Shown here: one piece after another, positions 1 to 64,000 of the stretch | Numbering within the stretch: position 1 is the first letter of the stretch | Layout of the letters: each line of letters starts with the position of its first letter | Assembly (NCBI GenBank): GCA_048938385.1 | Contig: JBHLMG010000003.1 | Span: forward strand, 21,090 to 85,089 | Source of the DNA: Promethearchaeota archaeon | GTDB lineage: Archaea > Asgardarchaeota > Hermodarchaeia > Hermodarchaeales > Hermodarchaeaceae | Direction: 5' to 3' | DNA: 64,000 nucleotides | Notes under the pieces: model-generated | The model's input: only the letters and a program-made list of their open reading frames with translations | What the model was told of the DNA's origin: nothing | The model's database searches: none | Translations under genes and position numbers: made by a program

Positions 1-659
1 CAATGGTTCGATCACCCCCTGCTATACGCGACGAGCAAATACAATTACAAGCCATGATTGAAACAATTTCGGCTACGGCGACAGACCATCAAGCCTTCCA
101 AGAACAAGAACAAGTGGTCCAACAACTCTATCAATATCTTAAGGACCGTCAGCTCCACTTGGAGAATCTAATGACCGATGTCGACCGACGGTTAACCCGG
201 TGGCGAGAGGAACTCGAAACCACAATTACGACCCTAAACCACCGGATGAACCAACTCCTAAGCCATTTCCTCAAACAGGTTAAATTGATTGTGCGGTACC
301 CTGACGAACCTAGTCGTGCTGAACTCCACCTCCAACTCGCCATCAATCGAAAGGGCCAATGGCGAACTTATCAAGAAATGTCTGGTGGAGAAAGGGTTCT
401 TGCTACTCAAACATTCATTCTTGCTCTCCATACGCTAGCGAAGAGTCCCTTGCATGTGATAGATGAATTCACTCAGCGCCTCGATGAAGCCAGTCGTGCA
501 GCGGTGTTGAGCATTGTACAACGAACACTTGGCTTGACTAAGACGGATGCTCACATCTATCCTCAGTTTCTGTTGATGGCTCCTTCCACAGTAGGTCTTC
601 AAATCCCTGAAGCTATGCACCATGTCATCCTTCTCAAAGGGCAGGTGAAAACATCATGA
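1..659 (+). CDS. SMC-family ATPase, C-terminal part (5'-truncated by window), SMC5/6-like head
   Basis: Coiled coil followed by signature MSGGER, Walker B/D-loop SPLHVIDEFTQRLD and QFLLMAP. The spacing and residues resemble SMC5 (PFRVVDEINQGMD..QYFFITP) and SMC6 (DEFDVFMD) more than canonical Smc (DEVDAALD..QFIVITH). Confidence 0.85.
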   Translation, partial: MVRSPPAIRDEQIQLQAMIETISATATDHQAFQEQEQVVQQLYQYLKDRQLHLENLMTDVDRRLTRWREELETTITTLNHRMNQLLSHFLKQVKLIVRYPDEPSRAELHLQLAINRKGQWRTYQEMSGGERVLATQTFILALHTLAKSPLHVIDEFTQRLDEASRAAVLSIVQRTLGLTKTDAHIYPQFLLMAPSTVGLQIPEAMHHVILLKGQVKTS

Positions 660-1453
660 ACACGAATGATACTTCTACTCACCTGCGCAGTTTACCACGA
701 AGGAAACCTTGGCGAAAATCATTCCATCAAAATTACAAGAGGTACCGGTTAACCTTCTACGGTACCAAGAACCTCATCATCACTCTTTGGAACCTGACGA
801 AGAAATATGAGGGTGCCCTCAAACACCAAGAAGTAGTTCCCATCAAAGAAGCTGAAATAGACCGGGAAGAAGTAACTGAATCCTATAAAATCGTAGAGAC
901 ACCCTGGGAACGTGATCTCGATGGACGGTTCTATCATCACCTCGCCACTATGCAACACCGAAGGGATTCAAATCTTGCCATACCAGAAATTTCTCCTCAT
1001 GAATGGATATACTACTTTGCTAATGAAGTCAAACGACGCGCGACCCCCCTTTTGTATTTGGTCAGCCCTGAAAAAGCAGTACCACCCTTTGGACTTCCGC
1101 CCGAAGATGCTCCCGTCGCATTAGCTAACCCTCCCACACCGACTGACCAACAAGCCATGCAGAAACTCAAGATACCCTACGAAGAGTTATCCTATGATTC
1201 ATTAGAACTCTACCGTAACGCGCTGATTCAACGGTTGCAAGGCAAACGCATCAACTATTTTGATTTAGCCAATCATCTAACGAATTGGGAATTAGATCTG
1301 TTAAGTCAAATGATAAGAGATAACACCATCAATGCAACCTTCGGAAAATCAGCGATTCAGTTTCACAAATCTTCACGGAATATAACTAGAAATCCAGAAT
1401 TCGTCGCTGTCGCAATAGCTGCCCGAAACTATGAGGAGGTCTCGACTCAGTGA
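656..1453 (+). CDS. putative kleisin, Nse4-like C-terminal winged helix
   Basis: ATGA overlap with the SMC gene. Pro-rich central linker. C-terminal LIQRLQGKRINYFDLAN...LLSQMIRDNTINA resembles the Nse4 C-terminal motif (INxFxF..N....SFLIRDG). Confidence 0.55.
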   Translation: MNTNDTSTHLRSLPRRKPWRKSFHQNYKRYRLTFYGTKNLIITLWNLTKKYEGALKHQEVVPIKEAEIDREEVTESYKIVETPWERDLDGRFYHHLATMQHRRDSNLAIPEISPHEWIYYFANEVKRRATPLLYLVSPEKAVPPFGLPPEDAPVALANPPTPTDQQAMQKLKIPYEELSYDSLELYRNALIQRLQGKRINYFDLANHLTNWELDLLSQMIRDNTINATFGKSAIQFHKSSRNITRNPEFVAVAIAARNYEEVSTQ

Positions 1454-2094
1454 CAACAGACCCTGTCAAGCCCACCAACTCAGTAACCCCTCCTGAGACC
1501 CCAGATGAAGAAGAGGAACCAGAAGAACGCCATCTTCTCGGCCAACTGTTCGCTGCCCTTACTGCGCGGTACCGCAACGATGATGGGCAATTGAATATTG
1601 GTATTAAGCGCCAGGATTTACTTGAAGCACTTCACATTAACAAAACTGGGCTTGATCGCCTATTGGATCTCCTTCGACAGCAAATTATCCCTCTTGGGCT
1701 AGAACTGGTGGAATACCGGCTTGGTCGAGACACGCTTTATTGTATTCGTACAATATATGGGGTTCCTGGCGAACTCTCAGATCCTGAATACGCCGTTTTG
1801 GGTGTTATTATTGCCAAAATTGAACAAGCGGGTCAAGGACGAAGGATACGCCGTATAGCCACTAAGGCACTTGAAACGGTACTCGTTTCCCGAGGTCGGC
1901 TTTCACGCTATCAACTCGATCGAATTTTACGCCGGCTTCTGGAACTCGGATATATCTCTCGAAGTGCACGACGCATCGAATATGGTCCACGACTTGAACT
2001 GGAATTTGATCCTGAACGTAGAGAAGCAATTGCTAACGCCGCCACTATATACCTTGCGGGGGCAACATCAGCTACCGAGGATGATACGCGATGA
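1450..2094 (+). CDS. KITE-type tandem winged-helix protein, MAGE/Nse3(Nse1)-like
   Basis: GTGA overlap. Motifs IKRQDLL, GLELVE, LGVIIAKI, LRRLLELGYI and YGPRLELEF parallel MAGE/Nse3 (PIKRxD, FGxELxE, GLLxxIL, LVxxxYL, WGPRAxxE). Confidence 0.7.
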   Translation: MTTDPVKPTNSVTPPETPDEEEEPEERHLLGQLFAALTARYRNDDGQLNIGIKRQDLLEALHINKTGLDRLLDLLRQQIIPLGLELVEYRLGRDTLYCIRTIYGVPGELSDPEYAVLGVIIAKIEQAGQGRRIRRIATKALETVLVSRGRLSRYQLDRILRRLLELGYISRSARRIEYGPRLELEFDPERREAIANAATIYLAGATSATEDDTR

Positions 2095-2549
2095 AGCTTG
2101 ATCTGTCCACCGTAGGGATATCCTGCGTCGCTTGTGGAAAGCGCACCACGCTTGAACAGGCCATTCAGAGCGGGTGGCATCAATGTCTTCGCTGCCAGTT
2201 CTTCATTGATCCACAATGCCTCCACATAGTTCAAGATACCATGGGGGGCATTTGTCCCTCCTTCAGCCAAGGTGTGACCCGCCATGGCTTACAACGTGCA
2301 GACATTCCCTCTGAACAGATTCTCATCTTCGTTAAAGACCAATACCAAAAAGGACGAATTGGTGCCCTGATTGATTCATTGTTCTATACCAAACCCACTC
2401 CTCTGTTACCTCCACAACATGACGAGCCAAGTGCAACGATAACTGAAGAACCTCTAACGCGGGAAGAAATCTGGCGAAGGTATGGCCTCGTTTTAGTCCG
2501 GCGGACGCAAGGTAAGTGGGTGGCTTGGGAAAAGGTTGGCGTAACCTAA
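2091..2549 (+). CDS. small zinc-finger protein (RING-variant or ZZ-like)
   Basis: ATGA overlap. Pattern C12-x2-C15-x16-C32-x2-C35-x4-D40-x2-C43-x11-C55-P...H65. Confidence 0.65.
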   Translation: MKLDLSTVGISCVACGKRTTLEQAIQSGWHQCLRCQFFIDPQCLHIVQDTMGGICPSFSQGVTRHGLQRADIPSEQILIFVKDQYQKGRIGALIDSLFYTKPTPLLPPQHDEPSATITEEPLTREEIWRRYGLVLVRRTQGKWVAWEKVGVT

Positions 2550-2619
2550 AATTAGGTAGCCATAAACTATTTACTATTCACATGCAAATACTACTCGCTG
2601 GCTACCTATCTAATTACAG

Positions 2620-2976
2620 TTGGAGACGAATGGTTTGACAGAGCACAAGCCTTACAGTTGGGTAAAGCACGCAGTTCGAAAATGGAAACAATTCTACTAT
2701 GAGATTTTACGGGCTGATGGGCAAATCGACTTATCCAATCCTCTTAGCATGATTTTCAGTCCTGAGTTCCTGCTTACTAAGATTAGTGATGTTTCACCCC
2801 CCTCAGAAACAGCGCCCACAAAACAAGAACACACACCTCCCTCTGACTCAACACCAGCAAGCGATTCTGTTAGTAAGGATCTGAAAAAACGAAGAAAGGG
2901 CCGTTTCCCTTTAAAAATCAAAGAAATTCAAGCACTGTCCATTCAATCCAAATCTTTCTTCTCAAAGTGCTTCTGA
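2620..2976 (+). CDS. hypothetical protein
   Basis: 118-aa ORF filling the gap, with a low-complexity S/P/T middle and basic C-terminus; no recognisable motif. Confidence 0.4.
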   Translation: METNGLTEHKPYSWVKHAVRKWKQFYYEILRADGQIDLSNPLSMIFSPEFLLTKISDVSPPSETAPTKQEHTPPSDSTPASDSVSKDLKKRRKGRFPLKIKEIQALSIQSKSFFSKCF

Positions 2977-2977
2977 G

Positions 2978-3946
2978 TCATTCAAGGTCGAGTTCTTGGA
3001 CAATTTTTTCTACAAGGATTGCTGCACTTTTCTTTGTTCCCGCTGATTCTGTTATTACTTCCTCTTCTGTGTCTTCAGGCAAAGGTGGTAATCCTGCTAA
3101 TGTACGCACTATCCCCGAAATAGCGTGGCGTGCTACAATGACTTCTGAACCTCCTGATAGTAGAACGATTAACCGCCCTTCGCAAACCTCCTCTGCAGTA
3201 GTCAGTAAGATCTCTGTCATTGCTGGAAACGCATTCAGAGATAATTGAAACCCTCCGTAGTCGAGGGCATGAGCATCATGACCCATATTCCATAAAATCA
3301 CTTGGGCTTGATTCTTCTTCGCAAGGGGGGGAACTAATCGCTTAAGGGCGTCAACAAAAGAAGCGTCGCTACAGTTACCAGGAAAAGGCACATCCACATG
3401 TCGAGCTGAAATGACATCGATTTCCTCATAATAACTTGCCTCGAAGTTCAGATGGTACACTCCCTCATCGTCACCGAGAATATCACGGGTTCCATCTCCC
3501 GGATGAGGATCCGTATCCACGATGAAGAAACGCTCTACCTTGAATTTTTGCTGTAAATTCCGAACTAACAGGGCTGAATTATTGTAATAACAAAAGCCCC
3601 AGAAAGAATCCCGGCTGGCGTGGTGTCCCGCACATCCAGTGAATACAAAGGCGTTTCGAGCTTCACCTTTCCAAACAGCTTCACCCGCTCGAACCGCCGC
3701 TCCGGCTGATACCACTGATGCAAGGTGATATCCTGATTTTTTTACCAATTGAATATGCTGTGGGGTGTGAACTTGCGACAACAGCGTATCAGCTACCGTG
3801 GGCGCCTCTTCTACCATTACTCCTGGTGAATCTAAGGTCCCAGTCGCTTGTAAATACTCGAAGGCAGGTTTTACACGACCTGCAAGGACGGGATATCCTT
3901 CAGCAGACATTAGTCGATGATACAGCACAAGTGTTCTACCTTGCAT
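2978..3946 (-). CDS. histone deacetylase family protein (Zn-dependent amidohydrolase)
   Basis: GHHA, GFC, DTDPHPGDGT and GHDAHALD motifs. Start placed at ATG (MQGRT); the ORF is open to 4012. Confidence 0.85.
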   Translation of the reverse strand: MQGRTLVLYHRLMSAEGYPVLAGRVKPAFEYLQATGTLDSPGVMVEEAPTVADTLLSQVHTPQHIQLVKKSGYHLASVVSAGAAVRAGEAVWKGEARNAFVFTGCAGHHASRDSFWGFCYYNNSALLVRNLQQKFKVERFFIVDTDPHPGDGTRDILGDDEGVYHLNFEASYYEEIDVISARHVDVPFPGNCSDASFVDALKRLVPPLAKKNQAQVILWNMGHDAHALDYGGFQLSLNAFPAMTEILLTTAEEVCEGRLIVLLSGGSEVIVARHAISGIVRTLAGLPPLPEDTEEEVITESAGTKKSAAILVEKIVQELDLE

Positions 3947-4084
3947 CCAATCACAACAAGACTCTACTATTACGGGCTTAGGATTAATACAATTGCATTT
4001 GTTTGTTTCCAATTTTTCTCGCTGAATTGGATGTTTCCTCCCTCTCTATGACTGCCCTTAACCTATTAATGGACGAAGTAAGCG

Positions 4085-6727
4085 ATGATGGATGGGTTAA
4101 GTCAAAAAGAAATAGGAGCAAAGGTGTATACTAATCAGAACCCCTCGGAAGAACCCAATTTGACAGCAAAGTTCCCAAAGGACTTCTCCAAAATAGAAGA
4201 ATTACTTTCAAAGGGGCAATACCAAGAGGTGCTACAACGAATTGAGGTTGTGTTGCAGAAAGCCCGTAAAAATGAAAACCTCTTATTTGAATTTGATGCC
4301 CTGATCTTGAAGGCAGAGGCTAATTGGCGTCTAGGCAGACACGAAGAAGGGTACCGCTTTTTGATAGAAGGAGAGGGAGTTCTTGCACAAATTGAAACCC
4401 AGAAATTAGTGGATAGTACAGAAATCCAGCGAAGAAAAGCAAGATTAAGGCATCATGAGGGTATTTTCTACTGGTTTAGAGGTGATCTCGAAAAAGCCAT
4501 AGATTCGCATCAACAGAGCTTAAGAATCAAAACAGAACTCGGTGACCGACGGGGCATGGCAAGGTCATTCAACAATCTTGGTCTCGTATATTGGTCAAAG
4601 GGTGATCTTCGCCAATCGCTAAACTATTACCAACAGAGCCTTGTTATCAATGAAGAGCTTGGCGACAAACGCGATATTGCGGTTACGCTCACAAACATGG
4701 GGAACGCGTACACCCGGTTAGGTGATCTCGAAAAGGCTCTGGAGCTTCAAAATCGGAGTTTAACCATCAGAGAAGAATTGGGAAACAAACATGATATTGC
4801 ATTATCGATCATCAACTTGGGTGCCGTTTTCCAATTAAAGGGGGATCTCAACCAAGCGTTAGAGTGTTATCAACGAGGCTTAGTTCTCTTTGAGGATTTG
4901 GGTATCAAACGCGATATTGCCTTGGCTCTGAACAATCTTGGAAATATTTTCGAATGGAAAGGCGATCTCGATCGAGCGCTAGACTATTTTCAACGGAGTT
5001 TAGATGTATATGAGGAATTGGGCTACACAGAAAACATCGCCCTATTACTCTCTAACATAGGTGAGGTTCATCGAAAGAAAGGAAATCCTGAAACAGCACA
5101 AGAGTACTATCAACAGGGTTTGACGATATTCTCTGCGATGGAAAACGACCCTTTAATGGCGGTTATTCTTTTAGAACTCATCTGGGTTGGTATGGAAAAA
5201 GAAGATTCAAGTCTTATTGAAGAATCACTCGATAGGCTGAAACAAATCAATGAACGAAATGATAATCCAGTCATCGATCAACACTACCGTATTGCTACCG
5301 CCCTCGTCCTCAAACAGAGTAATCGGGTCCGTGAGAAAATGCAAGCGGAAACCATTCTCCAAGAAGTGGTCAACGAAGCAGTAGTCAACCATTCACTGAC
5401 AGTCACAGCGATGATCCATCTTTGCGACCTGCTCATCTCAGAATTGAAGATGACTGGAGAAGAAGAGTTGTTTGGAGAAATCAAAAACCTGACGGAACAG
5501 TTACTCAATATTGCTGAACAACAAGCATCTCAGTTCCTACTCACAGAAATTTATCTCCTTCAATCTAAACTAGCCTTAATAGAACTTGATATGGGACAGG
5601 CAAAGAAATTACTTGCAAAAGCATTGCAAATCGCCAATGAAAAGGGTTTAGACGGCATCGCCCGTACTGTGAATCAAGAATATGAACTGCTTCAGTCACA
5701 AGTGCAAAAGTGGGAACTAATCATCCAACAAAATCCTTCCAAGCAAGAAATGATTGATCAAACCAAACTTGATGATCTGCTCGGAAAAATGATTCAAGAG
5801 ACCGTCACTGCCCTCATGGAAGAACGGGGGATTTCAGGGGCATTACCCAAGAAGAAATACAACCTGGAATATCATGACTTCCTCAAAGATAGCTCAAAAA
5901 CCGTTAAACACCATTTCCGTGTGGGCATAGCTCAAATTGGACTATCTCAGAATGGTGACATTCTTAATGAATTGTATCAAGAGCAGGCACCAGGACTCTT
6001 TGGATTACAAGGCGACAAAGTAGGTGTGGTAAAGGAAACTCTTAGAAACATGGTCGAGCAAGCCAGCTCCGAGAAGGTTAACATCCTTATTCTCCCAGAA
6101 CTCACTGTTGACTTGAATTATCCCGCATTACAGGCTGAAGTGTTAAACTTAGCTAAAAGCTATAACATGTATTTGATTCCAGGCTCTTATCACGATTCAA
6201 AAACTAAACAAAATTGGAGTATAGTGGTTTCTCCTGAAGGAATACTCTGGAAACAAGAGAAACACATACCAGCGATAATCCACTTTGAAAATAAAAGAAT
6301 AACCGAAGGTATTGACACAAGTTCGACACCTCGAACCATCATAGTCGGTAACACTGAATATGGACGAATCGCCATTGTCCTCTGCCGAGACTTCCTGGAC
6401 ATGGATTTACGCGTCGACTTGAAAAACTTCGACCCTCCCATAGACCTAATCATCAACCCTGCGTTTACTCCTGTAACCGCGGATTTCAAGGCTGCCCACT
6501 TTGATGCTCGTCGATCAATTTACGCGTACTGCTTTTTTGCTAATGTTGCCGAATTCGGTGATTCTCTAATCTACACCCCTGAAAAAGACCGGACCGAAAG
6601 AACAATCCCACCGAGGGAAGAAAACCTAATTTACAAAGATATAGATCTGTTTCAACTTCGTTCAGAACGCAAAAAATGGGATCTCGAACAGAAGAAAAAA
6701 CACGGATTCATTCAAAGTACTCGTTAG
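4085..6727 (+). CDS. TPR-repeat protein with C-terminal carbon-nitrogen hydrolase (nitrilase-like) domain
   Basis: About 6-7 TPR units (NNLGxxY..GDL..AL.YYQ.SL). C-terminal ILILPELT / KQEKHIPA / VLCRDFL give the E-K-C triad. Confidence 0.85.
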   Translation: MMDGLSQKEIGAKVYTNQNPSEEPNLTAKFPKDFSKIEELLSKGQYQEVLQRIEVVLQKARKNENLLFEFDALILKAEANWRLGRHEEGYRFLIEGEGVLAQIETQKLVDSTEIQRRKARLRHHEGIFYWFRGDLEKAIDSHQQSLRIKTELGDRRGMARSFNNLGLVYWSKGDLRQSLNYYQQSLVINEELGDKRDIAVTLTNMGNAYTRLGDLEKALELQNRSLTIREELGNKHDIALSIINLGAVFQLKGDLNQALECYQRGLVLFEDLGIKRDIALALNNLGNIFEWKGDLDRALDYFQRSLDVYEELGYTENIALLLSNIGEVHRKKGNPETAQEYYQQGLTIFSAMENDPLMAVILLELIWVGMEKEDSSLIEESLDRLKQINERNDNPVIDQHYRIATALVLKQSNRVREKMQAETILQEVVNEAVVNHSLTVTAMIHLCDLLISELKMTGEEELFGEIKNLTEQLLNIAEQQASQFLLTEIYLLQSKLALIELDMGQAKKLLAKALQIANEKGLDGIARTVNQEYELLQSQVQKWELIIQQNPSKQEMIDQTKLDDLLGKMIQETVTALMEERGISGALPKKKYNLEYHDFLKDSSKTVKHHFRVGIAQIGLSQNGDILNELYQEQAPGLFGLQGDKVGVVKETLRNMVEQASSEKVNILILPELTVDLNYPALQAEVLNLAKSYNMYLIPGSYHDSKTKQNWSIVVSPEGILWKQEKHIPAIIHFENKRITEGIDTSSTPRTIIVGNTEYGRIAIVLCRDFLDMDLRVDLKNFDPPIDLIINPAFTPVTADFKAAHFDARRSIYAYCFFANVAEFGDSLIYTPEKDRTERTIPPREENLIYKDIDLFQLRSERKKWDLEQKKKHGFIQSTR

Positions 6728-6745
6728 TTCAAAGTTGAATGTATC

Positions 6746-7207
6746 GTGATACGAGGTTTTTTAGGGGGAGACATCACTGAGTCCAACTCCATTCAAGCTC
6801 TGAGGCGAATGTTCTTGGGATTTGATATTCCTTTTGACCGCGTGAAAGCTGCATTACAGGAGCATCTAGTAATTAGTGCAGACGCAGCAGCTCGCACCAT
6901 AAAATTAGAGTTTAAGGGCACAGTCTATGAGGACATGCCCTTCATGGATATGCTCGATGACGAAGAAGGCTTGAAGCGGATGGCTCGTAACTTTATAGGT
7001 GAGGAAATCGCCTACACCACTGAACCACTCCCTGATGGCCAAGGCGTCCTCTTACATTTTGAAACTGATAGGGCATATCAGAAAATGTACGAGTTTCTTG
7101 ATGGCCTAGTCAATGGTAACCTCCTCAAAGAGCTCATCGAGAAAGTCGTGAAATCAATGTTTTCTGCTATAAACGATGACCGTTCTGAATTTGACAATAC
7201 CACCTAA
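6746..7207 (+). CDS. hypothetical protein
   Basis: 153-aa ORF with globular composition; start uncertain. Confidence 0.6.
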   Translation: MIRGFLGGDITESNSIQALRRMFLGFDIPFDRVKAALQEHLVISADAAARTIKLEFKGTVYEDMPFMDMLDDEEGLKRMARNFIGEEIAYTTEPLPDGQGVLLHFETDRAYQKMYEFLDGLVNGNLLKELIEKVVKSMFSAINDDRSEFDNTT

Positions 7208-7331
7208 AACGCAAAGAGAAGTGGTTATTTACACAATTGAATCTGAGAATCCTTCACGGATAATGATTCGCCTAAACATGATACACGGTGAACAAGAAGT
7301 TCTGAAAATCTCCGCAGAGGCTAATGGCTAG

Positions 7332-8702
7332 ATGATTCGTAACATACCCGAGCTGATCAAAGGGTCTGCCCCCACACAACATGCCAGACGAATTGTTTTG
7401 CATCTTCTCAATGAGGCCCTAAATGCTGTTAATCCACGAACACTCACTGAGCATGCTCTCCGCTTCGATAACAGCATGATAACCTTTGGAAACCAACAAC
7501 TACACTTGGATGAAATCAATGGAGTGTTTGTAATCGGTGCAGGAAAAGCCACTGGTCGAATGGCTGAAGCTATCGAAACGCTTCTCAATGATCACATTAT
7601 TGGTGGCCTCATCATTGTGCCTGAAACCACAGTCAACGATTACTCTCTAGACCTCATACAAATTCGGGGAGGTGGACATCCAGTTCCCACTGAAGCCAGT
7701 ATTACAGCTACACAACAACTCATCGACATGGTCACCCACACCCCTCCTGATACTCTGATACTCAGTTTATTCTCTGGTGGCGGTTCTGCCCTCCTCACAT
7801 TGCCCTCTCCGCCCATTACTTTAGAAGAACTGCAGCAAACAACCGAACTCTTGCTTCGCTCAGGTATGCCCATTGCTGAGATCAACACAATCCGCAAACA
7901 CCTCTCTCAAGTCAAAGGCGGCCAACTCTTCCGTCACATCCACCCCCGTCATCATTGGGGCTTACTCCTCTCTGATGTCCCAGATGATCAACTTGACATG
8001 ATTGCCAGTGGTCCAACGCTCCCAGACTCCACCACCTTCTCTGATGTTGCCACTCTATTTGACACCTACCAGCTCTGGAACCAAGTACCTGGTTCTGTTC
8101 AAGACCATCTCACCACTGGGGTTCAAGGAAGGGCAGCAGACACACCTAAACCAAATGATCCCCTCTTCATTCAGTCATTTCATCAGCTCATTGGAACAAA
8201 TCATGATGCATGCCAAGCTGCACTAGCACACGCTCAGCATCAGGGGTTCAAAACACGCATTCTCACCACAAACTGTCAGGGTGAGGCCCGAGAAGTTGGT
8301 GCCCAACTTGGACGGCTCGCCCAACAACTGACCTTACAGGAACAAGCGCAAATCGTAATCATTGGTTCGGAAACCACAGTGACAATCCAGCAAGAAGGTA
8401 AAGGTGGTCGCAACACCGAACTGGTTGCGGCCGCATTGCCCTACATGCATGGAACGAAGGGACTTGTACTCGCAAGCCTGGCCACTGATGGGCTTGACGG
8501 ACCTACTGACGCCGCCGGTGCCATCGCTGATGGCGAATCCCATCAACGCGCACATGTCTTGAACCTATCCCCTACCCTCCACCTCGAATCCAACACAACT
8601 TATCACCTCTTTCACAATCTCGGAGACCTTTTAATCACTGGACCTACGCACACAAATGTTCGCGATATCACTCTCATCCTCTGGATGGGAACAGGTCAAT
8701 AA
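7332..8702 (+). CDS. glycerate 2-kinase / hydroxypyruvate reductase (MOFRL family)
   Basis: GAGKA, GGHPVP, SGGGSAL, RKHLSQVKGG, IASGPT, GGRNTE, TDGLDG, TGPTHTNVRD. Confidence 0.92.
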   Translation: MIRNIPELIKGSAPTQHARRIVLHLLNEALNAVNPRTLTEHALRFDNSMITFGNQQLHLDEINGVFVIGAGKATGRMAEAIETLLNDHIIGGLIIVPETTVNDYSLDLIQIRGGGHPVPTEASITATQQLIDMVTHTPPDTLILSLFSGGGSALLTLPSPPITLEELQQTTELLLRSGMPIAEINTIRKHLSQVKGGQLFRHIHPRHHWGLLLSDVPDDQLDMIASGPTLPDSTTFSDVATLFDTYQLWNQVPGSVQDHLTTGVQGRAADTPKPNDPLFIQSFHQLIGTNHDACQAALAHAQHQGFKTRILTTNCQGEAREVGAQLGRLAQQLTLQEQAQIVIIGSETTVTIQQEGKGGRNTELVAAALPYMHGTKGLVLASLATDGLDGPTDAAGAIADGESHQRAHVLNLSPTLHLESNTTYHLFHNLGDLLITGPTHTNVRDITLILWMGTGQ

Positions 8703-8774
8703 TCTGCAGATCTACAGAATTCTTTTTTCCATCTCGGCAAAGGCTTTTGTAGAGCTATTCTGAAAGCACCACTC

Positions 8775-9239
8775 ATGCCAAGAGAATCTTCTGGTCCGAT
8801 GCTTCAGACACTAAAATGCTCTGAATGCGGTGCAAAAATTACCCCTGATGCCTTACAACCTGGAAGTCCACTCATCTGTGAATACTGTGGTGCTATCAAT
8901 ATCCGACAAACACCGCAACTTCTGCAACCAACCGCTCGCCGCTTTGGACGACGCCCAGGAATGGCTACTCGACGAGGACTAATGCGTGCCCCAATTCTCT
9001 ACATTGCTCGATTGCTCTCAGATAAAGGTGCTATAGATGCCAAAACCCTACGAGAATATACAAAACGCAACATCGACCGCCGTATGCGGCCAGTCGATGC
9101 TCTTCGTCAGGCTCTCCGCCAAATGCGAGACGAAGGAAAACTCAACCGGGATAAAATTCTACATACCGTAGATGAGCTTATTGCTGATAAGAAACTTCCC
9201 CCCAGAGTCCGCGATAACTTTGCACGGCTTCTCCAATAA
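8775..9239 (+). CDS. zinc-ribbon domain protein
   Basis: CSECG...CEYCG N-terminus followed by a basic helical domain. Confidence 0.7.
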   Translation: MPRESSGPMLQTLKCSECGAKITPDALQPGSPLICEYCGAINIRQTPQLLQPTARRFGRRPGMATRRGLMRAPILYIARLLSDKGAIDAKTLREYTKRNIDRRMRPVDALRQALRQMRDEGKLNRDKILHTVDELIADKKLPPRVRDNFARLLQ

Positions 9240-9314
9240 CTCTACTATTCATTTTTTGGCTCCTCAAACATTTTTGCCCTAGGAATGGCAAAGAGTTCTC
9301 AACAAACAAGAAAT

Positions 9315-9467
9315 GGAGCATTGGGGGCCATGGCGGATTAGGCACCTCCGAAAAAGGACATATTGTCCTATTAGGACACAATTGGAGGGGAGAGGGAATG
9401 GTTTTCTAGGGGGGAGGGAAGTGCCAAGATCTTTCGCCAAACCCAATGTTCCCACATTAAGCGCTGA
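9315..9467. ncRNA. structured intergenic element, copy 1 of a dispersed hairpin family
   Basis: Nested stems GGAGCATTGGG/CCCAATGTTCC, TGGCGGA/TTCGCCA and GGCACCTCC/GGAAGTGCC. The 28 nt at 9389-9416 are identical to 41290-41317. Confidence 0.6.
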
Positions 9468-9598
9468 GTTGTGTTATTTAAAGAATTCCGTTGAGTTCTA
9501 CTTTAAAAAGCGTCAAACAATCAGAAAATGTTAAGGAGCTGAGTATCCCCCTAGATCAGGGAGGGTTGGTTTTTTGATGCTTTCATGACACAGAAGCG

Positions 9599-11065
9599 CT
9601 ATTCCAGGTCAAGAGCCTTCGGAATTGGGAGCATCGAATGGCGCTGATAGTAATCGTAGATGATTCTGAGAATTCCTGCCGCTTCAGCAATGTTCGAAAA
9701 TACAGGGAGATTCCCATTCCGAAATTGTTCACGGGTTGCTAAATTTTCATGTGGGTAGCCAATGGCAGGAACCGCGACAAAAAAGGGTTTGTGCAGGTTC
9801 TTCACACAATAGGTTCCTGCCTCGATCATCATGTCCCAGTAGGTTGTCGCCATCTCTTGCATATCCATGTGCTTGGCCATGAAGTTTACATAGTGAGGCG
9901 CAGCTTCGACTATGATCGCATCAATGTTCTTATCCTCAGCGACATGACGGATGGTTTGGACAGTAATGTCGGGGTAAAAATAACTGGAAGCCATGTCTAC
10001 CGGGTTCGTGATGTTCGTGCCCACCTTGTTGACGATTTTGCTCAAGGCATTAATAGTGTCGGAAGTTAGCTTGGGAATTTCGAATCCATATTCAGCTAAG
10101 GAATCAGTACCTGCCACGCCTGCACCACCGCTGATGGCAATCAGAGCCACCCGTTTCCCAGGCGGTGGTGGGCAGCGCATGAAGGTCACTATTGTGTTGA
10201 TGAGCACTTCAAAGCTATCGACGGAGACGGCACCGATTTGTCGGAGAAGCGCATGCCAGATATCTGTAGAGCCTGTTAGGGCTGCACTATGACTAGAAAC
10301 TGCTCTCTGCCCCGCTGGAGTGATACCCGATTTCCATACGATGATGGGTTTATCAGGAGCACACTTGGCAATGGCGTCGCGTAAGCGTGGTCCATCTCGC
10401 ACCCCTTCAATGTATATACCAATAACTTGGGTAGTGGGGTCTTGGTGGAGATACTCAACCAGTTCCCAACTACTGATGTCTCCCTCGTTGCCGTAACTGA
10501 ACACTTTACTCACACCAAGTTTGGTTTCTGTCACAGCTAAGTAGCAGTCGATGGCTTTACCCCCGGATTGGGAGATAAATCCTATTGGTCCAGGGTTTGG
10601 TTTGAGGTCTGGACGGAAGGAAAAGCCAGTCTCAGGGCAAGCTAGACCAATACAATTGGGACCAAAGGCTCGCATTGGACTTGCTCGAATTTTCGCCATA
10701 ATTTCTTGTTCCCGTTGGCGGCCTTCCTCTGTGCCTAGCTCTGAAAAACCGCTGGTGAAAATCGTGATGGCTTTCACATTCTTGGCAATGCATTCGTCAA
10801 TGACTTGTGACACTATCTGAGCAGGAACACGGATTACTGCATAGTCTAAAGGATCAGGAACCTCGCTTAGAGATTTATAGAACTTCAAACCGACCGCTTC
10901 GTCGATTTTCGGGTTCACGGGGTAGATTTTTCCTGGGAACCCATAGTTCAGGAATGACTTCAACCAGTAGAACCCTGCTTTTGGACTGGTGCCGATCAAG
11001 GCTACAGATTTTGAATGGATGAATTCGTCGAATTGCTTGAAAGTCTTGGCATCCATGGAGATCAC
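9599..11065 (-). CDS. acetate/acyl-CoA ligase (ADP-forming) alpha-subunit family
   Basis: CoA-binding N-terminus (SVALIGTS, IYPVNP), GPNCIG, ISQSG, SYGNE, phospho-His motif SSHSAAL, SGGAG, NPVD. Confidence 0.9.
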   Translation of the reverse strand: MISMDAKTFKQFDEFIHSKSVALIGTSPKAGFYWLKSFLNYGFPGKIYPVNPKIDEAVGLKFYKSLSEVPDPLDYAVIRVPAQIVSQVIDECIAKNVKAITIFTSGFSELGTEEGRQREQEIMAKIRASPMRAFGPNCIGLACPETGFSFRPDLKPNPGPIGFISQSGGKAIDCYLAVTETKLGVSKVFSYGNEGDISSWELVEYLHQDPTTQVIGIYIEGVRDGPRLRDAIAKCAPDKPIIVWKSGITPAGQRAVSSHSAALTGSTDIWHALLRQIGAVSVDSFEVLINTIVTFMRCPPPPGKRVALIAISGGAGVAGTDSLAEYGFEIPKLTSDTINALSKIVNKVGTNITNPVDMASSYFYPDITVQTIRHVAEDKNIDAIIVEAAPHYVNFMAKHMDMQEMATTYWDMMIEAGTYCVKNLHKPFFVAVPAIGYPHENLATREQFRNGNLPVFSNIAEAAGILRIIYDYYQRHSMLPIPKALDLE

Positions 11066-11188
11066 TGCTAAGTCTCGGTGTTGTCTAAAATGAAGGCTAG
11101 GGGTTTCTCCTATTTTACGATTCGGTCGTTCCGACTTCCAAAGCGATGTCTTACCTTGATCGATGTTTCCTTCTGATATCGATTCGCC

Positions 11189-11683
11189 TTAATCAGCTTT
11201 GAAGTATTGGGGAAGGGCTCGTGTGATTGCTTGCATAACGCCAACTCCAATGGCACAGATAATGGCGGTACTGGTCATGACCGTAATGACCCATAGGTAA
11301 AATGGTTGGAAGAAAAATACAGCCATCATAGCGGGAATACCTAATCCGATGGTCAAGGTTGGATACAACCAAGCGAGAAACCAGTGGGGACAGGTTTTCC
11401 GATTCGAAACTAATAACCCCGCCAACAAGTTCAATAGACTGCCGAATATAATGTCGATTGGACCAAAAAAGCTCAGCCAGTTGGCCAGTGCTCCACCAAT
11501 GAAGAGAGCTATGGCCATAGGCCAGCCAAAGATGAATGGGAAGGGTAGTAACATATCAGAGATTCGAAACTGAAAAAGGCCGTAGGCTATTGGTTGAATT
11601 AACCAGGTCAAGACTGTATAAACAGCGGCCATTATCGCCATTAATGCAATTTGTTGGACGAAATTTAGTTTAGCTTGTTGCAT
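11189..11683 (-). CDS. queT: QueT-family (queuosine/archaeosine precursor) transporter
   Basis: AIMAAVYTVLT..PIAYGLFQFRISD..G..LAN..FGPIDIIFGS signature, about 5 TM helices; AGGTGA RBS before ATG 11683. Confidence 0.8.
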   Translation of the reverse strand: MQQAKLNFVQQIALMAIMAAVYTVLTWLIQPIAYGLFQFRISDMLLPFPFIFGWPMAIALFIGGALANWLSFFGPIDIIFGSLLNLLAGLLVSNRKTCPHWFLAWLYPTLTIGLGIPAMMAVFFFQPFYLWVITVMTSTAIICAIGVGVMQAITRALPQYFKAD

Positions 11684-11755
11684 GTGAAATTCACCTAGCA
11701 CCCGGGATTTCTTTGTATGAGCGGAGCACGGTGCGAGGAACCCACCCGCTCAATC
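11684..11755 (-). promoter_or_regulatory. structured 5' leader of queT (riboswitch candidate)
   Basis: TTATAA at 11780-11775. 7-bp stem UGAGCGG/CCGCUCA, A-rich linker, and loop segments complementary to sequence just before the RBS. Confidence 0.4.
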
Positions 11756-11920
11756 ATCGGCAAGAGTTCTAACCTTATAACTCCTTTGCCAAGCAACCAG
11801 CATCCATAAAAAGGAGGAGCACCAGTTCATCGCCTCCTCCTATCTGTCGCTTCAAACAACCTTCTAGATAGAAAAGGAATAAGCTGCGGAGTTAATGCAT
11901 AGCAACGGTTGGGTGGTTCC

Positions 11921-13837
11921 TTGCCTGTTCACATCGAAGATGACCTGTTTTTTGATGAAAAAAATATCATCCGCAATCCTGATGACCAATGGTTCGCAGA
12001 ACACCTCAAACCATACTATGTGCAGACCATCGATGGACAATACCTCTTTGGTAACACACAAGCAGGCCGCCGACCCGATCGTGCCTTCTATCTCATTCCT
12101 GAAGGGTATAAACTCGGAAAAGATCAACCCAGCTTTGATCGAGAAATTGGACTAAAGCTATACGATGTGGTCCTTCAGTACATAAAGACGGCAAAAGTGA
12201 TTGTTCAAGATGGCATTCAAGGAGAGGGTGGTTATAAAACAGGACTCCGTGTTATTCTTAGTGTAAAAAACCTACATACCGCCTACATCACTTGGTTCGG
12301 TCGCCTCATGGTCTACCCACCTGAAGAGAACATGCAGATCCACTGTTGGAACTACATCGTCCAAGAACGCCTCCCTGACGAGGTGATTCGAGAGATTCAC
12401 TCTTTTTGGCCTGACTTTAATCCTGACGAACCCCTTACCCTTTATGATCTAACCCGGATGGAACAGGACCATCGTCGAGTCATGAGCTTGAGGGTGGATT
12501 ATTTTGGTGGGGCGTTCAAGAAACCCAACCTTACGATGGTTTGGAATCGGGGTGAAGCCGATGGGTGTATTTCCTATCATGCTGGTTGTACAAATAGTCG
12601 TGTGCTTAAAGGTCTCTCCGGCACTGGAAAAACCACGCTTACTGTTGGACCGCAACTTGAACAAGATGACGCTATTCTTGGATTACTCAAATACAATGCT
12701 ACATCCAGGGTAACCGAGGTTGAATTGATTGGACTTGAAGCTGCTTCCTATGCAAAAAGTGAAGGGCTCGTCCCCAATAGCCCTGAATGGCCCGGGCTTA
12801 TGAAATCGAAAACAATTCAACCTGATGGATCTCGACCAGTAGTTCTCGCCCAAAACATCGACTGCGAGGGCATTGAATATCGGATGGAGGAGATTGCAGG
12901 ATACTCTGTGAAAGTACCCCGGCCACTCGCTGGTCAAAAAGTAGGACATCTCCAACCTACAAGGTATGAACAATCGGGAACTACCAATGGGCGCTTTGTC
13001 TTCCGATTTTATGATTTGAATCCTGATTGGACACCCGGTTCACCCAAAAAGCTACTTACTGAAATGCTTTCATTTCGACGATTCGATATCTTTCCCCTAG
13101 TTGTTCGCATCACCGATCCTAACATGGCTGTAGCCCTTGATTCCGCCTGTGAATCCGTAATCACCTCTGCCATTGGTGGTAAAATTCCGGGAACCCGTGT
13201 CCGTTCCTATGCTGCAACGGATTTCATGGCCCGAGAACAAAGCCATCAGGCCATTTTAAAGTCTCAAATGTACAGAGATATGGATTTAGGGCTCAAGGGA
13301 AAACTTGTCTTCGCTATCGTCAATTCCGGATATATAGGTGAATATGACATTTCCGGAAACCAACACCGCCTTCTCGACGAAAAAGGACAACCTGTACCCA
13401 AAATCGACGAGGCAACAGGCAAACCTTACCTCAACGCTCAAGGAAAACCAGTTTACCAAGGACTTGGTGAAAAAATCAAAGTGAGCGATACGAAACTCCT
13501 TGTCCATCTCACAGAGAACCGATTAATTAACACCTGGCTTCCACATCCAGTGTTTGGTGATGCCTACCTCATTCCCGACCCTATTGAACTAGAAGAGACA
13601 CATGGACTAATTAATTACCGAAAACGCTTCAATCCGCTGCGCTTCTACACTGCAGAAGACTACCTAGCGTTCTGCCAACGCGATATCCATGAACGCACTA
13701 TCTATCTAAAAAATCTCTTCTCGGGACAATCAGACGCAGACAAACTTGAACCCATCATCAATACCTGGGCACAGATTGAGCTGCCCTCACCAAAGAAAAT
13801 TAAAATTTTCTACGATGACCACTTTGGCAAGATTTAA
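11921..13837 (+). CDS. divergent ATP-dependent phosphoenolpyruvate carboxykinase-like protein
   Basis: YFGGAFKK, YHAGC, P-loop GLSGTGKTTL, EQDD, SYAK and TNGR align with PckA motifs. TTG start follows GGTGG. Confidence 0.7.
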   Translation: MPVHIEDDLFFDEKNIIRNPDDQWFAEHLKPYYVQTIDGQYLFGNTQAGRRPDRAFYLIPEGYKLGKDQPSFDREIGLKLYDVVLQYIKTAKVIVQDGIQGEGGYKTGLRVILSVKNLHTAYITWFGRLMVYPPEENMQIHCWNYIVQERLPDEVIREIHSFWPDFNPDEPLTLYDLTRMEQDHRRVMSLRVDYFGGAFKKPNLTMVWNRGEADGCISYHAGCTNSRVLKGLSGTGKTTLTVGPQLEQDDAILGLLKYNATSRVTEVELIGLEAASYAKSEGLVPNSPEWPGLMKSKTIQPDGSRPVVLAQNIDCEGIEYRMEEIAGYSVKVPRPLAGQKVGHLQPTRYEQSGTTNGRFVFRFYDLNPDWTPGSPKKLLTEMLSFRRFDIFPLVVRITDPNMAVALDSACESVITSAIGGKIPGTRVRSYAATDFMAREQSHQAILKSQMYRDMDLGLKGKLVFAIVNSGYIGEYDISGNQHRLLDEKGQPVPKIDEATGKPYLNAQGKPVYQGLGEKIKVSDTKLLVHLTENRLINTWLPHPVFGDAYLIPDPIELEETHGLINYRKRFNPLRFYTAEDYLAFCQRDIHERTIYLKNLFSGQSDADKLEPIINTWAQIELPSPKKIKIFYDDHFGKI

Positions 13838-13845
13838 CAAGGAAC

Positions 13846-15120
13846 TTGGCACTAATCTTCAGTGTGCAATCTCGGCAACCTATCACTTATGCTCTTATTC
13901 TCCTTCTTGTACTAAGTAGCATATCCGGAGTCTTCGCTAGCACCTCTATGTGCCAAGCTTCCTTTGTTCAATCTGTAAATCTCAACCAACATATCCTTTG
14001 GCAATATTCCTACAGCGGTGTTTTACGCTTTATTGAAGTTAGTAGTGCAGAAGAAACAATTGCATTCGTAACAGGAATTGAACCTAGTACTCTCACTGTA
14101 TTAGACGGAGTGACTGGTCAATTTTTATGGGAGTTTCGGCCAACTGGTTTAGCTCCAGAAAACCGAACCATATCTGGACTCAGCCTGTCAGCCAACGGAG
14201 AATATCTCGTCATCGGAACAACAGGGGGTAGCATATACCTCTTTCATCGAAGCTCTTCAGAAATCGTCCAACATTGGCAAACCAATATTCCGATTACAGC
14301 TGTCGCTATCTCTGAACTAGGTACATTCATCGCCATCGCATTTGCTGGATATGTCTATTTTCTCAGTCGATTGGAAGGTACACCCCTTTGGGGAGAGATC
14401 TTAGCTAATCCGCCCTATATTGTTACCAACATGACAATGGATCGGAGTGGAACAAATCTCGCTGCTAGCACTACAGAGAATAAAATATACTTCTTGAGAA
14501 CTGGTGATGGCGTAATCCTCTGGGAGCGCCAAAACGATGTAAATACTACTACCTTAGAGCTCAACCCTGCAGGAACACTCCTATTCACCACAACTAGAAA
14601 TGACGCTGTTCTCTTTACTGAGGAAGGAGGGATTGTTCAACAGTTCCCTATAACTCCGCGCGTATTCACCTTTAGTGGCGATAGTAGCAAAATTGCGATT
14701 ATTTCGGTCAATACGGTGTATGTCTACAACACGCAACCGCCTACACATGAAAGCAATCGTACCTTTATCGAAACCCAAATTACCAGTCTAGCTTTCACCT
14801 TTGATGGAGGCATCCTCCTCCTAGGAACTCTGGAGAGTATTCAATATGCGCTAGAACCATCAAGCTTCAATGCGTTCTGGACATTACCACTCGGTGACCC
14901 AATCATTCAGTTGCTAACACCCGATATGGGGGATTTCTTTCTAGCCGCTACCACTACTACACTTATCGGATTACGAATTGCCAGTATCACAGGAGTCTTC
15001 ACCTCTCTACTTCCCCTTGTCTTGATCATCCTTACTTCCGCCGCATTGAGCATTCTCACTTTCTTATTGGTTCGCCCCAAACGACCCCGCAGATTACTTG
15101 TCACCGAAACGGATGAATAA
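13846..15120 (+). CDS. secreted WD40/PQQ-like beta-propeller protein with C-terminal membrane anchor
   Basis: N-terminal hydrophobic signal, repeats of the type SLSANGEYLVIGT/AISELGTFIAIA, C-terminal TM followed by RPKRPRR. Confidence 0.8.
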   Translation: MALIFSVQSRQPITYALILLLVLSSISGVFASTSMCQASFVQSVNLNQHILWQYSYSGVLRFIEVSSAEETIAFVTGIEPSTLTVLDGVTGQFLWEFRPTGLAPENRTISGLSLSANGEYLVIGTTGGSIYLFHRSSSEIVQHWQTNIPITAVAISELGTFIAIAFAGYVYFLSRLEGTPLWGEILANPPYIVTNMTMDRSGTNLAASTTENKIYFLRTGDGVILWERQNDVNTTTLELNPAGTLLFTTTRNDAVLFTEEGGIVQQFPITPRVFTFSGDSSKIAIISVNTVYVYNTQPPTHESNRTFIETQITSLAFTFDGGILLLGTLESIQYALEPSSFNAFWTLPLGDPIIQLLTPDMGDFFLAATTTTLIGLRIASITGVFTSLLPLVLIILTSAALSILTFLLVRPKRPRRLLVTETDE

Positions 15121-15157
15121 GCAGAAGTGATGAAACTCCATATTGGAGAATACCAAA

Positions 15158-15913
15158 ATGAATATCTACCGAACATTTGCTCAACTATACGCAACAGGTG
15201 ATTACCCACAGTATAGTGCGCGAATCGCTACGATACTACCCAAAGTGATGTCCTGGCTCGAAGTTACACCCCATACCCTGTTAGACCTAGCCTGTGGGGA
15301 AGGTACTTTTGTTGTTACCATGGCGAAGCAAGGCCTAGTTGTTACTGGTCTCGATCAATCTCCTGAAATGATTGCCTTGGCAAAAGAAAAAGCCGAAGAG
15401 GAAGGGGTTCAAGCAACATTCATCAGGGGCGATATGCGACGACTTGAGTTTTCTTCCAGTTTTGATTTTGTGACCTGCTGGTTTGACAGCCTGAATTATC
15501 TCCTCGAACTCGAAGATCTTGTAATCACATTTCAGGGTGTCGCAAACGCACTAACAGAAAAAGGGTTTTTCATCTTTGACTTGAACACGATATATTGGTT
15601 GGTCACCCTGGCACAACGCTATCCTTGCACCGTTGAGCGAGAAACTGAAGAGATCTTCCAAGTTCACCGCCACTCTTATAATTTTGAAACCAATATCGGC
15701 ACATTTCACATCACTGGGTTCATCAAAGAAAACGACCGCTGGCTTCGACGCGTGGATGAAACCCATAAAGAACGCGGCTACACCCTTGAAGAAGTTCGCC
15801 ATACAATCAAAAAGGCAGGACTCCAGGAGGTAGCATGCTGGGAAAACCTTGAAAACCAAACGCCTCATACTCCCCAAAGCCGGCGCGTATTCTTCATCAC
15901 GCAAAAAATCTAA
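15158..15913 (+). CDS. class I SAM-dependent methyltransferase
   Basis: LLDLACGEG, GLDQSPEMI, GDMR, FDSLNY. Confidence 0.9.
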   Translation: MNIYRTFAQLYATGDYPQYSARIATILPKVMSWLEVTPHTLLDLACGEGTFVVTMAKQGLVVTGLDQSPEMIALAKEKAEEEGVQATFIRGDMRRLEFSSSFDFVTCWFDSLNYLLELEDLVITFQGVANALTEKGFFIFDLNTIYWLVTLAQRYPCTVERETEEIFQVHRHSYNFETNIGTFHITGFIKENDRWLRRVDETHKERGYTLEEVRHTIKKAGLQEVACWENLENQTPHTPQSRRVFFITQKI

Positions 15914-15914
15914 A

Positions 15915-16258
15915 TTGATGCTGTGGAGTCCTGGCCGGTTCATAGCTTTTCCAAAGCCATTTCAGTATTTCTGGTAATGCGTCTTGATCCTTGGGGACAC
16001 CTCAACCCAATTCTTCACCACTCTGCCCTTGTATTCAAAGACGCTGGCACTCGGAATTTGAAATGCCTTAAACTGATCCTCTTCAAGTAGTTTCATCAGA
16101 ACCAAACCATCAGATACCAAGAAGCCAAAGAGCGTATCATCAACCGTGTAGCTGGGACAGCCAAACATGAGTTACTTTTTCACATCGCGTTTGTTAAACA
16201 ATCCCTTTTCTAAAGTTTCTCGCACTCTTTTCATTCGATCATCTGAATAGAGTCTCAT
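15915..16258 (-). pseudogene. TfoX-N-like protein pseudogene
   Basis: ATG 16258 reads MRLYS...DVKK*LMFGCPSY with an in-frame TAA at 16174-16172. An apparent frameshift near 15992 leads to a plausible tail (KDQDALPEILKWLWKSYE) in another frame. Confidence 0.6.
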
Positions 16259-16349
16259 GTCAATGACTCCAGGGATTTAGACGGATACCTTTAACAATTT
16301 GACGGCTAAAAGAAAACCTATCAAACGAATACCACCTGAAGGGATAACG

Positions 16350-17549
16350 ATGCAAATTCGCCCACTTACCACAGATGATATGCCTCAGGTCATCAAACTG
16401 CACCAATACGCCTATGGGTACTGGACAGACCAAGCCGTCCAAGAGGAAGAATACCACCACCTGATCCCTGAGGACAGCTGGGGAGTTTTTGACAATGGCA
16501 AACTCCAATCTGTCCTCACCATCATGAAAGCCCGACAAGCCATTCGAGGTGTGCTTAAACCTATGGGTGGGCTTCACATGGTGGGGAGTTATCCTGAGGT
16601 TCGGATGAAAGGCTATATTCGAACGCTCATGGAACGCGCCTTCACAGATATGCACGCCAGTGAAATAGCTGTAAGTATGCTCGAACCTTTTCGAGAGACC
16701 TTCTACGCCCGCTTTGGTTATGTTTCTGCCAATGATAAATTTCGCTTAACTGCCCCTCTCGAAGGTCTTCGGGTGCCAAAGAATGCTGAAATCGGAGACG
16801 ATTGGACCTTTGACCGAGTCGTCGGGTCAGAAGCCAAAGACTCCTATCTCCAATTCATCCAAGACCATGCGCTCTCTAAATACCACGGCTACGCTTTCAA
16901 CCCAACCATTAGCGACGCTGAATGGAATTATCGTAACAAGAATCGCCACTTCGTCTTCATTAAACATCAAGGCAAAATCCAAGCTCTTGCACGGTACCAA
17001 ATCAAGGGCTTTATGCACTTCAAGGAAGAAGGACAACTGATCATCGATGAAATGTACTGGCACACACTCAACGGTCAAGCTGCCTTGTTCCACTTTCTCG
17101 GAACCCATCGTGATCAAGTTAAAAAAATCCATTTACGCTTACCTTATGGAACTCACTTCCAACACTGGTTTGTCGACCTTTTGGATTGGATTGAAATCAA
17201 GGTCTGGAACCCCTGGATGGTTCGGCTCATCGAAATCAAAAACGCCCTCACAGGACTCCCCGCCCCCCTAGAGGGCGAATTCACTTTTACTCTCAAAGAT
17301 ACTCACTGCCCCTGGAACGATGGTACCTATGTCCTCCGTTCTGATGGAGAACGCCTTCAAATAGAGCCAACTTCGATGACCCCCACCCTGAAGTTGACTA
17401 TTGAAGGGCTCAGCGCGCTCATCTACGGCACTAATACAACTGACACCCTAGAATTTCAAGGCTGGATCAAAGGGCTCGATGATCAAACACGAATGCTGCT
17501 ACAACACTGGTTCCCACCCGTTCTCCTCTATAACCCCTATGAATTCTAG
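16350..17549 (+). CDS. Eis-like GNAT acetyltransferase with C-terminal SCP2-like domain
   Basis: VGSYPEVRMKGY, LEPFRETFYARFGY, WMVRLIE, DTHCPWNDG. Confidence 0.88.
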   Translation: MQIRPLTTDDMPQVIKLHQYAYGYWTDQAVQEEEYHHLIPEDSWGVFDNGKLQSVLTIMKARQAIRGVLKPMGGLHMVGSYPEVRMKGYIRTLMERAFTDMHASEIAVSMLEPFRETFYARFGYVSANDKFRLTAPLEGLRVPKNAEIGDDWTFDRVVGSEAKDSYLQFIQDHALSKYHGYAFNPTISDAEWNYRNKNRHFVFIKHQGKIQALARYQIKGFMHFKEEGQLIIDEMYWHTLNGQAALFHFLGTHRDQVKKIHLRLPYGTHFQHWFVDLLDWIEIKVWNPWMVRLIEIKNALTGLPAPLEGEFTFTLKDTHCPWNDGTYVLRSDGERLQIEPTSMTPTLKLTIEGLSALIYGTNTTDTLEFQGWIKGLDDQTRMLLQHWFPPVLLYNPYEF

Positions 17550-17662
17550 ACCAGTCACACTCCTATATACACTTTAGGTGTTATCGAAGATTTATTAGGC
17601 TCAAATTCTTCATAAGCTCACAAATCCTTACGAGTTCAAACATTCAACACGATGGGAGGTGA

Positions 17663-17941
17663 ATGAATATGTCAAACGAAACTGCAGGCACTTTAGCATT
17701 AATTGGTGGAATCATTAACCTCCTTGGAGGTCTTTTCATCGCGATTCTTCTATTCATTACAATCATCTTCATCCCTCTTGGAATATTGGTGCTTCTACTT
17801 GGGATTTTGCCGATCCAATGGCGTCACGACCCAGGCTCTCACCGAGTCGGATTAATCATCATCGGTATCCTCACCTTTTGGGCTATTGGTGGGATTTTCA
17901 TCCTCATCGCTGGCATTATTGCAGAAGAAGAAGCAGCTTAA
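17663..17941 (+). CDS. small integral membrane protein
   Basis: 3-4 hydrophobic segments; GGAGGTGA RBS. Confidence 0.75.
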   Translation: MNMSNETAGTLALIGGIINLLGGLFIAILLFITIIFIPLGILVLLLGILPIQWRHDPGSHRVGLIIIGILTFWAIGGIFILIAGIIAEEEAA

Positions 17942-18080
17942 TGAAATCAAGAGGAATTCATATCTCAAAGTCTTGCATGCGTCAGTTAACCACTCGGTAC
18001 ACCAACATTAATGTCCGTTATTGCCCAGGGAGACAATGTTTTATTCTTGGCATTCTGATAATGCTCGGAGGACGCGTACG

Positions 18081-18578
18081 ATGCCGACGGTTGTTGCTGT
18101 GTTGTTAAACAGCTTCGAGCTTGAAGCGAAACAGGCCAGATGCGTACTTAATGTCATAAACGAGGTGGACTTGAAGTACACACCAAAGAAGGGCATGCGG
18201 ACATTAGGCGAATTAGCTAATCATCTTGCCCAAATTCCCCTCCTAGATCCAAGCTTCTACGAAGGTGAAATTCACGATTTTGAACAAGCCCAGGCCCGAG
18301 AGAGAGACTTGAATCGGAACACGCTCCCTGACATCCTCGCTGTTTTCGACTCTGGCATCGTTGCCGTTAAGGATCGGTTCACTGGCATGTCAGAAGAGGA
18401 ATTCTTTGCGAAAACTCTCAAAGCTTTCTATGATCAAGGTCCGAAACGGAGTTGGGCAGAATACATGCCTGATATGATCACTCACATCGCTATGCATAAA
18501 ATGCAACTTTGGATGTATCTTAAACTCGCTGGGGCTCAGGTCAATATGATGACCTATTATGGTCATCACCCAGAATGA
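18081..18578 (+). CDS. DinB-family protein
   Basis: MRTLGELANHLA and HIAMHKMQLWMYLK; GGAGG RBS. Confidence 0.85.
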   Translation: MPTVVAVLLNSFELEAKQARCVLNVINEVDLKYTPKKGMRTLGELANHLAQIPLLDPSFYEGEIHDFEQAQARERDLNRNTLPDILAVFDSGIVAVKDRFTGMSEEEFFAKTLKAFYDQGPKRSWAEYMPDMITHIAMHKMQLWMYLKLAGAQVNMMTYYGHHPE

Positions 18579-18681
18579 CTAGATACTTTCGAGTTTAGTA
18601 GCTTTTTCCTAAAAATGGCTAAATGGGATTTCTGATAGAACAATCCGTTTTTCAATTGTTATAGGAAACTATGAGTTGGAC

Positions 18682-19503
18682 TTAACCGTAGATCTCTTTT
18701 AGAAAAACTTCAATGGTTGATTTGTATTTCTTTGGATCCTCATGTTGGAGCATGTGACCGATAGGTCCTGTAAACGGAACATGTCTTGAGTTTGGAAGGG
18801 CTTCATCCAACTCTTGAGAGCTTGCAAAAGGTATGAAGCTGTCGTTTTCAGAGTGAATGAGAAGCGTGGGAATTGTAATGGTTCCCAGTTTATCTGAAAC
18901 ATCGTAGTTTTCAACAACTGCTTCCATCGTGGCTAGGCCAACGAAGTTTTCGTTTTTAAGAGTTCGATCAACAAATTCTTTGACGACTTCAGGATGGGCA
19001 TCTTGGAAGGCGCGGTCATAACACAAATGGACCAGAATGTTCTCGATATCAGGGCGGTTCGTGACTTGAATGATGCCTTGCCGCAACCCTTCGATGTATT
19101 GGGTAAGTGCAGGGTTTTGCAGCTTTCGTGCCGTCGCTTCAAGGATTAGCCCGCGAAGGCGTTTCGAAATTTTCGGATCGGTGGCATAGCAGAGTGCAAT
19201 CATGCCACCCATCGAATGCCCGAGCAACACGATCTTCTTTTCTCCAATTACCTGCTTAAGGGCAGAATCGAGATCCTTAGCCAAATCGGGAAGTAAATAG
19301 CTCGAATCCTCCGGTTTATCGCTCTGTCCGTGACCTTTCATGTCAAAGGCGAAGGCATGATATCCCTGCCTCCCAAAGTAGTCTACTTCTGCTTCAAACA
19401 ACCAGCTACTTCCCAGAAACCCATGCTGAAAGACTACTACCGGTCCCTTGCCTTTTTCGATATAATACATCTGATTTCCATCAGGAAGAGATACGAAACC
19501 CAT
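18682..19503 (-). CDS. alpha/beta hydrolase
   Basis: HGF, DMKGHGQS, GHSMGG nucleophile elbow, catalytic D and GH. Confidence 0.9.
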   Translation of the reverse strand: MGFVSLPDGNQMYYIEKGKGPVVVFQHGFLGSSWLFEAEVDYFGRQGYHAFAFDMKGHGQSDKPEDSSYLLPDLAKDLDSALKQVIGEKKIVLLGHSMGGMIALCYATDPKISKRLRGLILEATARKLQNPALTQYIEGLRQGIIQVTNRPDIENILVHLCYDRAFQDAHPEVVKEFVDRTLKNENFVGLATMEAVVENYDVSDKLGTITIPTLLIHSENDSFIPFASSQELDEALPNSRHVPFTGPIGHMLQHEDPKKYKSTIEVFLKEIYG

Positions 19504-19680
19504 ATTCTTTTTCTCCTCAATCCGAATTTCCAAGTGATATCTTTTATATTAAATTAAAGAATTTGGGAAGATAATTCATATCCTTCAGAAATTCGTTGAC
19601 TTGACCTTTATTTATCACAGACACTCCATAAGAATGATAAACTAGCGTATCAGTCTTCGAATGGGAGGCGCAACGATTTC

Positions 19681-21702
19681 GTGACCGCTTCACGCAAGTT
19701 TGAACTCAACCCCAACTACACTCCACGCGGCGACCAGCCCAAAGCCATCAAAAAACTCATCGATGGCTACAACCAGGGTAAACGGCAACAGACTCTATTA
19801 GGCGTAACAGGCTCAGGAAAAACTTTCACGGTTGCCTCCATTGTTGAAGCTCTACAACAACCCACCCTCGTCATCGCCCCCAACAAAACTTTAGCCGCAC
19901 AACTCACGAGCATGTTTCGCGAGTACTTCCCCGACAACGCAGTCGAGTACTACACATCTTACTATGATTACTTTCAACCTGAAGCGTACATGCCGACTTC
20001 GGATACTTACATTGAGAAGGATGCGTCGATCAACGAAGAGGTGGAGCGAATGCGGTTATCTGCCGTTGCGTCGCTCGCTGTGCGAAGTGATGTGTTGATC
20101 GTTGCCACTGTTTCTTGTATCTATGGCATCGGTGCTCCGGGTTCGTATCGAAACTTGGTTGTGGAGCTGGAACAGGGACAAGATATTCCCCGAGATGAGC
20201 TCTTCGCTCGGTTAGTGCATATCAACTACACTCGCAATGATTTCGACTTCCACCGGGGAACATTTCGTGTTCGAGGTGATGTGATTGAGGTTTTTCCTGC
20301 GTATGCGACTCATCCGGTCCGTTTGGAAACCTTTGGTGATACAATTGAGCGTATCACAGACATTGCGCCAATAAAAGGCACAGTGCTTTTCGAACGGGAG
20401 AAGGTCAAAATTTTTCCAGCTAAGCAATTCACGACGAATCAACAATTACTCCCTGAAATTTTAGAGCAAATTGAGGAAGAACTCGAATGGCGTCTAAGAG
20501 AATTGGAAGAGCAGGAAAAGATCCTCGAGGCAGACCGGCTGAGGCGGCGGGTGAAGTACGATATTGAGATGATGCGCTCCGTGGGGTGGACAGGTGGTAT
20601 CGAGAATTACTCGCGATATTTTGATAATCGCAAAGAAGGAGAGAAACCCTTCTGTCTACTCGATCACTATCCAGAGGATTTTCTTTTGGTCATTGATGAA
20701 TCCCATATTACAGTTCCTCAACTTGGAGGTATGTTTTATGGGGATTTATCACGGAAACGCAACCTCGTTGATTATGGTTTCCGACTCCCCTCTGCCTACG
20801 ACAATCGTCCCTTAAAGTTTGAAGAATTCGAACCCTATATGCGTGCTGTTCTCTATACTTCCGCTACACCTGCAGGCTATGAACGAAAACACTCAAACCA
20901 AGTAGTTGAACAAATTATTCGTCCTACTGGATTGGTCGATCCCAAAATCATTGTGCGCCCTACTGAAGGTCAAGTCGAAGACCTGCTCGGAGAAATTCGT
21001 AATCGGGCTAAAAAGGATGAACGCGTCTTAGTAACTACTCTAACGAAACGGATGGCTGAGGATTTAGCTGATTACATGGTTCATGCCGGTATTAAGGCTG
21101 AGTACCTGCACTCAGAAGTGGGCACGCTTGAGCGGGTTGAAGTGCTGCGTGATTTACGGCGTGGAAAACACGAAACTGTTGTCGGAATTAACTTGCTTCG
21201 AGAAGGGCTCGATCTGCCTGAAGTATCACTAGTCGCAATTCTTGATGCCGATAAGGAGGGCTTCCTAAGGTCTGATACGAGCCTTATTCAAATCATGGGT
21301 CGGGCCAGTAGAAATGTCAATGGTACAGTGATTCTCTATGCCGATCAAATGACGGAATCCATGGAGCGAGCGATAAATGAGAACAACCGTCGGCGTGCCA
21401 TGCAGCTTGCATATAACAAGGAACACGGCATCACCCCTACCACCATTGTGAAATCGATTACTGATATCGCTGAAGGTGTACATCGAGTAAGCAAAGATGC
21501 TAGATCAACAGTGAGTATTCCCAAGAATTGGCGAACCGCAAACGAGAGCGACTTAGCCTTGCTCATCGTAGAGCTGCGAGAAGAGATGCTCCATTCCGCA
21601 GAAGAATTAGATTTCGAACGGGCCGCAGAGTTGCGGGACCTAATTAATGAAATCGAAGCCTACATGGGACTCCAAGTGAAACCCGTAAAGAAACGGCGTT
21701 AA
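19681..21702 (+). CDS. uvrB: excinuclease ABC subunit B
   Basis: GVTGSGKT, YYDYFQPEAY, DESH, GFRLPSA.DNRPL, GINLLREGLDLPEV, C-terminal UVR domain. Confidence 0.98.
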   Translation: MTASRKFELNPNYTPRGDQPKAIKKLIDGYNQGKRQQTLLGVTGSGKTFTVASIVEALQQPTLVIAPNKTLAAQLTSMFREYFPDNAVEYYTSYYDYFQPEAYMPTSDTYIEKDASINEEVERMRLSAVASLAVRSDVLIVATVSCIYGIGAPGSYRNLVVELEQGQDIPRDELFARLVHINYTRNDFDFHRGTFRVRGDVIEVFPAYATHPVRLETFGDTIERITDIAPIKGTVLFEREKVKIFPAKQFTTNQQLLPEILEQIEEELEWRLRELEEQEKILEADRLRRRVKYDIEMMRSVGWTGGIENYSRYFDNRKEGEKPFCLLDHYPEDFLLVIDESHITVPQLGGMFYGDLSRKRNLVDYGFRLPSAYDNRPLKFEEFEPYMRAVLYTSATPAGYERKHSNQVVEQIIRPTGLVDPKIIVRPTEGQVEDLLGEIRNRAKKDERVLVTTLTKRMAEDLADYMVHAGIKAEYLHSEVGTLERVEVLRDLRRGKHETVVGINLLREGLDLPEVSLVAILDADKEGFLRSDTSLIQIMGRASRNVNGTVILYADQMTESMERAINENNRRRAMQLAYNKEHGITPTTIVKSITDIAEGVHRVSKDARSTVSIPKNWRTANESDLALLIVELREEMLHSAEELDFERAAELRDLINEIEAYMGLQVKPVKKRR

Positions 21703-21885
21703 CTTCGATTACTTTCACCATACCCTCCCTGTGTTTATATGGTCAAACAGACAAAGGGCTCCAAACTGATACCCACCACACCATCGGGAAACCCTGCTGC
21801 ATTATGAAACTTGGGAAGGATGCCAAAACCGTAACTCTTATGGCAATGCCTGCAATCGACTGGCTGGAACAAAGGTGACAACTGG

Positions 21886-24819
21886 GTGAGTGACGACAAG
21901 TACATCACAGTCAAAGGTGCACGGGTCCACAACCTCAAGAACATCACCGTCAAGATTCCCCGTGATAAATATGTAGTGATAACTGGGCTATCCGGCTCCG
22001 GGAAATCTTCCCTTGCTTTCGACACCTTATTTGCCGAAGGGCAACGCCGCTATGTCGAATCGCTATCCGCTTACGCCCGCCAGTTCTTAGGACGATTGGA
22101 CAAACCCGATGTCGATTCCATTGAAGGATTAAGCCCCGCTATCTCAATCGATCAACGCTCAGCAGGCGGAAACCCACGGTCCACGGTGGGCACCATTACT
22201 GAAATTTACGATTATATGCGACTACTCTGGGCTCGTATTGGTATTCCCCATTGTCATCAGTGTGGTCGTCAAATTAGTCCCCAATCCGTGCAACAGATTG
22301 TACGGCAAATTATGGAGTTCGAGGATGGGAAACGCGTCCGTATCATCTCTCCAGTGGTGCGGGGTCGTAAAGGAACCTACAAAGCCCTTTTCAAGAAGCT
22401 CCGCAGTGAAGGCTTCATTCGGCTGCGTGTAGATGGTGAAGAATATCGACTCGATAAAGACACCGAGATTGAACTCGACCGCTACAAAACGCACACTATC
22501 GAGATCATCGTTGACCGGCTCGTTCTCAAACCAGCCGTAGAACAACGACTCACACAATCGGTAGAGACAGCGCTGGAGTTTAGCGAAGGCTTGGTAACTG
22601 TAGATGTCATGGGGGATCAAGAGTACCTGTTCAGCGAATCAGCAGGTTGTCCGGTCTGTGGTATCAGTTTTCCAGACTTGGCACCTCGACTCTTTAGTTT
22701 CAATTCGCCGTACGGTGCCTGTCCTGAATGTAAAGGGCTCGGATACACCCTCGAAGTAGATCCTGAGTTAGTGGTCCCTGATCCGAAGCGATCGCTCCGA
22801 GAAGGGGCGATTGTCCCATACCGTGCGCCGTTGAATGGGTGGCGACTTCGAAGCTTAACCAGTATCGCAAACCATTACGGATTCAGCCTCGACACACCTT
22901 TCCAAGACTTAGAACCGGAACACCAACAGGTTCTGCTATACGGTTCCGGTGATGAGGAGATTAGGTTCGAACACAGGGGCATCACAGACTCTGGAAGGAA
23001 ATGGGAGTGGATTAGCGAAAAGCCCACCATGGGCGTGATTCCCGGATTGAAGCATCGGTACAAGTACACGAGCTCTGAAATCGTACGGGAATCAATCCTC
23101 CAATATATGGCCCAGTTACCCTGCCCAGCCTGTGGAGGGCGACGACTTCGACCCGAAGCCTTAGCCGTGACAATTCATGATCATAGTATTGACCAAGTGT
23201 CAGATGGGTCTATCGTTGAAACACTAAGCTTCTTTGACGACCTCAACCTCACCGAGAAAGAAACTACGATTGCTGCACAAACATTACGCGAGATTAGGCA
23301 ACGATTGCAGTTCTTGTCATCTGTTGGACTCGATTATCTCACTCTCAACCGGTTATCCGCAACCCTCGCAGGGGGTGAAGCGCAACGCGTACGCTTAGCC
23401 ACTCAGATTGGTTCACGATTAGTCGGCGTCACCTACATCCTGGACGAACCGAGTATCGGACTCCACATGCGAGACAATGCTCGTCTCTTAGAAATGCTTC
23501 TCCAGTTACGGGACCTTGGCAACACGGTCCTCGTAGTTGAACACGACGAAGGCTTCATCCGAGCAGCGGACTGGGTCATTGACCTGGGACCCGGTGCAGG
23601 TATCCATGGGGGTCAAGTCGTAGCTGAAGGAACTGTAGAAGAAATCATGGAGAACCCAAAGTCGCTGACAGGTCAGTATCTACGCGGCGACAAGAGCATT
23701 ACGGTTCCCCCTTCCCGTCGGTTAGGGAACGGAGCAGCGCTACGCTTGAAGGGAGCACGACATCGTAACTTGAAAGACATTGATGTCACATTTCCTCTCG
23801 GCACCTTCATCTGCATCACCGGTGTATCTGGGTCTGGAAAAAGCACCCTCATCACCGACACTCTGTATCCCGGGATCATCTGGCAGTTTCGTTATCGTCG
23901 TCACCGGCAATCGGACGCCATCCTCGCAGGATTAACGCAAAAGCCTGGACCTTTCGAAGCGTTAGAGGGCATTGACTATCTGGATAAAGTCATCCTTGTT
24001 GACCAATCTCCCATTGGTCGTACACCCCGATCCAACCCCGCCACCTATACGAAGGTCCTTGACCCCATTCGCGAACTCTTCGCCAAAACTGAGGAAGCCC
24101 GGAAACGCGGTTACCAGCCCGGACGGTTCAGCTTCAATGTCAAAGGCGGACGCTGTGAAACCTGTCGTGGCGCAGGGGTTATTCGTATCGAGATGCAGTT
24201 TCTCCCCGATGTCTATGTTGTCTGTGACGAATGCCATGGAAAACGGTTCAACAAAGAAACACTCCAGGTCCGATACAAAGGGAAGACTATCTATGAAATC
24301 CTCCGCATGACCGTCGACGAAGCCGCTGAATTCTTTGAAAACTTCCCCAAGATTGCCCGAATCCTCAAAACCCTCCAGGCTGTCGGATTAGGGTACATGG
24401 AACTCGGACAACCTTCACCCACGCTTAGTGGTGGAGAAGCGCAGCGAATTAAACTGAGCCGTGAACTTGGAAAACGCAGCACGACCCAAACTTTGTACAT
24501 TCTTGATGAACCCACCACTGGATTACATCTAGCAGATGTACAGAAACTCCTAGATGTGCTGAGTTCCCTCCTCGATGCTGGTAACACGGTAATCGTGATT
24601 GAACACCAACCCGATGTTATTCGTGCCGCAGACTACATCCTCGACCTCGGTCCTGAGGGCGGAGATCAGGGCGGTTACATTGTCGCTCACGGGACTCCGG
24701 AACAAGTAGCACAAGTTAAGAACTCACATACAGCAGCTGTGCTCCGTAAGGTGCTCTCGTCTAAATCCAGCCGAGATGACTCTGCCTCCAAGAAGCGAGT
24801 TAAAATCTTGTCCCAGTGA
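21886..24819 (+). CDS. uvrA: excinuclease ABC subunit A
   Basis: GARVHNLKN, two ABC modules ([16 protein letters not shown]), zinc fingers, LSGGEAQR. Confidence 0.98.
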
Positions 24820-24896
24820 TTATTCACCTTCTTTCTCAACTGTATAAACGGTGGAATAATAGGACACGATGAAACGAAGATAATGGGAATGCAACG

Positions 24897-26732
24897 ATGA
24901 ACCTTGAAGAGGAATTGAAAGACTTACCTAACAAACCCGGAGTGTATCTACTGTACGATACGAACAACACTGTCATCTATGTCGGGAAAGCTTCCTCCCT
25001 GAAAAAACGCGTTCCCTCCCACTTCCGCGGTATCGACCGTGGGAACATCTTTTCACCCATCGGTCAGGAAGCCGTAGACCTCGAATATTTGGTAACAGCT
25101 AATGAATCCGAAGCCTTAGTCCTTGAGGATAACCTCATCAAACGCCACAAACCCCGCTATAACATCCGCCTCAAAGATGACAAAAGTTTCCCTTTTGTCC
25201 GCATCACCCTTGCTGAAGACTTTCCGCGAGTAGAAAAAACCCGCGACCTCGTGCAAGACGGAAGTCGCTACATCGGACCCTATTCTAATGTGAAAGCCCT
25301 TGATGGACTGCTCAAATCCGTGAACCGAGTTGTGCCAATCGCTAGTTGTTCTCCTCTGATTGTGATTGGAAAGCGAAAACGCCCCTGCCTCAAATACGAT
25401 ATTGGGCGATGTCCTGCTCCCTGCATGGGGAAAATCAGCAAAGAAGAATACGCAGAACTAGTCGATGAGTACACCCTCATGCTTATGGGGCGACACGACG
25501 AACTAGAAAGCTTGCTCACTGCGCTGATGCAAAAATCCGCGAAAAATCAACAGTACGAACGCGCTGCCCGATACCGGGATAGGTTACGTGCAGTGCAACG
25601 CGGACGCCAAGCCCAACGCGCTACCTTCTGGAATCAACTTCCCGGACATCGAGATGTCTTCGGGCTAGCCCGCATGGGACCAGACGCCCTTGTCCAACTC
25701 TTGGTCGTGCGTGAAGGACGGGTCGTGGGTCAACAGCCCTTTCCCTTGAGTGCTCCATCTGCACTATCTGACGAAAGTGTCCTAGAAGCCTTCCTGAAGC
25801 AATACTACATCAGAGCTACTGAAATTCCCGATGAAGTGATCTTACCGATACCCATTCCAGATATTCAATTCCTAGAAGAATGGTTAACGCTCCAACGCGA
25901 AGACGCTAAACCTGTACAAATGGTTACCCCACCCGTAGATTCGCTTCAAAGTCTTGTGTCGATGGCAAATGAAAATGCCCAATTCCATCTCCATCAATTG
26001 GTTGAACGATTGGCAGCGGATGAAGGACGCCGCCATCGTGCTTACACGGAATTGGTCGAAACCCTCCATCTCCCACGAGAGCCTATCCGCATCGAAGCCT
26101 TCGATATATCAACCTTACAAGGAACAGCCTCGGTTGGAGTCTGCGTTGTCTTTCTGGACGCCCTTCCAGCGAAAAAGGAGTATCGCCGGTTCAAAATTCG
26201 AGAAGTCGAGGGGCAGGATGATTTTGCCATGATGCGTGAAGTCGTTGAACGCCGGTACCGTCGCAGAATTGCTGACAAAGCCCCACTTCCTGACTTGATC
26301 CTCATTGATGGTGGTCCTGGGCAAGTCAGCATGGCAAAGAAAGCCTTAGAACCACTTGAAGGTCCAGACCTTGTTGTCATTGGATTAGCGAAAGGCGATC
26401 AAGACGCGCCAGATTCCGTGTATCTTCCCGGACAATCCCAACCTTTGCGGTTTCCTGGAGATAGTGAAGGTCTACGCCTGTTAATGCGAGTGCGCGACGA
26501 AGCTCACCGTTTCGCTATCGCTTACCACCGCAAACTTCGAACCAAACAAAGTTTACACTTGACGCTGACTGATATTCCAGGGGTAGGCAAACGACGCGCC
26601 ACCTTGTTACTCGAGCACTTCCAAAGTATCCAACAACTCGCCAAAGCCTCTGTGGAAGAAATCACGGCGGTGCCCACTATCTCTCCTGCCCTCGCTGAAG
26701 AAATCATTGCCCACCTCACAGGGCGGGTCTAG
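24897..26732 (+). CDS. uvrC: excinuclease ABC subunit C
   Basis: GIY-YIG domain (PGVY..IYVGKA), RIEAFDIS, PDLILIDGG, RDEAHRFA, HhH. Confidence 0.97.
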   Translation: MNLEEELKDLPNKPGVYLLYDTNNTVIYVGKASSLKKRVPSHFRGIDRGNIFSPIGQEAVDLEYLVTANESEALVLEDNLIKRHKPRYNIRLKDDKSFPFVRITLAEDFPRVEKTRDLVQDGSRYIGPYSNVKALDGLLKSVNRVVPIASCSPLIVIGKRKRPCLKYDIGRCPAPCMGKISKEEYAELVDEYTLMLMGRHDELESLLTALMQKSAKNQQYERAARYRDRLRAVQRGRQAQRATFWNQLPGHRDVFGLARMGPDALVQLLVVREGRVVGQQPFPLSAPSALSDESVLEAFLKQYYIRATEIPDEVILPIPIPDIQFLEEWLTLQREDAKPVQMVTPPVDSLQSLVSMANENAQFHLHQLVERLAADEGRRHRAYTELVETLHLPREPIRIEAFDISTLQGTASVGVCVVFLDALPAKKEYRRFKIREVEGQDDFAMMREVVERRYRRRIADKAPLPDLILIDGGPGQVSMAKKALEPLEGPDLVVIGLAKGDQDAPDSVYLPGQSQPLRFPGDSEGLRLLMRVRDEAHRFAIAYHRKLRTKQSLHLTLTDIPGVGKRRATLLLEHFQSIQQLAKASVEEITAVPTISPALAEEIIAHLTGRV

Positions 26733-26741
26733 CTGAAATGC

Positions 26742-27038
26742 TTACGCTGGCTTCTTCTGGTCTTGCTGGATGTCTCTTACCAAGAAATATACTCCCAGTA
26801 TTGATGCAATCCAACTAGCTAATCCTGTAATCGCAAACGGTACCAATCCAAAGAAGTAACCGATAGGGATGGGTATTACGATAGTGATGATAATGAAAAA
26901 TACCCAGAAAACGGCGTCCCAACCCCACCTTGACACATCATAAGAATCAATCCATTCTTTATGACCTTCAGACCGTGCCATTAGATCTCTTGTCACAGGG
27001 TCCTGTCCTTTTTCTCTTTCATCTTTTCGACGAGTCAC
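26742..27038 (-). CDS. small membrane protein
   Basis: Two TM segments; GAGGGAG RBS. Confidence 0.65.
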   Translation of the reverse strand: MTRRKDEREKGQDPVTRDLMARSEGHKEWIDSYDVSRWGWDAVFWVFFIIITIVIPIPIGYFFGLVPFAITGLASWIASILGVYFLVRDIQQDQKKPA

Positions 27039-27115
27039 AACTACTCCCTCAAGATTAACTAATATAGCCCGCGAATAAAAACGCTCTGAATTAAGGTCTT
27101 AATATTGAATGCTGT

Positions 27116-27628
27116 CTATTTGGTCGCTAGTTTCTGTTTTAAGAGGGGTATAGCTCCGCCCGCTGTGATATATTGGAGTAGGAAGTTGGGAACCTTGGTC
27201 ACGGGATATTTCTGATTTGTACGGTTATTGGTTAGAATTCCCTCTACGAGATCCACCTCTATGATGTCTCCGTCTTGAACGAGACTAGGGGTCTCTGCAA
27301 TGGCAGGGAATTCTATGGCTGGAATGCCAAGATTGTAAGCATTCCGATAGAAAATTCGAGCAAAAGAGGCGGCGACGATTGCTCCAACTCCTAGGTGTTG
27401 AAGGACCGCAGGAGCTTCTTCCCGGCTAGATCCGATACCAAAATGCTTCTCCGCTACGATGATGTCGTTGTGTGTTACCTGTGTTGCGAACTCGGGTCGG
27501 ATATTCTGAAACGCGAAGGGGGTGAGTTCTTCAGTAGAAAGATGTGATAGGTGAATTCCTGAAATGATGTCATCTGTACTCACATTGGCTCCAAAGCGCC
27601 ACGCTCTGCCTTTAATCTGAGTTGACAT
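27116..27628 (-). CDS. leuD: 3-isopropylmalate dehydratase / homoaconitase small subunit
   Basis: NVSTDDII, FGIGSSREEA, SFARIFYRNAYNLG. Confidence 0.88.
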   Translation of the reverse strand: MSTQIKGRAWRFGANVSTDDIISGIHLSHLSTEELTPFAFQNIRPEFATQVTHNDIIVAEKHFGIGSSREEAPAVLQHLGVGAIVAASFARIFYRNAYNLGIPAIEFPAIAETPSLVQDGDIIEVDLVEGILTNNRTNQKYPVTKVPNFLLQYITAGGAIPLLKQKLATK

Positions 27629-27639
27629 CGAAGGTTGCC

Positions 27640-28896
27640 TCACGAGGGTGGAGTTGTAATTTTCCCTTTGATGGCGCTAGCTGCCACAGTCGCTGGTGAA
27701 GCGAGGTATATTTGGGCTTCAGGGCTACCCATACGCCCAGGGAAATTTCGATTCGTCGTACTTATACAGACTTCTCCTGCTGCTAGAACACCACAGTGCC
27801 CACCGAAACATGCTCCACAGGTTGCAGGTCCAATCGTAGCACCTGCCCTGACAAGTGTGCCAATAATCCCCTCTTCTAAAGCGGTTTGATAGATAATGCG
27901 ACTTGCTGGATTCACAATGAAACGCACGCTTGGTGCCACCTGTTTTCCCTTCACGATTTGTGCTGCTATGCGGAGATCTTCTAGTCGTCCATTCGTGCAC
28001 GAACCAAGAAACGCCTGGTCAATAGGAATTCCTGCAACCTCTGTGACGGGGACGGCATTTGTTGGAAGTGAAGGTGTGGCTACTTGTGGTACCAGAGTCG
28101 CGAGGTCGACCTGGTAAGAGTCGTGATACGATGTTTTTTCATCAGGGTATACTGGTGAAAATGGGAGTCTAGTTCGAGCTTTCACAAAATCAAGCACTCG
28201 CGAATCAGGAGGGATCAATGCTGCCATGGCTCCAGCTTCCACAGCCATGTTCGTCAGCGTCATCCAGGCATCCAGGCTCAATTGCTTAAGACCCTCACCA
28301 TGGTATTCTATCGACTGAAAGGTTGCCCCTTCTACGCCAAGCTGAGCTAAAATGGAGAGGACGATGTCTTTTCCCATCACCATTTTAGGTAGTTTTCCAG
28401 TAATGGTGATTTTGAGAGATTCAGGAGCTCGGAACCACAGTTGCCCGGTGGCTAAGACAATCGCCATGTCTGTTGCACCGATTCCTACAGCTAGTGCTCC
28501 AAGGGCACCTGCTGTCAGTGTATGCGAATCGGTACCAACTACTAATTCACCAGGGCGTATGTGTCCTTCTTCGACGAGGACTTGGTGGCAGATGCCTTTG
28601 TTGACATCGTAGAAGTGGTCAATATGTTGTTCCTTGACGAAGCTGCGAACCAGCTGATGAATTGTTGCAGCCTCAATGGTGGGGGCAGGTGTCCAATGAT
28701 CTAAAATCAGGACCACTCGGTTCGGATTCCATACTGTTTTGAAACCCATGGCTTTGAGTTGTGGGAGGACTCGGGTCCCAAACATCTCGTGGGACATTGC
28801 CAAATCAATCGAGGCTTCCACGATCTCTCCAGGTTCTATTGTTTTTTCCTTTATATGGTTAAGCAAGATTTTTTCGGCCATCGTCTGCCCTGTCAT
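27640..28896 (-). CDS. leuC: 3-isopropylmalate dehydratase / homoaconitase large subunit
   Basis: DH, GICHQV, DSHT, GSCTNGR, CGACFG, NRNFPGRMG. Confidence 0.9.
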   Translation of the reverse strand: MTGQTMAEKILLNHIKEKTIEPGEIVEASIDLAMSHEMFGTRVLPQLKAMGFKTVWNPNRVVLILDHWTPAPTIEAATIHQLVRSFVKEQHIDHFYDVNKGICHQVLVEEGHIRPGELVVGTDSHTLTAGALGALAVGIGATDMAIVLATGQLWFRAPESLKITITGKLPKMVMGKDIVLSILAQLGVEGATFQSIEYHGEGLKQLSLDAWMTLTNMAVEAGAMAALIPPDSRVLDFVKARTRLPFSPVYPDEKTSYHDSYQVDLATLVPQVATPSLPTNAVPVTEVAGIPIDQAFLGSCTNGRLEDLRIAAQIVKGKQVAPSVRFIVNPASRIIYQTALEEGIIGTLVRAGATIGPATCGACFGGHCGVLAAGEVCISTTNRNFPGRMGSPEAQIYLASPATVAASAIKGKITTPPS

Positions 28897-28903
28897 CGTC
28901 AGC

Positions 28904-30067
28904 TCACTGCTCCTTCAACTTCTCACGAAGAGCCTTAACAATTGCTGTGCTCACTTGCTTTGTGGTGGCGGGTTTAATTCTAGCGTATGCCCCTACGCAT
29001 AAATCATTAGTTCTTTTCTGTCCGCCCTGGAGAATAGTTTGGACCGCTTCTTCAATGAATGATGCCGCGTTCACTGCTGTCGAGTCATTGAACCGTTTCC
29101 CTAACCACTCAAGGAGCATTTTTCCAGCGAGAATCGCCGCAATTGGGTTGGCTCGGCGTTTCCCAGCAAGACGGGGAGCAGACCCGTGGATCGGTTCAAA
29201 CATGGCATGATTATCACCGATGTTCCCCCCTGCTGCCATGCCCATACCTCCTTGAATAGCAGCACCTAAATCCGAGATGATATCACCATACAAGTTCGGT
29301 GTTACAATTACATTATAGAATTCAGGTCTTCGTAGGCACCACATTGTCCATGCGTCCACATATGCGTAATCGGGTTCGATGTTTATATGGCGTTGTACCT
29401 GTTCAGTGAAAATGCGACGAAAAAGTTGGTCTCCTAATAATACATTGCTTTTATCAACACAAGTCAAACGGCGTTTGCCATCACTAGGAGCACCTTTCTT
29501 CCGTTGCTGAACCAGTGAAAGAGCGTACCTAATCACACGCTCTGCACCTACCCGGGAGATTGGACGAACATCGATTGCTAGTTCATCAGGTTCGTTTTCA
29601 GCATAGTGTTTGCCAATCCCTGCGTAGAGACCTTCCGTGTTTTCTCGTACAATAACGAAATCGATGTCGTCTGGAGTTTTATTTGCCAAAGGTGTTGGCA
29701 CACCTTGATAGAGCTTCACTGGACGCACATTCGCGTAGAGCTCCAGTTCTCGACGCTGTCCTAAGACCACCGCTGCACCAGCGAGTTGCCCATCTTCTCG
29801 ACGAACGACCTCTCCTGGGGTTTTTTCCCATCCAACTGCTCCGAGTAGGATTGCATCTGCTTCTTGACGGGCAAAGACCTCGGCTTCCCCTGACCATTCG
29901 CATCCTGTTTCTAGGTAGTATTTCCCTCCACAGGGAAATTCATAGAATGCGAGTTCGAGCCCGGCAGTTTCGGTGGATACGGTTTTGAGTACTTGCACTG
30001 CTTCATGAATCACTTCAGGTCCAATCCCATCACCGGGAAGGACTTGGATTTTGTAGGTGCGTGCCAC
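28904..30067 (-). CDS. leuB: isocitrate/isopropylmalate dehydrogenase family protein
   Basis: PGDGIGPEV, RENTEGLY, DKSNVL, NLYGDIISD, FEPIHGSAP; in an operon with leuC/D-like genes. Substrate is not provable from sequence. Confidence 0.8.
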   Translation of the reverse strand: MARTYKIQVLPGDGIGPEVIHEAVQVLKTVSTETAGLELAFYEFPCGGKYYLETGCEWSGEAEVFARQEADAILLGAVGWEKTPGEVVRREDGQLAGAAVVLGQRRELELYANVRPVKLYQGVPTPLANKTPDDIDFVIVRENTEGLYAGIGKHYAENEPDELAIDVRPISRVGAERVIRYALSLVQQRKKGAPSDGKRRLTCVDKSNVLLGDQLFRRIFTEQVQRHINIEPDYAYVDAWTMWCLRRPEFYNVIVTPNLYGDIISDLGAAIQGGMGMAAGGNIGDNHAMFEPIHGSAPRLAGKRRANPIAAILAGKMLLEWLGKRFNDSTAVNAASFIEEAVQTILQGGQKRTNDLCVGAYARIKPATTKQVSTAIVKALREKLKEQ

Positions 30068-30193
30068 AGTGATCCGTCCGTTAATCCTTTCTGTTCTAGG
30101 CTAACCAGGTACTTAACCCCCCTATTACTTCTATCCTCTCATCCACTACTTGATTGAAGAATATGAATCAAAGAATAGAGTAAGATTAGATGA

Positions 30194-31411
30194 TTACTCG
30201 AGTGCTTCTTCAACGAATTGAATCAGATCAACCATTTTAAGTTTAGATTCGGTCTTCTCTATTGCTAGTTGCAGGCTTGTCTCACAGAAGGGACATGCAC
30301 TGACAAGATGGGTAGCTCCGGTTTCTTCGGCTTCTTTGATGCGCTCAATGGAAGTATCAAGTGTCCAATCTGGGAACTGAGCACGGGCGCCACCTCCGGC
30401 TCCACAGCACCAGCTGTTCTCGCGATTTCGAGGCATTTCAATGAAGTTATCGCCGAGAAGCGTTTCGAGAATGGTTCGGGGCACTTCAAACCAAGCGGCT
30501 TTTTCTTTACGGTTCTTAATGAGTTCACCGACATGGCGACCATAGTGGCAGGGGTCATGATAGGTAGCTTTGATGCCCTTCAGGGGTTTCAGCTTGGCTC
30601 TACCAGCTTCGAGTAGTTCAGCAACATAGTTGACGCTGTGCTTAACTTCAAAGGGCAAGGGACCGTAGTATTTTGGCCAGTCCCGTTTCATTGTCCGGAA
30701 GCAACCCGCACACGATGAGACGACAATCTTTGCTCCCGCATCCTTGAACATCTCAACATTATGCTTCACGTAATCCTTGACTAAATCTAGCTTACCGACA
30801 CGGATTAATGGAGAACAGCAACAATACTCATCTGGTTTGACTGTGACATCTGCTCCAAGTTTCTTCATTACATTTAGCGTCGATACGGCGAGTTCTTGAA
30901 GACGATATGAAGCTGTACAGCCAACAAAATATACGACATCGCCCTTCTCCTTTAAGGTGAACTCCTTTGGTATCCAATCGGTCCGACAAGCGTGTTCTTC
31001 GTTGTATGGATTCCGTTTTACCTCTGTCGCCTTAGAATAACCAATCTGTTTGTCGAGGGGACCAACACCAGCTTTTACGGCTTCTGCACGCATCGCCTCG
31101 ATGATATCGACAGTGGGTAACTCGTTTTCGCATTGTGATTCGCAATTTCCACAAGTTGAGCAGCGGTAGAGAAGGTCAGCTGCGTCTTTATTGATTTTGT
31201 AGTTGCCATTAAGGATGGCACGCGCGAGCCACATTTTCGCGCCACCACTATAAGCTTCCCATTCCATGGCCTCCCAGGCGGGGCATCCGGTTTTGAAGCC
31301 ACCTTTAGGGTTAGCAGCGTCAGCAATGGTGCAAGCTTTACAATGGATACACCGGGCAATTTCGAGTTCGAAATCCTTAAGGTCTGTTTTCGGTTTCTCG
31401 GGTTCAGTCAT
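30194..31411 (-). CDS. Fe-S oxidoreductase, HdrD/GlcF-like (ferredoxin motifs plus two CCG domains)
   Basis: CxxCxxC motifs, YFVGC, CCCSP, YHDPCH, CCGAGGG, ACPFC. Confidence 0.9.
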   Translation of the reverse strand: MTEPEKPKTDLKDFELEIARCIHCKACTIADAANPKGGFKTGCPAWEAMEWEAYSGGAKMWLARAILNGNYKINKDAADLLYRCSTCGNCESQCENELPTVDIIEAMRAEAVKAGVGPLDKQIGYSKATEVKRNPYNEEHACRTDWIPKEFTLKEKGDVVYFVGCTASYRLQELAVSTLNVMKKLGADVTVKPDEYCCCSPLIRVGKLDLVKDYVKHNVEMFKDAGAKIVVSSCAGCFRTMKRDWPKYYGPLPFEVKHSVNYVAELLEAGRAKLKPLKGIKATYHDPCHYGRHVGELIKNRKEKAAWFEVPRTILETLLGDNFIEMPRNRENSWCCGAGGGARAQFPDWTLDTSIERIKEAEETGATHLVSACPFCETSLQLAIEKTESKLKMVDLIQFVEEALE

Positions 31412-31524
31412 TGACCAAAATCCTCCAATGGGTGCAGGCGTATTCTTGGTCTTCAGAGACGCTAATGCCTTTTACCCTTTGCCTTTTTTCAAAAAATTCT
31501 CTGCGACTAATTGTATTTCCAGAG

Positions 31525-31827
31525 TTATTTTGTATTTTCTGGATGGAAGAGTCGGCTGAATCCAGGATAGGCTTTGAGGGGAATGAGATCGAAAATAATG
31601 AGTCCCGCTTTTACGAAGGGTAACTTGCTTAGGTGTTTTCGTGCAGTTGGGATGTCTTCGCATTCGAGGATCAACACGGCTTCTTGGCGATCGGCACGAA
31701 AATAGAGTTCTCGGATAATTCCGGCTTGATAAAGCTCCCAGATCTTTCGGACTTCTGTTTGAAGATGAGGAGTAAAGGCTTCAGCTTCAATCCCTGGGAT
31801 TTCTCTTTCTAATGCAATTATCTTCAT
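31525..31827 (-). CDS. small dimeric alpha/beta-barrel protein (muconolactone isomerase-like)
   Basis: MKIIALE...WELYQAGIIRELYF...AVLILEC...LPFVKAGLI.F.LIPL. Confidence 0.75.
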   Translation of the reverse strand: MKIIALEREIPGIEAEAFTPHLQTEVRKIWELYQAGIIRELYFRADRQEAVLILECEDIPTARKHLSKLPFVKAGLIIFDLIPLKAYPGFSRLFHPENTK

Positions 31828-32002
31828 ACAATCACATCGTTCTTGGTTAGTCGCTGCTAAAAGCTTGTTATCGCACAGGTTTACCCATAGTTGTAGGCTT
31901 AGCAGGGATAAGAGATTTCTGGACTCAATTTGCATACTTGCATAGAACTAATCTCTTGTGGGTTGTTCTGTACTTTTTTCTTCTTAGAACTTTCTTGTGC
32001 TC

Positions 32003-32482
32003 CTAGTACCATCCAGTGTGGGCGCCACAGGTGTGGCAATATTGGTCCCATCGGTCTAAGTCCACGCCACAATTAACGCATTTCTTGGTACGGGCTGTTG
32101 TAACGGGCATAGCATATAGCGGTCGGTACTGTGGTGGGGGATTATACATGTGTTGTTGATAACCTACTCGCATCCGGCGGTAAGGGTCAAAATCAGCCGT
32201 GAGCGCTCCCGCTATAATGAGGCACACTCCGCCAATATAAAAGATGAAAATTAAGCTGAAAACACCGGAGATGATGAGCAGTGTCCCTGCTGGGCCATGC
32301 TTCCCTCGGCTAATGTCACGGTACGCAACGATTGGCAAGATGAAACCTAACAGGATCCAGATGGCACCAAAGAACATTAAGAAGGGGGCGAAAATGATTA
32401 GCATACCCATGAAGAACAGGACGAATACATTGTAGACGGTTCCAATGATTGTTAAGGCTCGCGCCGTATCCACGGTTCCCAT
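32003..32482 (-). CDS. membrane protein with C-terminal zinc ribbon
   Basis: Four TM segments then CVNCG...CHTCG. Confidence 0.75.
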   Translation of the reverse strand: MGTVDTARALTIIGTVYNVFVLFFMGMLIIFAPFLMFFGAIWILLGFILPIVAYRDISRGKHGPAGTLLIISGVFSLIFIFYIGGVCLIIAGALTADFDPYRRMRVGYQQHMYNPPPQYRPLYAMPVTTARTKKCVNCGVDLDRWDQYCHTCGAHTGWY

Positions 32483-32595
32483 TTTAATCTTAAACCAAAC
32501 CTCTGCTAGGACAGAATTTGTCCGAGTACTAGCGCTTAGGACGCGTTGATAAATCTTTGGAAACTGACACTACCAAAAGCCAGAGCTAGTAGAGT

Positions 32596-34065
32596 TTACA
32601 CACCAAGTCGCCCGGGATGCATAATGCGGTTGGGGTCCCATAGGTCCTTGAGCTCTTTGAGCATCTTAACATACTCGGGCATCAAAGGCTTCATTGCAGG
32701 CCAATGGATGAAAGCGTTTGGTCGATAATTCATCCATCCTTTCTTATGTGCAATCTCAGTGAAGTATTTGTCCCAGGCCTCCGCCTGCTCATAACCTTTC
32801 TCAGTGCGGCTATCAAAGGTGATGATCGGCATTGAAATGCACTGGCGACCATGCTCGATACTGGCTATCCATTGCACTGGTGGAATGTCGAATTTCTCCA
32901 TGGTTTCAACGGATATGCGAGAGATTTCAGCGCAGTCCTTCCATGGGCAATACCAAGTGATAAACACGAAGCCTGCTCGATGCATGGCGTAGGGCACTGC
33001 AATTAGATTGGGCTTTGTAAGTCTTACTTCCTTTGCCCGCGGGTGAAGCTCCATCGTTTCAGCTTTGCCTCCCGCCTCCCGGATTATCTTAGCTTCATCC
33101 TCGATGATTTCGATTTGAGCCTGCATTTCCTTTTCTGTGTGAGCCCAGAGTTCATAGTTCATGAGCCATTCTGGGATGTAGTATTTTTGTTTACGCCATT
33201 CTTCGAGGGTTTTAGGAACCTCCCGTTCGTCTCTACGGCTGGGAACTAACCACCAGTTACCCCCCTGCACCATGACTCCGACTTCCTTTTTGAGAACAGC
33301 CATAGAATGATTCTGCATATCCTCTGGAGTGTCATAATCGTAAGCAACCAAATCGATGTAAGGTGGATGGGGGATGATCCGGATCGCCGCTTTAGTGACG
33401 ACTCCCATAGTGCCTTGAGCACCAAGGAAAAGACCAGTAAAATCGGGTCCAGGTCCCCAGGGATAAAAGGGTTTGAAGCCTTTCAGTGCCCAACTCCCAG
33501 TGTAGATAATGTCGCCCCGAGGAAGGATAACTTCTAAACCGTTAATCATCCGTCCTTGGGGTCCGTATTTGCTGGTAACCAAGCTAAACCCGCGTTCTAA
33601 GGCGTCTCCGATAAGAGTGGCTCGGGGTGGGGCACCGTCAGGAACGGGAGGTGCCCACTCGGGATGTTCTTTGCGGAAGTAAGCCCAGACCTGTCCGGCG
33701 GTGACGCCGGGCTCAACGACTACATAGCGGGCATCGATATCAACTTCGAGAATATTGTTCAAGCGGACCATATCTAAAATGATGCCCTTGGGTTCAAGGG
33801 GCTGTGCATATCCACCACTTAAGCCTCCGGAATACGGGCTAACGGGAATCTTGTATTTGTTACATAGTTTGACTATAGTTTGGGTTTCTTTTGTATTGCC
33901 AGGCTTAACGATAGCCTCAGCGACAGCCGCACGAATGCCCATAACGGATCTAGCCATGTAGCTGTGCCGCATAGCAAGGTTCGTGGTAATGTGATCAGAA
34001 CCAACTATCTTTGTGGCTTCCTCAACGAATTTTTCAATATTACCAGCCAAACTGGACGCCTCCAA
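32596..34065 (-). CDS. FAD-binding oxidoreductase (GlcD/VAO-PCMH family)
   Basis: VEPGVT, GAQGTMGVVT, C-terminal DPNRIMHPG. Confidence 0.9.
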   Translation of the reverse strand: MEASSLAGNIEKFVEEATKIVGSDHITTNLAMRHSYMARSVMGIRAAVAEAIVKPGNTKETQTIVKLCNKYKIPVSPYSGGLSGGYAQPLEPKGIILDMVRLNNILEVDIDARYVVVEPGVTAGQVWAYFRKEHPEWAPPVPDGAPPRATLIGDALERGFSLVTSKYGPQGRMINGLEVILPRGDIIYTGSWALKGFKPFYPWGPGPDFTGLFLGAQGTMGVVTKAAIRIIPHPPYIDLVAYDYDTPEDMQNHSMAVLKKEVGVMVQGGNWWLVPSRRDEREVPKTLEEWRKQKYYIPEWLMNYELWAHTEKEMQAQIEIIEDEAKIIREAGGKAETMELHPRAKEVRLTKPNLIAVPYAMHRAGFVFITWYCPWKDCAEISRISVETMEKFDIPPVQWIASIEHGRQCISMPIITFDSRTEKGYEQAEAWDKYFTEIAHKKGWMNYRPNAFIHWPAMKPLMPEYVKMLKELKDLWDPNRIMHPGRLGV

Positions 34066-34118
34066 TGAAACGAATCGTTTATCGTAAGCACCACAACGTG
34101 ACCGCCACTACATAAGCC

Positions 34119-34433
34119 TTACAGATGGTTAAATTCCTTAACATAACTCATTTTGAGGAAATCTATTCGATCCGTAGAAGATCGGTGGAATTCATCAATT
34201 TGCGACTCCAAGGGGAGAGCTTCTAGGTCCTCATCGGAAGGTTTAGTGAGATTGCTTGGAAACAAATCAGAGTTTTGTGCAAGGTCTTTGAATGAAAGGC
34301 GAAACTGGTCGGCTAATTCTGCCTCCTTACATTTAATGGGATCCGGGTGCAGGAAGCTGTCGCACTCTGGAAAGCGGTAACCCTTACTAGGTTGAACATG
34401 TTTTCCACAGCTGGGGCAATTGATTGGTTCTAA
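34119..34433 (-). pseudogene. zinc-ribbon ORF lacking a canonical start codon
   Basis: Open frame LEPINCPSCGKHV...FPECD...NHL* of 105 codons. GGAGG lies just before a TTA codon; no in-frame ATG/GTG/TTG upstream. Confidence 0.4.
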
Positions 34434-34602
34434 AGAAGCCCTCCAACAAAGAAACTCAAGGAAATTAACGCCGATAAGGATTCATTTTTTGTGAAGTATT
34501 TTGTAAGGGGTTTCCATTAGGGCTCTTTCTCCCCAACGAGGACTTCTTGGATGGGTAAAGTAGAAAGAGACCCCAAGATTAGCATTAATCAAAGAACTCA
34601 AG

Positions 34603-35046
34603 TTATCTTAAGAAAACCAAAAATTGCCACCTATTATAAAGGATCCAACTATTTCCTGTTATCACACCTGCTCGGAGAGAAACATGATTTGTAATGTTCC
34701 AGTGGTACTCGATAAACAAAACCGCTATAGGAATAAAACCACCGTAGTGCAGAGTCAGGTTTTCCTTCTGCCCATCGTTAAAGGTAATTAGGAAATGAGC
34801 TGTACTAGGTGCATCTGTGAGATTACCATAATCATAGGTGGAACCAAGGAAAGTAAAATTTACCGAATGGAATATTACCGAATAGGATTGGTTTTCGTTT
34901 GTTCCGAAGGGTGCACTGATAAAGCATAATCCTCCTAACGCAGGGATCCAAACAATTCCAAGCAATTGTCCACTGATTAGACCTAGTATAAGAACTATTG
35001 CTACAACAAGAAGCAATATCTTTGTTAATGACCGCTTCCCAATCAT
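34603..35046 (-). CDS. hypothetical membrane-anchored protein
   Basis: N-terminal TM followed by a beta-rich domain; GGGGA RBS. Confidence 0.6.
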   Translation of the reverse strand: MIGKRSLTKILLLVVAIVLILGLISGQLLGIVWIPALGGLCFISAPFGTNENQSYSVIFHSVNFTFLGSTYDYGNLTDAPSTAHFLITFNDGQKENLTLHYGGFIPIAVLFIEYHWNITNHVSLRAGVITGNSWILYNRWQFLVFLR

Positions 35047-35379
35047 ACTGGTTCCCCTAATCTGTAATGTTGTGCTAACGACTTTTTCAAACAGCTATAT
35101 AGCTATTTTTTTTAAGGAAATCTACTCAGCTTTTTAGGTTAAATGAAGTGATTCCCTCCTTTGACAACTTATTTTGGTGTAGTGAGGAGCCAATCATGTA
35201 TAAGTCATCTTTCTAGCACTTTTCATGGGGGGGACGATTACCAAAATTCTGAGTTTTCATTTTTTTCTGAATTCTAGTTGCTTGGACCAACGGCAGGATG
35301 TACTTAACCGTATCGACTTATGTTAGGTATTTTCATCATAACGATTACACTCGTTGCGGAAAACCATTCTAGAAAAAGA

Positions 35380-36129
35380 CTATCTGGAGCCTTGGTAGCG
35401 TCGTCGAAGAATGATACCTACACCTAATGCACAGGCTAAAGCTATACCAAGTGCGACCAAGGGGAGGTAAGGTCCCAAATCGAATATAGGGAATCCAGGG
35501 TTCGTTCCCGGTGTCGGTGTGATGTCAATAGAATCACTCACTGTAATGTTATCAAGTCCCTCACCAGGTCCTGAGAGTAGATGAAAGTAGAGGGAAGTTG
35601 GAATCCGATTATCCACTGTTTCAATCCGCAATGTATCATTAATGTATACGCGGATAAGCCCGGCATCATCCCGGGTTATGTCGACATGTTGCCACCCTGC
35701 CATTATGAATGGTGGGAAATAGTCACCAATACAATCGTCATAGTTATCCAACCAGTACATGAGTTCAAACCCGTTACGACTGACTTTCAGGTCGTACCCA
35801 GTAATGGGGTAGAATATGAAGGATTCACAAAAGAAACAGACATGCACTCCGCTTGATCCTGAATTAATGATGAGGAGGTCAAAACTCCAGGTCCCCACTG
35901 TGACCGTACTTGGACGGTGGATGGTGCTCGAATACTGAGTGGAAATGAGGTTGTTCTCTGCGCACGAAAAGCTGCCGTAGGTTACGGTCCAGCCATCGTA
36001 ATTTCCATCATCGAAGGTATCCGCCCAAACAAGTGTTGCTGAAGCTGAATCCTTGATTAGTACTAATGAGAGAAGGAGGAGGATGCTAGTTAGTGTGAAG
36101 AAGGTGGAGCTATTTCGGAATCGACTCAC
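35380..36129 (-). CDS. secreted beta-sandwich (ConA/LamG-like) protein with C-terminal TM anchor
   Basis: Signal peptide, WADTFDDGNYDGW, GWQHVDITRD..IRVYIND, Pro/Thr linker, TM followed by RRRY. Confidence 0.75.
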   Translation of the reverse strand: MSRFRNSSTFFTLTSILLLLSLVLIKDSASATLVWADTFDDGNYDGWTVTYGSFSCAENNLISTQYSSTIHRPSTVTVGTWSFDLLIINSGSSGVHVCFFCESFIFYPITGYDLKVSRNGFELMYWLDNYDDCIGDYFPPFIMAGWQHVDITRDDAGLIRVYINDTLRIETVDNRIPTSLYFHLLSGPGEGLDNITVSDSIDITPTPGTNPGFPIFDLGPYLPLVALGIALACALGVGIILRRRYQGSR

Positions 36130-36497
36130 CTTGAAAACTCCTAAAATTATACTGAGTTAGGTTAAGTTAAATTCCTTATGAAACCGGAAAATGAATGGCT
36201 TCTCTTTTTTGTAAAAATGCTTGAGGCCAAATTTGCCACAAGGTTTCGGAAAGTGATGGGTAGAAGTTATTGAGTCAGGTTAGTCCTGGGTAATCGACTC
36301 TTTGAAGTTCTTGTTAAGGCTAACCTACAAGTTCGTATAGTTTCCCTATGCCAAATAATACCACTTCAAAGGTTAAAGAAATTCACAACTTTGTCAACGC
36401 ATTTTTTCTTCATTAGTGAGACAACGGGAACAGTATAAAAGGCTAAAGTATGCCATAAAATGAGTTCTCAGAAAACCACGATGCATCGGGTGACGCT

Positions 36498-38816
36498 ATG
36501 GGATTCTTCTCCACTTTCTTGGGATTGCAGCTCCACGAGCAACTGATGATTTTCGTTGTTATTATTGCAGCCATCATCAGTCTGATTTACGCGCTATGGC
36601 TCCGTAGCGATGTCCTTAAAGCAGACAAAGGCACTAAGAAAATGCAAGAAGTGTGGAACGCCATCAGAGAAGGCGCAAACGCCTACCTTCGTAGCCAACT
36701 CAAAACCATCCTTCCAATTATCGGCCTCCTCACCTTGGTTCTCTTTGCCTCTGTCTATATCGTTCCTCCTAGCCTCGAAGCTCAACATGTCTTCACCGGC
36801 TATCCACCACAGACCATCTCCCTTATCATCGCTAGCGGGCGTGCTGTAGCCTTCATCATGGGTGCTCTTTTCTCTCTCACCGTCGGTCAGCTCGGGATGC
36901 GGATTGCCATCGAATCCAATATCCGTGTAGCCTCCGCTTCCACCCGCAGCTATCGCGAAGCTCTCAAAGTTGCTTATCACGGTGGTACTTTTACGGGTAT
37001 GCTTACTGATGGTCTCGGGCTCATGGGTGGCACTCTTATCTTCATGGTCTTCGGCATAAGCGCTCCCGACGCCCTACTCGGCTTTGGATTTGGTGGCACA
37101 ATCCTCGCCCTCTTCATGCGAATTGGTGGTGGAATTTACACTAAAGCTGCAGATGTTGGTGCCGATCTCGTCGGTAAAGTAGAAGCGGACCTCCCTGAAG
37201 ATGATCCTCGCAACGCCGCAGTCATTGCCGATCTCGTTGGTGATAATGTGGGAGATTGTGCTGGTATGGCGGCTGACATCTTCGAATCTTACGAAGTCAC
37301 TATTGTTTCTTCTTTGATTCTTGGGATCGCACTCTATATTGCTAGTGGCTATACCCAAATCTTCTGGGTCGTTTTCCCTTTAGTCGTCCGTGCCATTGGC
37401 GTCATTAGCAGCATCATAGGCACCTTTATGGTTGCTGTCTGGAAAACCGAGAAAGCCGAAAAAGCCATGTTTTACAGTTATGAAGTTAGTAGTGCCGTCA
37501 CGATCATTACCAGTTGCATCCTCGCTTTCATTTACACTGGTGATGTCCGCCTGGGCGTCCTCGTCGCGGTGGGCGTTCTCCTTGCTGTCAGCTTCAACCC
37601 TCTCACAAACTATTTCACTAGTCATCGCCATCGTCCTGTAGAAGAAATTGTCAACCAGGCCCACGGTGGTCCCGCTACTATAGTTCTCAGTGGCATCAGC
37701 ACCGGCTACGAAGCCGCTGTTTGGACGCTCATCGTCATTGTCGCCACATTCATCTTCGCCTACCTCATCGCCCCTCAATATGTCCTCTTCGGGATCGCTC
37801 TCATCGGTATTGGCATGTTAAGTCATACCGGCAACAATGTAGCAATGGACAGTTATGGGCCTATTGCCGATAATGCGGGTGGAATCGGGGAACTAGCGGA
37901 GATGCCTACGAATGCCCGGAAGATCCTAGCAGATCTAGATGCTGTTGGGAATACCACCAAGGCGATCACGAAGAATGTGGCCATAGCCTCCGCGGTTATT
38001 GCGGCAAGTGCTCTCTTCTACAGCTTCGTTGTTGATGTGGGACGCGCCGCGGCAGCCGCAGGGGTCCCAAATCCCCTTGCTTTAGGAATTCGAATTGACA
38101 ATCCGTTGGTGCTCTCAGGGCTTCTATTAGGGGCTGCGTTACCTTGGTTGTTCTCTGCCCTAGCGATTCGCTCTGTAAGCCGTGCCTCAGGTCAGATAAT
38201 CACAGAGGTTCGAACGCAGCTAAAGATTCCAGGTGTAATGGAAGGAAAAACGAAGCCCAACTATGACCGAGTCGTCTCTATTACGACAGCCGCTGCGCAA
38301 AAAGAGTTGGTTAGCTTGACGGTATTAGCCGTAACCACACCAATCGTGATAGGTCTGCTACTCCAAGTGGAAGCCTTAGGTGGCTTCTTGTCTGGCTTAA
38401 TTGCCTCTGGCCTGTTATTAGCGGTGTATATGTCTGTTGCTGGGGGCGCGTGGGATAACGCTAAAAAGTATATCGAAGATGAAGTATGTGCCCCCGAGGA
38501 AAATACTGGAAAAGGGTCCGACCGACATAAAGCCGCCGTGTGCGGTGACACCATCGGTGACCCCCTCAAGGACACGGCAGGTCCTGCGTTGAACCCCATG
38601 ATCAAGGTTGTGAACCTAGTCAGCCTAATTGTAGCACCGATTCTGATCTCCTGGCGGTTCAGCAACTTCCTATTCCCGGCGTTTGACATCAACCTTTTCA
38701 TCGTCAACCTAGCTTTGGCGCTGTTCGTCCTTCTCCTCGTATCTTTATTGATCTGGGCGTTCCGTCGTAGTCGACGCGGTTTGAAACCTATTGCCGAATG
38801 GGAAAGCAGAGATTAG
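36498..38816 (+). CDS. hppA: membrane-integral pyrophosphatase (H+-PPase, K+-independent signature)
   Basis: GGGIYTKAADVGADLVGKVE, DDPRN, DNVGDCAG, GNTTKA, GGAWDNAKK, GDTIGDPLKDTAGP. Confidence 0.96.
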   Translation: MGFFSTFLGLQLHEQLMIFVVIIAAIISLIYALWLRSDVLKADKGTKKMQEVWNAIREGANAYLRSQLKTILPIIGLLTLVLFASVYIVPPSLEAQHVFTGYPPQTISLIIASGRAVAFIMGALFSLTVGQLGMRIAIESNIRVASASTRSYREALKVAYHGGTFTGMLTDGLGLMGGTLIFMVFGISAPDALLGFGFGGTILALFMRIGGGIYTKAADVGADLVGKVEADLPEDDPRNAAVIADLVGDNVGDCAGMAADIFESYEVTIVSSLILGIALYIASGYTQIFWVVFPLVVRAIGVISSIIGTFMVAVWKTEKAEKAMFYSYEVSSAVTIITSCILAFIYTGDVRLGVLVAVGVLLAVSFNPLTNYFTSHRHRPVEEIVNQAHGGPATIVLSGISTGYEAAVWTLIVIVATFIFAYLIAPQYVLFGIALIGIGMLSHTGNNVAMDSYGPIADNAGGIGELAEMPTNARKILADLDAVGNTTKAITKNVAIASAVIAASALFYSFVVDVGRAAAAAGVPNPLALGIRIDNPLVLSGLLLGAALPWLFSALAIRSVSRASGQIITEVRTQLKIPGVMEGKTKPNYDRVVSITTAAAQKELVSLTVLAVTTPIVIGLLLQVEALGGFLSGLIASGLLLAVYMSVAGGAWDNAKKYIEDEVCAPEENTGKGSDRHKAAVCGDTIGDPLKDTAGPALNPMIKVVNLVSLIVAPILISWRFSNFLFPAFDINLFIVNLALALFVLLLVSLLIWAFRRSRRGLKPIAEWESRD

Positions 38817-38977
38817 TACATTCCTGCTTGAAAAGCCAATAGTAGTTGACTTGATTACTCAGTGTGCGGCTCGTTACTGCCATGGTTTCAGCTTTTCAGA
38901 GCGCTCTCCTCTCATCACTTCATTCAGGTCCTACAAAGGCAAAGTTTTCTAAGGTTTGGGTGACCTATTACTAATGG

Positions 38978-39445
38978 GTGACTAAATTGGGTAAGAGATG
39001 GTCAGAAGCAGACTTTTTCAAGAGAGTTTATGAGTTGTGGCCAGACACTATTGAAGACATCGAACAATATATGTCAAAATATCAAGACATGACTGATGAT
39101 GATCGAAAAAAAGGTATGAAGGAGTTGGCGAAAAAAACCTGGAAATTCATTGGAGGAATCGATCTACTAGTTCCTGTCCTCAACAAACACTACAGAGAAA
39201 CCGCTACTTTGTTAGAAAAACAAAAATCTGGACGCAATACCGACACTGAGGGAAGGTGGGAAGGAGTGAGTGGAATCCTGCTCAGTGCCTTCGCTTCCTT
39301 AAATCTCCTGGATTACCAACGACTTACTTCAAACAAAGAGTGCAAAACGGCTCTTAAATCCTCGCAGTCAACAAAAGATGTGACAGATTTGAAACCACTG
39401 ATTGATCTTATAAAAAGGGATCTTAAGCGGGGACCTCCAAAATAA
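38978..39445 (+). CDS. hypothetical helical protein
   Basis: 155-aa ORF with GGTGA RBS. Confidence 0.6.
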   Translation: MTKLGKRWSEADFFKRVYELWPDTIEDIEQYMSKYQDMTDDDRKKGMKELAKKTWKFIGGIDLLVPVLNKHYRETATLLEKQKSGRNTDTEGRWEGVSGILLSAFASLNLLDYQRLTSNKECKTALKSSQSTKDVTDLKPLIDLIKRDLKRGPPK

Positions 39446-39586
39446 AAAAGAAATCTGCTCGACCCCCGATTCTGATTAGATACTAAATGTTGAGGGGAAA
39501 CTCGTTTCATTAAAAATCCTGAAAATGAGCACTTGAGGTTGGACTTTCTAATGTGGCTTTTGAATTTGGAATGAAACCGGATGGGA

Positions 39587-39880
39587 TTATTCTTTTCGGA
39601 TACCGAGTTCATGGACTATCTGAGTTTTGTGTTTCTGCACAGTATTGGGGGATACTCCGGTAACCCAACCAACTTCAGAAAGGGTTCGTGGTTCTTCTTC
39701 CAGGATGCCAGCGATGTAGAGCGTAGCGGCGATAATTGCTTTTACTTTTTTTCTAGGCGAAAAGCTTGTGCTGGTAGTTTTCACGAAGATTTGTATAGCT
39801 CGCTTTTGTGTGGTGTGCGGCAAGTTCAGTTTGATTGCATATGCAGTTATTGCTAATTCAGTAGATTCAGGTTGCGGCAT
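39587..39880 (-). CDS. stand-alone TFB/TFIIB C-terminal cyclin-like repeat
   Basis: IIAATLYIA...PRTLSEV...GVSPNTV matches the second cyclin repeat/HTH of archaeal TFB. Confidence 0.65.
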   Translation of the reverse strand: MPQPESTELAITAYAIKLNLPHTTQKRAIQIFVKTTSTSFSPRKKVKAIIAATLYIAGILEEEPRTLSEVGWVTGVSPNTVQKHKTQIVHELGIRKE

Positions 39881-39999
39881 TTTGACCCAATGTGAGGCGG
39901 TTTTTTAGGCTTTTAAGAGCAATTATTTCGAGTTCATCAGGCTGAGACTTATGGCTTGGTTGGTAAGAGATATAACTTGAACTGCACTGAAGAGCAGAT

Positions 40000-40638
40000 A
40001 TGGATGAGTTCCATAAGGCTCGGTTAGCATGGGACAAACAGTTCGAAAGGGGGTATTTTCTCCACGAGCCAATTCAGCGGGAAATGCCAAGGATAACCCA
40101 ACACCTCAGAATCCAGGGAGTCCACCGGGTTTTAGATTTGGGATGTGGAAGTGGCCGACACACGGCTTATTTGGCTAAAGAAGGCTTTGCTGTTTTTGCC
40201 TTAGATATCGCTCCATCTGGACTTAGCGCTACTCTCCGAAAACTAGCTACTGAACGACTTACCGGTTATGTATTGCTTGCAGATATTCGACAACTACCCT
40301 TTGGTGCTGAACTCTTCGATGCTATCATCAGTGTGAGAGTGATTCACCACAATCGTATTGCGTTAATTCACCAAACAGTTGAAGAAATGTGGCGTGTGCT
40401 TACACCACATGGGTTAGTGTGGGTTACTGTCCCCGTTCCTAAAGGGCATGGATCTAAGCATGGATTGGAAATTGAACCGGGCACCTGGGTACCACATCAT
40501 GGAATCGAAAAGGGACTCCCGCATCATCTGTTCACTGAGGATGAATTGAAAGAATTGTTCCACCGCTTCTCAATTCTACAACTTCGCGTATTTGAAACAA
40601 GTCATTATTCACTAATTGCCCAAAAACCATCAGAATGA
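40000..40638 (+). CDS. class I SAM-dependent methyltransferase
   Basis: VLDLGCGSGRH, FDAIIS..VIHH. Confidence 0.9.
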   Translation: MDEFHKARLAWDKQFERGYFLHEPIQREMPRITQHLRIQGVHRVLDLGCGSGRHTAYLAKEGFAVFALDIAPSGLSATLRKLATERLTGYVLLADIRQLPFGAELFDAIISVRVIHHNRIALIHQTVEEMWRVLTPHGLVWVTVPVPKGHGSKHGLEIEPGTWVPHHGIEKGLPHHLFTEDELKELFHRFSILQLRVFETSHYSLIAQKPSE

Positions 40639-40665
40639 CGCTTCAATCACAATCCAATGTTGACA

Positions 40666-41115
40666 TCATTGAAACGGGTGAGAAGTGTACCTTGATACAT
40701 TATCTCGAAACCAAATAGGGACTTTAGCGACATCAACCTTGTCGGAAAATGGCATATACGGTTTGATGTCCACAACAGGAGTGGCATCGTGGGCATCAAT
40801 TTGATCAATATAGATGCGGTGTGTTTCTTCGTCTATGCGTTGAATCGCGACAATAGATAAGCCAATGGGTGTGGGTCGGGCAGGCGAACGACTAGCAAAC
40901 ACCCCGGATAATTTAGCGGCTTCTTGAGGGGGATAATCTTGCAGGTTTGCCCGACTTGTAGGATTATCATGTCCGGTTATCCACCAGAGGACGATGATGT
41001 GAGAAAACTGGTCTACCTGCAATGTTGCCTCCCAATATTGCGGCTCGATTTCGATGAAAATAAGACCATCATCGCGTTTCCGGATAAACCCAACAGTACT
41101 AGCGCAGAGATTCAT
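40666..41115 (-). CDS. trmO: TrmO/TsaA-like tRNA (m6t6A37) methyltransferase
   Basis: FSHIIVLWW, GVFASRSPARPTPIGLS, DAHDATPVVDIKPY. Confidence 0.8.
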   Translation of the reverse strand: MNLCASTVGFIRKRDDGLIFIEIEPQYWEATLQVDQFSHIIVLWWITGHDNPTSRANLQDYPPQEAAKLSGVFASRSPARPTPIGLSIVAIQRIDEETHRIYIDQIDAHDATPVVDIKPYMPFSDKVDVAKVPIWFRDNVSRYTSHPFQ

Positions 41116-41237
41116 GGAGCCTACTAGCGAACTTACTTCATAACAACTTTTCCGCCATTTTGTCAAAGAATAGAGGCGATGGATGCAAGGCTGCGCTCTT
41201 GGTTCTGCAACTCTGTAAAGGTAAGACTAGTATTGAT

Positions 41238-41366
41238 TGGCACGGGAGCTTTGGCGGATTCGACACCTCGGGAGTATAATGAAAACATCGGAGAGGGAAT
41301 GGTTTTCTAGGGGGGAGAGAGGTGCCAATACTTCTCGCCGCTCCAGTGACCACAGATTAGCACTGA
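41238..41366. ncRNA. structured intergenic element, copy 2 of a dispersed hairpin family
   Basis: Stems TGG-CAC-GGGAGC/GCTCC-AGTG-ACCA, GGCG/CGCC and CACCTC/GAGGTG. Shares the 28-nt loop and CCACA..ATT..GC.CTGA tail with 9315-9467. Confidence 0.6.
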
Positions 41367-41489
41367 ATGACCCTGTTCCTATCCGTATGTAAAATTCGAA
41401 CAGGTAACATATAAACGTATATACTGCCATCGAGCGAGCTACACACTTTTAAGCGGGATATTTTACTAGTCGCCTCACCGCTTCCGAGG

Positions 41490-42773
41490 TTGATCGTGTT
41501 GGTCGATTTTGCTCTTACCAAACGCGAACAAGAACTCTTAGACGCCGCGATGGCGTTTTCTAAGAAATGGATAGTTCCTTATGCTCGTGAACTGGAGGAG
41601 GCTGATGAATTTCCTTGGGAACTAGCCCAGAAAGCTTATGATGCTGGGCTGATGAACAGTCATATCCCCAAAGAGTATGGCGGACCTGCTCATTCAATGG
41701 TAGAGGAAACGCTCATTGGCGAAGCGCTGGGCTATGGTGATGGTGGAATTGCCACCACCATTCTGGCAAACAACCTCGCCTTAACCCCGCTCTTGCTCAC
41801 AGCTACACCAGAACAAATGGAGAAATACATTAAACCCTTCGCCACAGGTAAAGAACCCCAATTTGCCGCTTTTTGTTTGACTGAACGCGAAGCTGGTTCC
41901 GATGCCGCTGCAGTAAAAACGACTGCAACGAAAGATGGCGATGAGTGGATCATAAATGGTCGCAAGTGCTTTAGTACCAATGGACATGTCGCCAAATACC
42001 ATAGTGTGTTCACTACCATTGATCCTTCCCAAGGGTACAAAGGCATGGCGGTTCACATGGTCGACTCCGATCTTCCCGGTGTCAAAATCGTCATGCTCGA
42101 AGACAAATTAGGACAACGAGCCAGCTTTCAAGCTGAAGTTGAATACAAGGATGTTCGTATCCCTGGTGACTGCCTCTTCGGTGAGGTCGGGAAGGGTTTC
42201 AAATATGCCATGCAAACCCTTGACCGGACCCGAGCGGCAATTGCGGCTCTTGGTGTGGGAATTGCTCAACGTGCTGTTGATGAAGCCGCGATCTTTGCCA
42301 ATCACCGTCGCCAGTTTGGGAAGCCTATTGGTGCCTATCAGGGAATCAGCTTCATGATTGCCGACATGGAATCGCGGGCTATGCACGCACGCTGGGCGAC
42401 ACGCTTTGCTGCCTGGCTCGTCGACAAAGGGCAGCGCAACACCAAGGAATCGAGCTGCGCCAAATTCTTCGCCACGGACGCTGCTATGCAAAATACCCTG
42501 GATTGCATCCAGATAATGGGAGGTTACGGGTACGCAAAGGAGTATCCCGCTGAACAAATGATGCGGGGTGCTAAGCTCACACAAATCTATGAAGGCACGA
42601 ATCAAATTCAACGGATGGTGGCTGGGCAGGCCATTCTCAAAGAAGCCCAGGTAACTGAGCTTGACACAGGATTCCGCCTACAGTATTCAGGCAATGATTA
42701 CCCTGATCCCTGGGGGCCTCGTGAAGGTAAGGTTCCGGATCTTTGGGGTAAAGGGAAATCCAAGAAAAAATGA
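41490..42773 (+). CDS. acyl-CoA dehydrogenase
   Basis: FCLTEREAGSD, INGRKCF, RRQFGKPI, QIMGGYGY, QIYEGTNQIQR. Confidence 0.95.
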   Translation: MIVLVDFALTKREQELLDAAMAFSKKWIVPYARELEEADEFPWELAQKAYDAGLMNSHIPKEYGGPAHSMVEETLIGEALGYGDGGIATTILANNLALTPLLLTATPEQMEKYIKPFATGKEPQFAAFCLTEREAGSDAAAVKTTATKDGDEWIINGRKCFSTNGHVAKYHSVFTTIDPSQGYKGMAVHMVDSDLPGVKIVMLEDKLGQRASFQAEVEYKDVRIPGDCLFGEVGKGFKYAMQTLDRTRAAIAALGVGIAQRAVDEAAIFANHRRQFGKPIGAYQGISFMIADMESRAMHARWATRFAAWLVDKGQRNTKESSCAKFFATDAAMQNTLDCIQIMGGYGYAKEYPAEQMMRGAKLTQIYEGTNQIQRMVAGQAILKEAQVTELDTGFRLQYSGNDYPDPWGPREGKVPDLWGKGKSKKK

Positions 42774-42920
42774 ATCACACAGTTTTTCTCGTTTTACTTT
42801 TCTTTTAGGTAACTCGAGAAAGAATGTAAAATTTCACATCCAAGCGATTCTTGAAGAAAAAGAGGAAGTTGGAGCCGACGAGAAGTCTTTTCACGGTCGA
42901 CTCCTTTTAACTAGGTCAAT

Positions 42921-43913
42921 CTACTTTATACGTCGTGGACGGCGTGCTCGCGATTCTTTATCTTCTTTTACGACTTTAGTAGCTCCAGCTAACCCAGCGA
43001 GGCCCATAATTTCTCCCCTGACAACATCGATGGGGAGGGCAAAGACAATGGTGTTACTCTGATCAAAACTGATATCCTCAAGGCTAGAGAGTGTTCGCAG
43101 GTATAACGCTTGAGTGCTCATTTTCTCGACAGCTTCTTGAAGGTTTTTAGCTGCAATGAGTTCGCCTTCACTCTTGATGATGACGGCGCGGCGTTCTCGT
43201 TCTGCCTCAGCCTGTCGGGCAATCACCCGCTTCATGTCGGCGGGAAGTTCGATGTTCTGTAGGTTGACGCTCAAAATGTCGATTCCCCAATCTTCTGTTT
43301 CCTTATCAACAATTAGTTTGATGCGGTCGGCGATCTGGTCCCGTTTAGCTAGTAAGTCGTCGAGTTCTACATTACCAATGATATCTCGCATTGTAGTTTG
43401 GGCGTATTGGATGACGCTGACCTTCACATTTTGAATGTTGATGAGGCTTTTCGGGGTGTTCACGACTTTCATGAAAACGACGGCGTCAACATTAAGGCTG
43501 ATATTATCATTGGTCATGACTTCCTGTTTCATAACATCCAGGGTTTGGATGCGGGTGTCTTGTCGGACGAAGCGTTCGATGATTGGCCATCTGTAGAACA
43601 TGCCTGGTCCAACGAGGCGCTTAAATTTTCCAAACCGGAGGATAATGGCTTCTTGCCATTGTTGGTTGATGGCAATGGTCGCTGGTATGAAGAGGATGAA
43701 AAGAAACGCGAAGACCCAGAAGGGTATAGGGATGAGGAAGGTAAGGATGGTGCTCCATGGCCATGGAAAGAGGGATGGGCCAAAATACCAAACAATCACT
43801 CCAAGGATTATAAAGAGCAAGGCGAGGAACAGGAATGCAAGCAGCGGAGTTGCAGCTCCCGAGTATTCATACATGCGTTTTTGTTGTTTATCGCTTAATC
43901 TGATTTCTGTCAT
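42921..43913 (-). CDS. SPFH/stomatin (slipin) family membrane protein
   Basis: N-terminal TMs, QEVMTNDNISLNVDAVV, AQTTMRDIIG, QAEAERERRA. Confidence 0.92.
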   Translation of the reverse strand: MTEIRLSDKQQKRMYEYSGAATPLLAFLFLALLFIILGVIVWYFGPSLFPWPWSTILTFLIPIPFWVFAFLFILFIPATIAINQQWQEAIILRFGKFKRLVGPGMFYRWPIIERFVRQDTRIQTLDVMKQEVMTNDNISLNVDAVVFMKVVNTPKSLINIQNVKVSVIQYAQTTMRDIIGNVELDDLLAKRDQIADRIKLIVDKETEDWGIDILSVNLQNIELPADMKRVIARQAEAERERRAVIIKSEGELIAAKNLQEAVEKMSTQALYLRTLSSLEDISFDQSNTIVFALPIDVVRGEIMGLAGLAGATKVVKEDKESRARRPRRIK

Positions 43914-44240
43914 TGTTTAAACAACCCGTTCTTCGTTGAAGGGTAAAATGCATTGGTGTCATTTTAATGAAGTAGTTCATTATCCTTTGCATTTTGATTC
44001 TCCACGAGAACACGGAAATCCCCGGGGAATGATGTGGGAGTAGTCAAAGCGGATGAATTTACGATCTTGAGAGTGTATTCGAAGAGGTCGACATTCCCAC
44101 ACAGGGTTCGATTTCCCTCAGGGTTGCCTGTTATGAACTCAGCCATTTAAAGTTAAGGATTAGAAACTCGCTGCTTCCTTGGGAGATTCCTGGTTCTGAC
44201 TACTTTGAAATGGAACGGTCTTACTAATTCGGTTGGCAGG

Positions 44241-44603
44241 TTAACTCGATTGCAGTACTCGGGCAATAAGTTGGCCCAATGGCACAGATTCATGTCCTGC
44301 TCCAATAATGACGAGTTCCCAGCTCTTCATTAATTCTCGAAATGATGCCTGACCAGTGAATAAGTTCAGGAGGGTTTCTACCGAGCTTTTGTAGATGACA
44401 TCAGGTGAGGGGTACATTCCCATATGGAGCGTCATTGTGCCTTGTTGATGGATGCGGATATGAAATGTACCTTTGTCGGTTTCCAGTTGTAAGACCTTGC
44501 CCTGGTAGGGTCCGACCCAGTTTCGGACGAACTCGCGGTATTCAACAGTTTGATTTATCCGTTGGATGAGGCTTTCAAACAATTGCATAATCGGTGTAGT
44601 CAT
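44241..44603 (-). CDS. SCP2 sterol/lipid-carrier-like protein
   Basis: PDVIYKSSVETLLNLFTGQASFRELM..ELVIIG pattern; AGGTGA RBS overlaps the upstream stop. Confidence 0.65.
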   Translation of the reverse strand: MTTPIMQLFESLIQRINQTVEYREFVRNWVGPYQGKVLQLETDKGTFHIRIHQQGTMTLHMGMYPSPDVIYKSSVETLLNLFTGQASFRELMKSWELVIIGAGHESVPLGQLIARVLQSS

Positions 44604-44615
44604 TGGTGGCTTCAC

Positions 44616-44888
44616 CTATTGTTGTTTCATCCATCGTTGCACTGCCTCTGTTACGGCTTGGTTGACATTACGAGCTGAGATGTCACCCGTTCTCTCTCGG
44701 ACAGTGTGAAGAAAGTCTTTGTACATCTCTTGGTCCATTAAAAGAACAATGCGTCCTTTCCGATTGTTGACCAAGGCTTCTGTAACATAAGGGTTTTGCC
44801 GAATGGTGAGGGTTTCGATGTCTTGGTTTCGAAGATTGGGGTACCCTGGCCATTGACCGTCTGAGGCTTTCTTAAACCGTTTCTGCAT
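44616..44888 (-). CDS. small protein, possible C-terminal ribbon-helix-helix
   Basis: GGAGG RBS; RIVLLMDQEMYKDF...VNQAVTEAVQRW. Confidence 0.65.
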   Translation of the reverse strand: MQKRFKKASDGQWPGYPNLRNQDIETLTIRQNPYVTEALVNNRKGRIVLLMDQEMYKDFLHTVRERTGDISARNVNQAVTEAVQRWMKQQ

Positions 44889-44902
44889 GAATATTTTCCT
44901 CC

Positions 44903-45154
44903 CTAATCTAAGTCGATGGATTGGTCTCCAGAGATTTTGACCAATCCGGGCTGAAAGGGCCAATCAATTACATAGCGCATTCCTTTCTTCCCTTTCCTGT
45001 CTCCTCGCCTCCAGGTTCCTGCATATATGGCGCTACCAGAGATTCGTACATATTCACTGAGAATCAGTATTGCGGCTGTTTCTGTGCTAATATTCGCTTC
45101 CTTGCTTTTCTCTTCTAATCCTTTCTGAATGTCTTTGGGTAGGTCTAATTCCAT
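44903..45154 (-). CDS. small protein, possible N-terminal ribbon-helix-helix
   Basis: GGGGTGA RBS; MELDLPKDIQKGLEEKSKEANISTETAAILILSEYV. Confidence 0.65.
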   Translation of the reverse strand: MELDLPKDIQKGLEEKSKEANISTETAAILILSEYVRISGSAIYAGTWRRGDRKGKKGMRYVIDWPFQPGLVKISGDQSIDLD

Positions 45155-45161
45155 GTGCGAA

Positions 45162-45956
45162 TCACCCCTTAGTTTTTCTTCTCTTAGGTCTGCCTTTTTT
45201 CTGGTCGCGAAACGCCAAGCGAGTATAGGGAATTCCCCACCGTTCGATGTAAAAACTTCCTTCGAGGGGCCAACGGGATGGTCCAAGCATACGGGGTTTC
45301 TCTGGAATGCCGATGCAAAAAGCGGCAATGGGGGTCCAGGTTCGGGGAATACCTAGCTTGTCGCATATAAACTCGACATGGCGTTTATCGGCGAAGGGAA
45401 CTGCTTGGTACGCACAAGCATAACCCATGGAGTGGGCGACTAGCCACATGTTCATTACTCCCATGGCTACCACTACGCTGCCACAAAGTTCGTTAGGATA
45501 CATCGCTGTGCTATCATGCCAGCTTTCGGAAGCACAACAAACAATCACGGCGTCCGCTTTTTCGGGGTATCGGAACAGGGATCCGTCCCGCATCTCCTCG
45601 TAGGTTCCAGGACGACTAGCATCTGGTAAATACCACAATCGCCCTTGCGTGGCTTCATAAGGGAAATTGCCAAAGACATATCGTGCAGCTTCTTGGCTGA
45701 TATCTGCAATGATTCGTTTCATTTCCTGGTCTTCGCGGATTACAATATATCGCCACATTTGCATATTCTCTGGAGATGGGGCATAGCGTGCCACATCCAA
45801 AATGAGTTCCAAGTCTTCATCTGGAATCCGTTCACCAGTCATATGTCGGATGCTACGGCGCATCCGAATTAATTCAACTAATTGAGTTGTGGTAATGGAT
45901 AGTCCACGAGATTTGGCTTTTCCAGGAGAAACAGCTTTCTTCTTAGCTTCAACCAT
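45162..45956 (-). CDS. nitroreductase-family flavoprotein
   Basis: RRSIR, APSPENMQMWRYIV, NMWLVAHSMG, LGIP; GGAGTGA RBS. Confidence 0.9.
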   Translation of the reverse strand: MVEAKKKAVSPGKAKSRGLSITTTQLVELIRMRRSIRHMTGERIPDEDLELILDVARYAPSPENMQMWRYIVIREDQEMKRIIADISQEAARYVFGNFPYEATQGRLWYLPDASRPGTYEEMRDGSLFRYPEKADAVIVCCASESWHDSTAMYPNELCGSVVVAMGVMNMWLVAHSMGYACAYQAVPFADKRHVEFICDKLGIPRTWTPIAAFCIGIPEKPRMLGPSRWPLEGSFYIERWGIPYTRLAFRDQKKGRPKRRKTKG

Positions 45957-46090
45957 ATGAATCACTCCTTTCTTTCTGCTACTCGCATTGTACCTAAGTG
46001 ATATTAAACGATAGCTCCGCTGGTATTCAGATTGACACTAAGTCCTTACGAAAAGGTTGAATTAGACAATCTCGAAAGCGGGACGCTAGG

Positions 46091-46789
46091 CTATAATGTG
46101 CGTATATGCATAGAGAGTTCTTCGAGCTTAGCGATTACAGTCGCCAATGTATCAGGGGGGAGATCAGAGGGGCTTGATTTTAAGAGTGCGATCAATTCTT
46201 TAAAGGAACTCGCGGCTTTGGCACGGCTACTAAGATTATTCATTGCCGTGTCTCGGGCTTGTTCAATAAGTGGTTTCAAATATTCCCGTTGAACCCGTTG
46301 TCGACTTTTTAAATCACTAACAATCTGGTCTAGCGCTTCGATCACCGTGGCTACTCGGGCATCCGGCACATCCGAGGGTCTTCGGGGTTCAGTAGTCGGT
46401 GGGGGTGTTGGCGCTGAGGTGGGTGATGGTGTGGGTGCGGTCGTTGGAGCCGCTCTAGGTGCAGGGGCTGGGGCGGGCGTGGCTACTCGAAGTTGGGGGA
46501 GGACCTGCTTTGCAATGGCTGTTTGGATTGATCTATCGATCACTTCGGCGAGCCGCGATTCAACTGGAGCGAGACCATCAGTAACGGCTTTTCCAGCTGC
46601 AGTCATGATATTACCAATAGCTTTATCGAGCTGATCAATTCGCTTTTCTAGCGCTGCAATCTGTTCGCCCTGTTTCTTTTGGACCTGGTAGACTTGTGAA
46701 ATGTACTGAACAATGCGTTTGAGCTCTTCGTCTATTCCTCCCTTTTGTGGAGCTGCAGCGGGTCGAGGGGCTTGTGGGGGCTGTGACAT
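46091..46789 (-). CDS. coiled-coil protein with Pro/Thr/Ala-rich linker and helical C-terminal domain
   Basis: Heptad region QIAALEKRIDQLDKAI and PAPAPAPRAAPTTAPTPSPT linker; AGGAG RBS before ATG 46789. Confidence 0.75.
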   Translation of the reverse strand: MSQPPQAPRPAAAPQKGGIDEELKRIVQYISQVYQVQKKQGEQIAALEKRIDQLDKAIGNIMTAAGKAVTDGLAPVESRLAEVIDRSIQTAIAKQVLPQLRVATPAPAPAPRAAPTTAPTPSPTSAPTPPPTTEPRRPSDVPDARVATVIEALDQIVSDLKSRQRVQREYLKPLIEQARDTAMNNLSSRAKAASSFKELIALLKSSPSDLPPDTLATVIAKLEELSMHIRTL

Positions 46790-46920
46790 AAAGTTCCATC
46801 TCCTGGGATTGGATTTGTAAGAGGAATGGTATACGGGGTGGAGTAGACCCTTCCAATACCTGACAGTCACATAGATTGCTGATAAATGTTTAGCTGCCCC
46901 TTTGGAAAAACCCCGCGATT

Positions 46921-47373
46921 TCATTCAGGGCGAATAACTTCCACATCGATGGGAATTCCCTGACGCACGGAGGATGTCACAATGCAATAGTTTTCAAATA
47001 TTTCTACACAACGGTCAAACCGCTTGGGATCGTCTTCGGACATCTTCAAGAACAGCTTCACATTGATGTGTTGTACTCGCCATCGTCCCTCAGCGTTTCG
47101 TCCAACTGTTGGGGAAACCTCTGCTTGCACCTTGTCGACTACGAGTTTACTCCGCTGCAGGCAAAACATAAGGCTCGCTGAGAGACAGTTTCCAATAGCG
47201 GCTGCAAGAACGCGGGTCGCATTCGGACCCTTATCATTTCCTACCGGGCTGGGTTCATCCATTAGGAACCCAGGAAATTCCTTATCGAACTTGACACGGA
47301 ATTCGAAATCTTTCGCTCGTTCCAAGGTTACAGTAAACCTGTGAGGGTCATCTTGTTTGTTCATTGCATTCAC
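46921..47373 (-). CDS. OsmC/Ohr-family protein
   Basis: DEP..GNDKGPN..LAAAIGNC ... CIVTSSV. Confidence 0.88.
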   Translation of the reverse strand: MNAMNKQDDPHRFTVTLERAKDFEFRVKFDKEFPGFLMDEPSPVGNDKGPNATRVLAAAIGNCLSASLMFCLQRSKLVVDKVQAEVSPTVGRNAEGRWRVQHINVKLFLKMSEDDPKRFDRCVEIFENYCIVTSSVRQGIPIDVEVIRPE

Positions 47374-47508
47374 AACTCTCTATTCCTTTTTATAGTTGCG
47401 TTTTTATATTTTAAGATGAAAAAAGGTAACATTTTTATATATCGTAAAGTTATTTTTTAATATATTGTATTGTTACAATTGAATTATCAAATTATGCGAG
47501 GTGATATT

Positions 47509-47766
47509 GTGGGTGACTATGATGAAGCCCTTGAACATAGCACGAGGAGAAATATCCTGAAAAAGCTACAAAAGAAGAAGGCATTCCTCGTAGAAATCTC
47601 AAGGGATCTTAATATTCCTACTTCAACTGCGGCCTATCACCTTAAACGCTTGACTCGCGTTGGTCTAATTGATGAACGTCGAGGGGTCTACCATGTTTGG
47701 TTTGATTTAAGCGAAAGGGGGAGGTCATTCTTAGAACAGGTAAACCCGTTTAAAATTAGCAATTAA
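47509..47766 (+). CDS. ArsR-like winged-HTH regulator
   Basis: TRRNILKKL...EISRDLNIPTSTAAYHLKRL..GLI; GAGGTGA RBS before GTG. Confidence 0.8.
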   Translation: MGDYDEALEHSTRRNILKKLQKKKAFLVEISRDLNIPTSTAAYHLKRLTRVGLIDERRGVYHVWFDLSERGRSFLEQVNPFKISN

Positions 47767-48217
47767 TTAGGGGGTTACATGTAGCATAAATGCCAAATGA
47801 AAAAACGAAAGGCAACTTTTCCTGATAATTTAGATGATGGAACCTTTAAGTCGCAAAGTTTTCAAATATAGAATAAGAAGATATGATTAGGGGCTTAGTG
47901 AATTCTTTGTTTCAATTCGGTGTTTATATGGGAAAATTTTGTTGAACCTTATCACAACTGACATTTTTAGCTAAACTGCCACACAAAAGTGTGTAGGTAA
48001 AGAATGACACTTTTGTATTTCAAAAGGTTATACTTTTATAATGTAAAATGTATATATCAGTAAATCAAAACTAATACAATACAAGTCTAATCTTAGGATG
48101 CTAGAAATTGATGAACACAAAGATTGTACTCAAATTCTTGGATTTAAACTTGTTTTGTATTCATCGACAAGAGTCAACTAAGTGACAACTAACTAAAAAT
48201 ATGAGGTTCATTGGGAG

Positions 48218-48886
48218 ATGCCATTTTCAAAATACACTGTTCTTGCTGAATATTTGTTAAATACTAAAGAGCAGGAAATTAAATTATCTTTCTCATTGAT
48301 TGAAAAGATCCTAGGATTTCCTCTTCCTGATTCTTCGTTCAAATTTAGATCTTGGTGGTCAAACGATTTTATGCACTCCCATGCAAGAAATGGGTGGCTA
48401 AAAGTGGGATGGCGCATAACCGATCTTGATATGACCAATCAGGTTGTTAGATTGAGTAGAGTTGCTGAAGTAGACCCTGAGATACTATTGAAGCCACCTC
48501 AAAAAGAAAAATCACGCATTCAACATGCTCGCTATTTCGAAGCAATAGCCCGAAGTCAACTTTCATCCTATTTTGGAAAACCTCTTAAACGATACCAGTT
48601 CCCCAAAATTAATCACCTTTTTGATTTTGTATCCGATGATTATCAAATCGTAGGTGAATCCCATTATTTTTCTCAGAAAGGTAAAACTGTCCAGCATTCT
48701 AAAATCAATGCAATAACTGAAAGTGTTTGGCTTCTCGAAAAACTCACAGCAACACACAAATTTCTCATCTTCGGTTCTTCCCGTGAAGTGCCTCAGTCCT
48801 GGCTAGAAAAATATGGAACCCTAAATAAGGAAATTAAATTTTATTTTCTTGATGACGAGGCAACGCATCTAGAACGATTAAATTAG
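48218..48886 (+). CDS. two-domain protein: small N-terminal domain (DUF7662-like) plus PD-(D/E)xK-like C-terminal domain
   Basis: KYxxLxEYL..LSFxxIExILGFxLP..WWSN..HA..W..GW; C-terminal HLFDFVSDD..IVGESHYF; lies in an AT-rich segment. Confidence 0.6.
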   Translation: MPFSKYTVLAEYLLNTKEQEIKLSFSLIEKILGFPLPDSSFKFRSWWSNDFMHSHARNGWLKVGWRITDLDMTNQVVRLSRVAEVDPEILLKPPQKEKSRIQHARYFEAIARSQLSSYFGKPLKRYQFPKINHLFDFVSDDYQIVGESHYFSQKGKTVQHSKINAITESVWLLEKLTATHKFLIFGSSREVPQSWLEKYGTLNKEIKFYFLDDEATHLERLN

Positions 48887-49017
48887 AAGATTGCAGGAAT
48901 AAAATGGCTGTTTTTTTCTATATCAGAATCGGTGTTTTAGGGAATGGAAAGGAGTAAGGCGTATGGAGATGCATCTGAAAATTGGGTGTGTGTTTGAAGT
49001 ACACCTCTATTCAGATG

Positions 49018-50700
49018 CTATTCTCTGTCAACGATAGATTTCTTACCTATTTTCTCTAATTGCTCTTCTTGAAGTACACGCCGTAATACTTTGCCAACCA
49101 TCGATTTAGGTAAGTCATCCCGAAACTCGACGAATTGGGGTCGTTTGTAGTAGGCGAGTTTGTCTTTGGTGTATTCGATGATTTCCTCAGCGGTGGCTTC
49201 TTCACCTTGTTTGAGAACGACCACGGCCATGACGGTTTCACCGCGTTGTTCATCAGGGATGCCAAATACCGCTGCTTCGGCGATCTTGGGGTGTTCGAAG
49301 AGGACTTCTTCGACATCGCGTGGCCACACTTTGAAGCCTGCACGATCAATCATTTGTTTGGCTCTATCGACGATGTAGAAGTATCCATCTTCATCCATCT
49401 TAGCGATATCGCCGGTTTTTAGCCATCCGTCTTCAGTGAGTTGTTTTTTGGTTTCTTCGGGTTGGTTCCAGTAACCTTTCATAACTTGGGGACCTCTAAT
49501 GACGAGTTCACCGATCTGCCCTGGTGGTAGGTCTTCACCGGTATCAAGGTCAATGATTTTCGCCAAGGTACTAGGCATTGGAATACCAACGGAGCCCTCG
49601 CGTTTCTTATCGAAGGGTAGGTCCTGTTGAATCGGATTCGCATGAGTTACTGGACTAGCCTCAGTAAGACCGTAGCCTTCAACGAGGTTTGCGCCTGCGA
49701 TTTTTTCGAAGGCTTTTGCCACCGCCATGGGGAGGGGGGCTGCGCCAGAAAGGCATGCGCTCATAGATTTCAGGTCATATTGGTCGAGGTCTTCGCGTTG
49801 AAGGAGTGAGGCGTACAGGGTGGGGACTCCGGGTAAGAACTGAACATTGTAACGAGGGATATCTCGGAGAACCTGATCCAGGTCGGGGCGTGGGTGCAAC
49901 ACTAAACGGTCAGCAAGAGTGATGGTGTTAAGCAGGCAGACGGTGAGTCCAAAGGAATGGAAGAAGGGGAGTACGGCGAGGGTTGTGTCACCAGCTCCGC
50001 GTTTGGCAAAGGGAATCCAACTATTACATTGGTACGCATTAGCCACAAGGTTGTGATGGGTTAAAATGGCTCCTTTCGGTACACCGGTAGTTCCGCCAGT
50101 ATAAAGCAGGACGGCGGGTGTGTCTTTCGGGTTAATAGTAACCTTCGGTGGCTTAGGTTCAGCAGCCTCGAGAAGATCACTCCAAAGATGGTAACCTTTG
50201 ACACCTTCTGGGGGTGTGAAACTAACTTGCATGCCAGGAAAGGCATCAGCCATCGTGGTTACGATCGAGTGCTCAACCTTTGTTTTGTCTCGGATTCTTG
50301 CGTAATTGTCGTGCATAATATCGATGAGAATATTGGCCTTAGCGCCAGAGTCATTGAGTTGAAATTCGATTTCAGGAGCTTGGTATAGTGGATTGATGAG
50401 GGTCAGAATGACACCAGCTTTGAGGGCTCCAAAAAAGGCCGTGAGAAACTGGGGCATATTGCCAAGCATAATTCCAACGACATCACCTTGCTTGACACCA
50501 AGTTTGTGCAAGGCATTTGCTAATTTATCCGCTTCTTCGTTGATCTGTTTGTATGTTTTTTCTTGTCCGAGAAAGATACAGGCCGTGTTATCAGGAAAGT
50601 CTTTCGCTGCATTTTCAAGCAGGGAAAAGAGCGGGATTTCAGGGATTTCAACATTTTCGGGAACGCCAGGTTCATAAAACTTCAGCCATGGTTTGTCCAT
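49018..50700 (-). CDS. long-chain fatty acid--CoA ligase
   Basis: YTGGTTGVPKG, EGYGLTE, GWLKTGD, LPKSMVGKVLRR; GGGAGG RBS. Confidence 0.95.
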   Translation of the reverse strand: MDKPWLKFYEPGVPENVEIPEIPLFSLLENAAKDFPDNTACIFLGQEKTYKQINEEADKLANALHKLGVKQGDVVGIMLGNMPQFLTAFFGALKAGVILTLINPLYQAPEIEFQLNDSGAKANILIDIMHDNYARIRDKTKVEHSIVTTMADAFPGMQVSFTPPEGVKGYHLWSDLLEAAEPKPPKVTINPKDTPAVLLYTGGTTGVPKGAILTHHNLVANAYQCNSWIPFAKRGAGDTTLAVLPFFHSFGLTVCLLNTITLADRLVLHPRPDLDQVLRDIPRYNVQFLPGVPTLYASLLQREDLDQYDLKSMSACLSGAAPLPMAVAKAFEKIAGANLVEGYGLTEASPVTHANPIQQDLPFDKKREGSVGIPMPSTLAKIIDLDTGEDLPPGQIGELVIRGPQVMKGYWNQPEETKKQLTEDGWLKTGDIAKMDEDGYFYIVDRAKQMIDRAGFKVWPRDVEEVLFEHPKIAEAAVFGIPDEQRGETVMAVVVLKQGEEATAEEIIEYTKDKLAYYKRPQFVEFRDDLPKSMVGKVLRRVLQEEQLEKIGKKSIVDRE

Positions 50701-50996
50701 TGGGCTACCTCCCAGTGAATGTATCGATATTATGGACTGTAGCAAAGGAAAAGGCTTGCCATTGAAGAAAAACAGCAACAATATGTGTGGTCATTGAATA
50801 GCAAAGTAAGGCATTCTCTCTTCGAGGGTTCTGAAACGCTCCTGAACTGTTGCTGTTAGTCTTCAGCAAGCTCAACGAAAAGCATAATCGCGTACAGAAA
50901 TGACACTGAAATTCTGACATTACAGCTAAGTTTTGACCTGTTTTGTCTAAGGCTCTTCTAGCTAAAGGGTTTTAAAGCCACTGAACCCTATTGAAG

Positions 50997-51068
50997 GATA
51001 AGGCGATGACAGCGGGAGGTCTTCGGAGTCTCTGCCTAGCCGAAGCTTTCCGTTTTACATCCTGATAT
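50997..51068 (+). ncRNA. possible box C/D-like sRNA or structured 5' UTR
   Basis: TTTTAAA at about 50970, C-like GCGATGA at 51003-51009, cUUCGg hairpin, CCGA at 51040-43, CTGA at 51062-65. Confidence 0.25.
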
Positions 51069-51094
51069 AATTAGCTACTCAGGAATGGGATGAC

Positions 51095-54000
51095 ATGAAA
51101 CACTCCTCAATTCTGAAACTCTTTACGCTACCACTCACTTTCTTGCTTATCTTTACGCTTTTTTACCCGCTAATGCTTCCATCTTCATATACCCCGTCGA
51201 ATAAGGCTAATTTCGCTACTGGTCTTTTTGAACAGCTAGTTGGTGATCCAGTAGTCCCACAACCACCTTACCCCGAATATCTAATCATAACTCCCAACAG
51301 TTCATGGGTCGAATCCTTTGCGTTATGGAAGACTCTGAAAGGAACACCGACATATGTTGCCAACATTTCGTGGATCCAAACCAATTACCCCCTTAATCCC
51401 ACCACAAGACGGGATAATGCCGAACGGATTTGGGATTTCATAAACGATGTCTACACATCTACTTCTGGAACGCTCAAATGGGTTCTGCTAATCGGGGATA
51501 ACAGTACAATCCCTTCGCGCTATGTTTACCTCCCCGATACAACAGAATGGACAGGTCTTGATCCAACGCTTAAACCTACCGATTTCTATTACTCCGTGAT
51601 GGGTGATTCCAATTGGGACGATGACAATGATGGTCGTTGGGGTGAATGCAATACCTTTAATGTAGGTGGCCCAACCGCCGATGAGATTGGTGACTGGCAA
51701 CCCGATATCTATGTCGGTCGCATTCCCTTCAGTGATCAAACCAACATCACCAGTATTCTCACCAAAACGATCGCATATGCTCGTAATCCTACAACCTTCT
51801 CTGCAACTGGATGGGATACCTTCCTTCTCGCTGGAGGGATCAGCAATTACGACGAAGAGATCTGGGCTTGGCATGATGGCGATTACACCGATGAAGCAGA
51901 ACTCAGTGATTACATCAATGATAATTTGATTCCAGTTTACTATCGAAACTATCGGTTCTACGAAAACCGCGTCTACTTTTGGAACTACTCAACTACGAAT
52001 ACCTTTCAAGAACTCAACAACACAGCCGTATTCCAGGGGCTCAACACCTTTTCTCCTGCGTTAGTAAATCTCGCAGCCCATGGCAGCCCCATTGATGTTC
52101 AACGAAAATACGACTACGGTCGACCTTATGGGGAATTTTTCTCGCAATTATCACCAGTATGGAACACCAATGTTACAGGTGTAGCCATAGGAGATCCAGA
52201 TAACGATGGAACCAATGAATTTGTGGTCACCCAAGGGATTCCAGGAAGTGACCCACCTCCCCACAACGGCACCGTGTGGTTCCATAATGATCCTAGTTTT
52301 GGGCAAAATCCCATAGATACGCAATTAATCTGGGATCTTTGGAGAAACCCAATCAATGGGCCGACTTGGGCGACCTGTGTGGATATTGGAGATGTCTGGA
52401 ATAACGGCACTATCGCTGTTGTGGTTGGAACTGCCTTAGGCGAAGTGATCATCTTTACCTATTGGAATAACATCAAATGGACAGCCTTTACAGCTGCTAT
52501 CGAATACGGTGACCCGGTTCTTTGCATCGAGGTTGGAAACGCGGATAATGTCGATGATCCTTTTCCGTTCGCTGGAAGTGGTCTGTTGAATATGAGTCAA
52601 ACAGACATCGCTTGGGGCCATCGCAGCGGAGTGGTCATGATTGCCACTGTCAAAGGATTTCGAATTCCTCCCTCCTTCTGGGCTTCCATCGTCAACATTG
52701 GTCAAGCAGTCTACTCTATTGATGTGGGTGATCCAAACGATGATGGATGGAACGAGGTGACCTTTGGTACGGGGTATGCTGGACCCACCGGTGATTGCTA
52801 CATGTACCAATATCTTCCTGGTGCACCAGGATGGCAGCAATATGTCATTGACATCAATGTCGGAGGTATCATCTACGGGTTAGACACAGGAAACGCTGGT
52901 AATGATGGACAGAACAAGATTGCAATTGGTTGCAGTCATGGCGCAATATTCATGTATGAAGCCAACTTCTTCTTACCTGGTTTTCCACCTGTTGAAGCGG
53001 GATCCAAGCGGACAATCGTTGCCCCTGGAGGCAGCGCTGGGGGAGTTCGATGCCTCCGTGTAGGGCATGTCGATGATAACGATATTCTTGGCACAACACC
53101 AGTTGAACAGTATTCTATCATTGCTGGAAACATGATGGGAGGCATCCGAAAATACCACGCTGATAACACAACAGGGTTAGTAGATTGGACGCACATCGTA
53201 AGAGAACCCCTCTTCGCTGCTTCCATATGGACGGCACTCGATGTTGGCGAACTTACGCCTGGAGAAAGTCCAGATAACGATGAAGTGGTCGCTGGCACAA
53301 CACCCTGGATTGGCTTCTCGACTATTGCCTGGTTCGAATGGCCCCATGCTAATTGGGATAACCTACTCCATGTGGGGCAAGCAGGAAATACCACAGCAAG
53401 TATTCCCCATCTCGTTTATGCTGACTCCTGTCTCACCAGTGCCTACGATTATAAAACTGATTGTCTCGCTGAACGCTTCCTCTACAACATGGCTATTGGC
53501 TATGTCGGTTCGATGCGAATTTGTTGGTATTATCGCGGACCCATGGCGAACTCCTTCGCTTGGGGGTTAGGACGCTGGATGTCACAAAACTACTGGGACA
53601 TCTTCTTTTCAGGTACGAGTGACTACCGGCCTGGGAGCACACTCTATGACAGCAAGAGTAGCTATGTTTCCACTTTTGGAGGAACTCATACTCAAGTAAC
53701 TTGGGAAACCTACCATCGGAAGAACCTGCTCAGCTATGCCCTCTTTGGTGATCCAGAAGTCGATGTGTTCACCCGAAATCCAGGAACGCTCACAGTGAAC
53801 TATCCCACTAATGCCCTCTATAGGGGTTCCACAGCTATCCAGGTCCTGGACGGAAGTACCCCCGTGATTGGGGCAACTGTGTGTCTGTGGGACCAAGATG
53901 GGTTGTACTATGAAGTACAAACCACAAACACAACCGGACATGCCATCTTTAAGGTCAGTGCATCCGTACCGAACAGCCTGAATGTCACTGTAACAGCTCA

Positions 54001-54496
54001 CAACTACAGTCCCTACGAATCAACAATAGGCGTAACTCACTGGATTAGCATTACTGCACCAACTGTCGTGTTCAATGCCCCCACATTAGGACTTGACATT
54101 ACGGGCGTGATAGCAAACTGCAGTAACCCCGCACACAGCTATCTCGATTCCACTGAAGCTACAACTTACACTTACACTATCTATAACGATGATAACGATT
54201 TGGCAACCAGTCTAACCGGAGATCTGACTTGGACAGGTACTGAATGGGAAATTACGGACTTGGATGTTTCTGGCTTAGCCCTTGGTTCCTACTATGCCCG
54301 ATGTACCTTTGCCGATAGTGATGTCAGCAGCACGAACAGCCCTCGTTCTCAAGTATTTACCCTCACCCTCCTACCCTTCGACTTCTTCAGATGGCTCCTC
54401 GAAAACTTGGTTCTCGTTATAGCAGTTGTGGTTATTGTCTTAGTGCTGCTAGTGATATGCGTACTACTACGACGACGGAAATCAAAGGAATCCTAA
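51095..54496 (+). CDS. membrane-anchored peptidase C25 (gingipain-like) with inserted FG-GAP propeller
   Basis: YLIITP, WVLLIGD, TDFYY, PDIYVGRIP, HGSP (His329), DSCLT (Cys779), LFGDP. FG-GAP-like repeats (GDPDNDG, GDVWNNG, GDPNDDG, GNAGNDG). C-terminal TM followed by RRRK. Confidence 0.88.
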   Translation: MKHSSILKLFTLPLTFLLIFTLFYPLMLPSSYTPSNKANFATGLFEQLVGDPVVPQPPYPEYLIITPNSSWVESFALWKTLKGTPTYVANISWIQTNYPLNPTTRRDNAERIWDFINDVYTSTSGTLKWVLLIGDNSTIPSRYVYLPDTTEWTGLDPTLKPTDFYYSVMGDSNWDDDNDGRWGECNTFNVGGPTADEIGDWQPDIYVGRIPFSDQTNITSILTKTIAYARNPTTFSATGWDTFLLAGGISNYDEEIWAWHDGDYTDEAELSDYINDNLIPVYYRNYRFYENRVYFWNYSTTNTFQELNNTAVFQGLNTFSPALVNLAAHGSPIDVQRKYDYGRPYGEFFSQLSPVWNTNVTGVAIGDPDNDGTNEFVVTQGIPGSDPPPHNGTVWFHNDPSFGQNPIDTQLIWDLWRNPINGPTWATCVDIGDVWNNGTIAVVVGTALGEVIIFTYWNNIKWTAFTAAIEYGDPVLCIEVGNADNVDDPFPFAGSGLLNMSQTDIAWGHRSGVVMIATVKGFRIPPSFWASIVNIGQAVYSIDVGDPNDDGWNEVTFGTGYAGPTGDCYMYQYLPGAPGWQQYVIDINVGGIIYGLDTGNAGNDGQNKIAIGCSHGAIFMYEANFFLPGFPPVEAGSKRTIVAPGGSAGGVRCLRVGHVDDNDILGTTPVEQYSIIAGNMMGGIRKYHADNTTGLVDWTHIVREPLFAASIWTALDVGELTPGESPDNDEVVAGTTPWIGFSTIAWFEWPHANWDNLLHVGQAGNTTASIPHLVYADSCLTSAYDYKTDCLAERFLYNMAIGYVGSMRICWYYRGPMANSFAWGLGRWMSQNYWDIFFSGTSDYRPGSTLYDSKSSYVSTFGGTHTQVTWETYHRKNLLSYALFGDPEVDVFTRNPGTLTVNYPTNALYRGSTAIQVLDGSTPVIGATVCLWDQDGLYYEVQTTNTTGHAIFKVSASVPNSLNVTVTAHNYSPYESTIGVTHWISITAPTVVFNAPTLGLDITGVIANCSNPAHSYLDSTEATTYTYTIYNDDNDLATSLTGDLTWTGTEWEITDLDVSGLALGSYYARCTFADSDVSSTNSPRSQVFTLTLLPFDFFRWLLENLVLVIAVVVIVLVLLVICVLLRRRKSKES

Positions 54497-54504
54497 ATTC
54501 ATTC

Positions 54505-54535
54505 GCCTTCGGTAGGATTACTTCCAGCCGGAGGC
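54505..54535. terminator. hairpin between convergent genes
   Basis: GCCTTCGGT...GCCGGAGGC inverted repeat. Confidence 0.35.
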
Positions 54536-55392
54536 TACTCTCTTTTTTCTTCATGTAACCCCGTGTCTCGGCGATACTGGGCATACTCATGGATAGCCGA
54601 GAGCGAGATTTTGCTTATGATGAACGGAGCCGTTCGGTGCAGTGTAACTCGAAGTGCTTTCTGGTATGGGCCTTCTTGGTCTGAGAAACGATGGGACGGA
54701 TCCGCGATACAGGAGCCACCACATGTAAAAACGCCTGGGGCGTATTCTCGAACCCCCTGATCTGCACTGACAATGGGGATTGTATATTCTTTGGCACGAA
54801 CTGCGACTAGGGCTTGCCACACCCACTGTCCATAAGCTATGTGTTCGCGCTTCAAAACCGTGGTCATAGTTGGCACTGCTAAAAAGTCCACCTTATCAAC
54901 AACCGGTGTCAGAAGGTCATGGTACCAGAGATCAGAGCAAATAAGGATGGCTAATTCATATTTACCAACACGGAACACTGGGATTTGGGTTCCAGGTTCG
55001 AGTCCAAGGCGCTTTTCGGCTCGGAAGGGATGGTGCTTATCAAATGAACCTAGCATCGAGCCTGAGGCTGAAAAGAGGTAACTCCGGTTTCGCCATTGAT
55101 CTTCTCTTGTCCGATATGGAACGGATCCAGCAACAATGCTGAGCTTGTGTTTCCTAGCAAGATCGCTTATTGTCTTGTGAACGAGTTCAATCATCTGTGG
55201 ATTATCCAGCTTGCTTGTGCTCCATTCACGAAATGTGCCAAAGGCGTATTCGGGCAACACCAAGCAATCGATATGCGATTCCTTCGCTTTCGCTTGTTCG
55301 GTTAACTCCTGTATCTGAAGAAAAGTATCTGTCAGGCTGCTAGAAGGTTCGATTTGGAGCGCGGCAAGTACAAGATTGTCCTCGGAATTCAT
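54535..55392 (-). CDS. carbon-nitrogen hydrolase (nitrilase superfamily)
   Basis: VLPEY, FDKHH, ICSDLW triad. Confidence 0.9.
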   Translation of the reverse strand: MNSEDNLVLAALQIEPSSSLTDTFLQIQELTEQAKAKESHIDCLVLPEYAFGTFREWSTSKLDNPQMIELVHKTISDLARKHKLSIVAGSVPYRTREDQWRNRSYLFSASGSMLGSFDKHHPFRAEKRLGLEPGTQIPVFRVGKYELAILICSDLWYHDLLTPVVDKVDFLAVPTMTTVLKREHIAYGQWVWQALVAVRAKEYTIPIVSADQGVREYAPGVFTCGGSCIADPSHRFSDQEGPYQKALRVTLHRTAPFIISKISLSAIHEYAQYRRDTGLHEEKRE

Positions 55393-55425
55393 GTAATCTA
55401 GCCCCCACAAGACTTCAAGTTTTTG

Positions 55426-57096
55426 CTACTCAAGTGATTCTCCGGGTCTAGGAATCATGTTTCCAGGATTAATAATCCATTCGGGGTCAAGTGCCTGTTT
55501 AACCTCAGCCATTTCTTTGAGTCCGGAGTTACCATACATGATTTGCAGGAAGCCTCGTTTTAACTTACCAATTCCGTGTTCTGCGCTCACTGTACCGCCC
55601 AGCTCCACGGCTTTCTGAGCAAATTGTCGATAGAGGGTCATACCTTGATCGACTTCAGTATCCGTTCGAGGCAGGATGTTGACATGCAAGTGATTGTCTC
55701 CGATGTGCCCAAATATGATGTATTCGAGCCCAGCTTTCTCAAGGTGGGTCTTATAGTATGCAATGATGGTTTCCAAGTGTTCATCAGGGACAGCCATATC
55801 GGTGCCGAGCTTATGAACCCGAGGATACTTTTGTTTGCGTTGCGCGATGAGTGCGTTCACGGATTCAGGAATAAGGTGACGCACAGCTTTCATTTTCTCC
55901 AAATCACCGGCTTCAATGCCCGCCCATGTATCATCCATCCCAATACCGAATTTTTCCAGCACTTCTTGGGCTGCCATGAAAGTGGCTTCCATCGCGGATT
56001 CAGAAAAGGGAATTTCTAAGAAGATGATGGCTTGGCACTCATCCACTTGCGCGGGAACTGTCACACCACCCGTTCCCTTTTCTCGTGCTTCACGGAGCAT
56101 TTCCACAGCATGAGAATCAAAGTATTCCACTAGAGTGGGTTTAACAGGACTTGTCTCCCGGCGCACCTCTTGAACAAAATTGATGGCTGCTTCCTCTGTT
56201 GGGAAGAAAGCAAAGATGGTTAGGGATTGTTCAGGATACTGTTCGAGCCAAACCTCGGCTTCTGTGATTATGCCTAAAATTCCTTCAGATCCAATGAATA
56301 GATCGATTAGATCCATGTCGGGTTGAGCAAAAAGTCCTGCTGCATTTTTCGTCTTTGGCATCGAATAGCCTGGTACATGAATTTCTATAGTGGTACCGTT
56401 GGTTAGCTCGATGAGGAACACTCCTGCTTTAGCTTGAATTGTTCCACGAGGGATGTCTAGGATGTCACCGTTGGGAAGCACTACTCGAAGCCGCCGTACC
56501 CATTGCCGTATTGCTTTGTATCGGAATGAACGGGCACCAGAAGCGTTTGCTGCAATGGCTCCTCCAAGGTGGGCTGTCATTTCTGTGGGGTCTGGTGGAA
56601 AGAAGTAAGGCTTAGGAAGCTGCAGAAATTTGTTTAAAGCCTGTTGCTCCTCGGGTGTTCCTTTGCCTTTAAGGGGGTCCAACTGCTTCTTTTTCACAAC
56701 CGAGTTCAACACTTCGAGAGTTACTCCTGGTTCTCCACGAAGATAGAAGCGGTTTCCACTTTCGTTAACACCTATTGCTAGCAGTTTGTCCATCTGTTCA
56801 AGCGTAAGTAGGACACCGCCTTGAGGGACTGCGCCCCCTGTTAATCCTGTACGTCCAGCAGAAATTGTGAGGGGTGTTTTTGTTTCATATGCCCATTTTA
56901 CTACTGCAACCACATCGGCTTCGGATCGAGCATAAAAAAGGTGTTCGGCGTAACCGTCTCCAAAGCGTGCTTCGTCTGTCAGATAGTCGCTACAGCTCTC
57001 ACAGATTGCATCCTCACCTTCGACGACTTTGACATTTTCAAGCTTGGAGGGGTGGATTGATATCGCTTTGATTCGGTTCGTTAGCATTGTCTTCAT
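55426..57096 (-). CDS. FAD-linked oxidase (D-lactate dehydrogenase/GlcD family)
   Basis: GRTGLTGG, FIGSEGILGII, GHIGDNHLH, SAEHGIG, DPEWIINPG. Confidence 0.92.
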   Translation of the reverse strand: MKTMLTNRIKAISIHPSKLENVKVVEGEDAICESCSDYLTDEARFGDGYAEHLFYARSEADVVAVVKWAYETKTPLTISAGRTGLTGGAVPQGGVLLTLEQMDKLLAIGVNESGNRFYLRGEPGVTLEVLNSVVKKKQLDPLKGKGTPEEQQALNKFLQLPKPYFFPPDPTEMTAHLGGAIAANASGARSFRYKAIRQWVRRLRVVLPNGDILDIPRGTIQAKAGVFLIELTNGTTIEIHVPGYSMPKTKNAAGLFAQPDMDLIDLFIGSEGILGIITEAEVWLEQYPEQSLTIFAFFPTEEAAINFVQEVRRETSPVKPTLVEYFDSHAVEMLREAREKGTGGVTVPAQVDECQAIIFLEIPFSESAMEATFMAAQEVLEKFGIGMDDTWAGIEAGDLEKMKAVRHLIPESVNALIAQRKQKYPRVHKLGTDMAVPDEHLETIIAYYKTHLEKAGLEYIIFGHIGDNHLHVNILPRTDTEVDQGMTLYRQFAQKAVELGGTVSAEHGIGKLKRGFLQIMYGNSGLKEMAEVKQALDPEWIINPGNMIPRPGESLE

Positions 57097-57225
57097 CTTC
57101 TCATTTCGTTGAACTCGAAGACTTCGCCTTTTCCACAGCCAAATATCTTTTGGGTTTACTGATTTCTAAATGGTTGTTATTGGTGGCTGGTTTCATTTCT
57201 TTCTCAATCAGCGCAGGTTAGTACT

Positions 57226-57732
57226 TCAATATTTATTTTTGGTCAGTATAAGCTCATAAAGTTCAACATCAACGCCCCAGAAATGTTGGCGAAGAGTGCC
57301 TGATTTTTGGAATCCTAGTTTTTGATACAGGGATATTGCTCCTGAGAGGTTGGGGACTGTATCCAACCAAACCTTTGTTGCATTGTGTTTCTGTGCAAAA
57401 TTTATCACTTGTCTTGTAAGAGCTGTTCCGACCCCTCGTCGTTGGTATCTCTGGTCAACAACCATGTGTTTCAACATACATGTTCCATGAATCAATAAAC
57501 ATCCCACTACTCCAATGACCTGATTTTCAATCTTAGCGACAAAATGAGTATACCGGTCTAGTCGCTCTTTGACTTCTGTGGGAGAGGGTTGTCGTGAAGT
57601 AATAAGTTCTTCAGGTAACTCGTCTCGATAGTCGTCTAAAACCTGTCTATAGAGTGCTGAAATCTTTTCAATATCTTTAAAATCTGCTTGTAAGATCCTG
57701 AAATCAATACGCTCAGACTTTTTTTCTCTCAT
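57226..57732 (-). CDS. GNAT N-acetyltransferase
   Basis: VDQRYQRRGVG, AISLYQKLGF. Confidence 0.88.
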   Translation of the reverse strand: MREKKSERIDFRILQADFKDIEKISALYRQVLDDYRDELPEELITSRQPSPTEVKERLDRYTHFVAKIENQVIGVVGCLLIHGTCMLKHMVVDQRYQRRGVGTALTRQVINFAQKHNATKVWLDTVPNLSGAISLYQKLGFQKSGTLRQHFWGVDVELYELILTKNKY

Positions 57733-58040
57733 GATATAGTTTGTGTCAATTTCTGTCTATTAAGTATCTGGGATAAAACACAAAGAAAAAAGCGATCCTA
57801 AACAGCTTTCAACTAGCACTACTTACGAACCTTGATTGTATTTCGTATTCAGCTGGTCTTTTATTCTTTGATCACTACTGTCGATGTTTTTTGGTGATGC
57901 GTTTTCGAATAGCTTTCCAATTTAATATCTCATATTCTTCACTTGGTTTGTCATTTTTTGAATAGGACCCGACTAATTTGTAAAATTAAGCTATCCTCGT
58001 ATCTTTCTACCGCAAATCAAGTAAGTATTCTTAGTTTTGA

Positions 58041-59183
58041 TTATTCGATGGAAATTTCCTCTTCTTTGAGTAGGAAGTCTTCGAGTTTATCTCGGGCTTT
58101 TTCCCGGCGTTTTTGATGTTCGGTAAGGAACTTCGTGGCTAAATCAATACAGATGTTCTTACATTCGCCACAGAGCATGTCGCCACTTCGACATCGTTGT
58201 TCTAAGGCATCTAGCTTGTCTTGTTGGGGGATAAGGACTAATTGATAGTTTGCGAAAATAGAACAGATTTCGGGTTGACCTCCAAGCTTTCGTTGTTCTG
58301 CCGCATTACCTCGTCCTCCGGTGAACGCGTTTTGCAGCTTCTTTTTAATGACCTTCGGTGAGTCGACTGTGTAGAGTGCTGACTCGGGATCGGATGCGGA
58401 CATCTTCCCACCTTGTTGCAATCCAGGAAGGAAGCGGGAATGCAAAATCCCCGGTTTTAAAAATCCAAGTTTTGGTAAAACATCCCGGGCTACTCGAAAG
58501 TGGGCGTCTTGATCAATGGCTAGGGGAATCACGCAGGGTACATTGCGTCCTTCCCGCACTGAATGGAGAAACGCAGGGACAGCTTGGAAACTAGTAAAGA
58601 AGATAGATCCGATATTCGTTGAGTTTGTGAATCCAAACACTGCCTTCGCGGTGGAAAAGGTGATGCGTTTGGCAACTTGAATAGCGAGCGGATATATTGT
58701 CCGAGCGTGGTAGGAATCCATGATAATGTGGGTTTTCTTAGGGTCAAAGCCGGTGGCAATGAGGTCCAAAGCATTCTCTCGTGCATAATACCGTGCTTTA
58801 GTAAGGTCGAGGTCGAAGTTGAAGAGGAATTTTTCATCATCGGTGAGCTGGAAGTAGTAGGGGCATTGGAACTGGTCTTGCATCCATTTGGTAAAGATGA
58901 ACTGAGTGAGGTGGCCAAGATGTGTATGGCCACTGGGACCCCGACCATTATACAGGTAGAAAGGGTTACCTTTTTCGTATTCGTCGAAGACAAAGTTCAT
59001 GTCCCGGTGACTGAAGTAGATGCCACGGGTCAACAAATAGTGAAGCTTCCCCGCGTACTTTTCAAACCGGGATAATAGTTTTTTGTCAATCAGTTCGGTG
59101 CCGAATTGCTTTACGAGTTTGGCGTAGTCGATTTCCCCTTTGACTTCATAGGGAGTTACGACGAACTTTTCATCACTTGGCAT
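58041..59183 (-). CDS. trpS: tryptophan--tRNA ligase (archaeal/eukaryotic type)
   Basis: VTPYEV, GRGPSG..HLGH, TDDEKFL, AIDQDAHFR, KMSAS, AFTGG. Confidence 0.97.
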   Translation of the reverse strand: MPSDEKFVVTPYEVKGEIDYAKLVKQFGTELIDKKLLSRFEKYAGKLHYLLTRGIYFSHRDMNFVFDEYEKGNPFYLYNGRGPSGHTHLGHLTQFIFTKWMQDQFQCPYYFQLTDDEKFLFNFDLDLTKARYYARENALDLIATGFDPKKTHIIMDSYHARTIYPLAIQVAKRITFSTAKAVFGFTNSTNIGSIFFTSFQAVPAFLHSVREGRNVPCVIPLAIDQDAHFRVARDVLPKLGFLKPGILHSRFLPGLQQGGKMSASDPESALYTVDSPKVIKKKLQNAFTGGRGNAAEQRKLGGQPEICSIFANYQLVLIPQQDKLDALEQRCRSGDMLCGECKNICIDLATKFLTEHQKRREKARDKLEDFLLKEEEISIE

Positions 59184-59314
59184 GATAGGTCACCACTCTT
59201 ATAGGATGTGCAGGAAGGGAGACGGTAGCAAGGCTAGTTAGGCGAAATCGGTGCCGATTATGGATGGAGCCAAAAACAATCGCCTATCATCCTTGTCACT
59301 ACCACCGCTCAATC
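59184..59314 (-). promoter_or_regulatory. structured trpS leader with 10-codon uORF (MIGDCFWLHP, 59290-59258)
   Basis: TTTAAA at 59333-59328. Nested stems GGUAG/CUACC, CAAGG/CCUUG and AGGCGA/UCGCCU enclose two small hairpins. Confidence 0.5.
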
Positions 59315-59410
59315 CAGTTTTCCAATATTTAAATTCTGTTGTTAAGAGCGCAAACCCAAACCAACAAACTAGCAGAATTTACGAATAACCAGTTTACTCA
59401 TGGAGTAATT

Positions 59411-59426
59411 GAAAAAACCTTTAAAT
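59411..59426 (+). promoter_or_regulatory. BRE-TATA promoter of tRNA-Trp
   Basis: GAAAAAACC-TTTAAAT, with the TATA box about 36 nt upstream of the tRNA 5' end. Confidence 0.7.
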
Positions 59427-59461
59427 CTCACATCATAGACCATAAGCTGGTCTCTCAAAAA

Positions 59462-59637
59462 GGGGTCTTGGCCTAACCAGGTATGGCAACGGGCTCCAGA
59501 AGAAGCCGCCAGAATGCTATGCTGACCGGATCTCCGGGATGACGATGTTCTGGAGCGACCTGGTGACACCCGTAGGTTGAGGGTTCAAAAGCCACCCGAG
59601 AACTACTCCGTGGCGGAAGATCCCTCAGACCCCACCA
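59462..59637 (+). tRNA. trnW: tRNA-Trp(CCA) with two introns (37/38: 59500-59567; 59/60: 59590-59620), encoded CCA end
   Basis: Acceptor GGGGTCT/AGACCCC-A-CCA, D-arm GCCT/TGGC, anticodon arm ACGGG-CTCCAG^A-CCCGT, T-arm GAGGG-TTCAAA^T-CCCTC. Both junctions fold as relaxed bulge-helix-bulge motifs. Confidence 0.92.
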
Positions 59638-59660
59638 TTCTCCTTTTCGAGAAATTCTAC

Positions 59661-60431
59661 CTAGTCCTCACGGTCGTAGGCTTGCCATTTACTCGGGCGT
59701 ACCATGCCTCGCAGGTATCCACCTTTTAAGTTGACGCCAAGCCTTGAACCTCGTGTACCCTCGCTAGCGAAGGGTAGGCGGCGCGTATCATGGTCAATAC
59801 TAAGGACGGTACCTCTATCACCACCTTTAATGACGACGGAGGTACGTCGTGTTCCCTCCACATGTAAGGGACCTTTCAGTGTAGTCCAGAGATATTCTCC
59901 AAAGAATCCTGTAATTAGGCTAAGGATAATTGATCCCAGGCTTATTCCTACGATAGCAGTTGTTGCCATTAGAATGAATAACAATGGATTAGTGATCAAG
60001 GGCGTGAAGTATGGCGGTTGCCCATAGGCTTGCCAAACCAAATCTGTGAGGATGCCTATCTGGATCTGTTCAAGGAAGAATGCTGAAGCAAATAATTCGG
60101 CAAAAATTACAGCTCCTATAAGGCGATGACGACCGGAATTATGCTGGGCTAACGGAATGAGGCTAATGGAGATAACCCCGATGATGATGTTGACGAGTAA
60201 TGGTAAAGGGGTATAGAAGATGGTCAGCACAACAGTGACATAATAGGTACCTGACCCTGTGATGCCCTCTTGGACCCACACAATAGGCGGGATGAAAACC
60301 GCGATGAACATGAAGACTAATCCAGCAACGCTTGCAATGAGGATATAGATGGGTACTCGATCATTGGGAATCCATCGACGGCTGAGAAGGGGCTTTGCTG
60401 TACTACCTGATAACCTCGCAAATGCAGGCAT
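59661..60431 (-). CDS. multi-pass membrane protein
   Basis: About four TM segments; start placed at the first in-frame ATG after the upstream gene's stop. Confidence 0.65.
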   Translation of the reverse strand: MPAFARLSGSTAKPLLSRRWIPNDRVPIYILIASVAGLVFMFIAVFIPPIVWVQEGITGSGTYYVTVVLTIFYTPLPLLVNIIIGVISISLIPLAQHNSGRHRLIGAVIFAELFASAFFLEQIQIGILTDLVWQAYGQPPYFTPLITNPLLFILMATTAIVGISLGSIILSLITGFFGEYLWTTLKGPLHVEGTRRTSVVIKGGDRGTVLSIDHDTRRLPFASEGTRGSRLGVNLKGGYLRGMVRPSKWQAYDRED

Positions 60432-60469
60432 GGGGCAAGCTTTCACGGATTTGTGTAATGTGTTCCTGT

Positions 60470-60937
60470 TTAATGCTTCCAACCTAATTCCTCCTTGATC
60501 TTGGTTAGGAGGTGGAGGGCATTCTCCGAAGGGGTGATCCCGCTCTTGAGGGGTATTTGCCATTCTCGGGCGAGTTGGTTGATGGTGTCTATGCAGTTAT
60601 CTCGGGCTTCACACCCGTTACATTGGCCTTCGTGTTCGTACCAAGTTTGGATTCCGAGTTTCGGTGAATAGAATATGTAGGCTCGTCGCTGGGTCGCTGG
60701 ATGGTATCCTATGGCAAAGCCTTGTCGGGGACTAGCCCGTCGAATATGAATGCGGTTTACAGCGGCGGTGTATTGGAGTAGCCGTGTGATTCGTGTCTCC
60801 GCTTGGCGTTGAGCTTTGCTGATGAACGGACGGGAGACGCCCAGTTCTTCAGCGAGGAGTGAGGGGCGGATGCGTTGGCGTCGTTTCAACCAGATGAAAT
60901 CTTGTTGTTGAGTGGGGTGTCGTAGATTTTGTAACAT
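60470..60937 (-). CDS. HTH transcriptional regulator-like protein with Cys cluster
   Basis: LAEELGVSRPFISKA HTH; WYEHEGQCNGC...C; GGAGG RBS. Confidence 0.75.
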   Translation of the reverse strand: MLQNLRHPTQQQDFIWLKRRQRIRPSLLAEELGVSRPFISKAQRQAETRITRLLQYTAAVNRIHIRRASPRQGFAIGYHPATQRRAYIFYSPKLGIQTWYEHEGQCNGCEARDNCIDTINQLAREWQIPLKSGITPSENALHLLTKIKEELGWKH

Positions 60938-60996
60938 GGCTTCCTGCCCTCCGAGGTGTGTTCTCCGAGTAAGCTTAGGAAACGCGCGAATATAAA

Positions 60997-61015
60997 TTAA
61001 CCTAATTCAGGTTAA
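60997..61015. promoter_or_regulatory. palindromic operator candidate TTAACCT-N5-AGGTTAA
   Basis: Perfect 7-bp inverted repeat next to a TATA-like element between the divergent HTH and rubrerythrin genes. Confidence 0.45.
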
Positions 61016-61117
61016 CCCTCAACTCCCCCAATTTACTCAGGCCCTAGTCGCAAATCCAATAGGTACTTAATCTTCAAGTAGGAATCCGCGATATCTCTTA
61101 TCGGAGGAAGTACTAAA

Positions 61118-61663
61118 ATGGTTAAAGACATGACTGAAGCGAATCTTCGCAGCGCTTATGCAGGTGAGAGCCAAGCGCACATGCGGTACCTCATCTACAT
61201 GGATATGGCGAAAAAAGAAGGATTTCCCAATGTCGCCCGATTGTTCCATGCCGCTGCTTATGCAGAACGCGTACATGCTTCCACCCATTTCAAGCACATC
61301 AAGACAAAAGGGGACTTCCAAACAGTGGGCGGAGCAATCTTCGGGACAGAAAATACCTCTGAAGCCCTTCAAGCTGGTATTGACGGTGAGAGCTTCGAGA
61401 TCTCAGAAATGTATCCCGCTTACCGTTCGGTGGCGCAAGCTCAAAATGAGAAGGGTGCCGACACGAGCTTCCGATGGGCAATGGAGGCTGAGAAGAACCA
61501 CCTTGGGCTTTACCAAAAGGCGAAAGCTGCTGTTGATCAGAGGAAAGATGCAGACTTCGGTCCGCTACATGTATGTCCCGTTTGCGGTCATACGGTGGAA
61601 GGCGATGTTCCTCATAAGTGTCCGGTATGTAACACGCCTGGAGCGCAGTTCAAAACTTTCTGA
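61118..61663 (+). CDS. rbr: rubrerythrin
   Basis: AYAGESQA, AERVHA, GESFE...MYP, AEKNH, C-terminal CPVCG...CPVC. Confidence 0.95.
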   Translation: MVKDMTEANLRSAYAGESQAHMRYLIYMDMAKKEGFPNVARLFHAAAYAERVHASTHFKHIKTKGDFQTVGGAIFGTENTSEALQAGIDGESFEISEMYPAYRSVAQAQNEKGADTSFRWAMEAEKNHLGLYQKAKAAVDQRKDADFGPLHVCPVCGHTVEGDVPHKCPVCNTPGAQFKTF

Positions 61664-61684
61664 TCTCCTTTCAGCGAATTATGA

Positions 61685-62716
61685 TTGGCATTACTTCAAC
61701 ATCTCGTCCCACAGACTTTTATCCAAAAAACGCCAAATGCAAGCCTAAAAGCAAAGCCAGTTGAGGTGTTTTGTAGTTGGTATTTTTTTGATCCTCAAGT
61801 CATTATCCTGCTGCAATCACTCTTCCCATATTGGGTATGGGAAATTCTCAATCTCGTTGGAGATCAACTGATCTATGTGGTGTTACTTGGATTTGCCTTT
61901 TGGTGTCTAAATAAAAAGGAAGGTAAAATCGCTTTGATGTTGGTGATGTTTTCTGGGTTCTTCAACATCTTAGCCAAATACGCCTTTGGCATGGATCGCC
62001 CACCTACATCCCTGCGTTACAATCCTGACTATGCTGCGGACCAATCGAACGGTTTCCCAAGCGGGGCCACACAACTGTCAACTACTTTCTGGGGTTGGGC
62101 TACTATCCGGCTTAGACACTGGGGGTTGTTACTTGTATCAGTAATGATGATCGCATTGACGGCACTCGCTCGGATGGGCTTGGGCTTGCATTACCTTGGC
62201 GATGTCCTTGGTGGTATCATCATTGCCATCCTCATACTGGTTTGGGCTTATTTCATGGTGCCGTATATCATCGAGGTTTGGAAGAAAATGCCCTCATACC
62301 TTCAGGACTGGTTGCTTCCTGGCATCGCTCTTTTGCTCTTCGTTGGATTTTTGGTTGCCTATGCCATGGGTGTAGTCTATTGGCCAACAGAGAATGTCGC
62401 CGTGTCAATGGGTGTGATCTTTGGTTTTGGTGTGGGCGCTGTATTAGAAACCAAATATGTGAATTTTACCACAGATATTCCTCGTAATCGAAAAGTATTT
62501 CGAGGTCTTGTTGGCATTCTCGTTGCTTTGCCAGCTTTCTATGCCTTAGACTTTGCCTTTGATTTGCTACCCATGATTCCATTGCTTCATTTTTCATTCC
62601 GGTTTATCAAATACCTCATCATCGGCTTCTTCGGTGCATTCGTAATTCCTGTGATCTTCACTTACATTGAAAAGCGACGAGAGCTCGGTACAAGTGCTTC
62701 CGATAAGGTAGAGTAA
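61685..62716 (+). CDS. PAP2-family membrane phosphatase
   Basis: KYAFGMDRP, GFPSG, ARMGLGLHYLGDV; the start region is ambiguous (see findings). Confidence 0.85.
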   Translation: MALLQHLVPQTFIQKTPNASLKAKPVEVFCSWYFFDPQVIILLQSLFPYWVWEILNLVGDQLIYVVLLGFAFWCLNKKEGKIALMLVMFSGFFNILAKYAFGMDRPPTSLRYNPDYAADQSNGFPSGATQLSTTFWGWATIRLRHWGLLLVSVMMIALTALARMGLGLHYLGDVLGGIIIAILILVWAYFMVPYIIEVWKKMPSYLQDWLLPGIALLLFVGFLVAYAMGVVYWPTENVAVSMGVIFGFGVGAVLETKYVNFTTDIPRNRKVFRGLVGILVALPAFYALDFAFDLLPMIPLLHFSFRFIKYLIIGFFGAFVIPVIFTYIEKRRELGTSASDKVE

Positions 62717-62718
62717 GG

Positions 62719-63252
62719 TTATCGGATCCGAATGGGGGTTCCGAGTACAATCTCCCCAAACATTTCTTGTTTCGCTCGGCAAATAGGGCATACATGTGGG
62801 GCTTCTTCACGAAAGGTGACATATCCACAGATCTTGCAATAGAAAAGCTTCCGGTTCGTATCCTGGGCTTCTTCCACCATTGCGGTAGACGATTCTTCTG
62901 GTGGTGTTTTGCCCATCGCTCGGTCAATCTTTGGTTGTGGGCGTCGCTCAGGAATCGGTTGCATCGGTTTGACACCCTCAGCCACATCTTTACTGACATA
63001 CAACGCACAGAAGCATTGTCCGAATTCTTCAACATCAGGGTCTCGGTAATCACACGGGCAAATAATATCTCGATCCCATTCAAACATCCCAGAGGCAAGC
63101 CGACACGGACAAGACGGGTAACCATATCGGTCTTCGTTCTCCTTTAGACCTTGAAGTAGACTCTGAAGAAAGTCGGGATCTGGTGTGAGATAGTATCCGT
63201 GGAATTTTGCGTCGAGTTCTGCGCGGCGTTTCACATTCTCTATGCTTTTCAT
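62719..63252 (-). CDS. ferredoxin:thioredoxin reductase catalytic subunit fused to rubredoxin (ferredoxin:disulfide reductase type)
   Basis: CPC, CPC and CFC motifs; C-terminal CKICG...CPIC. Confidence 0.92.
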   Translation of the reverse strand: MKSIENVKRRAELDAKFHGYYLTPDPDFLQSLLQGLKENEDRYGYPSCPCRLASGMFEWDRDIICPCDYRDPDVEEFGQCFCALYVSKDVAEGVKPMQPIPERRPQPKIDRAMGKTPPEESSTAMVEEAQDTNRKLFYCKICGYVTFREEAPHVCPICRAKQEMFGEIVLGTPIRIR

Positions 63253-63533
63253 AGTCCCAACGCCTTGGAGATTTCGTCCTTCTTCAGACCCGTAATTAGG
63301 GTTTTATCGTCGATAATAAGTGTGGGGAATGCGAGGCGACCTCCTCGGTTTTTAATGTCTTTGTTAATAATCTCTCGGTCATCAGATTCTAGTTTATCGA
63401 CATCAATGTATTCGTATTCTACCCCGTTGCCTTTTAGGAAGGCTTTGGTCATTTTGCACCAACCACAAGTACTCAGGGCGTAGAGGAGTACATGGTGGTC
63501 TTTCTTCAAGCCTTCGACTTTGACACGATCCAC
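63249..63533 (-). CDS. glutaredoxin-like protein (methanoredoxin type)
   Basis: YALSTCGWC, cis-Pro motif FPTL; ATGA overlap with the FTR gene. Confidence 0.9.
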   Translation of the reverse strand: MDRVKVEGLKKDHHVLLYALSTCGWCKMTKAFLKGNGVEYEYIDVDKLESDDREIINKDIKNRGGRLAFPTLIIDDKTLITGLKKDEISKALGL

Positions 63534-63678
63534 AATAGGTCCCTCGGCACTTCCTCGCTCAACGGCTTTAAAAGGGTTGCCAACTTGCTGCTGTCAAACA
63601 TTACCAAGGCTGGTTAGGCTTGTTCACTCAATAAATTGAAAACCTTGAGCTTACTCAGGACAACGAATAGTATCTTGT

Positions 63679-63935
63679 ATGTTGAGATGGGGTGTCTGCA
63701 AAGCGAAGTTTGAAACGATCATGGCTGCGGGTCTTGCCCATAACAGCTATTTTCTAGCAGACGGCAGAGAAGCAGTTGTCATTGCCCCTCGATGTGATGC
63801 CAAAATATATTATGAATTAGCCCAGGATGCCTGGGCTAACATCACCTATATCCTCGAAACTCATCGAAACGAGGATTTCGTGATTGGGTCTTGAGCTCCA
63901 ACACATGACCAGGGCAGAAATTGGAAGGCTTTGGT
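63679..63935 (+). pseudogene. truncated/frameshifted MBL-fold hydrolase (persulfide dioxygenase-like)
   Basis: GLAHNSY, ETHRNEDFVIGS then TGA. The expected continuation ELQHMTRAEI is in another frame and runs into the tandem repeat. Confidence 0.6.
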
Positions 63936-64000
63936 AAGGCTTTGGTAAGGCTTTGGTAAGGCTTTGGTAAGGCTTTGGTAAGGCTTTGGTAAGGCTTTGG
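63925..64000. repeat. perfect 11-bp tandem repeat (AAGGCTTTGGT)n, at least 6.9 copies, runs off the window end
   Basis: Read directly from the sequence. Confidence 0.95.

What the first reader, a model, noticed from the sequence alone, without database searches (positions are those of the whole stretch)
1..2549. Operon encoding an apparent archaeal SMC5/6 holocomplex: SMC, Nse4-like kleisin, MAGE/Nse3-like KITE and zinc finger
Seen: four genes joined by 4-nt start/stop overlaps (656-659, 1450-1453, 2091-2094). The SMC head has SGGER...SPLHVIDEFTQRLD...QFLLMAP. ORF2 ends in RINYFDLAN...LLSQMIRDNTINA. ORF3 has IKRQD, GLELVE, LLELGYI and YGPRLELE. Known: eukaryotic SMC5/6 consists of Smc5/6, kleisin Nse4 and KITEs Nse1/Nse3 (MAGE), and these motifs resemble those families more than Smc-ScpAB. 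SMC5/6-related ATPases have been noted in archaea. Inference: this is a minimal one-SMC, one-KITE complex co-encoded as an operon, a candidate model for the ancestor of eukaryotic SMC5/6. It could act in recombination repair or in restricting extrachromosomal DNA.
Basis: partly seen in the sequence, partly recalled or inferred. Interest (0 to 1): 0.92.

Follow-up and report, generated by a model that had tools for sequence, protein, structure and literature searches.

The report
Asgard SMC5/6-like operon with zinc-finger subunit
This Asgard archaeon (Hermodarchaeia-like) has, besides its ordinary Smc-ScpAB genes, a second operon for an SMC5/6-related ATPase, a kleisin, a kite protein and a conserved two-zinc finger protein; the first three are a kind already described in archaea, while the zinc-finger partner and its frequent link to ubiquitin-like conjugation genes are the new and interesting part.

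Summary
Four co-directional genes with ATGA/GTGA start-stop overlaps lie at 1-2549; the first is the tail of a 966-aa SMC that starts about 2.2 kb upstream.

- **SMC:** its family profile matches eukaryotic SMC6 end to end, better than any Smc or SMC1-4. In a small tree it groups with SMC5, apart from canonical Smc.
- **ORF2:** it has no detectable sequence relative among known kleisins. It has a C-terminal winged helix, and a controlled complex model places its N-terminal helices on the SMC neck, as in kleisins.
- **ORF3:** it folds as a tandem winged-helix kite. Nse1, Nse3/MAGE, ScpB, MukE and JetB are tied as its nearest structures.
- **ORF4:** it has eight conserved Cys/His/Asp positions. 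It always follows the kite gene and shares the kleisin's distribution (about 65 of 400 Asgard genomes, 8 families).
- **Second operon:** the genome also has a separate Smc-ScpA-ScpB operon.

Archaeal SMC5/6-related SMC-kleisin-kite operons are already published (van Hooff et al., bioRxiv). That survey found no kleisin in Hermodarchaeum and called the Nse1 RING a eukaryotic innovation.

The conserved zinc-finger gene and the E1/E2/Ubl/JAB genes adjacent in several lineages are therefore the novel part. This scan had already noted the kite and zinc-finger gene pair in other Hermodarchaeia genomes.

The parts
1..659 (+). C-terminal 218 codons of the SMC5/6-related SMC ATPase. The full gene is L002:9849-12749, i.e. 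it starts about 2.24 kb before the window; 966 aa, P0163.
   Evidence: Pfam SMC_N matches at 9.2e-25 across both head halves. Walker A GANGSGKT, signature SGGER and Walker B/D-loop HVIDEFTQRLD are read. The family profile A4 hits SMC6 end to end at 5.5e-35.
656..1453 (+). ORF2, 265 aa: kleisin of the complex. It has a disordered or helical N-terminal half and a C-terminal winged helix at about residues 180-237.
   Evidence: AF2 gives a C-terminal H-b-H-H-b-b element at pLDDT 70-89. The complex model scores ipSAE 0.70 against a best control of 0.38, with ORF2 residues 63-109 on SMC coiled-coil residues 191-220 and 790-814. The family is found in 65 of 400 Asgard genomes.
1450..2094 (+). ORF3, 214 aa: kite (tandem winged-helix) subunit, GTG start.
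2091..2549 (+). ORF4, 152 aa: N-terminal putative two-zinc finger (residues 12-65) plus a conserved C-terminal domain (EE.W..G.V.V.R..GK...WE).
   Evidence: Alignment A7 shows invariant C12, C32, C35, C43, C55 and H65, with C/H/D at position 15 and D/C at position 40. The family is found in 66 of 400 Asgard genomes and always lies directly after the kite gene. Only sub-threshold hits appear, to FYVE, RING, C1, IBR and B-box families.
2620..2976 (+). 118-aa ORF downstream of ORF4. It is conserved in close relatives only and may be a lineage-specific fifth gene; it is not part of the core module.
   Evidence: It is 48% identical to L014:11137-11508. It is absent from the same position in L016, L020 and L021.

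Best explanation
This is the second SMC complex of an Asgard archaeon (relatives are labelled Hermodarchaeota), of the archaeal SMC5/6-related type. A 966-aa SMC would form a homodimer. ORF2 is its kleisin: its N-terminal helices pack on the coiled-coil neck of one head, and its C-terminal winged helix presumably sits on the cap of the other head. ORF3 is the kite that binds the middle of the kleisin. ORF4, a putative two-zinc finger protein, is a constant fourth subunit. The adjacent E1, E2-like, Ubl and JAB genes suggest that ORF4 couples the DNA-bound complex to ubiquitin-like conjugation, as the Nse1 RING and Nse2 SP-RING do in eukaryotic SMC5/6. Shown here: the gene order, the overlaps, the kite fold, the SMC's affinity to SMC5/6, the co-distribution of the genes, and a controlled model of the kleisin-neck contact. 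Inferred: complex stoichiometry, cap binding, zinc binding, any E3-like activity, and the cellular role (DNA repair or handling of abnormal or extrachromosomal DNA).
For: SMC:
- Profile A4 (Hermod/Thor- and Heimdall-labelled members) against the PDB ranks five SMC6 sequences first. Each is one end-to-end stretch, at 5.5e-35 to 5.6e-24 and 87-124 bits.
- These score above the Pyrococcus Smc head (81 bits) and full-length SMC4, 2, 3 and 1 (31-55 bits).
- The same profile gives 64 bits to a eukaryotic SMC5 orthologue, 49.6 bits to the genome's own 1187-aa Smc, and 28-47 bits to other Smc.
- In the tree rooted on Rad50, the family plus SMC5 group at 84/90, and canonical Smc form a separate clade at 99/96.
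- The genome has its own Smc-ScpA-ScpB operon on C23.

Kleisin (ORF2):
- It has a C-terminal winged helix.
- The complex model scores 0.70 against a best control of 0.38. That mark was reached by 58 of 80 solved complexes and 2 of 110 mismatched pairs. The three runs agree in at least 45% of contacts, and the partner's pLDDT is at least 55.
- The interface is on the neck coiled coil.

Kite (ORF3).

Zinc finger (ORF4) and synteny:
- The order kleisin-kite-ZnF holds in 28 of 28 loci.
- The ZnF and kleisin families occur in the same 8 families and 14 genera.
- Presence is near-universal within positive families, for example 18/18, 28/31 and 11/12. All parts are single-copy in this genome.

Ubl link:
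- JAB and E1 directly follow the ZnF gene in Heimdall-labelled loci and in families f2, f12 and f29.
- The Ubl genes are arranged divergently in this genome's own family.

Literature: van Hooff et al. list Hermodarchaeum with an SMC5/6-related SMC and an Nse1/3-related kite.
Against: - ORF2 and ORF3 have no significant sequence match to Nse4, MAGE or Nse1. The label SMC5/6-like therefore rests on the SMC and on the literature.
- The tree holds one eukaryotic sequence, has long branches, and the key branch is not strongly supported.
- PDB Smc chains are head-only constructs, which favours full-length SMC6 in whole-protein scores.
- The ORF3 fold does not separate Nse1/3 from ScpB or JetB.
- The complex model did not place the C-terminal winged helix on the head with confidence, and a pass may reflect likeness to solved SMC-kleisin structures.
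- The ORF4 fold was not modelled. Its last ligand pair (C-x7-10-H) departs from RING spacing, and no RING family reaches significance.
- In family f7 the Ubl genes are not adjacent.
Confidence: 0.78

Rival explanations
1. It is an anti-plasmid or anti-virus defence module. An SMC-kleisin-kite DNA sensor of the Wadjet/Lamassu kind would be coupled to a Bil-like ubiquitin-like conjugation system that tags invader or host proteins, rather than acting as a chromosome-maintenance complex.
For: - PADLOC LmuB and JetC models hit the SMC (6e-27 and 4.6e-13), and E1-E2, BilD and JAB models hit the neighbouring genes.
- By language-model features, the nearest clusters to the E2-like protein are bacterial 'ubiquitin-conjugating enzyme E2' clusters (0.91).
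- One Heimdall-labelled locus lies beside IS605-type and helicase genes.
- Eukaryotic SMC5/6 itself restricts episomal DNA (established knowledge; PMC9458440 abstract).
Against: - No JetA, JetB, JetD or LmuA model hits any of the ten operon and neighbouring proteins scanned.
- No nuclease gene lies in the operon.
- The gene order differs from jetABCD.
- The module is single-copy and present in nearly all genomes of the positive families (18/18, 28/31, 11/12, 3/3). That pattern is unlike the patchy spread of defence systems.
- The flanking genes are housekeeping-like and differ between lineages.
Confidence: 0.12
2. It is simply a fast-evolving duplicate of the Smc-ScpAB condensin-like complex with no special relation to SMC5/6. 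The SMC6/SMC5 affinity would be an artefact of divergence and of the chains available for comparison.
For: - NCBIfam SMC_prok_A and SMC_prok_B are the best family models for the single sequence (about 1e-33, far below their cut-offs).
- ScpB from Pyrococcus is the top Foldseek hit for ORF3.
- The tree branch joining the family to SMC5 has only 84/90 support.
Against: - The family profile scores full-length SMC6 (87-124 bits) and SMC5 (64 bits) above the genome's own full-length Smc (49.6 bits) and full-length SMC1-4 (31-55 bits).
- hhalign of the ORF2 family against Asgard ScpA gives probability 0.5%, and of the ORF3 family against ScpB 1.1%.
- Two published phylogenies place a second archaeal SMC type with SMC5/6, and one lists Hermodarchaeum with such an SMC and an Nse1/3-related kite.
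Confidence: 0.08
3. This rival concerns ORF4 only. The zinc finger would be a structural or DNA-binding subunit (zinc ribbon, FYVE or C1-like) with no role in Ubl transfer, and the nearby Ubl genes would act independently.
For: - No RING model reaches significance. The best sub-threshold families include FYVE, VAL1_N and C1.
- The last ligand pair has non-RING spacing.
- Family f7 keeps SMC-kleisin-kite-ZnF without adjacent E1/E2/Ubl/JAB genes.
- Own-family genomes carry a second, paralogous finger inside the Ubl cluster that could be the real E3.
Against: - In Heimdall-labelled loci the ORF4 homologue is the only zinc-finger gene in a co-directional nine-gene run: SMC-kleisin-kite-ZnF-JAB-E1-Ubl-E2-small ORF.
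- The ORF4 finger is a paralogue of the finger in the Ubl cluster (35% identity, E 3e-8).
- Eight conserved ligand positions fit a two-zinc cross-brace pattern.
Confidence: 0.35

Closest known systems
Archaeal SMC5/6-related SMC-kleisin-kite operons (van Hooff, Raas, Tromer & Eme, bioRxiv 10.1101/2024.01.07.573240; 'SMC5/6-related aSMC' of Yoshinaga & Inagaki 2021, PMC8665677)
   Same: It is a second SMC operon beside a condensin/cohesin-related one, in Asgard archaea. The gene order is SMC, kleisin, kite. It has one SMC and one kite gene. Hermodarchaeum is listed there with an SMC5/6-related SMC and an Nse1/3-related kite.
   Different: That survey found no Nse4-related kleisin in Hermodarchaeum or the sampled Thorarchaeia; here ORF2 fills that place. 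It describes no fourth zinc-finger gene and no link to Ubl genes, and it states that the Nse1 RING is absent from archaeal kites and is a eukaryotic innovation.
Eukaryotic SMC5/6 core (Smc5-Smc6, Nse4 kleisin, Nse1/Nse3 kites, Nse1 C4HC3 variant RING, Nse2 SP-RING SUMO ligase)
   Same: The SMC profile matches SMC6 over its whole length. The kleisin-plus-kite architecture is shared. A zinc finger is encoded directly after a kite, in the order winged helices then RING seen in Nse1 (PMC8750328). There is an association with ubiquitin-family conjugation.
   Different: Here there is one SMC instead of a heterodimer and one kite instead of Nse1 plus Nse3. The finger is a separate protein with an extra C-terminal domain. 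Its ligand pattern is C-x2-[CHD]-x16-C-x2-C-x4-[DC]-x2-C-x9-11-C-x7-10-H, not C4HC3. There is no Nse2 or Nse5/6. Nse4, MAGE and Nse1 Pfam models do not hit.
Smc-ScpAB (prokaryotic condensin)
   Same: It shares the homodimeric SMC, kleisin and kite-dimer logic and the same gene order. ScpB is among the best structural matches of ORF3.
   Different: The genome has a separate, Pfam-recognisable Smc-ScpA-ScpB operon. The ORF2 and ORF3 profiles show no similarity to Asgard ScpA and ScpB. The SMC is about 220 residues shorter. Smc-ScpAB has no zinc-finger subunit.
Wadjet (JetABCD) and MukBEF
   Same: These are SMC + kleisin + kite complexes. JetB and MukE are structural matches of ORF3.
   Different: There is no JetD/Toprim nuclease gene. 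The gene order differs. JetA and JetB PADLOC models do not hit. The SMC profile prefers SMC6 to MukB-like proteins.

Membership tests
SMC family ATPase | Split ABC-type head with Walker A, signature motif and Walker B, separated by long coiled coils | tested here: met
   Pfam SMC_N matches at 9.2e-25, spanning residues 36-941. GANGSGKT, SGGER and HVIDEF are present.
SMC family ATPase | Central hinge domain | tested here: inconclusive
   Pfam SMC_hinge is not hit. The family profile nevertheless aligns in one stretch across the whole of SMC6, hinge included. Conserved G431-P432...G455 lie mid-protein.
Archaeal SMC5/6-related SMC | Closer to eukaryotic Smc5/Smc6 than to canonical Smc or Smc1-4 | tested here: met
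   Profile bit scores are SMC6 87-124, SMC5 64, own Smc 49.6 and SMC1-4 31-55. The tree groups the family with SMC5 at 84/90. Sampling is limited.
Kleisin | N-terminal helical domain binds the SMC coiled-coil neck | tested here: met
   The complex model scores ipSAE 0.70 against a best control of 0.38. ORF2 residues 63-109 contact SMC residues 191-220 and 790-814. This is model-level support only.
Kleisin | C-terminal winged helix that binds the SMC head cap | tested here: inconclusive
   A winged helix is present at about residues 180-237 with pLDDT 70-89. No confident cap contact appears in the complex model.
Nse4 (Pfam Nse4_C) / ScpA (Pfam SMC_ScpA) | Sequence match to the family model | tested here: not met
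   Nse4_C has no hit in the genome at E<=10. ScpA hits only the C23 gene. None of 50 ORF2-family members hits either model. hhalign against Asgard ScpA gives 0.5%.
[quoted passage not shown] | Two consecutive winged-helix domains of about 200 aa in all | tested here: met
Kite | Binds the central kleisin region as a dimer | not tested
Nse1/Nse3 (MAGE) subfamily of kites | Sequence or fold closer to Nse1/Nse3 than to ScpB, MukE or JetB | tested here: inconclusive
RING / variant RING finger | Eight Zn ligands in cross-brace spacing (C-x2-C...C-x(1-4)-[CH]-x(2-5)-[CH]-x2-C...C-x2-C) | tested here: inconclusive
   Eight conserved positions exist, and the first six fit C4HC3-like spacing. The last pair is C-x7-10-H. 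RING_2, RING_4, zf-UDP, FYVE, C1 and IBR appear only at E 0.004-0.2. TRIM21 and RNF4 RING chains appear at E 0.6-8. No structure model was available.
RING / variant RING finger | Binds an E2 and promotes Ub/Ubl transfer | not testable with these tools
   This needs biochemistry.
Wadjet JetABCD | JetD Toprim nuclease together with JetA and JetB | tested here: not met
   No PADLOC JetA, JetB or JetD hit on the operon proteins. The genes after ORF4 are a 118-aa ORF and a histone-deacetylase-family gene.

The most novel reading that the evidence does not exclude
The partnership between an SMC5/6-type complex and ubiquitin-family conjugation predates eukaryotes. In several Asgard lineages the kite gene is always followed by a two-zinc, RING-like finger gene. 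In many of them that gene is followed or faced by a dedicated E1, E2, Ubl and JAB set. ORF4 would then be the E3-like adaptor of an archaeal SMC5/6 complex, and eukaryotic Nse1 (kite plus variant RING) could descend from fusion of such a gene pair. This would contradict the current view that the Nse1 RING is a eukaryotic innovation.
Probability: 0.3. Interest if true: 0.88.

Novelty: new variant of a known kind. Interest (0 to 1): 0.68.

Why it matters
SMC5/6 is the least understood eukaryotic SMC complex and the only one with built-in ubiquitin and SUMO ligase subunits. Its archaeal roots were traced only recently, and only for SMC, kleisin and kite.

This four-gene archaeal version has one SMC, one kite and a separate finger protein, and it is often wired to its own E1/E2/Ubl/JAB set. 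It offers a small, expressible system for three questions:
- what the ligase arm does for an SMC motor;
- whether the kleisin is the substrate, as reported for Nse1 and Nse4;
- when the ligase link arose.

The work also supplies the kleisin that the published survey could not find in Hermodarchaeum and the sampled Thorarchaeia.

Tried and rejected
- **Pfam and NCBIfam on ORF2-4:** nothing usable was found. ORF3 gave MarR_2 at 0.0028 and ORF4 gave C1 domains at about 0.15.
- **ORF2 family profile (50 sequences):** no hit against the PDB at E<=10, and no kleisin family hit per member against Pfam.
- **Foldseek of the ORF2 model:** no hit at E<=0.001. A condensin II chain ranked first at E 0.21 and a ScpA C-terminal domain ranked 29th at E 0.72. 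These are generic winged-helix matches and were not used.
- **ESM Atlas:** ORF2 and ORF4 gave no usable lead.
- **ORF3 profile against PDB sequences:** no kite chain was found.
- **E2-like protein against PDB sequences:** nothing was found.
- **hhalign against Asgard ScpA and ScpB:** no similarity.
- **The search for related loci with the diverse finger alignment A7:** It was repeated with A5.
- **RNA runs:** no RNA holder was listed for window 1-2700, so co-transcription was not examined.
- **Literature:** four full-text searches found no paper describing an SMC5/6-like operon linked to a zinc finger or to Ubl genes in archaea. The library is incomplete.
- The one complex job went to SMC head plus ORF2, so kite-kleisin, kite-finger and finger-E2 contacts were not modelled.
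- **Missing references:** a full SMC phylogeny with Smc6, Smc1-4, JetC, MukB and ClsN could not be built, because no tool supplied those reference sequences.
Full report
**Observation**

The window is G000:C22:21090-85089 of a 2.48-Mb, 90%-complete assembly. On the + strand, ORFs 3..659, 656..1453, 1450..2094 and 2091..2549 follow one another. The junctions read ATGA, GTGA and ATGA, and each is preceded by a purine-rich run.

The first ORF is only the tail of a gene. The upstream DNA (L002) gives a 985-codon frame from a GTG. The likely start is the ATG 19 codons further in, which is where the 966-aa database homologues start.

**The SMC**

Pfam SMC_N spans both head halves at 9.2e-25. Walker A, the signature motif and Walker B/D-loop are intact. 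As a single sequence it is equidistant from many SMCs.

A profile of 16 family members (A4; 25-81% identical to the window's SMC) is more decisive:
- Five SMC6 sequences rank first. Each aligns in one stretch over about 930 profile positions, at 5.5e-35 to 5.6e-24 and 87-124 bits.
- Next come the Pyrococcus Smc head constructs (81 bits) and full-length SMC4, SMC2, SMC3 and SMC1 (55 to 31 bits).
- The same profile gives 64 bits to P0210. This was the only eukaryotic protein in the word-indexed homologue search, and it is an SMC5 orthologue (1e-100 to SMC5).
- It gives 49.6 bits to the genome's own 1187-aa Smc and 28-47 bits to other canonical Smc. Rad50 is not reported.

I built a 17-row IQ-TREE (LG+C20+F+G4, PMSF) rooted on the genome's Rad50. 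Canonical Smc form one clade (99/96). The Asgard family plus SMC5 form the other (84/90). The tree has only one eukaryotic row and several long branches. I treat it as consistent with, not proof of, the published placement.

That placement comes from two papers:
- Yoshinaga & Inagaki define 'SMC5/6-related aSMC'.
- van Hooff et al. find SMC5/6-related SMC, Nse4-related kleisin and Nse1/3-related kite operons in TACK and Asgard archaea.

**A separate canonical complex**

Pfam SMC_N, SMC_ScpA and SMC_ScpB all hit one locus on contig C23. There Smc (1187 aa), ScpA (248 aa) and ScpB (182 aa) lie in a row. The operon studied here is therefore a second complex.

**ORF3 is a kite**

AF2 with 21 homologues gives mean pLDDT 79 and two winged helices followed by C-terminal helices.
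- Foldseek finds Pyrococcus ScpB, Nse3, MAGE-G1, MAGE-A11, Nse1, MukE and JetB at E 5e-5 to 4e-3.

The fold is settled but the subfamily is not. Pfam MAGE and SMC_Nse1 do not hit ORF3 at E<=10. ScpB hits only the C23 gene. The ORF3 profile finds no kite chain in the PDB. hhalign against 30 Asgard ScpB gives 1.1% probability.

**ORF2 is the kleisin**

By sequence it is an orphan family:
- no Pfam or NCBIfam hit;
- no Nse4_C hit anywhere in the genome;
- 66 representatives at 50% clustering in 1.8 billion proteins, none of which hits a kleisin family;
- no PDB match;
- 0.5% hhalign probability against Asgard ScpA.

The AF2 model is poor overall (mean pLDDT 47). It does show a confident C-terminal H-b-H-H-b-b winged helix at residues 180-237.

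The one complex job gave the partner ORF2 an ipSAE of 0.70 against a best control of 0.38. That mark was reached by 58 of 80 solved complexes and 2 of 110 mismatched pairs. The runs agree in at least 45% of contacts, and the partner's pLDDT is at least 55. The confident interface joins ORF2 residues 63-109, the most conserved block of the family, to SMC residues 191-220 and 790-814. These are the two strands of the coiled-coil neck next to the head. This is the contact that defines the N-terminal domain of kleisins.

The pass may owe something to solved SMC-kleisin structures. It does not show the C-terminal winged helix on the cap. Taken with the gene's place between SMC and kite, I accept ORF2 as the kleisin.

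van Hooff's Supplementary Table 3 lists Hermodarchaeum sp016839805, and likewise the one Thorarchaeia genome sampled. Each has SMC5/6-related SMCs and one Nse1/3-related kite but no Nse4-related kleisin. ORF2 fills that gap.

**ORF4**

Homologues from eight Asgard families align over the whole length (A7). Invariant residues are C12, W29, C32, C35, C43, C55, H65, E126 and W128. Position 15 is C, H or D, and position 40 is D or C.

That makes eight potential ligands: C-x2-[CHD]-x16-C-x2-C-x4-[DC]-x2-C-x9-11-C-x7-10-H. The first six follow the spacing I recall for C4HC3 fingers (from my own knowledge; PMC8750328 confirms only that Nse1 is C4HC3). The last pair does not.

Only sub-threshold matches appear, and they are nearly all cross-brace fingers:
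- Pfam: FYVE, zf_VAL1_N, zf-UDP, C1, RING_2/4, IBR and B-box.
- PDB: TRIM21, RNF4 and RING2 RINGs and TFIIH p44.

I could not fold ORF4. RING-like remains a lead.

**Distribution and synteny**

In 400 Asgard species genomes, the ORF4 family is found in 66 and the kleisin family in 65. They occupy the same 8 families and 14 genera, and nearly all members of those families have them (for example 18/18, 28-29/31, 11/12). A 135-genome family has none. The few mismatches are incomplete genomes or hits to the paralogue.

In 28 of 28 loci with upstream sequence the order is kleisin-kite-finger. With longer flanks it is SMC-kleisin-kite-finger. Every part is single-copy in this genome.

Record titles name the close relatives Hermodarchaeota/Hermodarchaeum yapensis. 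The distant ones are named Heimdallarchaeota, and one is labelled Bathyarchaeia.

**Link to ubiquitin-like conjugation**

Upstream of the SMC, on the other strand, lie:
- a 105-aa gene whose product ends in VG;
- a 250-aa gene with an HPR...G.AC motif;
- a 75-aa ORF;
- a 128-aa paralogue of the ORF4 finger (35% identity, E 3e-8);
- a transglutaminase-core protein.

A JAB and a ThiF-type E1 lie beyond, on the + strand.

In two Heimdall-labelled contigs whose SMC is 30% identical, the same genes run co-directionally: SMC-kleisin-kite-finger-JAB-E1-Ubl-E2-like-small ORF. JAB and E1 also follow the finger directly in families f2, f12 and f29. In f7 they do not.

The E2-like protein's nearest Atlas clusters are named ubiquitin-conjugating enzyme E2 (score 0.91, about 175 shared features). 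That result is a lead only.

van Hooff et al. state that the RING of Nse1 is absent from archaeal kites and is a eukaryotic innovation. Four literature searches found no description of this linkage.

**Defence reading**

PADLOC gives only generic hits to the SMC (LmuB 6e-27, JetC 4.6e-13) and to the E1 and JAB. Nothing hits ORF2-4, and no nuclease partner is present. The lineage-wide, single-copy distribution speaks for a core function, although restriction of foreign DNA is not excluded.

**Verdict**

Its architecture reading is right. Its specific Nse4/MAGE motif argument is not supported. The SMC-kleisin-kite part is a published kind.

New relative to the literature I could search are three things:
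- the kleisin of this lineage;
- the obligate zinc-finger fourth gene;
- its recurrent coupling to an E1/E2/Ubl/JAB set.

Earlier entries of this scan on other Hermodarchaeia genomes reached the same view of the kite and finger gene pair. My counts were made independently.

Noticed in passing
L002:5552-9624 (G000:C22:14551-18623, i.e. 2.5-6.5 kb before the window start): A ubiquitin-like conjugation gene set faces the SMC operon. It holds a Ubl ending ..PEVG (L002:9307-9624, -), an E2-like protein with HPR..G.AC (8506-9258, -) and a 75-aa ORF. It also holds a zinc-finger paralogue of ORF4 (7895-8281, -), a transglutaminase-core protein (7026-7898, -), a JAB (5552-6163, +) and a ThiF E1 (5901-7022, +). 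The same genes follow the finger gene co-directionally in Heimdall-labelled loci L020 and L021.
   Followed up: partly
window 2620-2976 (+): This 118-aa ORF after ORF4 has a Lys/Arg-rich tail. It is 48% identical to the gene in the same place in L014 and is absent from more distant loci. Its function is unknown.
   Followed up: partly
window 2978-4012 (-): This 344-aa ORF converges on the operon. The gene in the same position is called Hist_deacetyl (PF00850) in L014, L015 and L016. A deacetylase neighbour is thus conserved across the Hermod/Thor-labelled relatives.
   Followed up: no
L002:3230-4693 (+): A 487-aa ResIII/Helicase_C (XPB/Rad25-like) helicase lies beside the JAB-E1 genes. It is also present next to them in L014.
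   Followed up: no
window 4085-6727 (+): This 880-aa ORF has a long TPR-like repeat region in its N-terminal half, judged by eye from the translation. It was not analysed.
   Followed up: no
L073 (DATKZI010000059.1) and proteins P0014, P0202: A few homologues of the finger, kite or SMC carry non-Asgard labels (Bathyarchaeia, Bathyarchaeota, 'Glassbacteria'). This is either binning or labelling noise or presence outside Asgard archaea.
   Followed up: no
L016:3214-3735 (-): In this hydrothermal-sediment relative, the finger paralogue in the Ubl cluster is a 174-codon frame next to a 561-aa transglutaminase-core protein. That protein is twice the size of the one in this genome.
   Followed up: no

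Follow-up and report, generated by a model that had tools for sequence, protein, structure and literature searches.

Sibling small RNAs (sRNAs) of bacteria, namely LhrC1-5 of Listeria, RsaE/RoxS of Firmicutes and the csRNAs of Streptococcus, carry C-rich anti-Shine-Dalgarno loops, and sRNA41 of Methanosarcina mazei is grouped with the sRNAs that have loops of this kind. In archaea, the known substrates of the splicing endonuclease are tRNA introns, the processing stems of rRNAs and a few mRNAs. The site of this enzyme is a bulge-helix-bulge (BHB) motif, in which a 4-bp helix is located between two 3-nt bulges (PMC4090602; bioRxiv 10.64898/2026.10.13.758758); in pre-tRNA, each strand of the central helix is followed on its 3' side by one of the bulges (PMC4090602). 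[quoted passage not shown] For the processing stems of rRNAs and for tRNA introns, cleavage by EndA is expected to be followed by ligation by RtcB, which yields a circular product (PMC4090602, PMC12558985).

The element analyzed here was identified as two copies in a 64-kb stretch of Hermodarchaeota DNA (hereinafter, the window). As judged from the nucleotide sequence, the geometry of its stem is that of the BHB motif of the splicing endonuclease, in the same orientation as in pre-tRNA. We are highly confident that the element represents a genuine family of non-coding RNA (ncRNA) genes that, in the window, are read from the minus strand. This RNA family of Hermodarchaeota is previously undescribed; a literature search retrieved no account of such an RNA in Asgard archaea, nor of non-coding RNAs of Hermodarchaeota.

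The two copies share a 28-mer that occurs exactly twice in the window, at positions 9389-9416 and 41290-41317, both times on the plus strand and with an expectation of zero from shuffling, in agreement with a previous sequence-only reading that had singled out these two regions 32 kb apart. The same reading described common flanking arms together with outer stems that differ in sequence and still pair, and both descriptions hold: the arms TGGCGGATT..CACCTC / GTGCCAA..TCGCC are found in copies 1 and 2, and the outer stems, although unlike in sequence between the two copies, pair in both and covary over 51 homologues. The segment beside the conserved core is indeed variable, with an extra CCUCCAAUUGUGUCC stretch and an optional hairpin in copy 1 as opposed to GAUGUUUUCAUUAU in copy 2. 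The CCACA..ATT..GC.CTGA tail, also reported as shared, is conserved only loosely and corresponds to the spacer between the promoter and the predicted start in copy 1 and to the predicted 5' extension of the transcript in copy 2. Copy 1 is located, as had been stated, between convergent open reading frames (ORFs), one for a small zinc-ribbon protein (8775-9239, plus strand) and the other for an ADP-forming acetyl-CoA-synthetase-like protein (9599-11065, minus strand), and copy 2 is flanked by the genes for TrmO (40666-41166, minus strand) and an acyl-CoA dehydrogenase (plus strand). Comparison of the neighbor genes of the paralogs revealed unrelated metabolic or unknown proteins and no common partner. 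Close to copy 3, described below, CACCTC represents, on the opposite strand, the Shine-Dalgarno sequence of a divergently oriented zinc-ribbon gene rather than a 16S tail.

Searches of the genome that contains the window (2.48 Mb, 51 contigs) with nhmmer and BLAST recovered two more copies, copy 3 on contig C1 and the diverged copy 4 on contig C26. Of 60 relatives searched with BLAST, all 18 from the same family (two genera) yielded the element, and none of the 42 from other families of the phylum did. A covariance model (CM) built from 51 homologues has matches in 19/19 Hermodarchaeota genomes, with four copies in most of the genus-1 genomes (fewer in the more fragmented assemblies) and two to four copies in genus 2; over approximately 130 other Asgard genomes, the CM produced no matches except for a borderline one (E = 0.009). 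The paralogs, denoted here as types c1 to c4, are positional orthologues, with the c1 and c2 types separated by 25-37 kb on one contig in seven genomes. A pattern scan of a species-level genome collection retrieved only records of Hermodarchaeota or of Asgard metagenome-assembled genomes from the same group, along with two chance matches in Pedobacter. Metagenome contigs yielded 27 additional copies, and the viral contigs searched contained no copy; two further metagenome pattern matches that were inspected (L111 and L118) lack the flanks and were dismissed as chance. The window as a whole has no Rfam match at the gathering threshold, and Rfam searches returned nothing relevant for copies 1 and 2 up to an E value of 10 or for copies 3 and 4 at E values up to 1; SRP RNA and RNase P RNA were detected elsewhere in the same genome. 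The proposal of a new multi-copy ncRNA family made in the sequence-only reading is therefore upheld by the BLASTN, Infernal and Rfam searches that it recommended, given the further copies in the same genome and in all 19 genomes of the family, the covarying stems and the lack of a relevant Rfam match for copies 1-4.

In the alignment of homologous loci, an A/T box is conserved next to the element, on its far side. In the minus-strand sense, this box is the archaeal TATA consensus TTTAAATA in the c1 types and TTTATATG in the c2 types. In the 11 full-length c1-type copies scored, it matches the consensus 8/8 and its first base precedes the first G of the basal stem by 29 nt, which is the normal archaeal TATA spacing; a twelfth c1-type copy has a second 8/8 box further upstream. 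The c3-type box reads TTTTAATA or TTTTTATT, and the distance of the box from the element is fixed within each paralog type. When all types are pooled, a TATA box matching the consensus in at least 7 of 8 positions is present on the minus strand in 35/50 copies, compared to 3/50 on the opposite strand. In the minus-strand sense, G-U combinations outnumber A-C ones among the paired positions (140:85 in total; inner helices, 83:33; P3, 43:9); the outer stem P1 alone shows no asymmetry (57:52) and is uninformative with respect to the strand. The minus strand is also U-rich after the stem, with the tract at 9300-9314 in copy 1. Because the side of the TATA box, the G-U excess and the U-rich run after the stem all point to the minus strand, the RNA can be identified, from these sequence features, as the reverse complement of the RBS-AUG-GUU-UUC-UAG loop under which the element had originally been described, with a loop that reads CCCCCCUAGAAAACCAUUCCCUCUCC. 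Of the options that the sequence-only reading had left side by side, the one with a TTTAAA promoter and a C-rich loop on the minus strand is thus the one supported. The CM matches are G000:C22:30401-30544 for copy 1 (window 9312-9455) and G000:C22:62322-62445 for copy 2 (window 41233-41356). No RNA run was found among those listed as containing the sequence, and the contigs from the four best-matching sequencing runs are of the DNA type, without joints, and carry no information on expression.

To count covariation, we imposed a structure of our own specification on an alignment of the RNA-sense strand that was made with plain MAFFT and had not been fitted to any structure. Pairing is seen in 79.5% of the cells, compared to 33-46% after displacement of the 3' partners by 1-3 columns, and the covariation score is 0.406, compared to 0.07-0.15 for the displaced partners; two-sided changes are present in 27 of the 33 pairs, and none of 500 shuffles attained the observed values. 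From the base upward, the resulting rod consists of the variable outer stem P1, a 4-bp helix (mostly GGCG/CGCC), H2 and P3. H2 is GAU/AUC in the c1 types and is up to 15 bp long, continuous with P3, in the c3 types. The helix formed by columns 46-60 and 140-153 is paired in 84% of cells, and 11 of its 14 pairs have changed on both sides.

In the minimum free energy (MFE) folds, 45-65 nt of the loop are unpaired and almost G-free. The loop core that is invariant across the paralogs is CCAUUCCCUCUCC, or at minimum CCUCUC; the minimal pattern common to all four paralogs is AAACCA-N-U-N-CCUCUC, and the invariant single-stranded stretch amounts to about 24 nt. The loop of copy 1 additionally contains a species-specific hairpin insertion of 18-20 nt, at about 9352-9375. 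Within the loop, the P4 hairpin is predicted in the MFE folds of the c2 and c4 types and, in c2, presents the core CAUUCCCUCUCC as a 15-nt loop; it is retained in 11/11 c4-type copies, as GAAAAC or GGAAAC paired with GUUUUC. In the c1 and c3 types, the corresponding region can form only A-run/U-run pairs, with run lengths that change together; P4 is no more than plausible in these types.

The BHB geometry was assessed by fitting bulges of 2, 3 and 4 nt to all 51 sequences individually. The central helix invariably comprises 4 bp (columns 39-42 and 154-157, paired in 96.6% of cells), with the compensatory variants GGCA/UGCC, AGCG/CGCU, CGCG/CGCG and GGUG/CACC, and is followed by three unpaired nucleotides on each strand, AAA, AAU or AGA before H2 on the 5' side and AUA, AAU or AAA before P1 on the 3' side. 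With a 3-nt bulge, H2 reaches at least 3 bp in 37/51 copies, compared to none with 2 or 4 nt; H1/P1 reaches at least 3 bp in 32/51 copies with a 3-nt bulge, and with 2 nt does so in only five copies, all of the c1 type. The pairs that abut the bulges covary: 38-163 is UA in 23, CG in 15 and UG in 6 copies; 47-152 is AU in 25, UA in 13 and GU in 12; and 46-153 is GC in 25 and AU in 13. The hBHBh' motif is perfect in the c3-type copies, where H1 spans 5-12 bp and H2 spans 8-15 bp. Both flanking helices are at least 3 bp long in 19/51 copies (all c3 types, c4 and some c1), and one side is canonical in nearly all others. In c1-type copies, including copy 1 of the window, the helix beside bulge B2 often consists of just 0-2 bp, and in c2-type copies, including copy 2, the helix beside B1 starts with an A-C mismatch followed by G-U and U-A; the two window copies are thus relaxed rather than canonical BHBs. 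The metagenome copies keep the geometry, some being identical to members of the CM and others novel variants, one with GGUG/CACC. An extra, fifth paralog in genus 2 carries the loop on a continuous 15-bp stem without a BHB, and because of this paralog, processing cannot be obligatory for every member. The BHB geometry of the stem had not been mentioned in the sequence-only reading. The coordinates of the features of both window copies are given in the table.

Table. Features of copies 1 and 2 of the element in window coordinates; transcripts, cut sites and released RNAs are predictions.
Feature	Position	Strand	Comment
Copy 1 TATA box TTTAAATA	9475..9482	-	8/8 match to archaeal consensus; TTTAAA 9477-9482 is part of the box
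Copy 1 predicted primary transcript	9308..9453	-	start ~9453 +/-2 by TATA spacing; end in U-rich tract 9300-9314
Copy 1 P1/H1	5' strand 9442..9452, 3' strand 9315..9325	-	11 positions, one A-C mismatch; covaries
Copy 1 central helix	GGCG 9435..9438 with CGCC 9332-9335	-	
Copy 1 bulge B1 AAA	9432..9434	-	predicted cut between 9433 and 9432; H2 requires exactly 3 nt
Copy 1 bulge B2 AUG	9329..9331	-	predicted cut between 9330 and 9329; the U-G pair and two mismatches beside it make it relaxed
Copy 1 H2	GAU 9429-9431 with AUC 9336-9338	-	
Copy 1 P3	5' strand GGCACUUCC 9417..9425 with GGAGGUGCC 9341-9349	-	one U-G pair
Copy 1 apical loop	9350..9416	-	G-poor, C/U-rich; contains the invariant 28-mer 9389-9416
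Copy 1 predicted excised (possibly circular) RNA	9330..9432	-	103 nt; from the cut rule
Copy 2 TATA box TTTATATG	41408..41415	-	7/8 match; in all c2-type copies, 56-60 nt separate it from the aligned stem
Copy 2 predicted primary transcript	41226..41386	-	by TATA spacing; ~30 nt 5' extension before P1
Copy 2 H1	41340-41348 with 41241-41249	-	
Copy 2 central helix	GGCG 41336..41339 with CGCC 41253-41256	-	
Copy 2 bulges	AGA 41333-41335, AAA 41250-41252	-	H1 needs a 3-nt bulge
Copy 2 P3	5' strand GGCACCUC 41319..41326 with GAGGUGUC 41262-41269	-	one G-U pair
Copy 2 P4 hairpin	41281..41307	-	GAAAAC 41302-41307 with GUUUUC 41281-41286; 15-nt loop CAUUCCCUCUCCGAU
Copy 2 predicted excised (possibly circular) RNA	41251..41333	-	83 nt; from the cut rule

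Several known classes of archaeal RNA were considered and set aside. The ACA of copies 1 and 2 that could suggest an H/ACA guide is on the non-transcribed strand and is missing in copies 3 and 4, and the internal loop lacks the G-A/A-G pairs of a K-turn. A C/D box sRNA is likewise rejected: CUGA is confined to the plus strand and lacks conservation, and there is no C box. As for a tRNA, intron-containing or permuted, ARAGORN detected none (nor a tmRNA), the exons of copy 1 would total about 40 nt, and the enclosed sequence is G-poor and unstructured.

We propose that each copy is an independent ncRNA gene with its own TATA promoter, transcribed from the minus strand into a precursor of about 125-160 nt that would fold into a long rod with the BHB at its base. 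EndA would then cut in both bulges and RtcB would join the ends; the genome encodes two EndA-family ORFs as well as RtcB. The freed RNA, of about 80-105 nt and quite possibly circular, would consist of a short stem and a large, nearly G-free, C/U-rich loop, and would act in trans via this exposed pyrimidine loop. P1 would serve only as the processing stem, which would explain why it varies while the loop is invariant. When the cut rule, cleavage after the second nucleotide of each bulge, is applied to the types other than those of the two window copies, the predicted released RNA is 81-87 nt long. That most members are processed by EndA appears fairly probable from the modeled geometry, and the model as a whole, a family of BHB-processed RNA genes with EndA/RtcB release and a loop that acts in trans, has in our estimate a slightly better than even chance of being correct. 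Circularity of the end product, which is expected by analogy with the processing of rRNA and tRNA introns, would fall somewhat short of an even chance.

With regard to the function of the loop, its main feature is a long exposed pyrimidine tract that includes CCUCUCC, or CCCCUCC in the c1 and c3 types. In this genome, the Shine-Dalgarno motifs GGAGG, GAGGT, AGGTG and GGTGA are 5-8-fold enriched upstream of long ORFs (positions -16 to -7), the 16S rRNA of a relative ends in GAUCACCUCCU, and the CCUCUCC core is an imperfect copy of the anti-Shine-Dalgarno sequence CCUCC. Considering the exposed pyrimidine loop, the use of Shine-Dalgarno sequences by the genome and the 16S rRNA end, pairing of the loop with purine-rich ribosome-binding regions is chemically plausible. 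The likeliest mode of action would be pairing with purine-rich, Shine-Dalgarno-like RNA, in parallel with the bacterial sibling sRNAs, and the main alternative would be titration of a protein; in our estimate, each of the two is considerably less likely than not.

Searches for specific targets gave the following results. Complements of the 13-nt core occur in the 19 genomes at the same frequency as the reversed-pattern control, and short-query BLAST of the loop against the genome gave scores like those of reversed controls. A 19-nt perfect match between copy 2 and an ORF end (G000:C48:52573-52591) is found in this genome only and in 0/18 relatives. Two sites, on contigs C29 and C36, that resemble ribosome-binding sites were rejected as targets given that they do not start real ORFs. 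The best rRNA duplex, with helix 22/23 of the 16S rRNA of a relative (GGGAGAGG...CUAGGG), has a predicted energy of -50.7 kcal/mol, compared to -45.8 kcal/mol for the best of 20 shuffles, and was dismissed because the margin is too weak for the number of comparisons made. The anti-RBS sRNA suggested by the sequence-only reading is one candidate reading: the C/U-rich loop is predicted to be unpaired, and the genome uses Shine-Dalgarno sequences; no conserved or enriched extended target was found among these genomes. The suggestion, from the same reading, of a scaffold with a variable guide segment is not supported.

Several other interpretations of these loci have to be weighed. Dispersed copies with inverted-repeat arms could be taken for a MITE-like non-autonomous mobile hairpin or a repeat maintained at the DNA level, as the sequence-only reading had also considered. 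However, the number of copies is fixed at approximately four, and in every genome they are located in orthologous, syntenic positions; the paralog lineages differ in their stem sequences, which show compensatory changes, and have promoters of their own; no transposase is found among the flanking genes; and the element is absent from the viral contigs searched. The positional orthology of the copies rules out a mobile element for practical purposes, and we assign this explanation a negligible probability. Hardly more credible is an RNA of the opposite strand, where copies 1 and 2 read GGAGAGGG-A-ATG-GTT-TTC-TAG, that is, a ribosome-binding site followed by a minigene of three codons (M-V-F), another suggestion of the sequence-only reading. 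That strand is not the promoter-driven one, given that no promoter is conserved on the respective side; the G-U pairs of P3 and the inner helices turn into A-C mismatches when the plus strand is read; the purine tract is only 1-2 nt from the ATG; and the T-run varies among the paralogs and genera (TTT, TTTT or TTTTT), so that neither the frame nor the stop codon is kept. Single-sequence folding of the plus strand is no better than that of shuffles (z = -1.6 and +0.4). Improbable too, if somewhat less so, is a role in cis, as a leader of the downstream gene or as a BHB 'intron' within its 5' untranslated region. Such a role would fit copy 2, the end of which is separated by about 60-70 nt from the TrmO gene downstream in the same orientation, and copy 3, which ends immediately upstream of a co-oriented gene for a B12-binding radical SAM protein. 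It would not fit copy 1, which faces a convergent ORF, or copy 4, given that neither is followed by a gene in its own orientation; moreover, the downstream genes are unrelated, and the one that follows copy 3 has a separate TATA-like box of its own.

The remaining alternatives retain the minus-strand gene family and differ from the proposed model in the fate or the partner of the RNA. The product could be a stable, uncut, linear small RNA in which the 3-4-3 arrangement, together with GGCG-AAA-GAU/AUC-CGCC, would be a protein platform or a tertiary module. In sequence, the first nucleotide of the bulge (A) and the central helix are more conserved than the BHB geometry demands, both window copies have relaxed motifs, and the genus-2 paralog mentioned above manages without any BHB, all of which would be compatible with this view. 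Against it, the exact 3-4-3 spacing with covarying helices on either side is maintained in four diverged paralog lineages and is perfect in c3 and c4; such geometry defines an EndA substrate, and a lenient two-subunit EndA is encoded in the genome. On balance, we regard an uncut RNA as rather unlikely. Somewhat less unlikely is that the RNA, whether excised or linear, is a sponge or scaffold, with the G-free loop binding a lineage-specific RNA-binding protein. An invariant single-stranded stretch of this length (about 24 nt) exceeds the typical antisense seed and fits a protein-binding site at least as well, and no conserved complementary target was found in the genomes; on the other side, no candidate protein was found, and the flanking genes are metabolic and unrelated between the paralogs. 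Release by EndA from a BHB-based precursor, with a loop that acts in trans, remains the reading that we prefer.

What is new here is a class of stand-alone genes, with four paralogs, as a predicted substrate for a known processing system. Under the most far-reaching version of the proposed model, which we consider speculative, Hermodarchaeota would possess dedicated genes whose sole product is a circular RNA made by EndA and RtcB, with a G-free pyrimidine loop. This stable RNA would regulate, or act as a sponge for, Shine-Dalgarno-type sequences, the translation apparatus or a protein. If true, this would mean that archaeal relatives of eukaryotes have gene-encoded circular regulatory RNAs that come from the tRNA-splicing machinery without being by-products of tRNA or rRNA maturation. 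A family with the organization 'promoter, BHB processing stem, invariant RNA' would add a new class of EndA substrates and would suggest that Asgard archaea, the RNA biology of which is almost unexplored and bears on the origin of eukaryotic RNA processing, produce dedicated small RNAs, possibly in circular form. The predicted cut sites are defined to the nucleotide, so that the prediction is directly testable, and the CM can be used to annotate this RNA in Hermodarchaeota genomes.

The closest structural parallels are the known BHB substrates of archaea. [quoted passage not shown] Unlike the rRNA and tRNA-intron substrates, the element is a stand-alone, promoter-driven gene in which the 'exons' are a stem of about 20-50 nt that is unable to form a tRNA, and the cargo differs from the known BHB cargoes in that it is not an rRNA, a part of a tRNA, or a C/D or H/ACA guide; cleavage is, in the case of the present family, only predicted. 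Permuted and split tRNA genes resemble the element in the leader-trailer BHB that surrounds an RNA to be circularized, but the sequence enclosed here is almost G-free and cannot form a cloverleaf. The parallel with the sibling sRNAs is of a different kind: the RNAs described here differ from them in having no sequence or structural homology, an archaeal host, a BHB processing stem and an imperfect anti-Shine-Dalgarno core, CCUCUCC, yet they are similarly represented by several paralogs per genome with an invariant, single-stranded C/U-rich motif able to pair with ribosome-binding sites.

An additional paralog of the small RNA family, identified in two genomes of the sister genus, retains the invariant C/U-rich loop, here carried on an unbroken 15-bp stem. 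[quoted passage not shown]

The two family members in the window carry additions. The hairpin insertion in copy 1 duplicates the neighboring UGUCC and is found in about half of the copy-1 orthologs, the rest being without it; the 5' extension of the copy-2 types, which is partly conserved, spans the region from the predicted start to the variable outer stem P1. The plus strand of copy 2 further includes a perfect match of 19 nt (AAACATCGGAGAGGGAATG) to the final codons of an ORF of 409 aa on a different contig of the same genome; RNA made from copy 2 would thus be a perfect antisense match for the end of the respective mRNA. This match was observed in the window's own genome only and is missing from 18 relatives.

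Immediately upstream of the copy-1 promoter lies the T-rich region that follows the acetyl-CoA-synthetase-like gene, and its T5 run accounts for the second conserved A/T box beside the copy-1 TATA box. Small zinc-ribbon proteins are encoded next to both copy 1 and copy 3 (a family member on another contig of this genome), but this is probably a coincidence because the two proteins show no paralog-like resemblance and the orientations differ, convergent at copy 1 and divergent at copy 3.

Coordinates of the paralog, additions, matches and genes discussed in the text
Feature	Location	Strand	Motif
BHB-less paralog, sister genus (L143)	G017:C185:8691-8806		
BHB-less paralog, sister genus (L144)	G016:C18:8974-9086		
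Copy-1 hairpin insertion, 18-20 nt	window, about 9352-9375	minus	UGUCCU-AAUA-GGACA
Copy-2-type 5' extension, ~30 nt	window 41357-41386	minus	GGA-N-GG...UAG-G...
19-nt match, copy 2 side	window 41290-41308	plus	
19-nt match, ORF side	G000:C48:52573-52591		
Conserved T-rich 3' UTR/terminator region of acetyl-CoA-synthetase-like gene (9599-11065, minus)	window 9500-9598		
Zinc-ribbon protein at copy 1	window 8775-9239	plus	
Zinc-ribbon protein at copy 3	G000:C1:20262-20633	plus	
16S rRNA gene, congeneric genome (L096)	G006:C71:619-4212		
EndA-family ORFs (two; frames of 188 and 219 aa) and one RtcB ligase gene, window's genome	G000:C23:325049-325303, C23:190407-190667, C23:204997-206307		

The 16S and 23S rRNA genes are missing from the window's own assembly. 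In a congeneric genome, the 16S rRNA gene extends over 3.6 kb compared to the 1478-position model, which means that insertions or introns must make up about 2 kb of it. With respect to the processing enzymes, the window's genome encodes one RtcB ligase and two EndA-family ORFs, the latter indicating a predicted splicing endonuclease that consists of two subunits.
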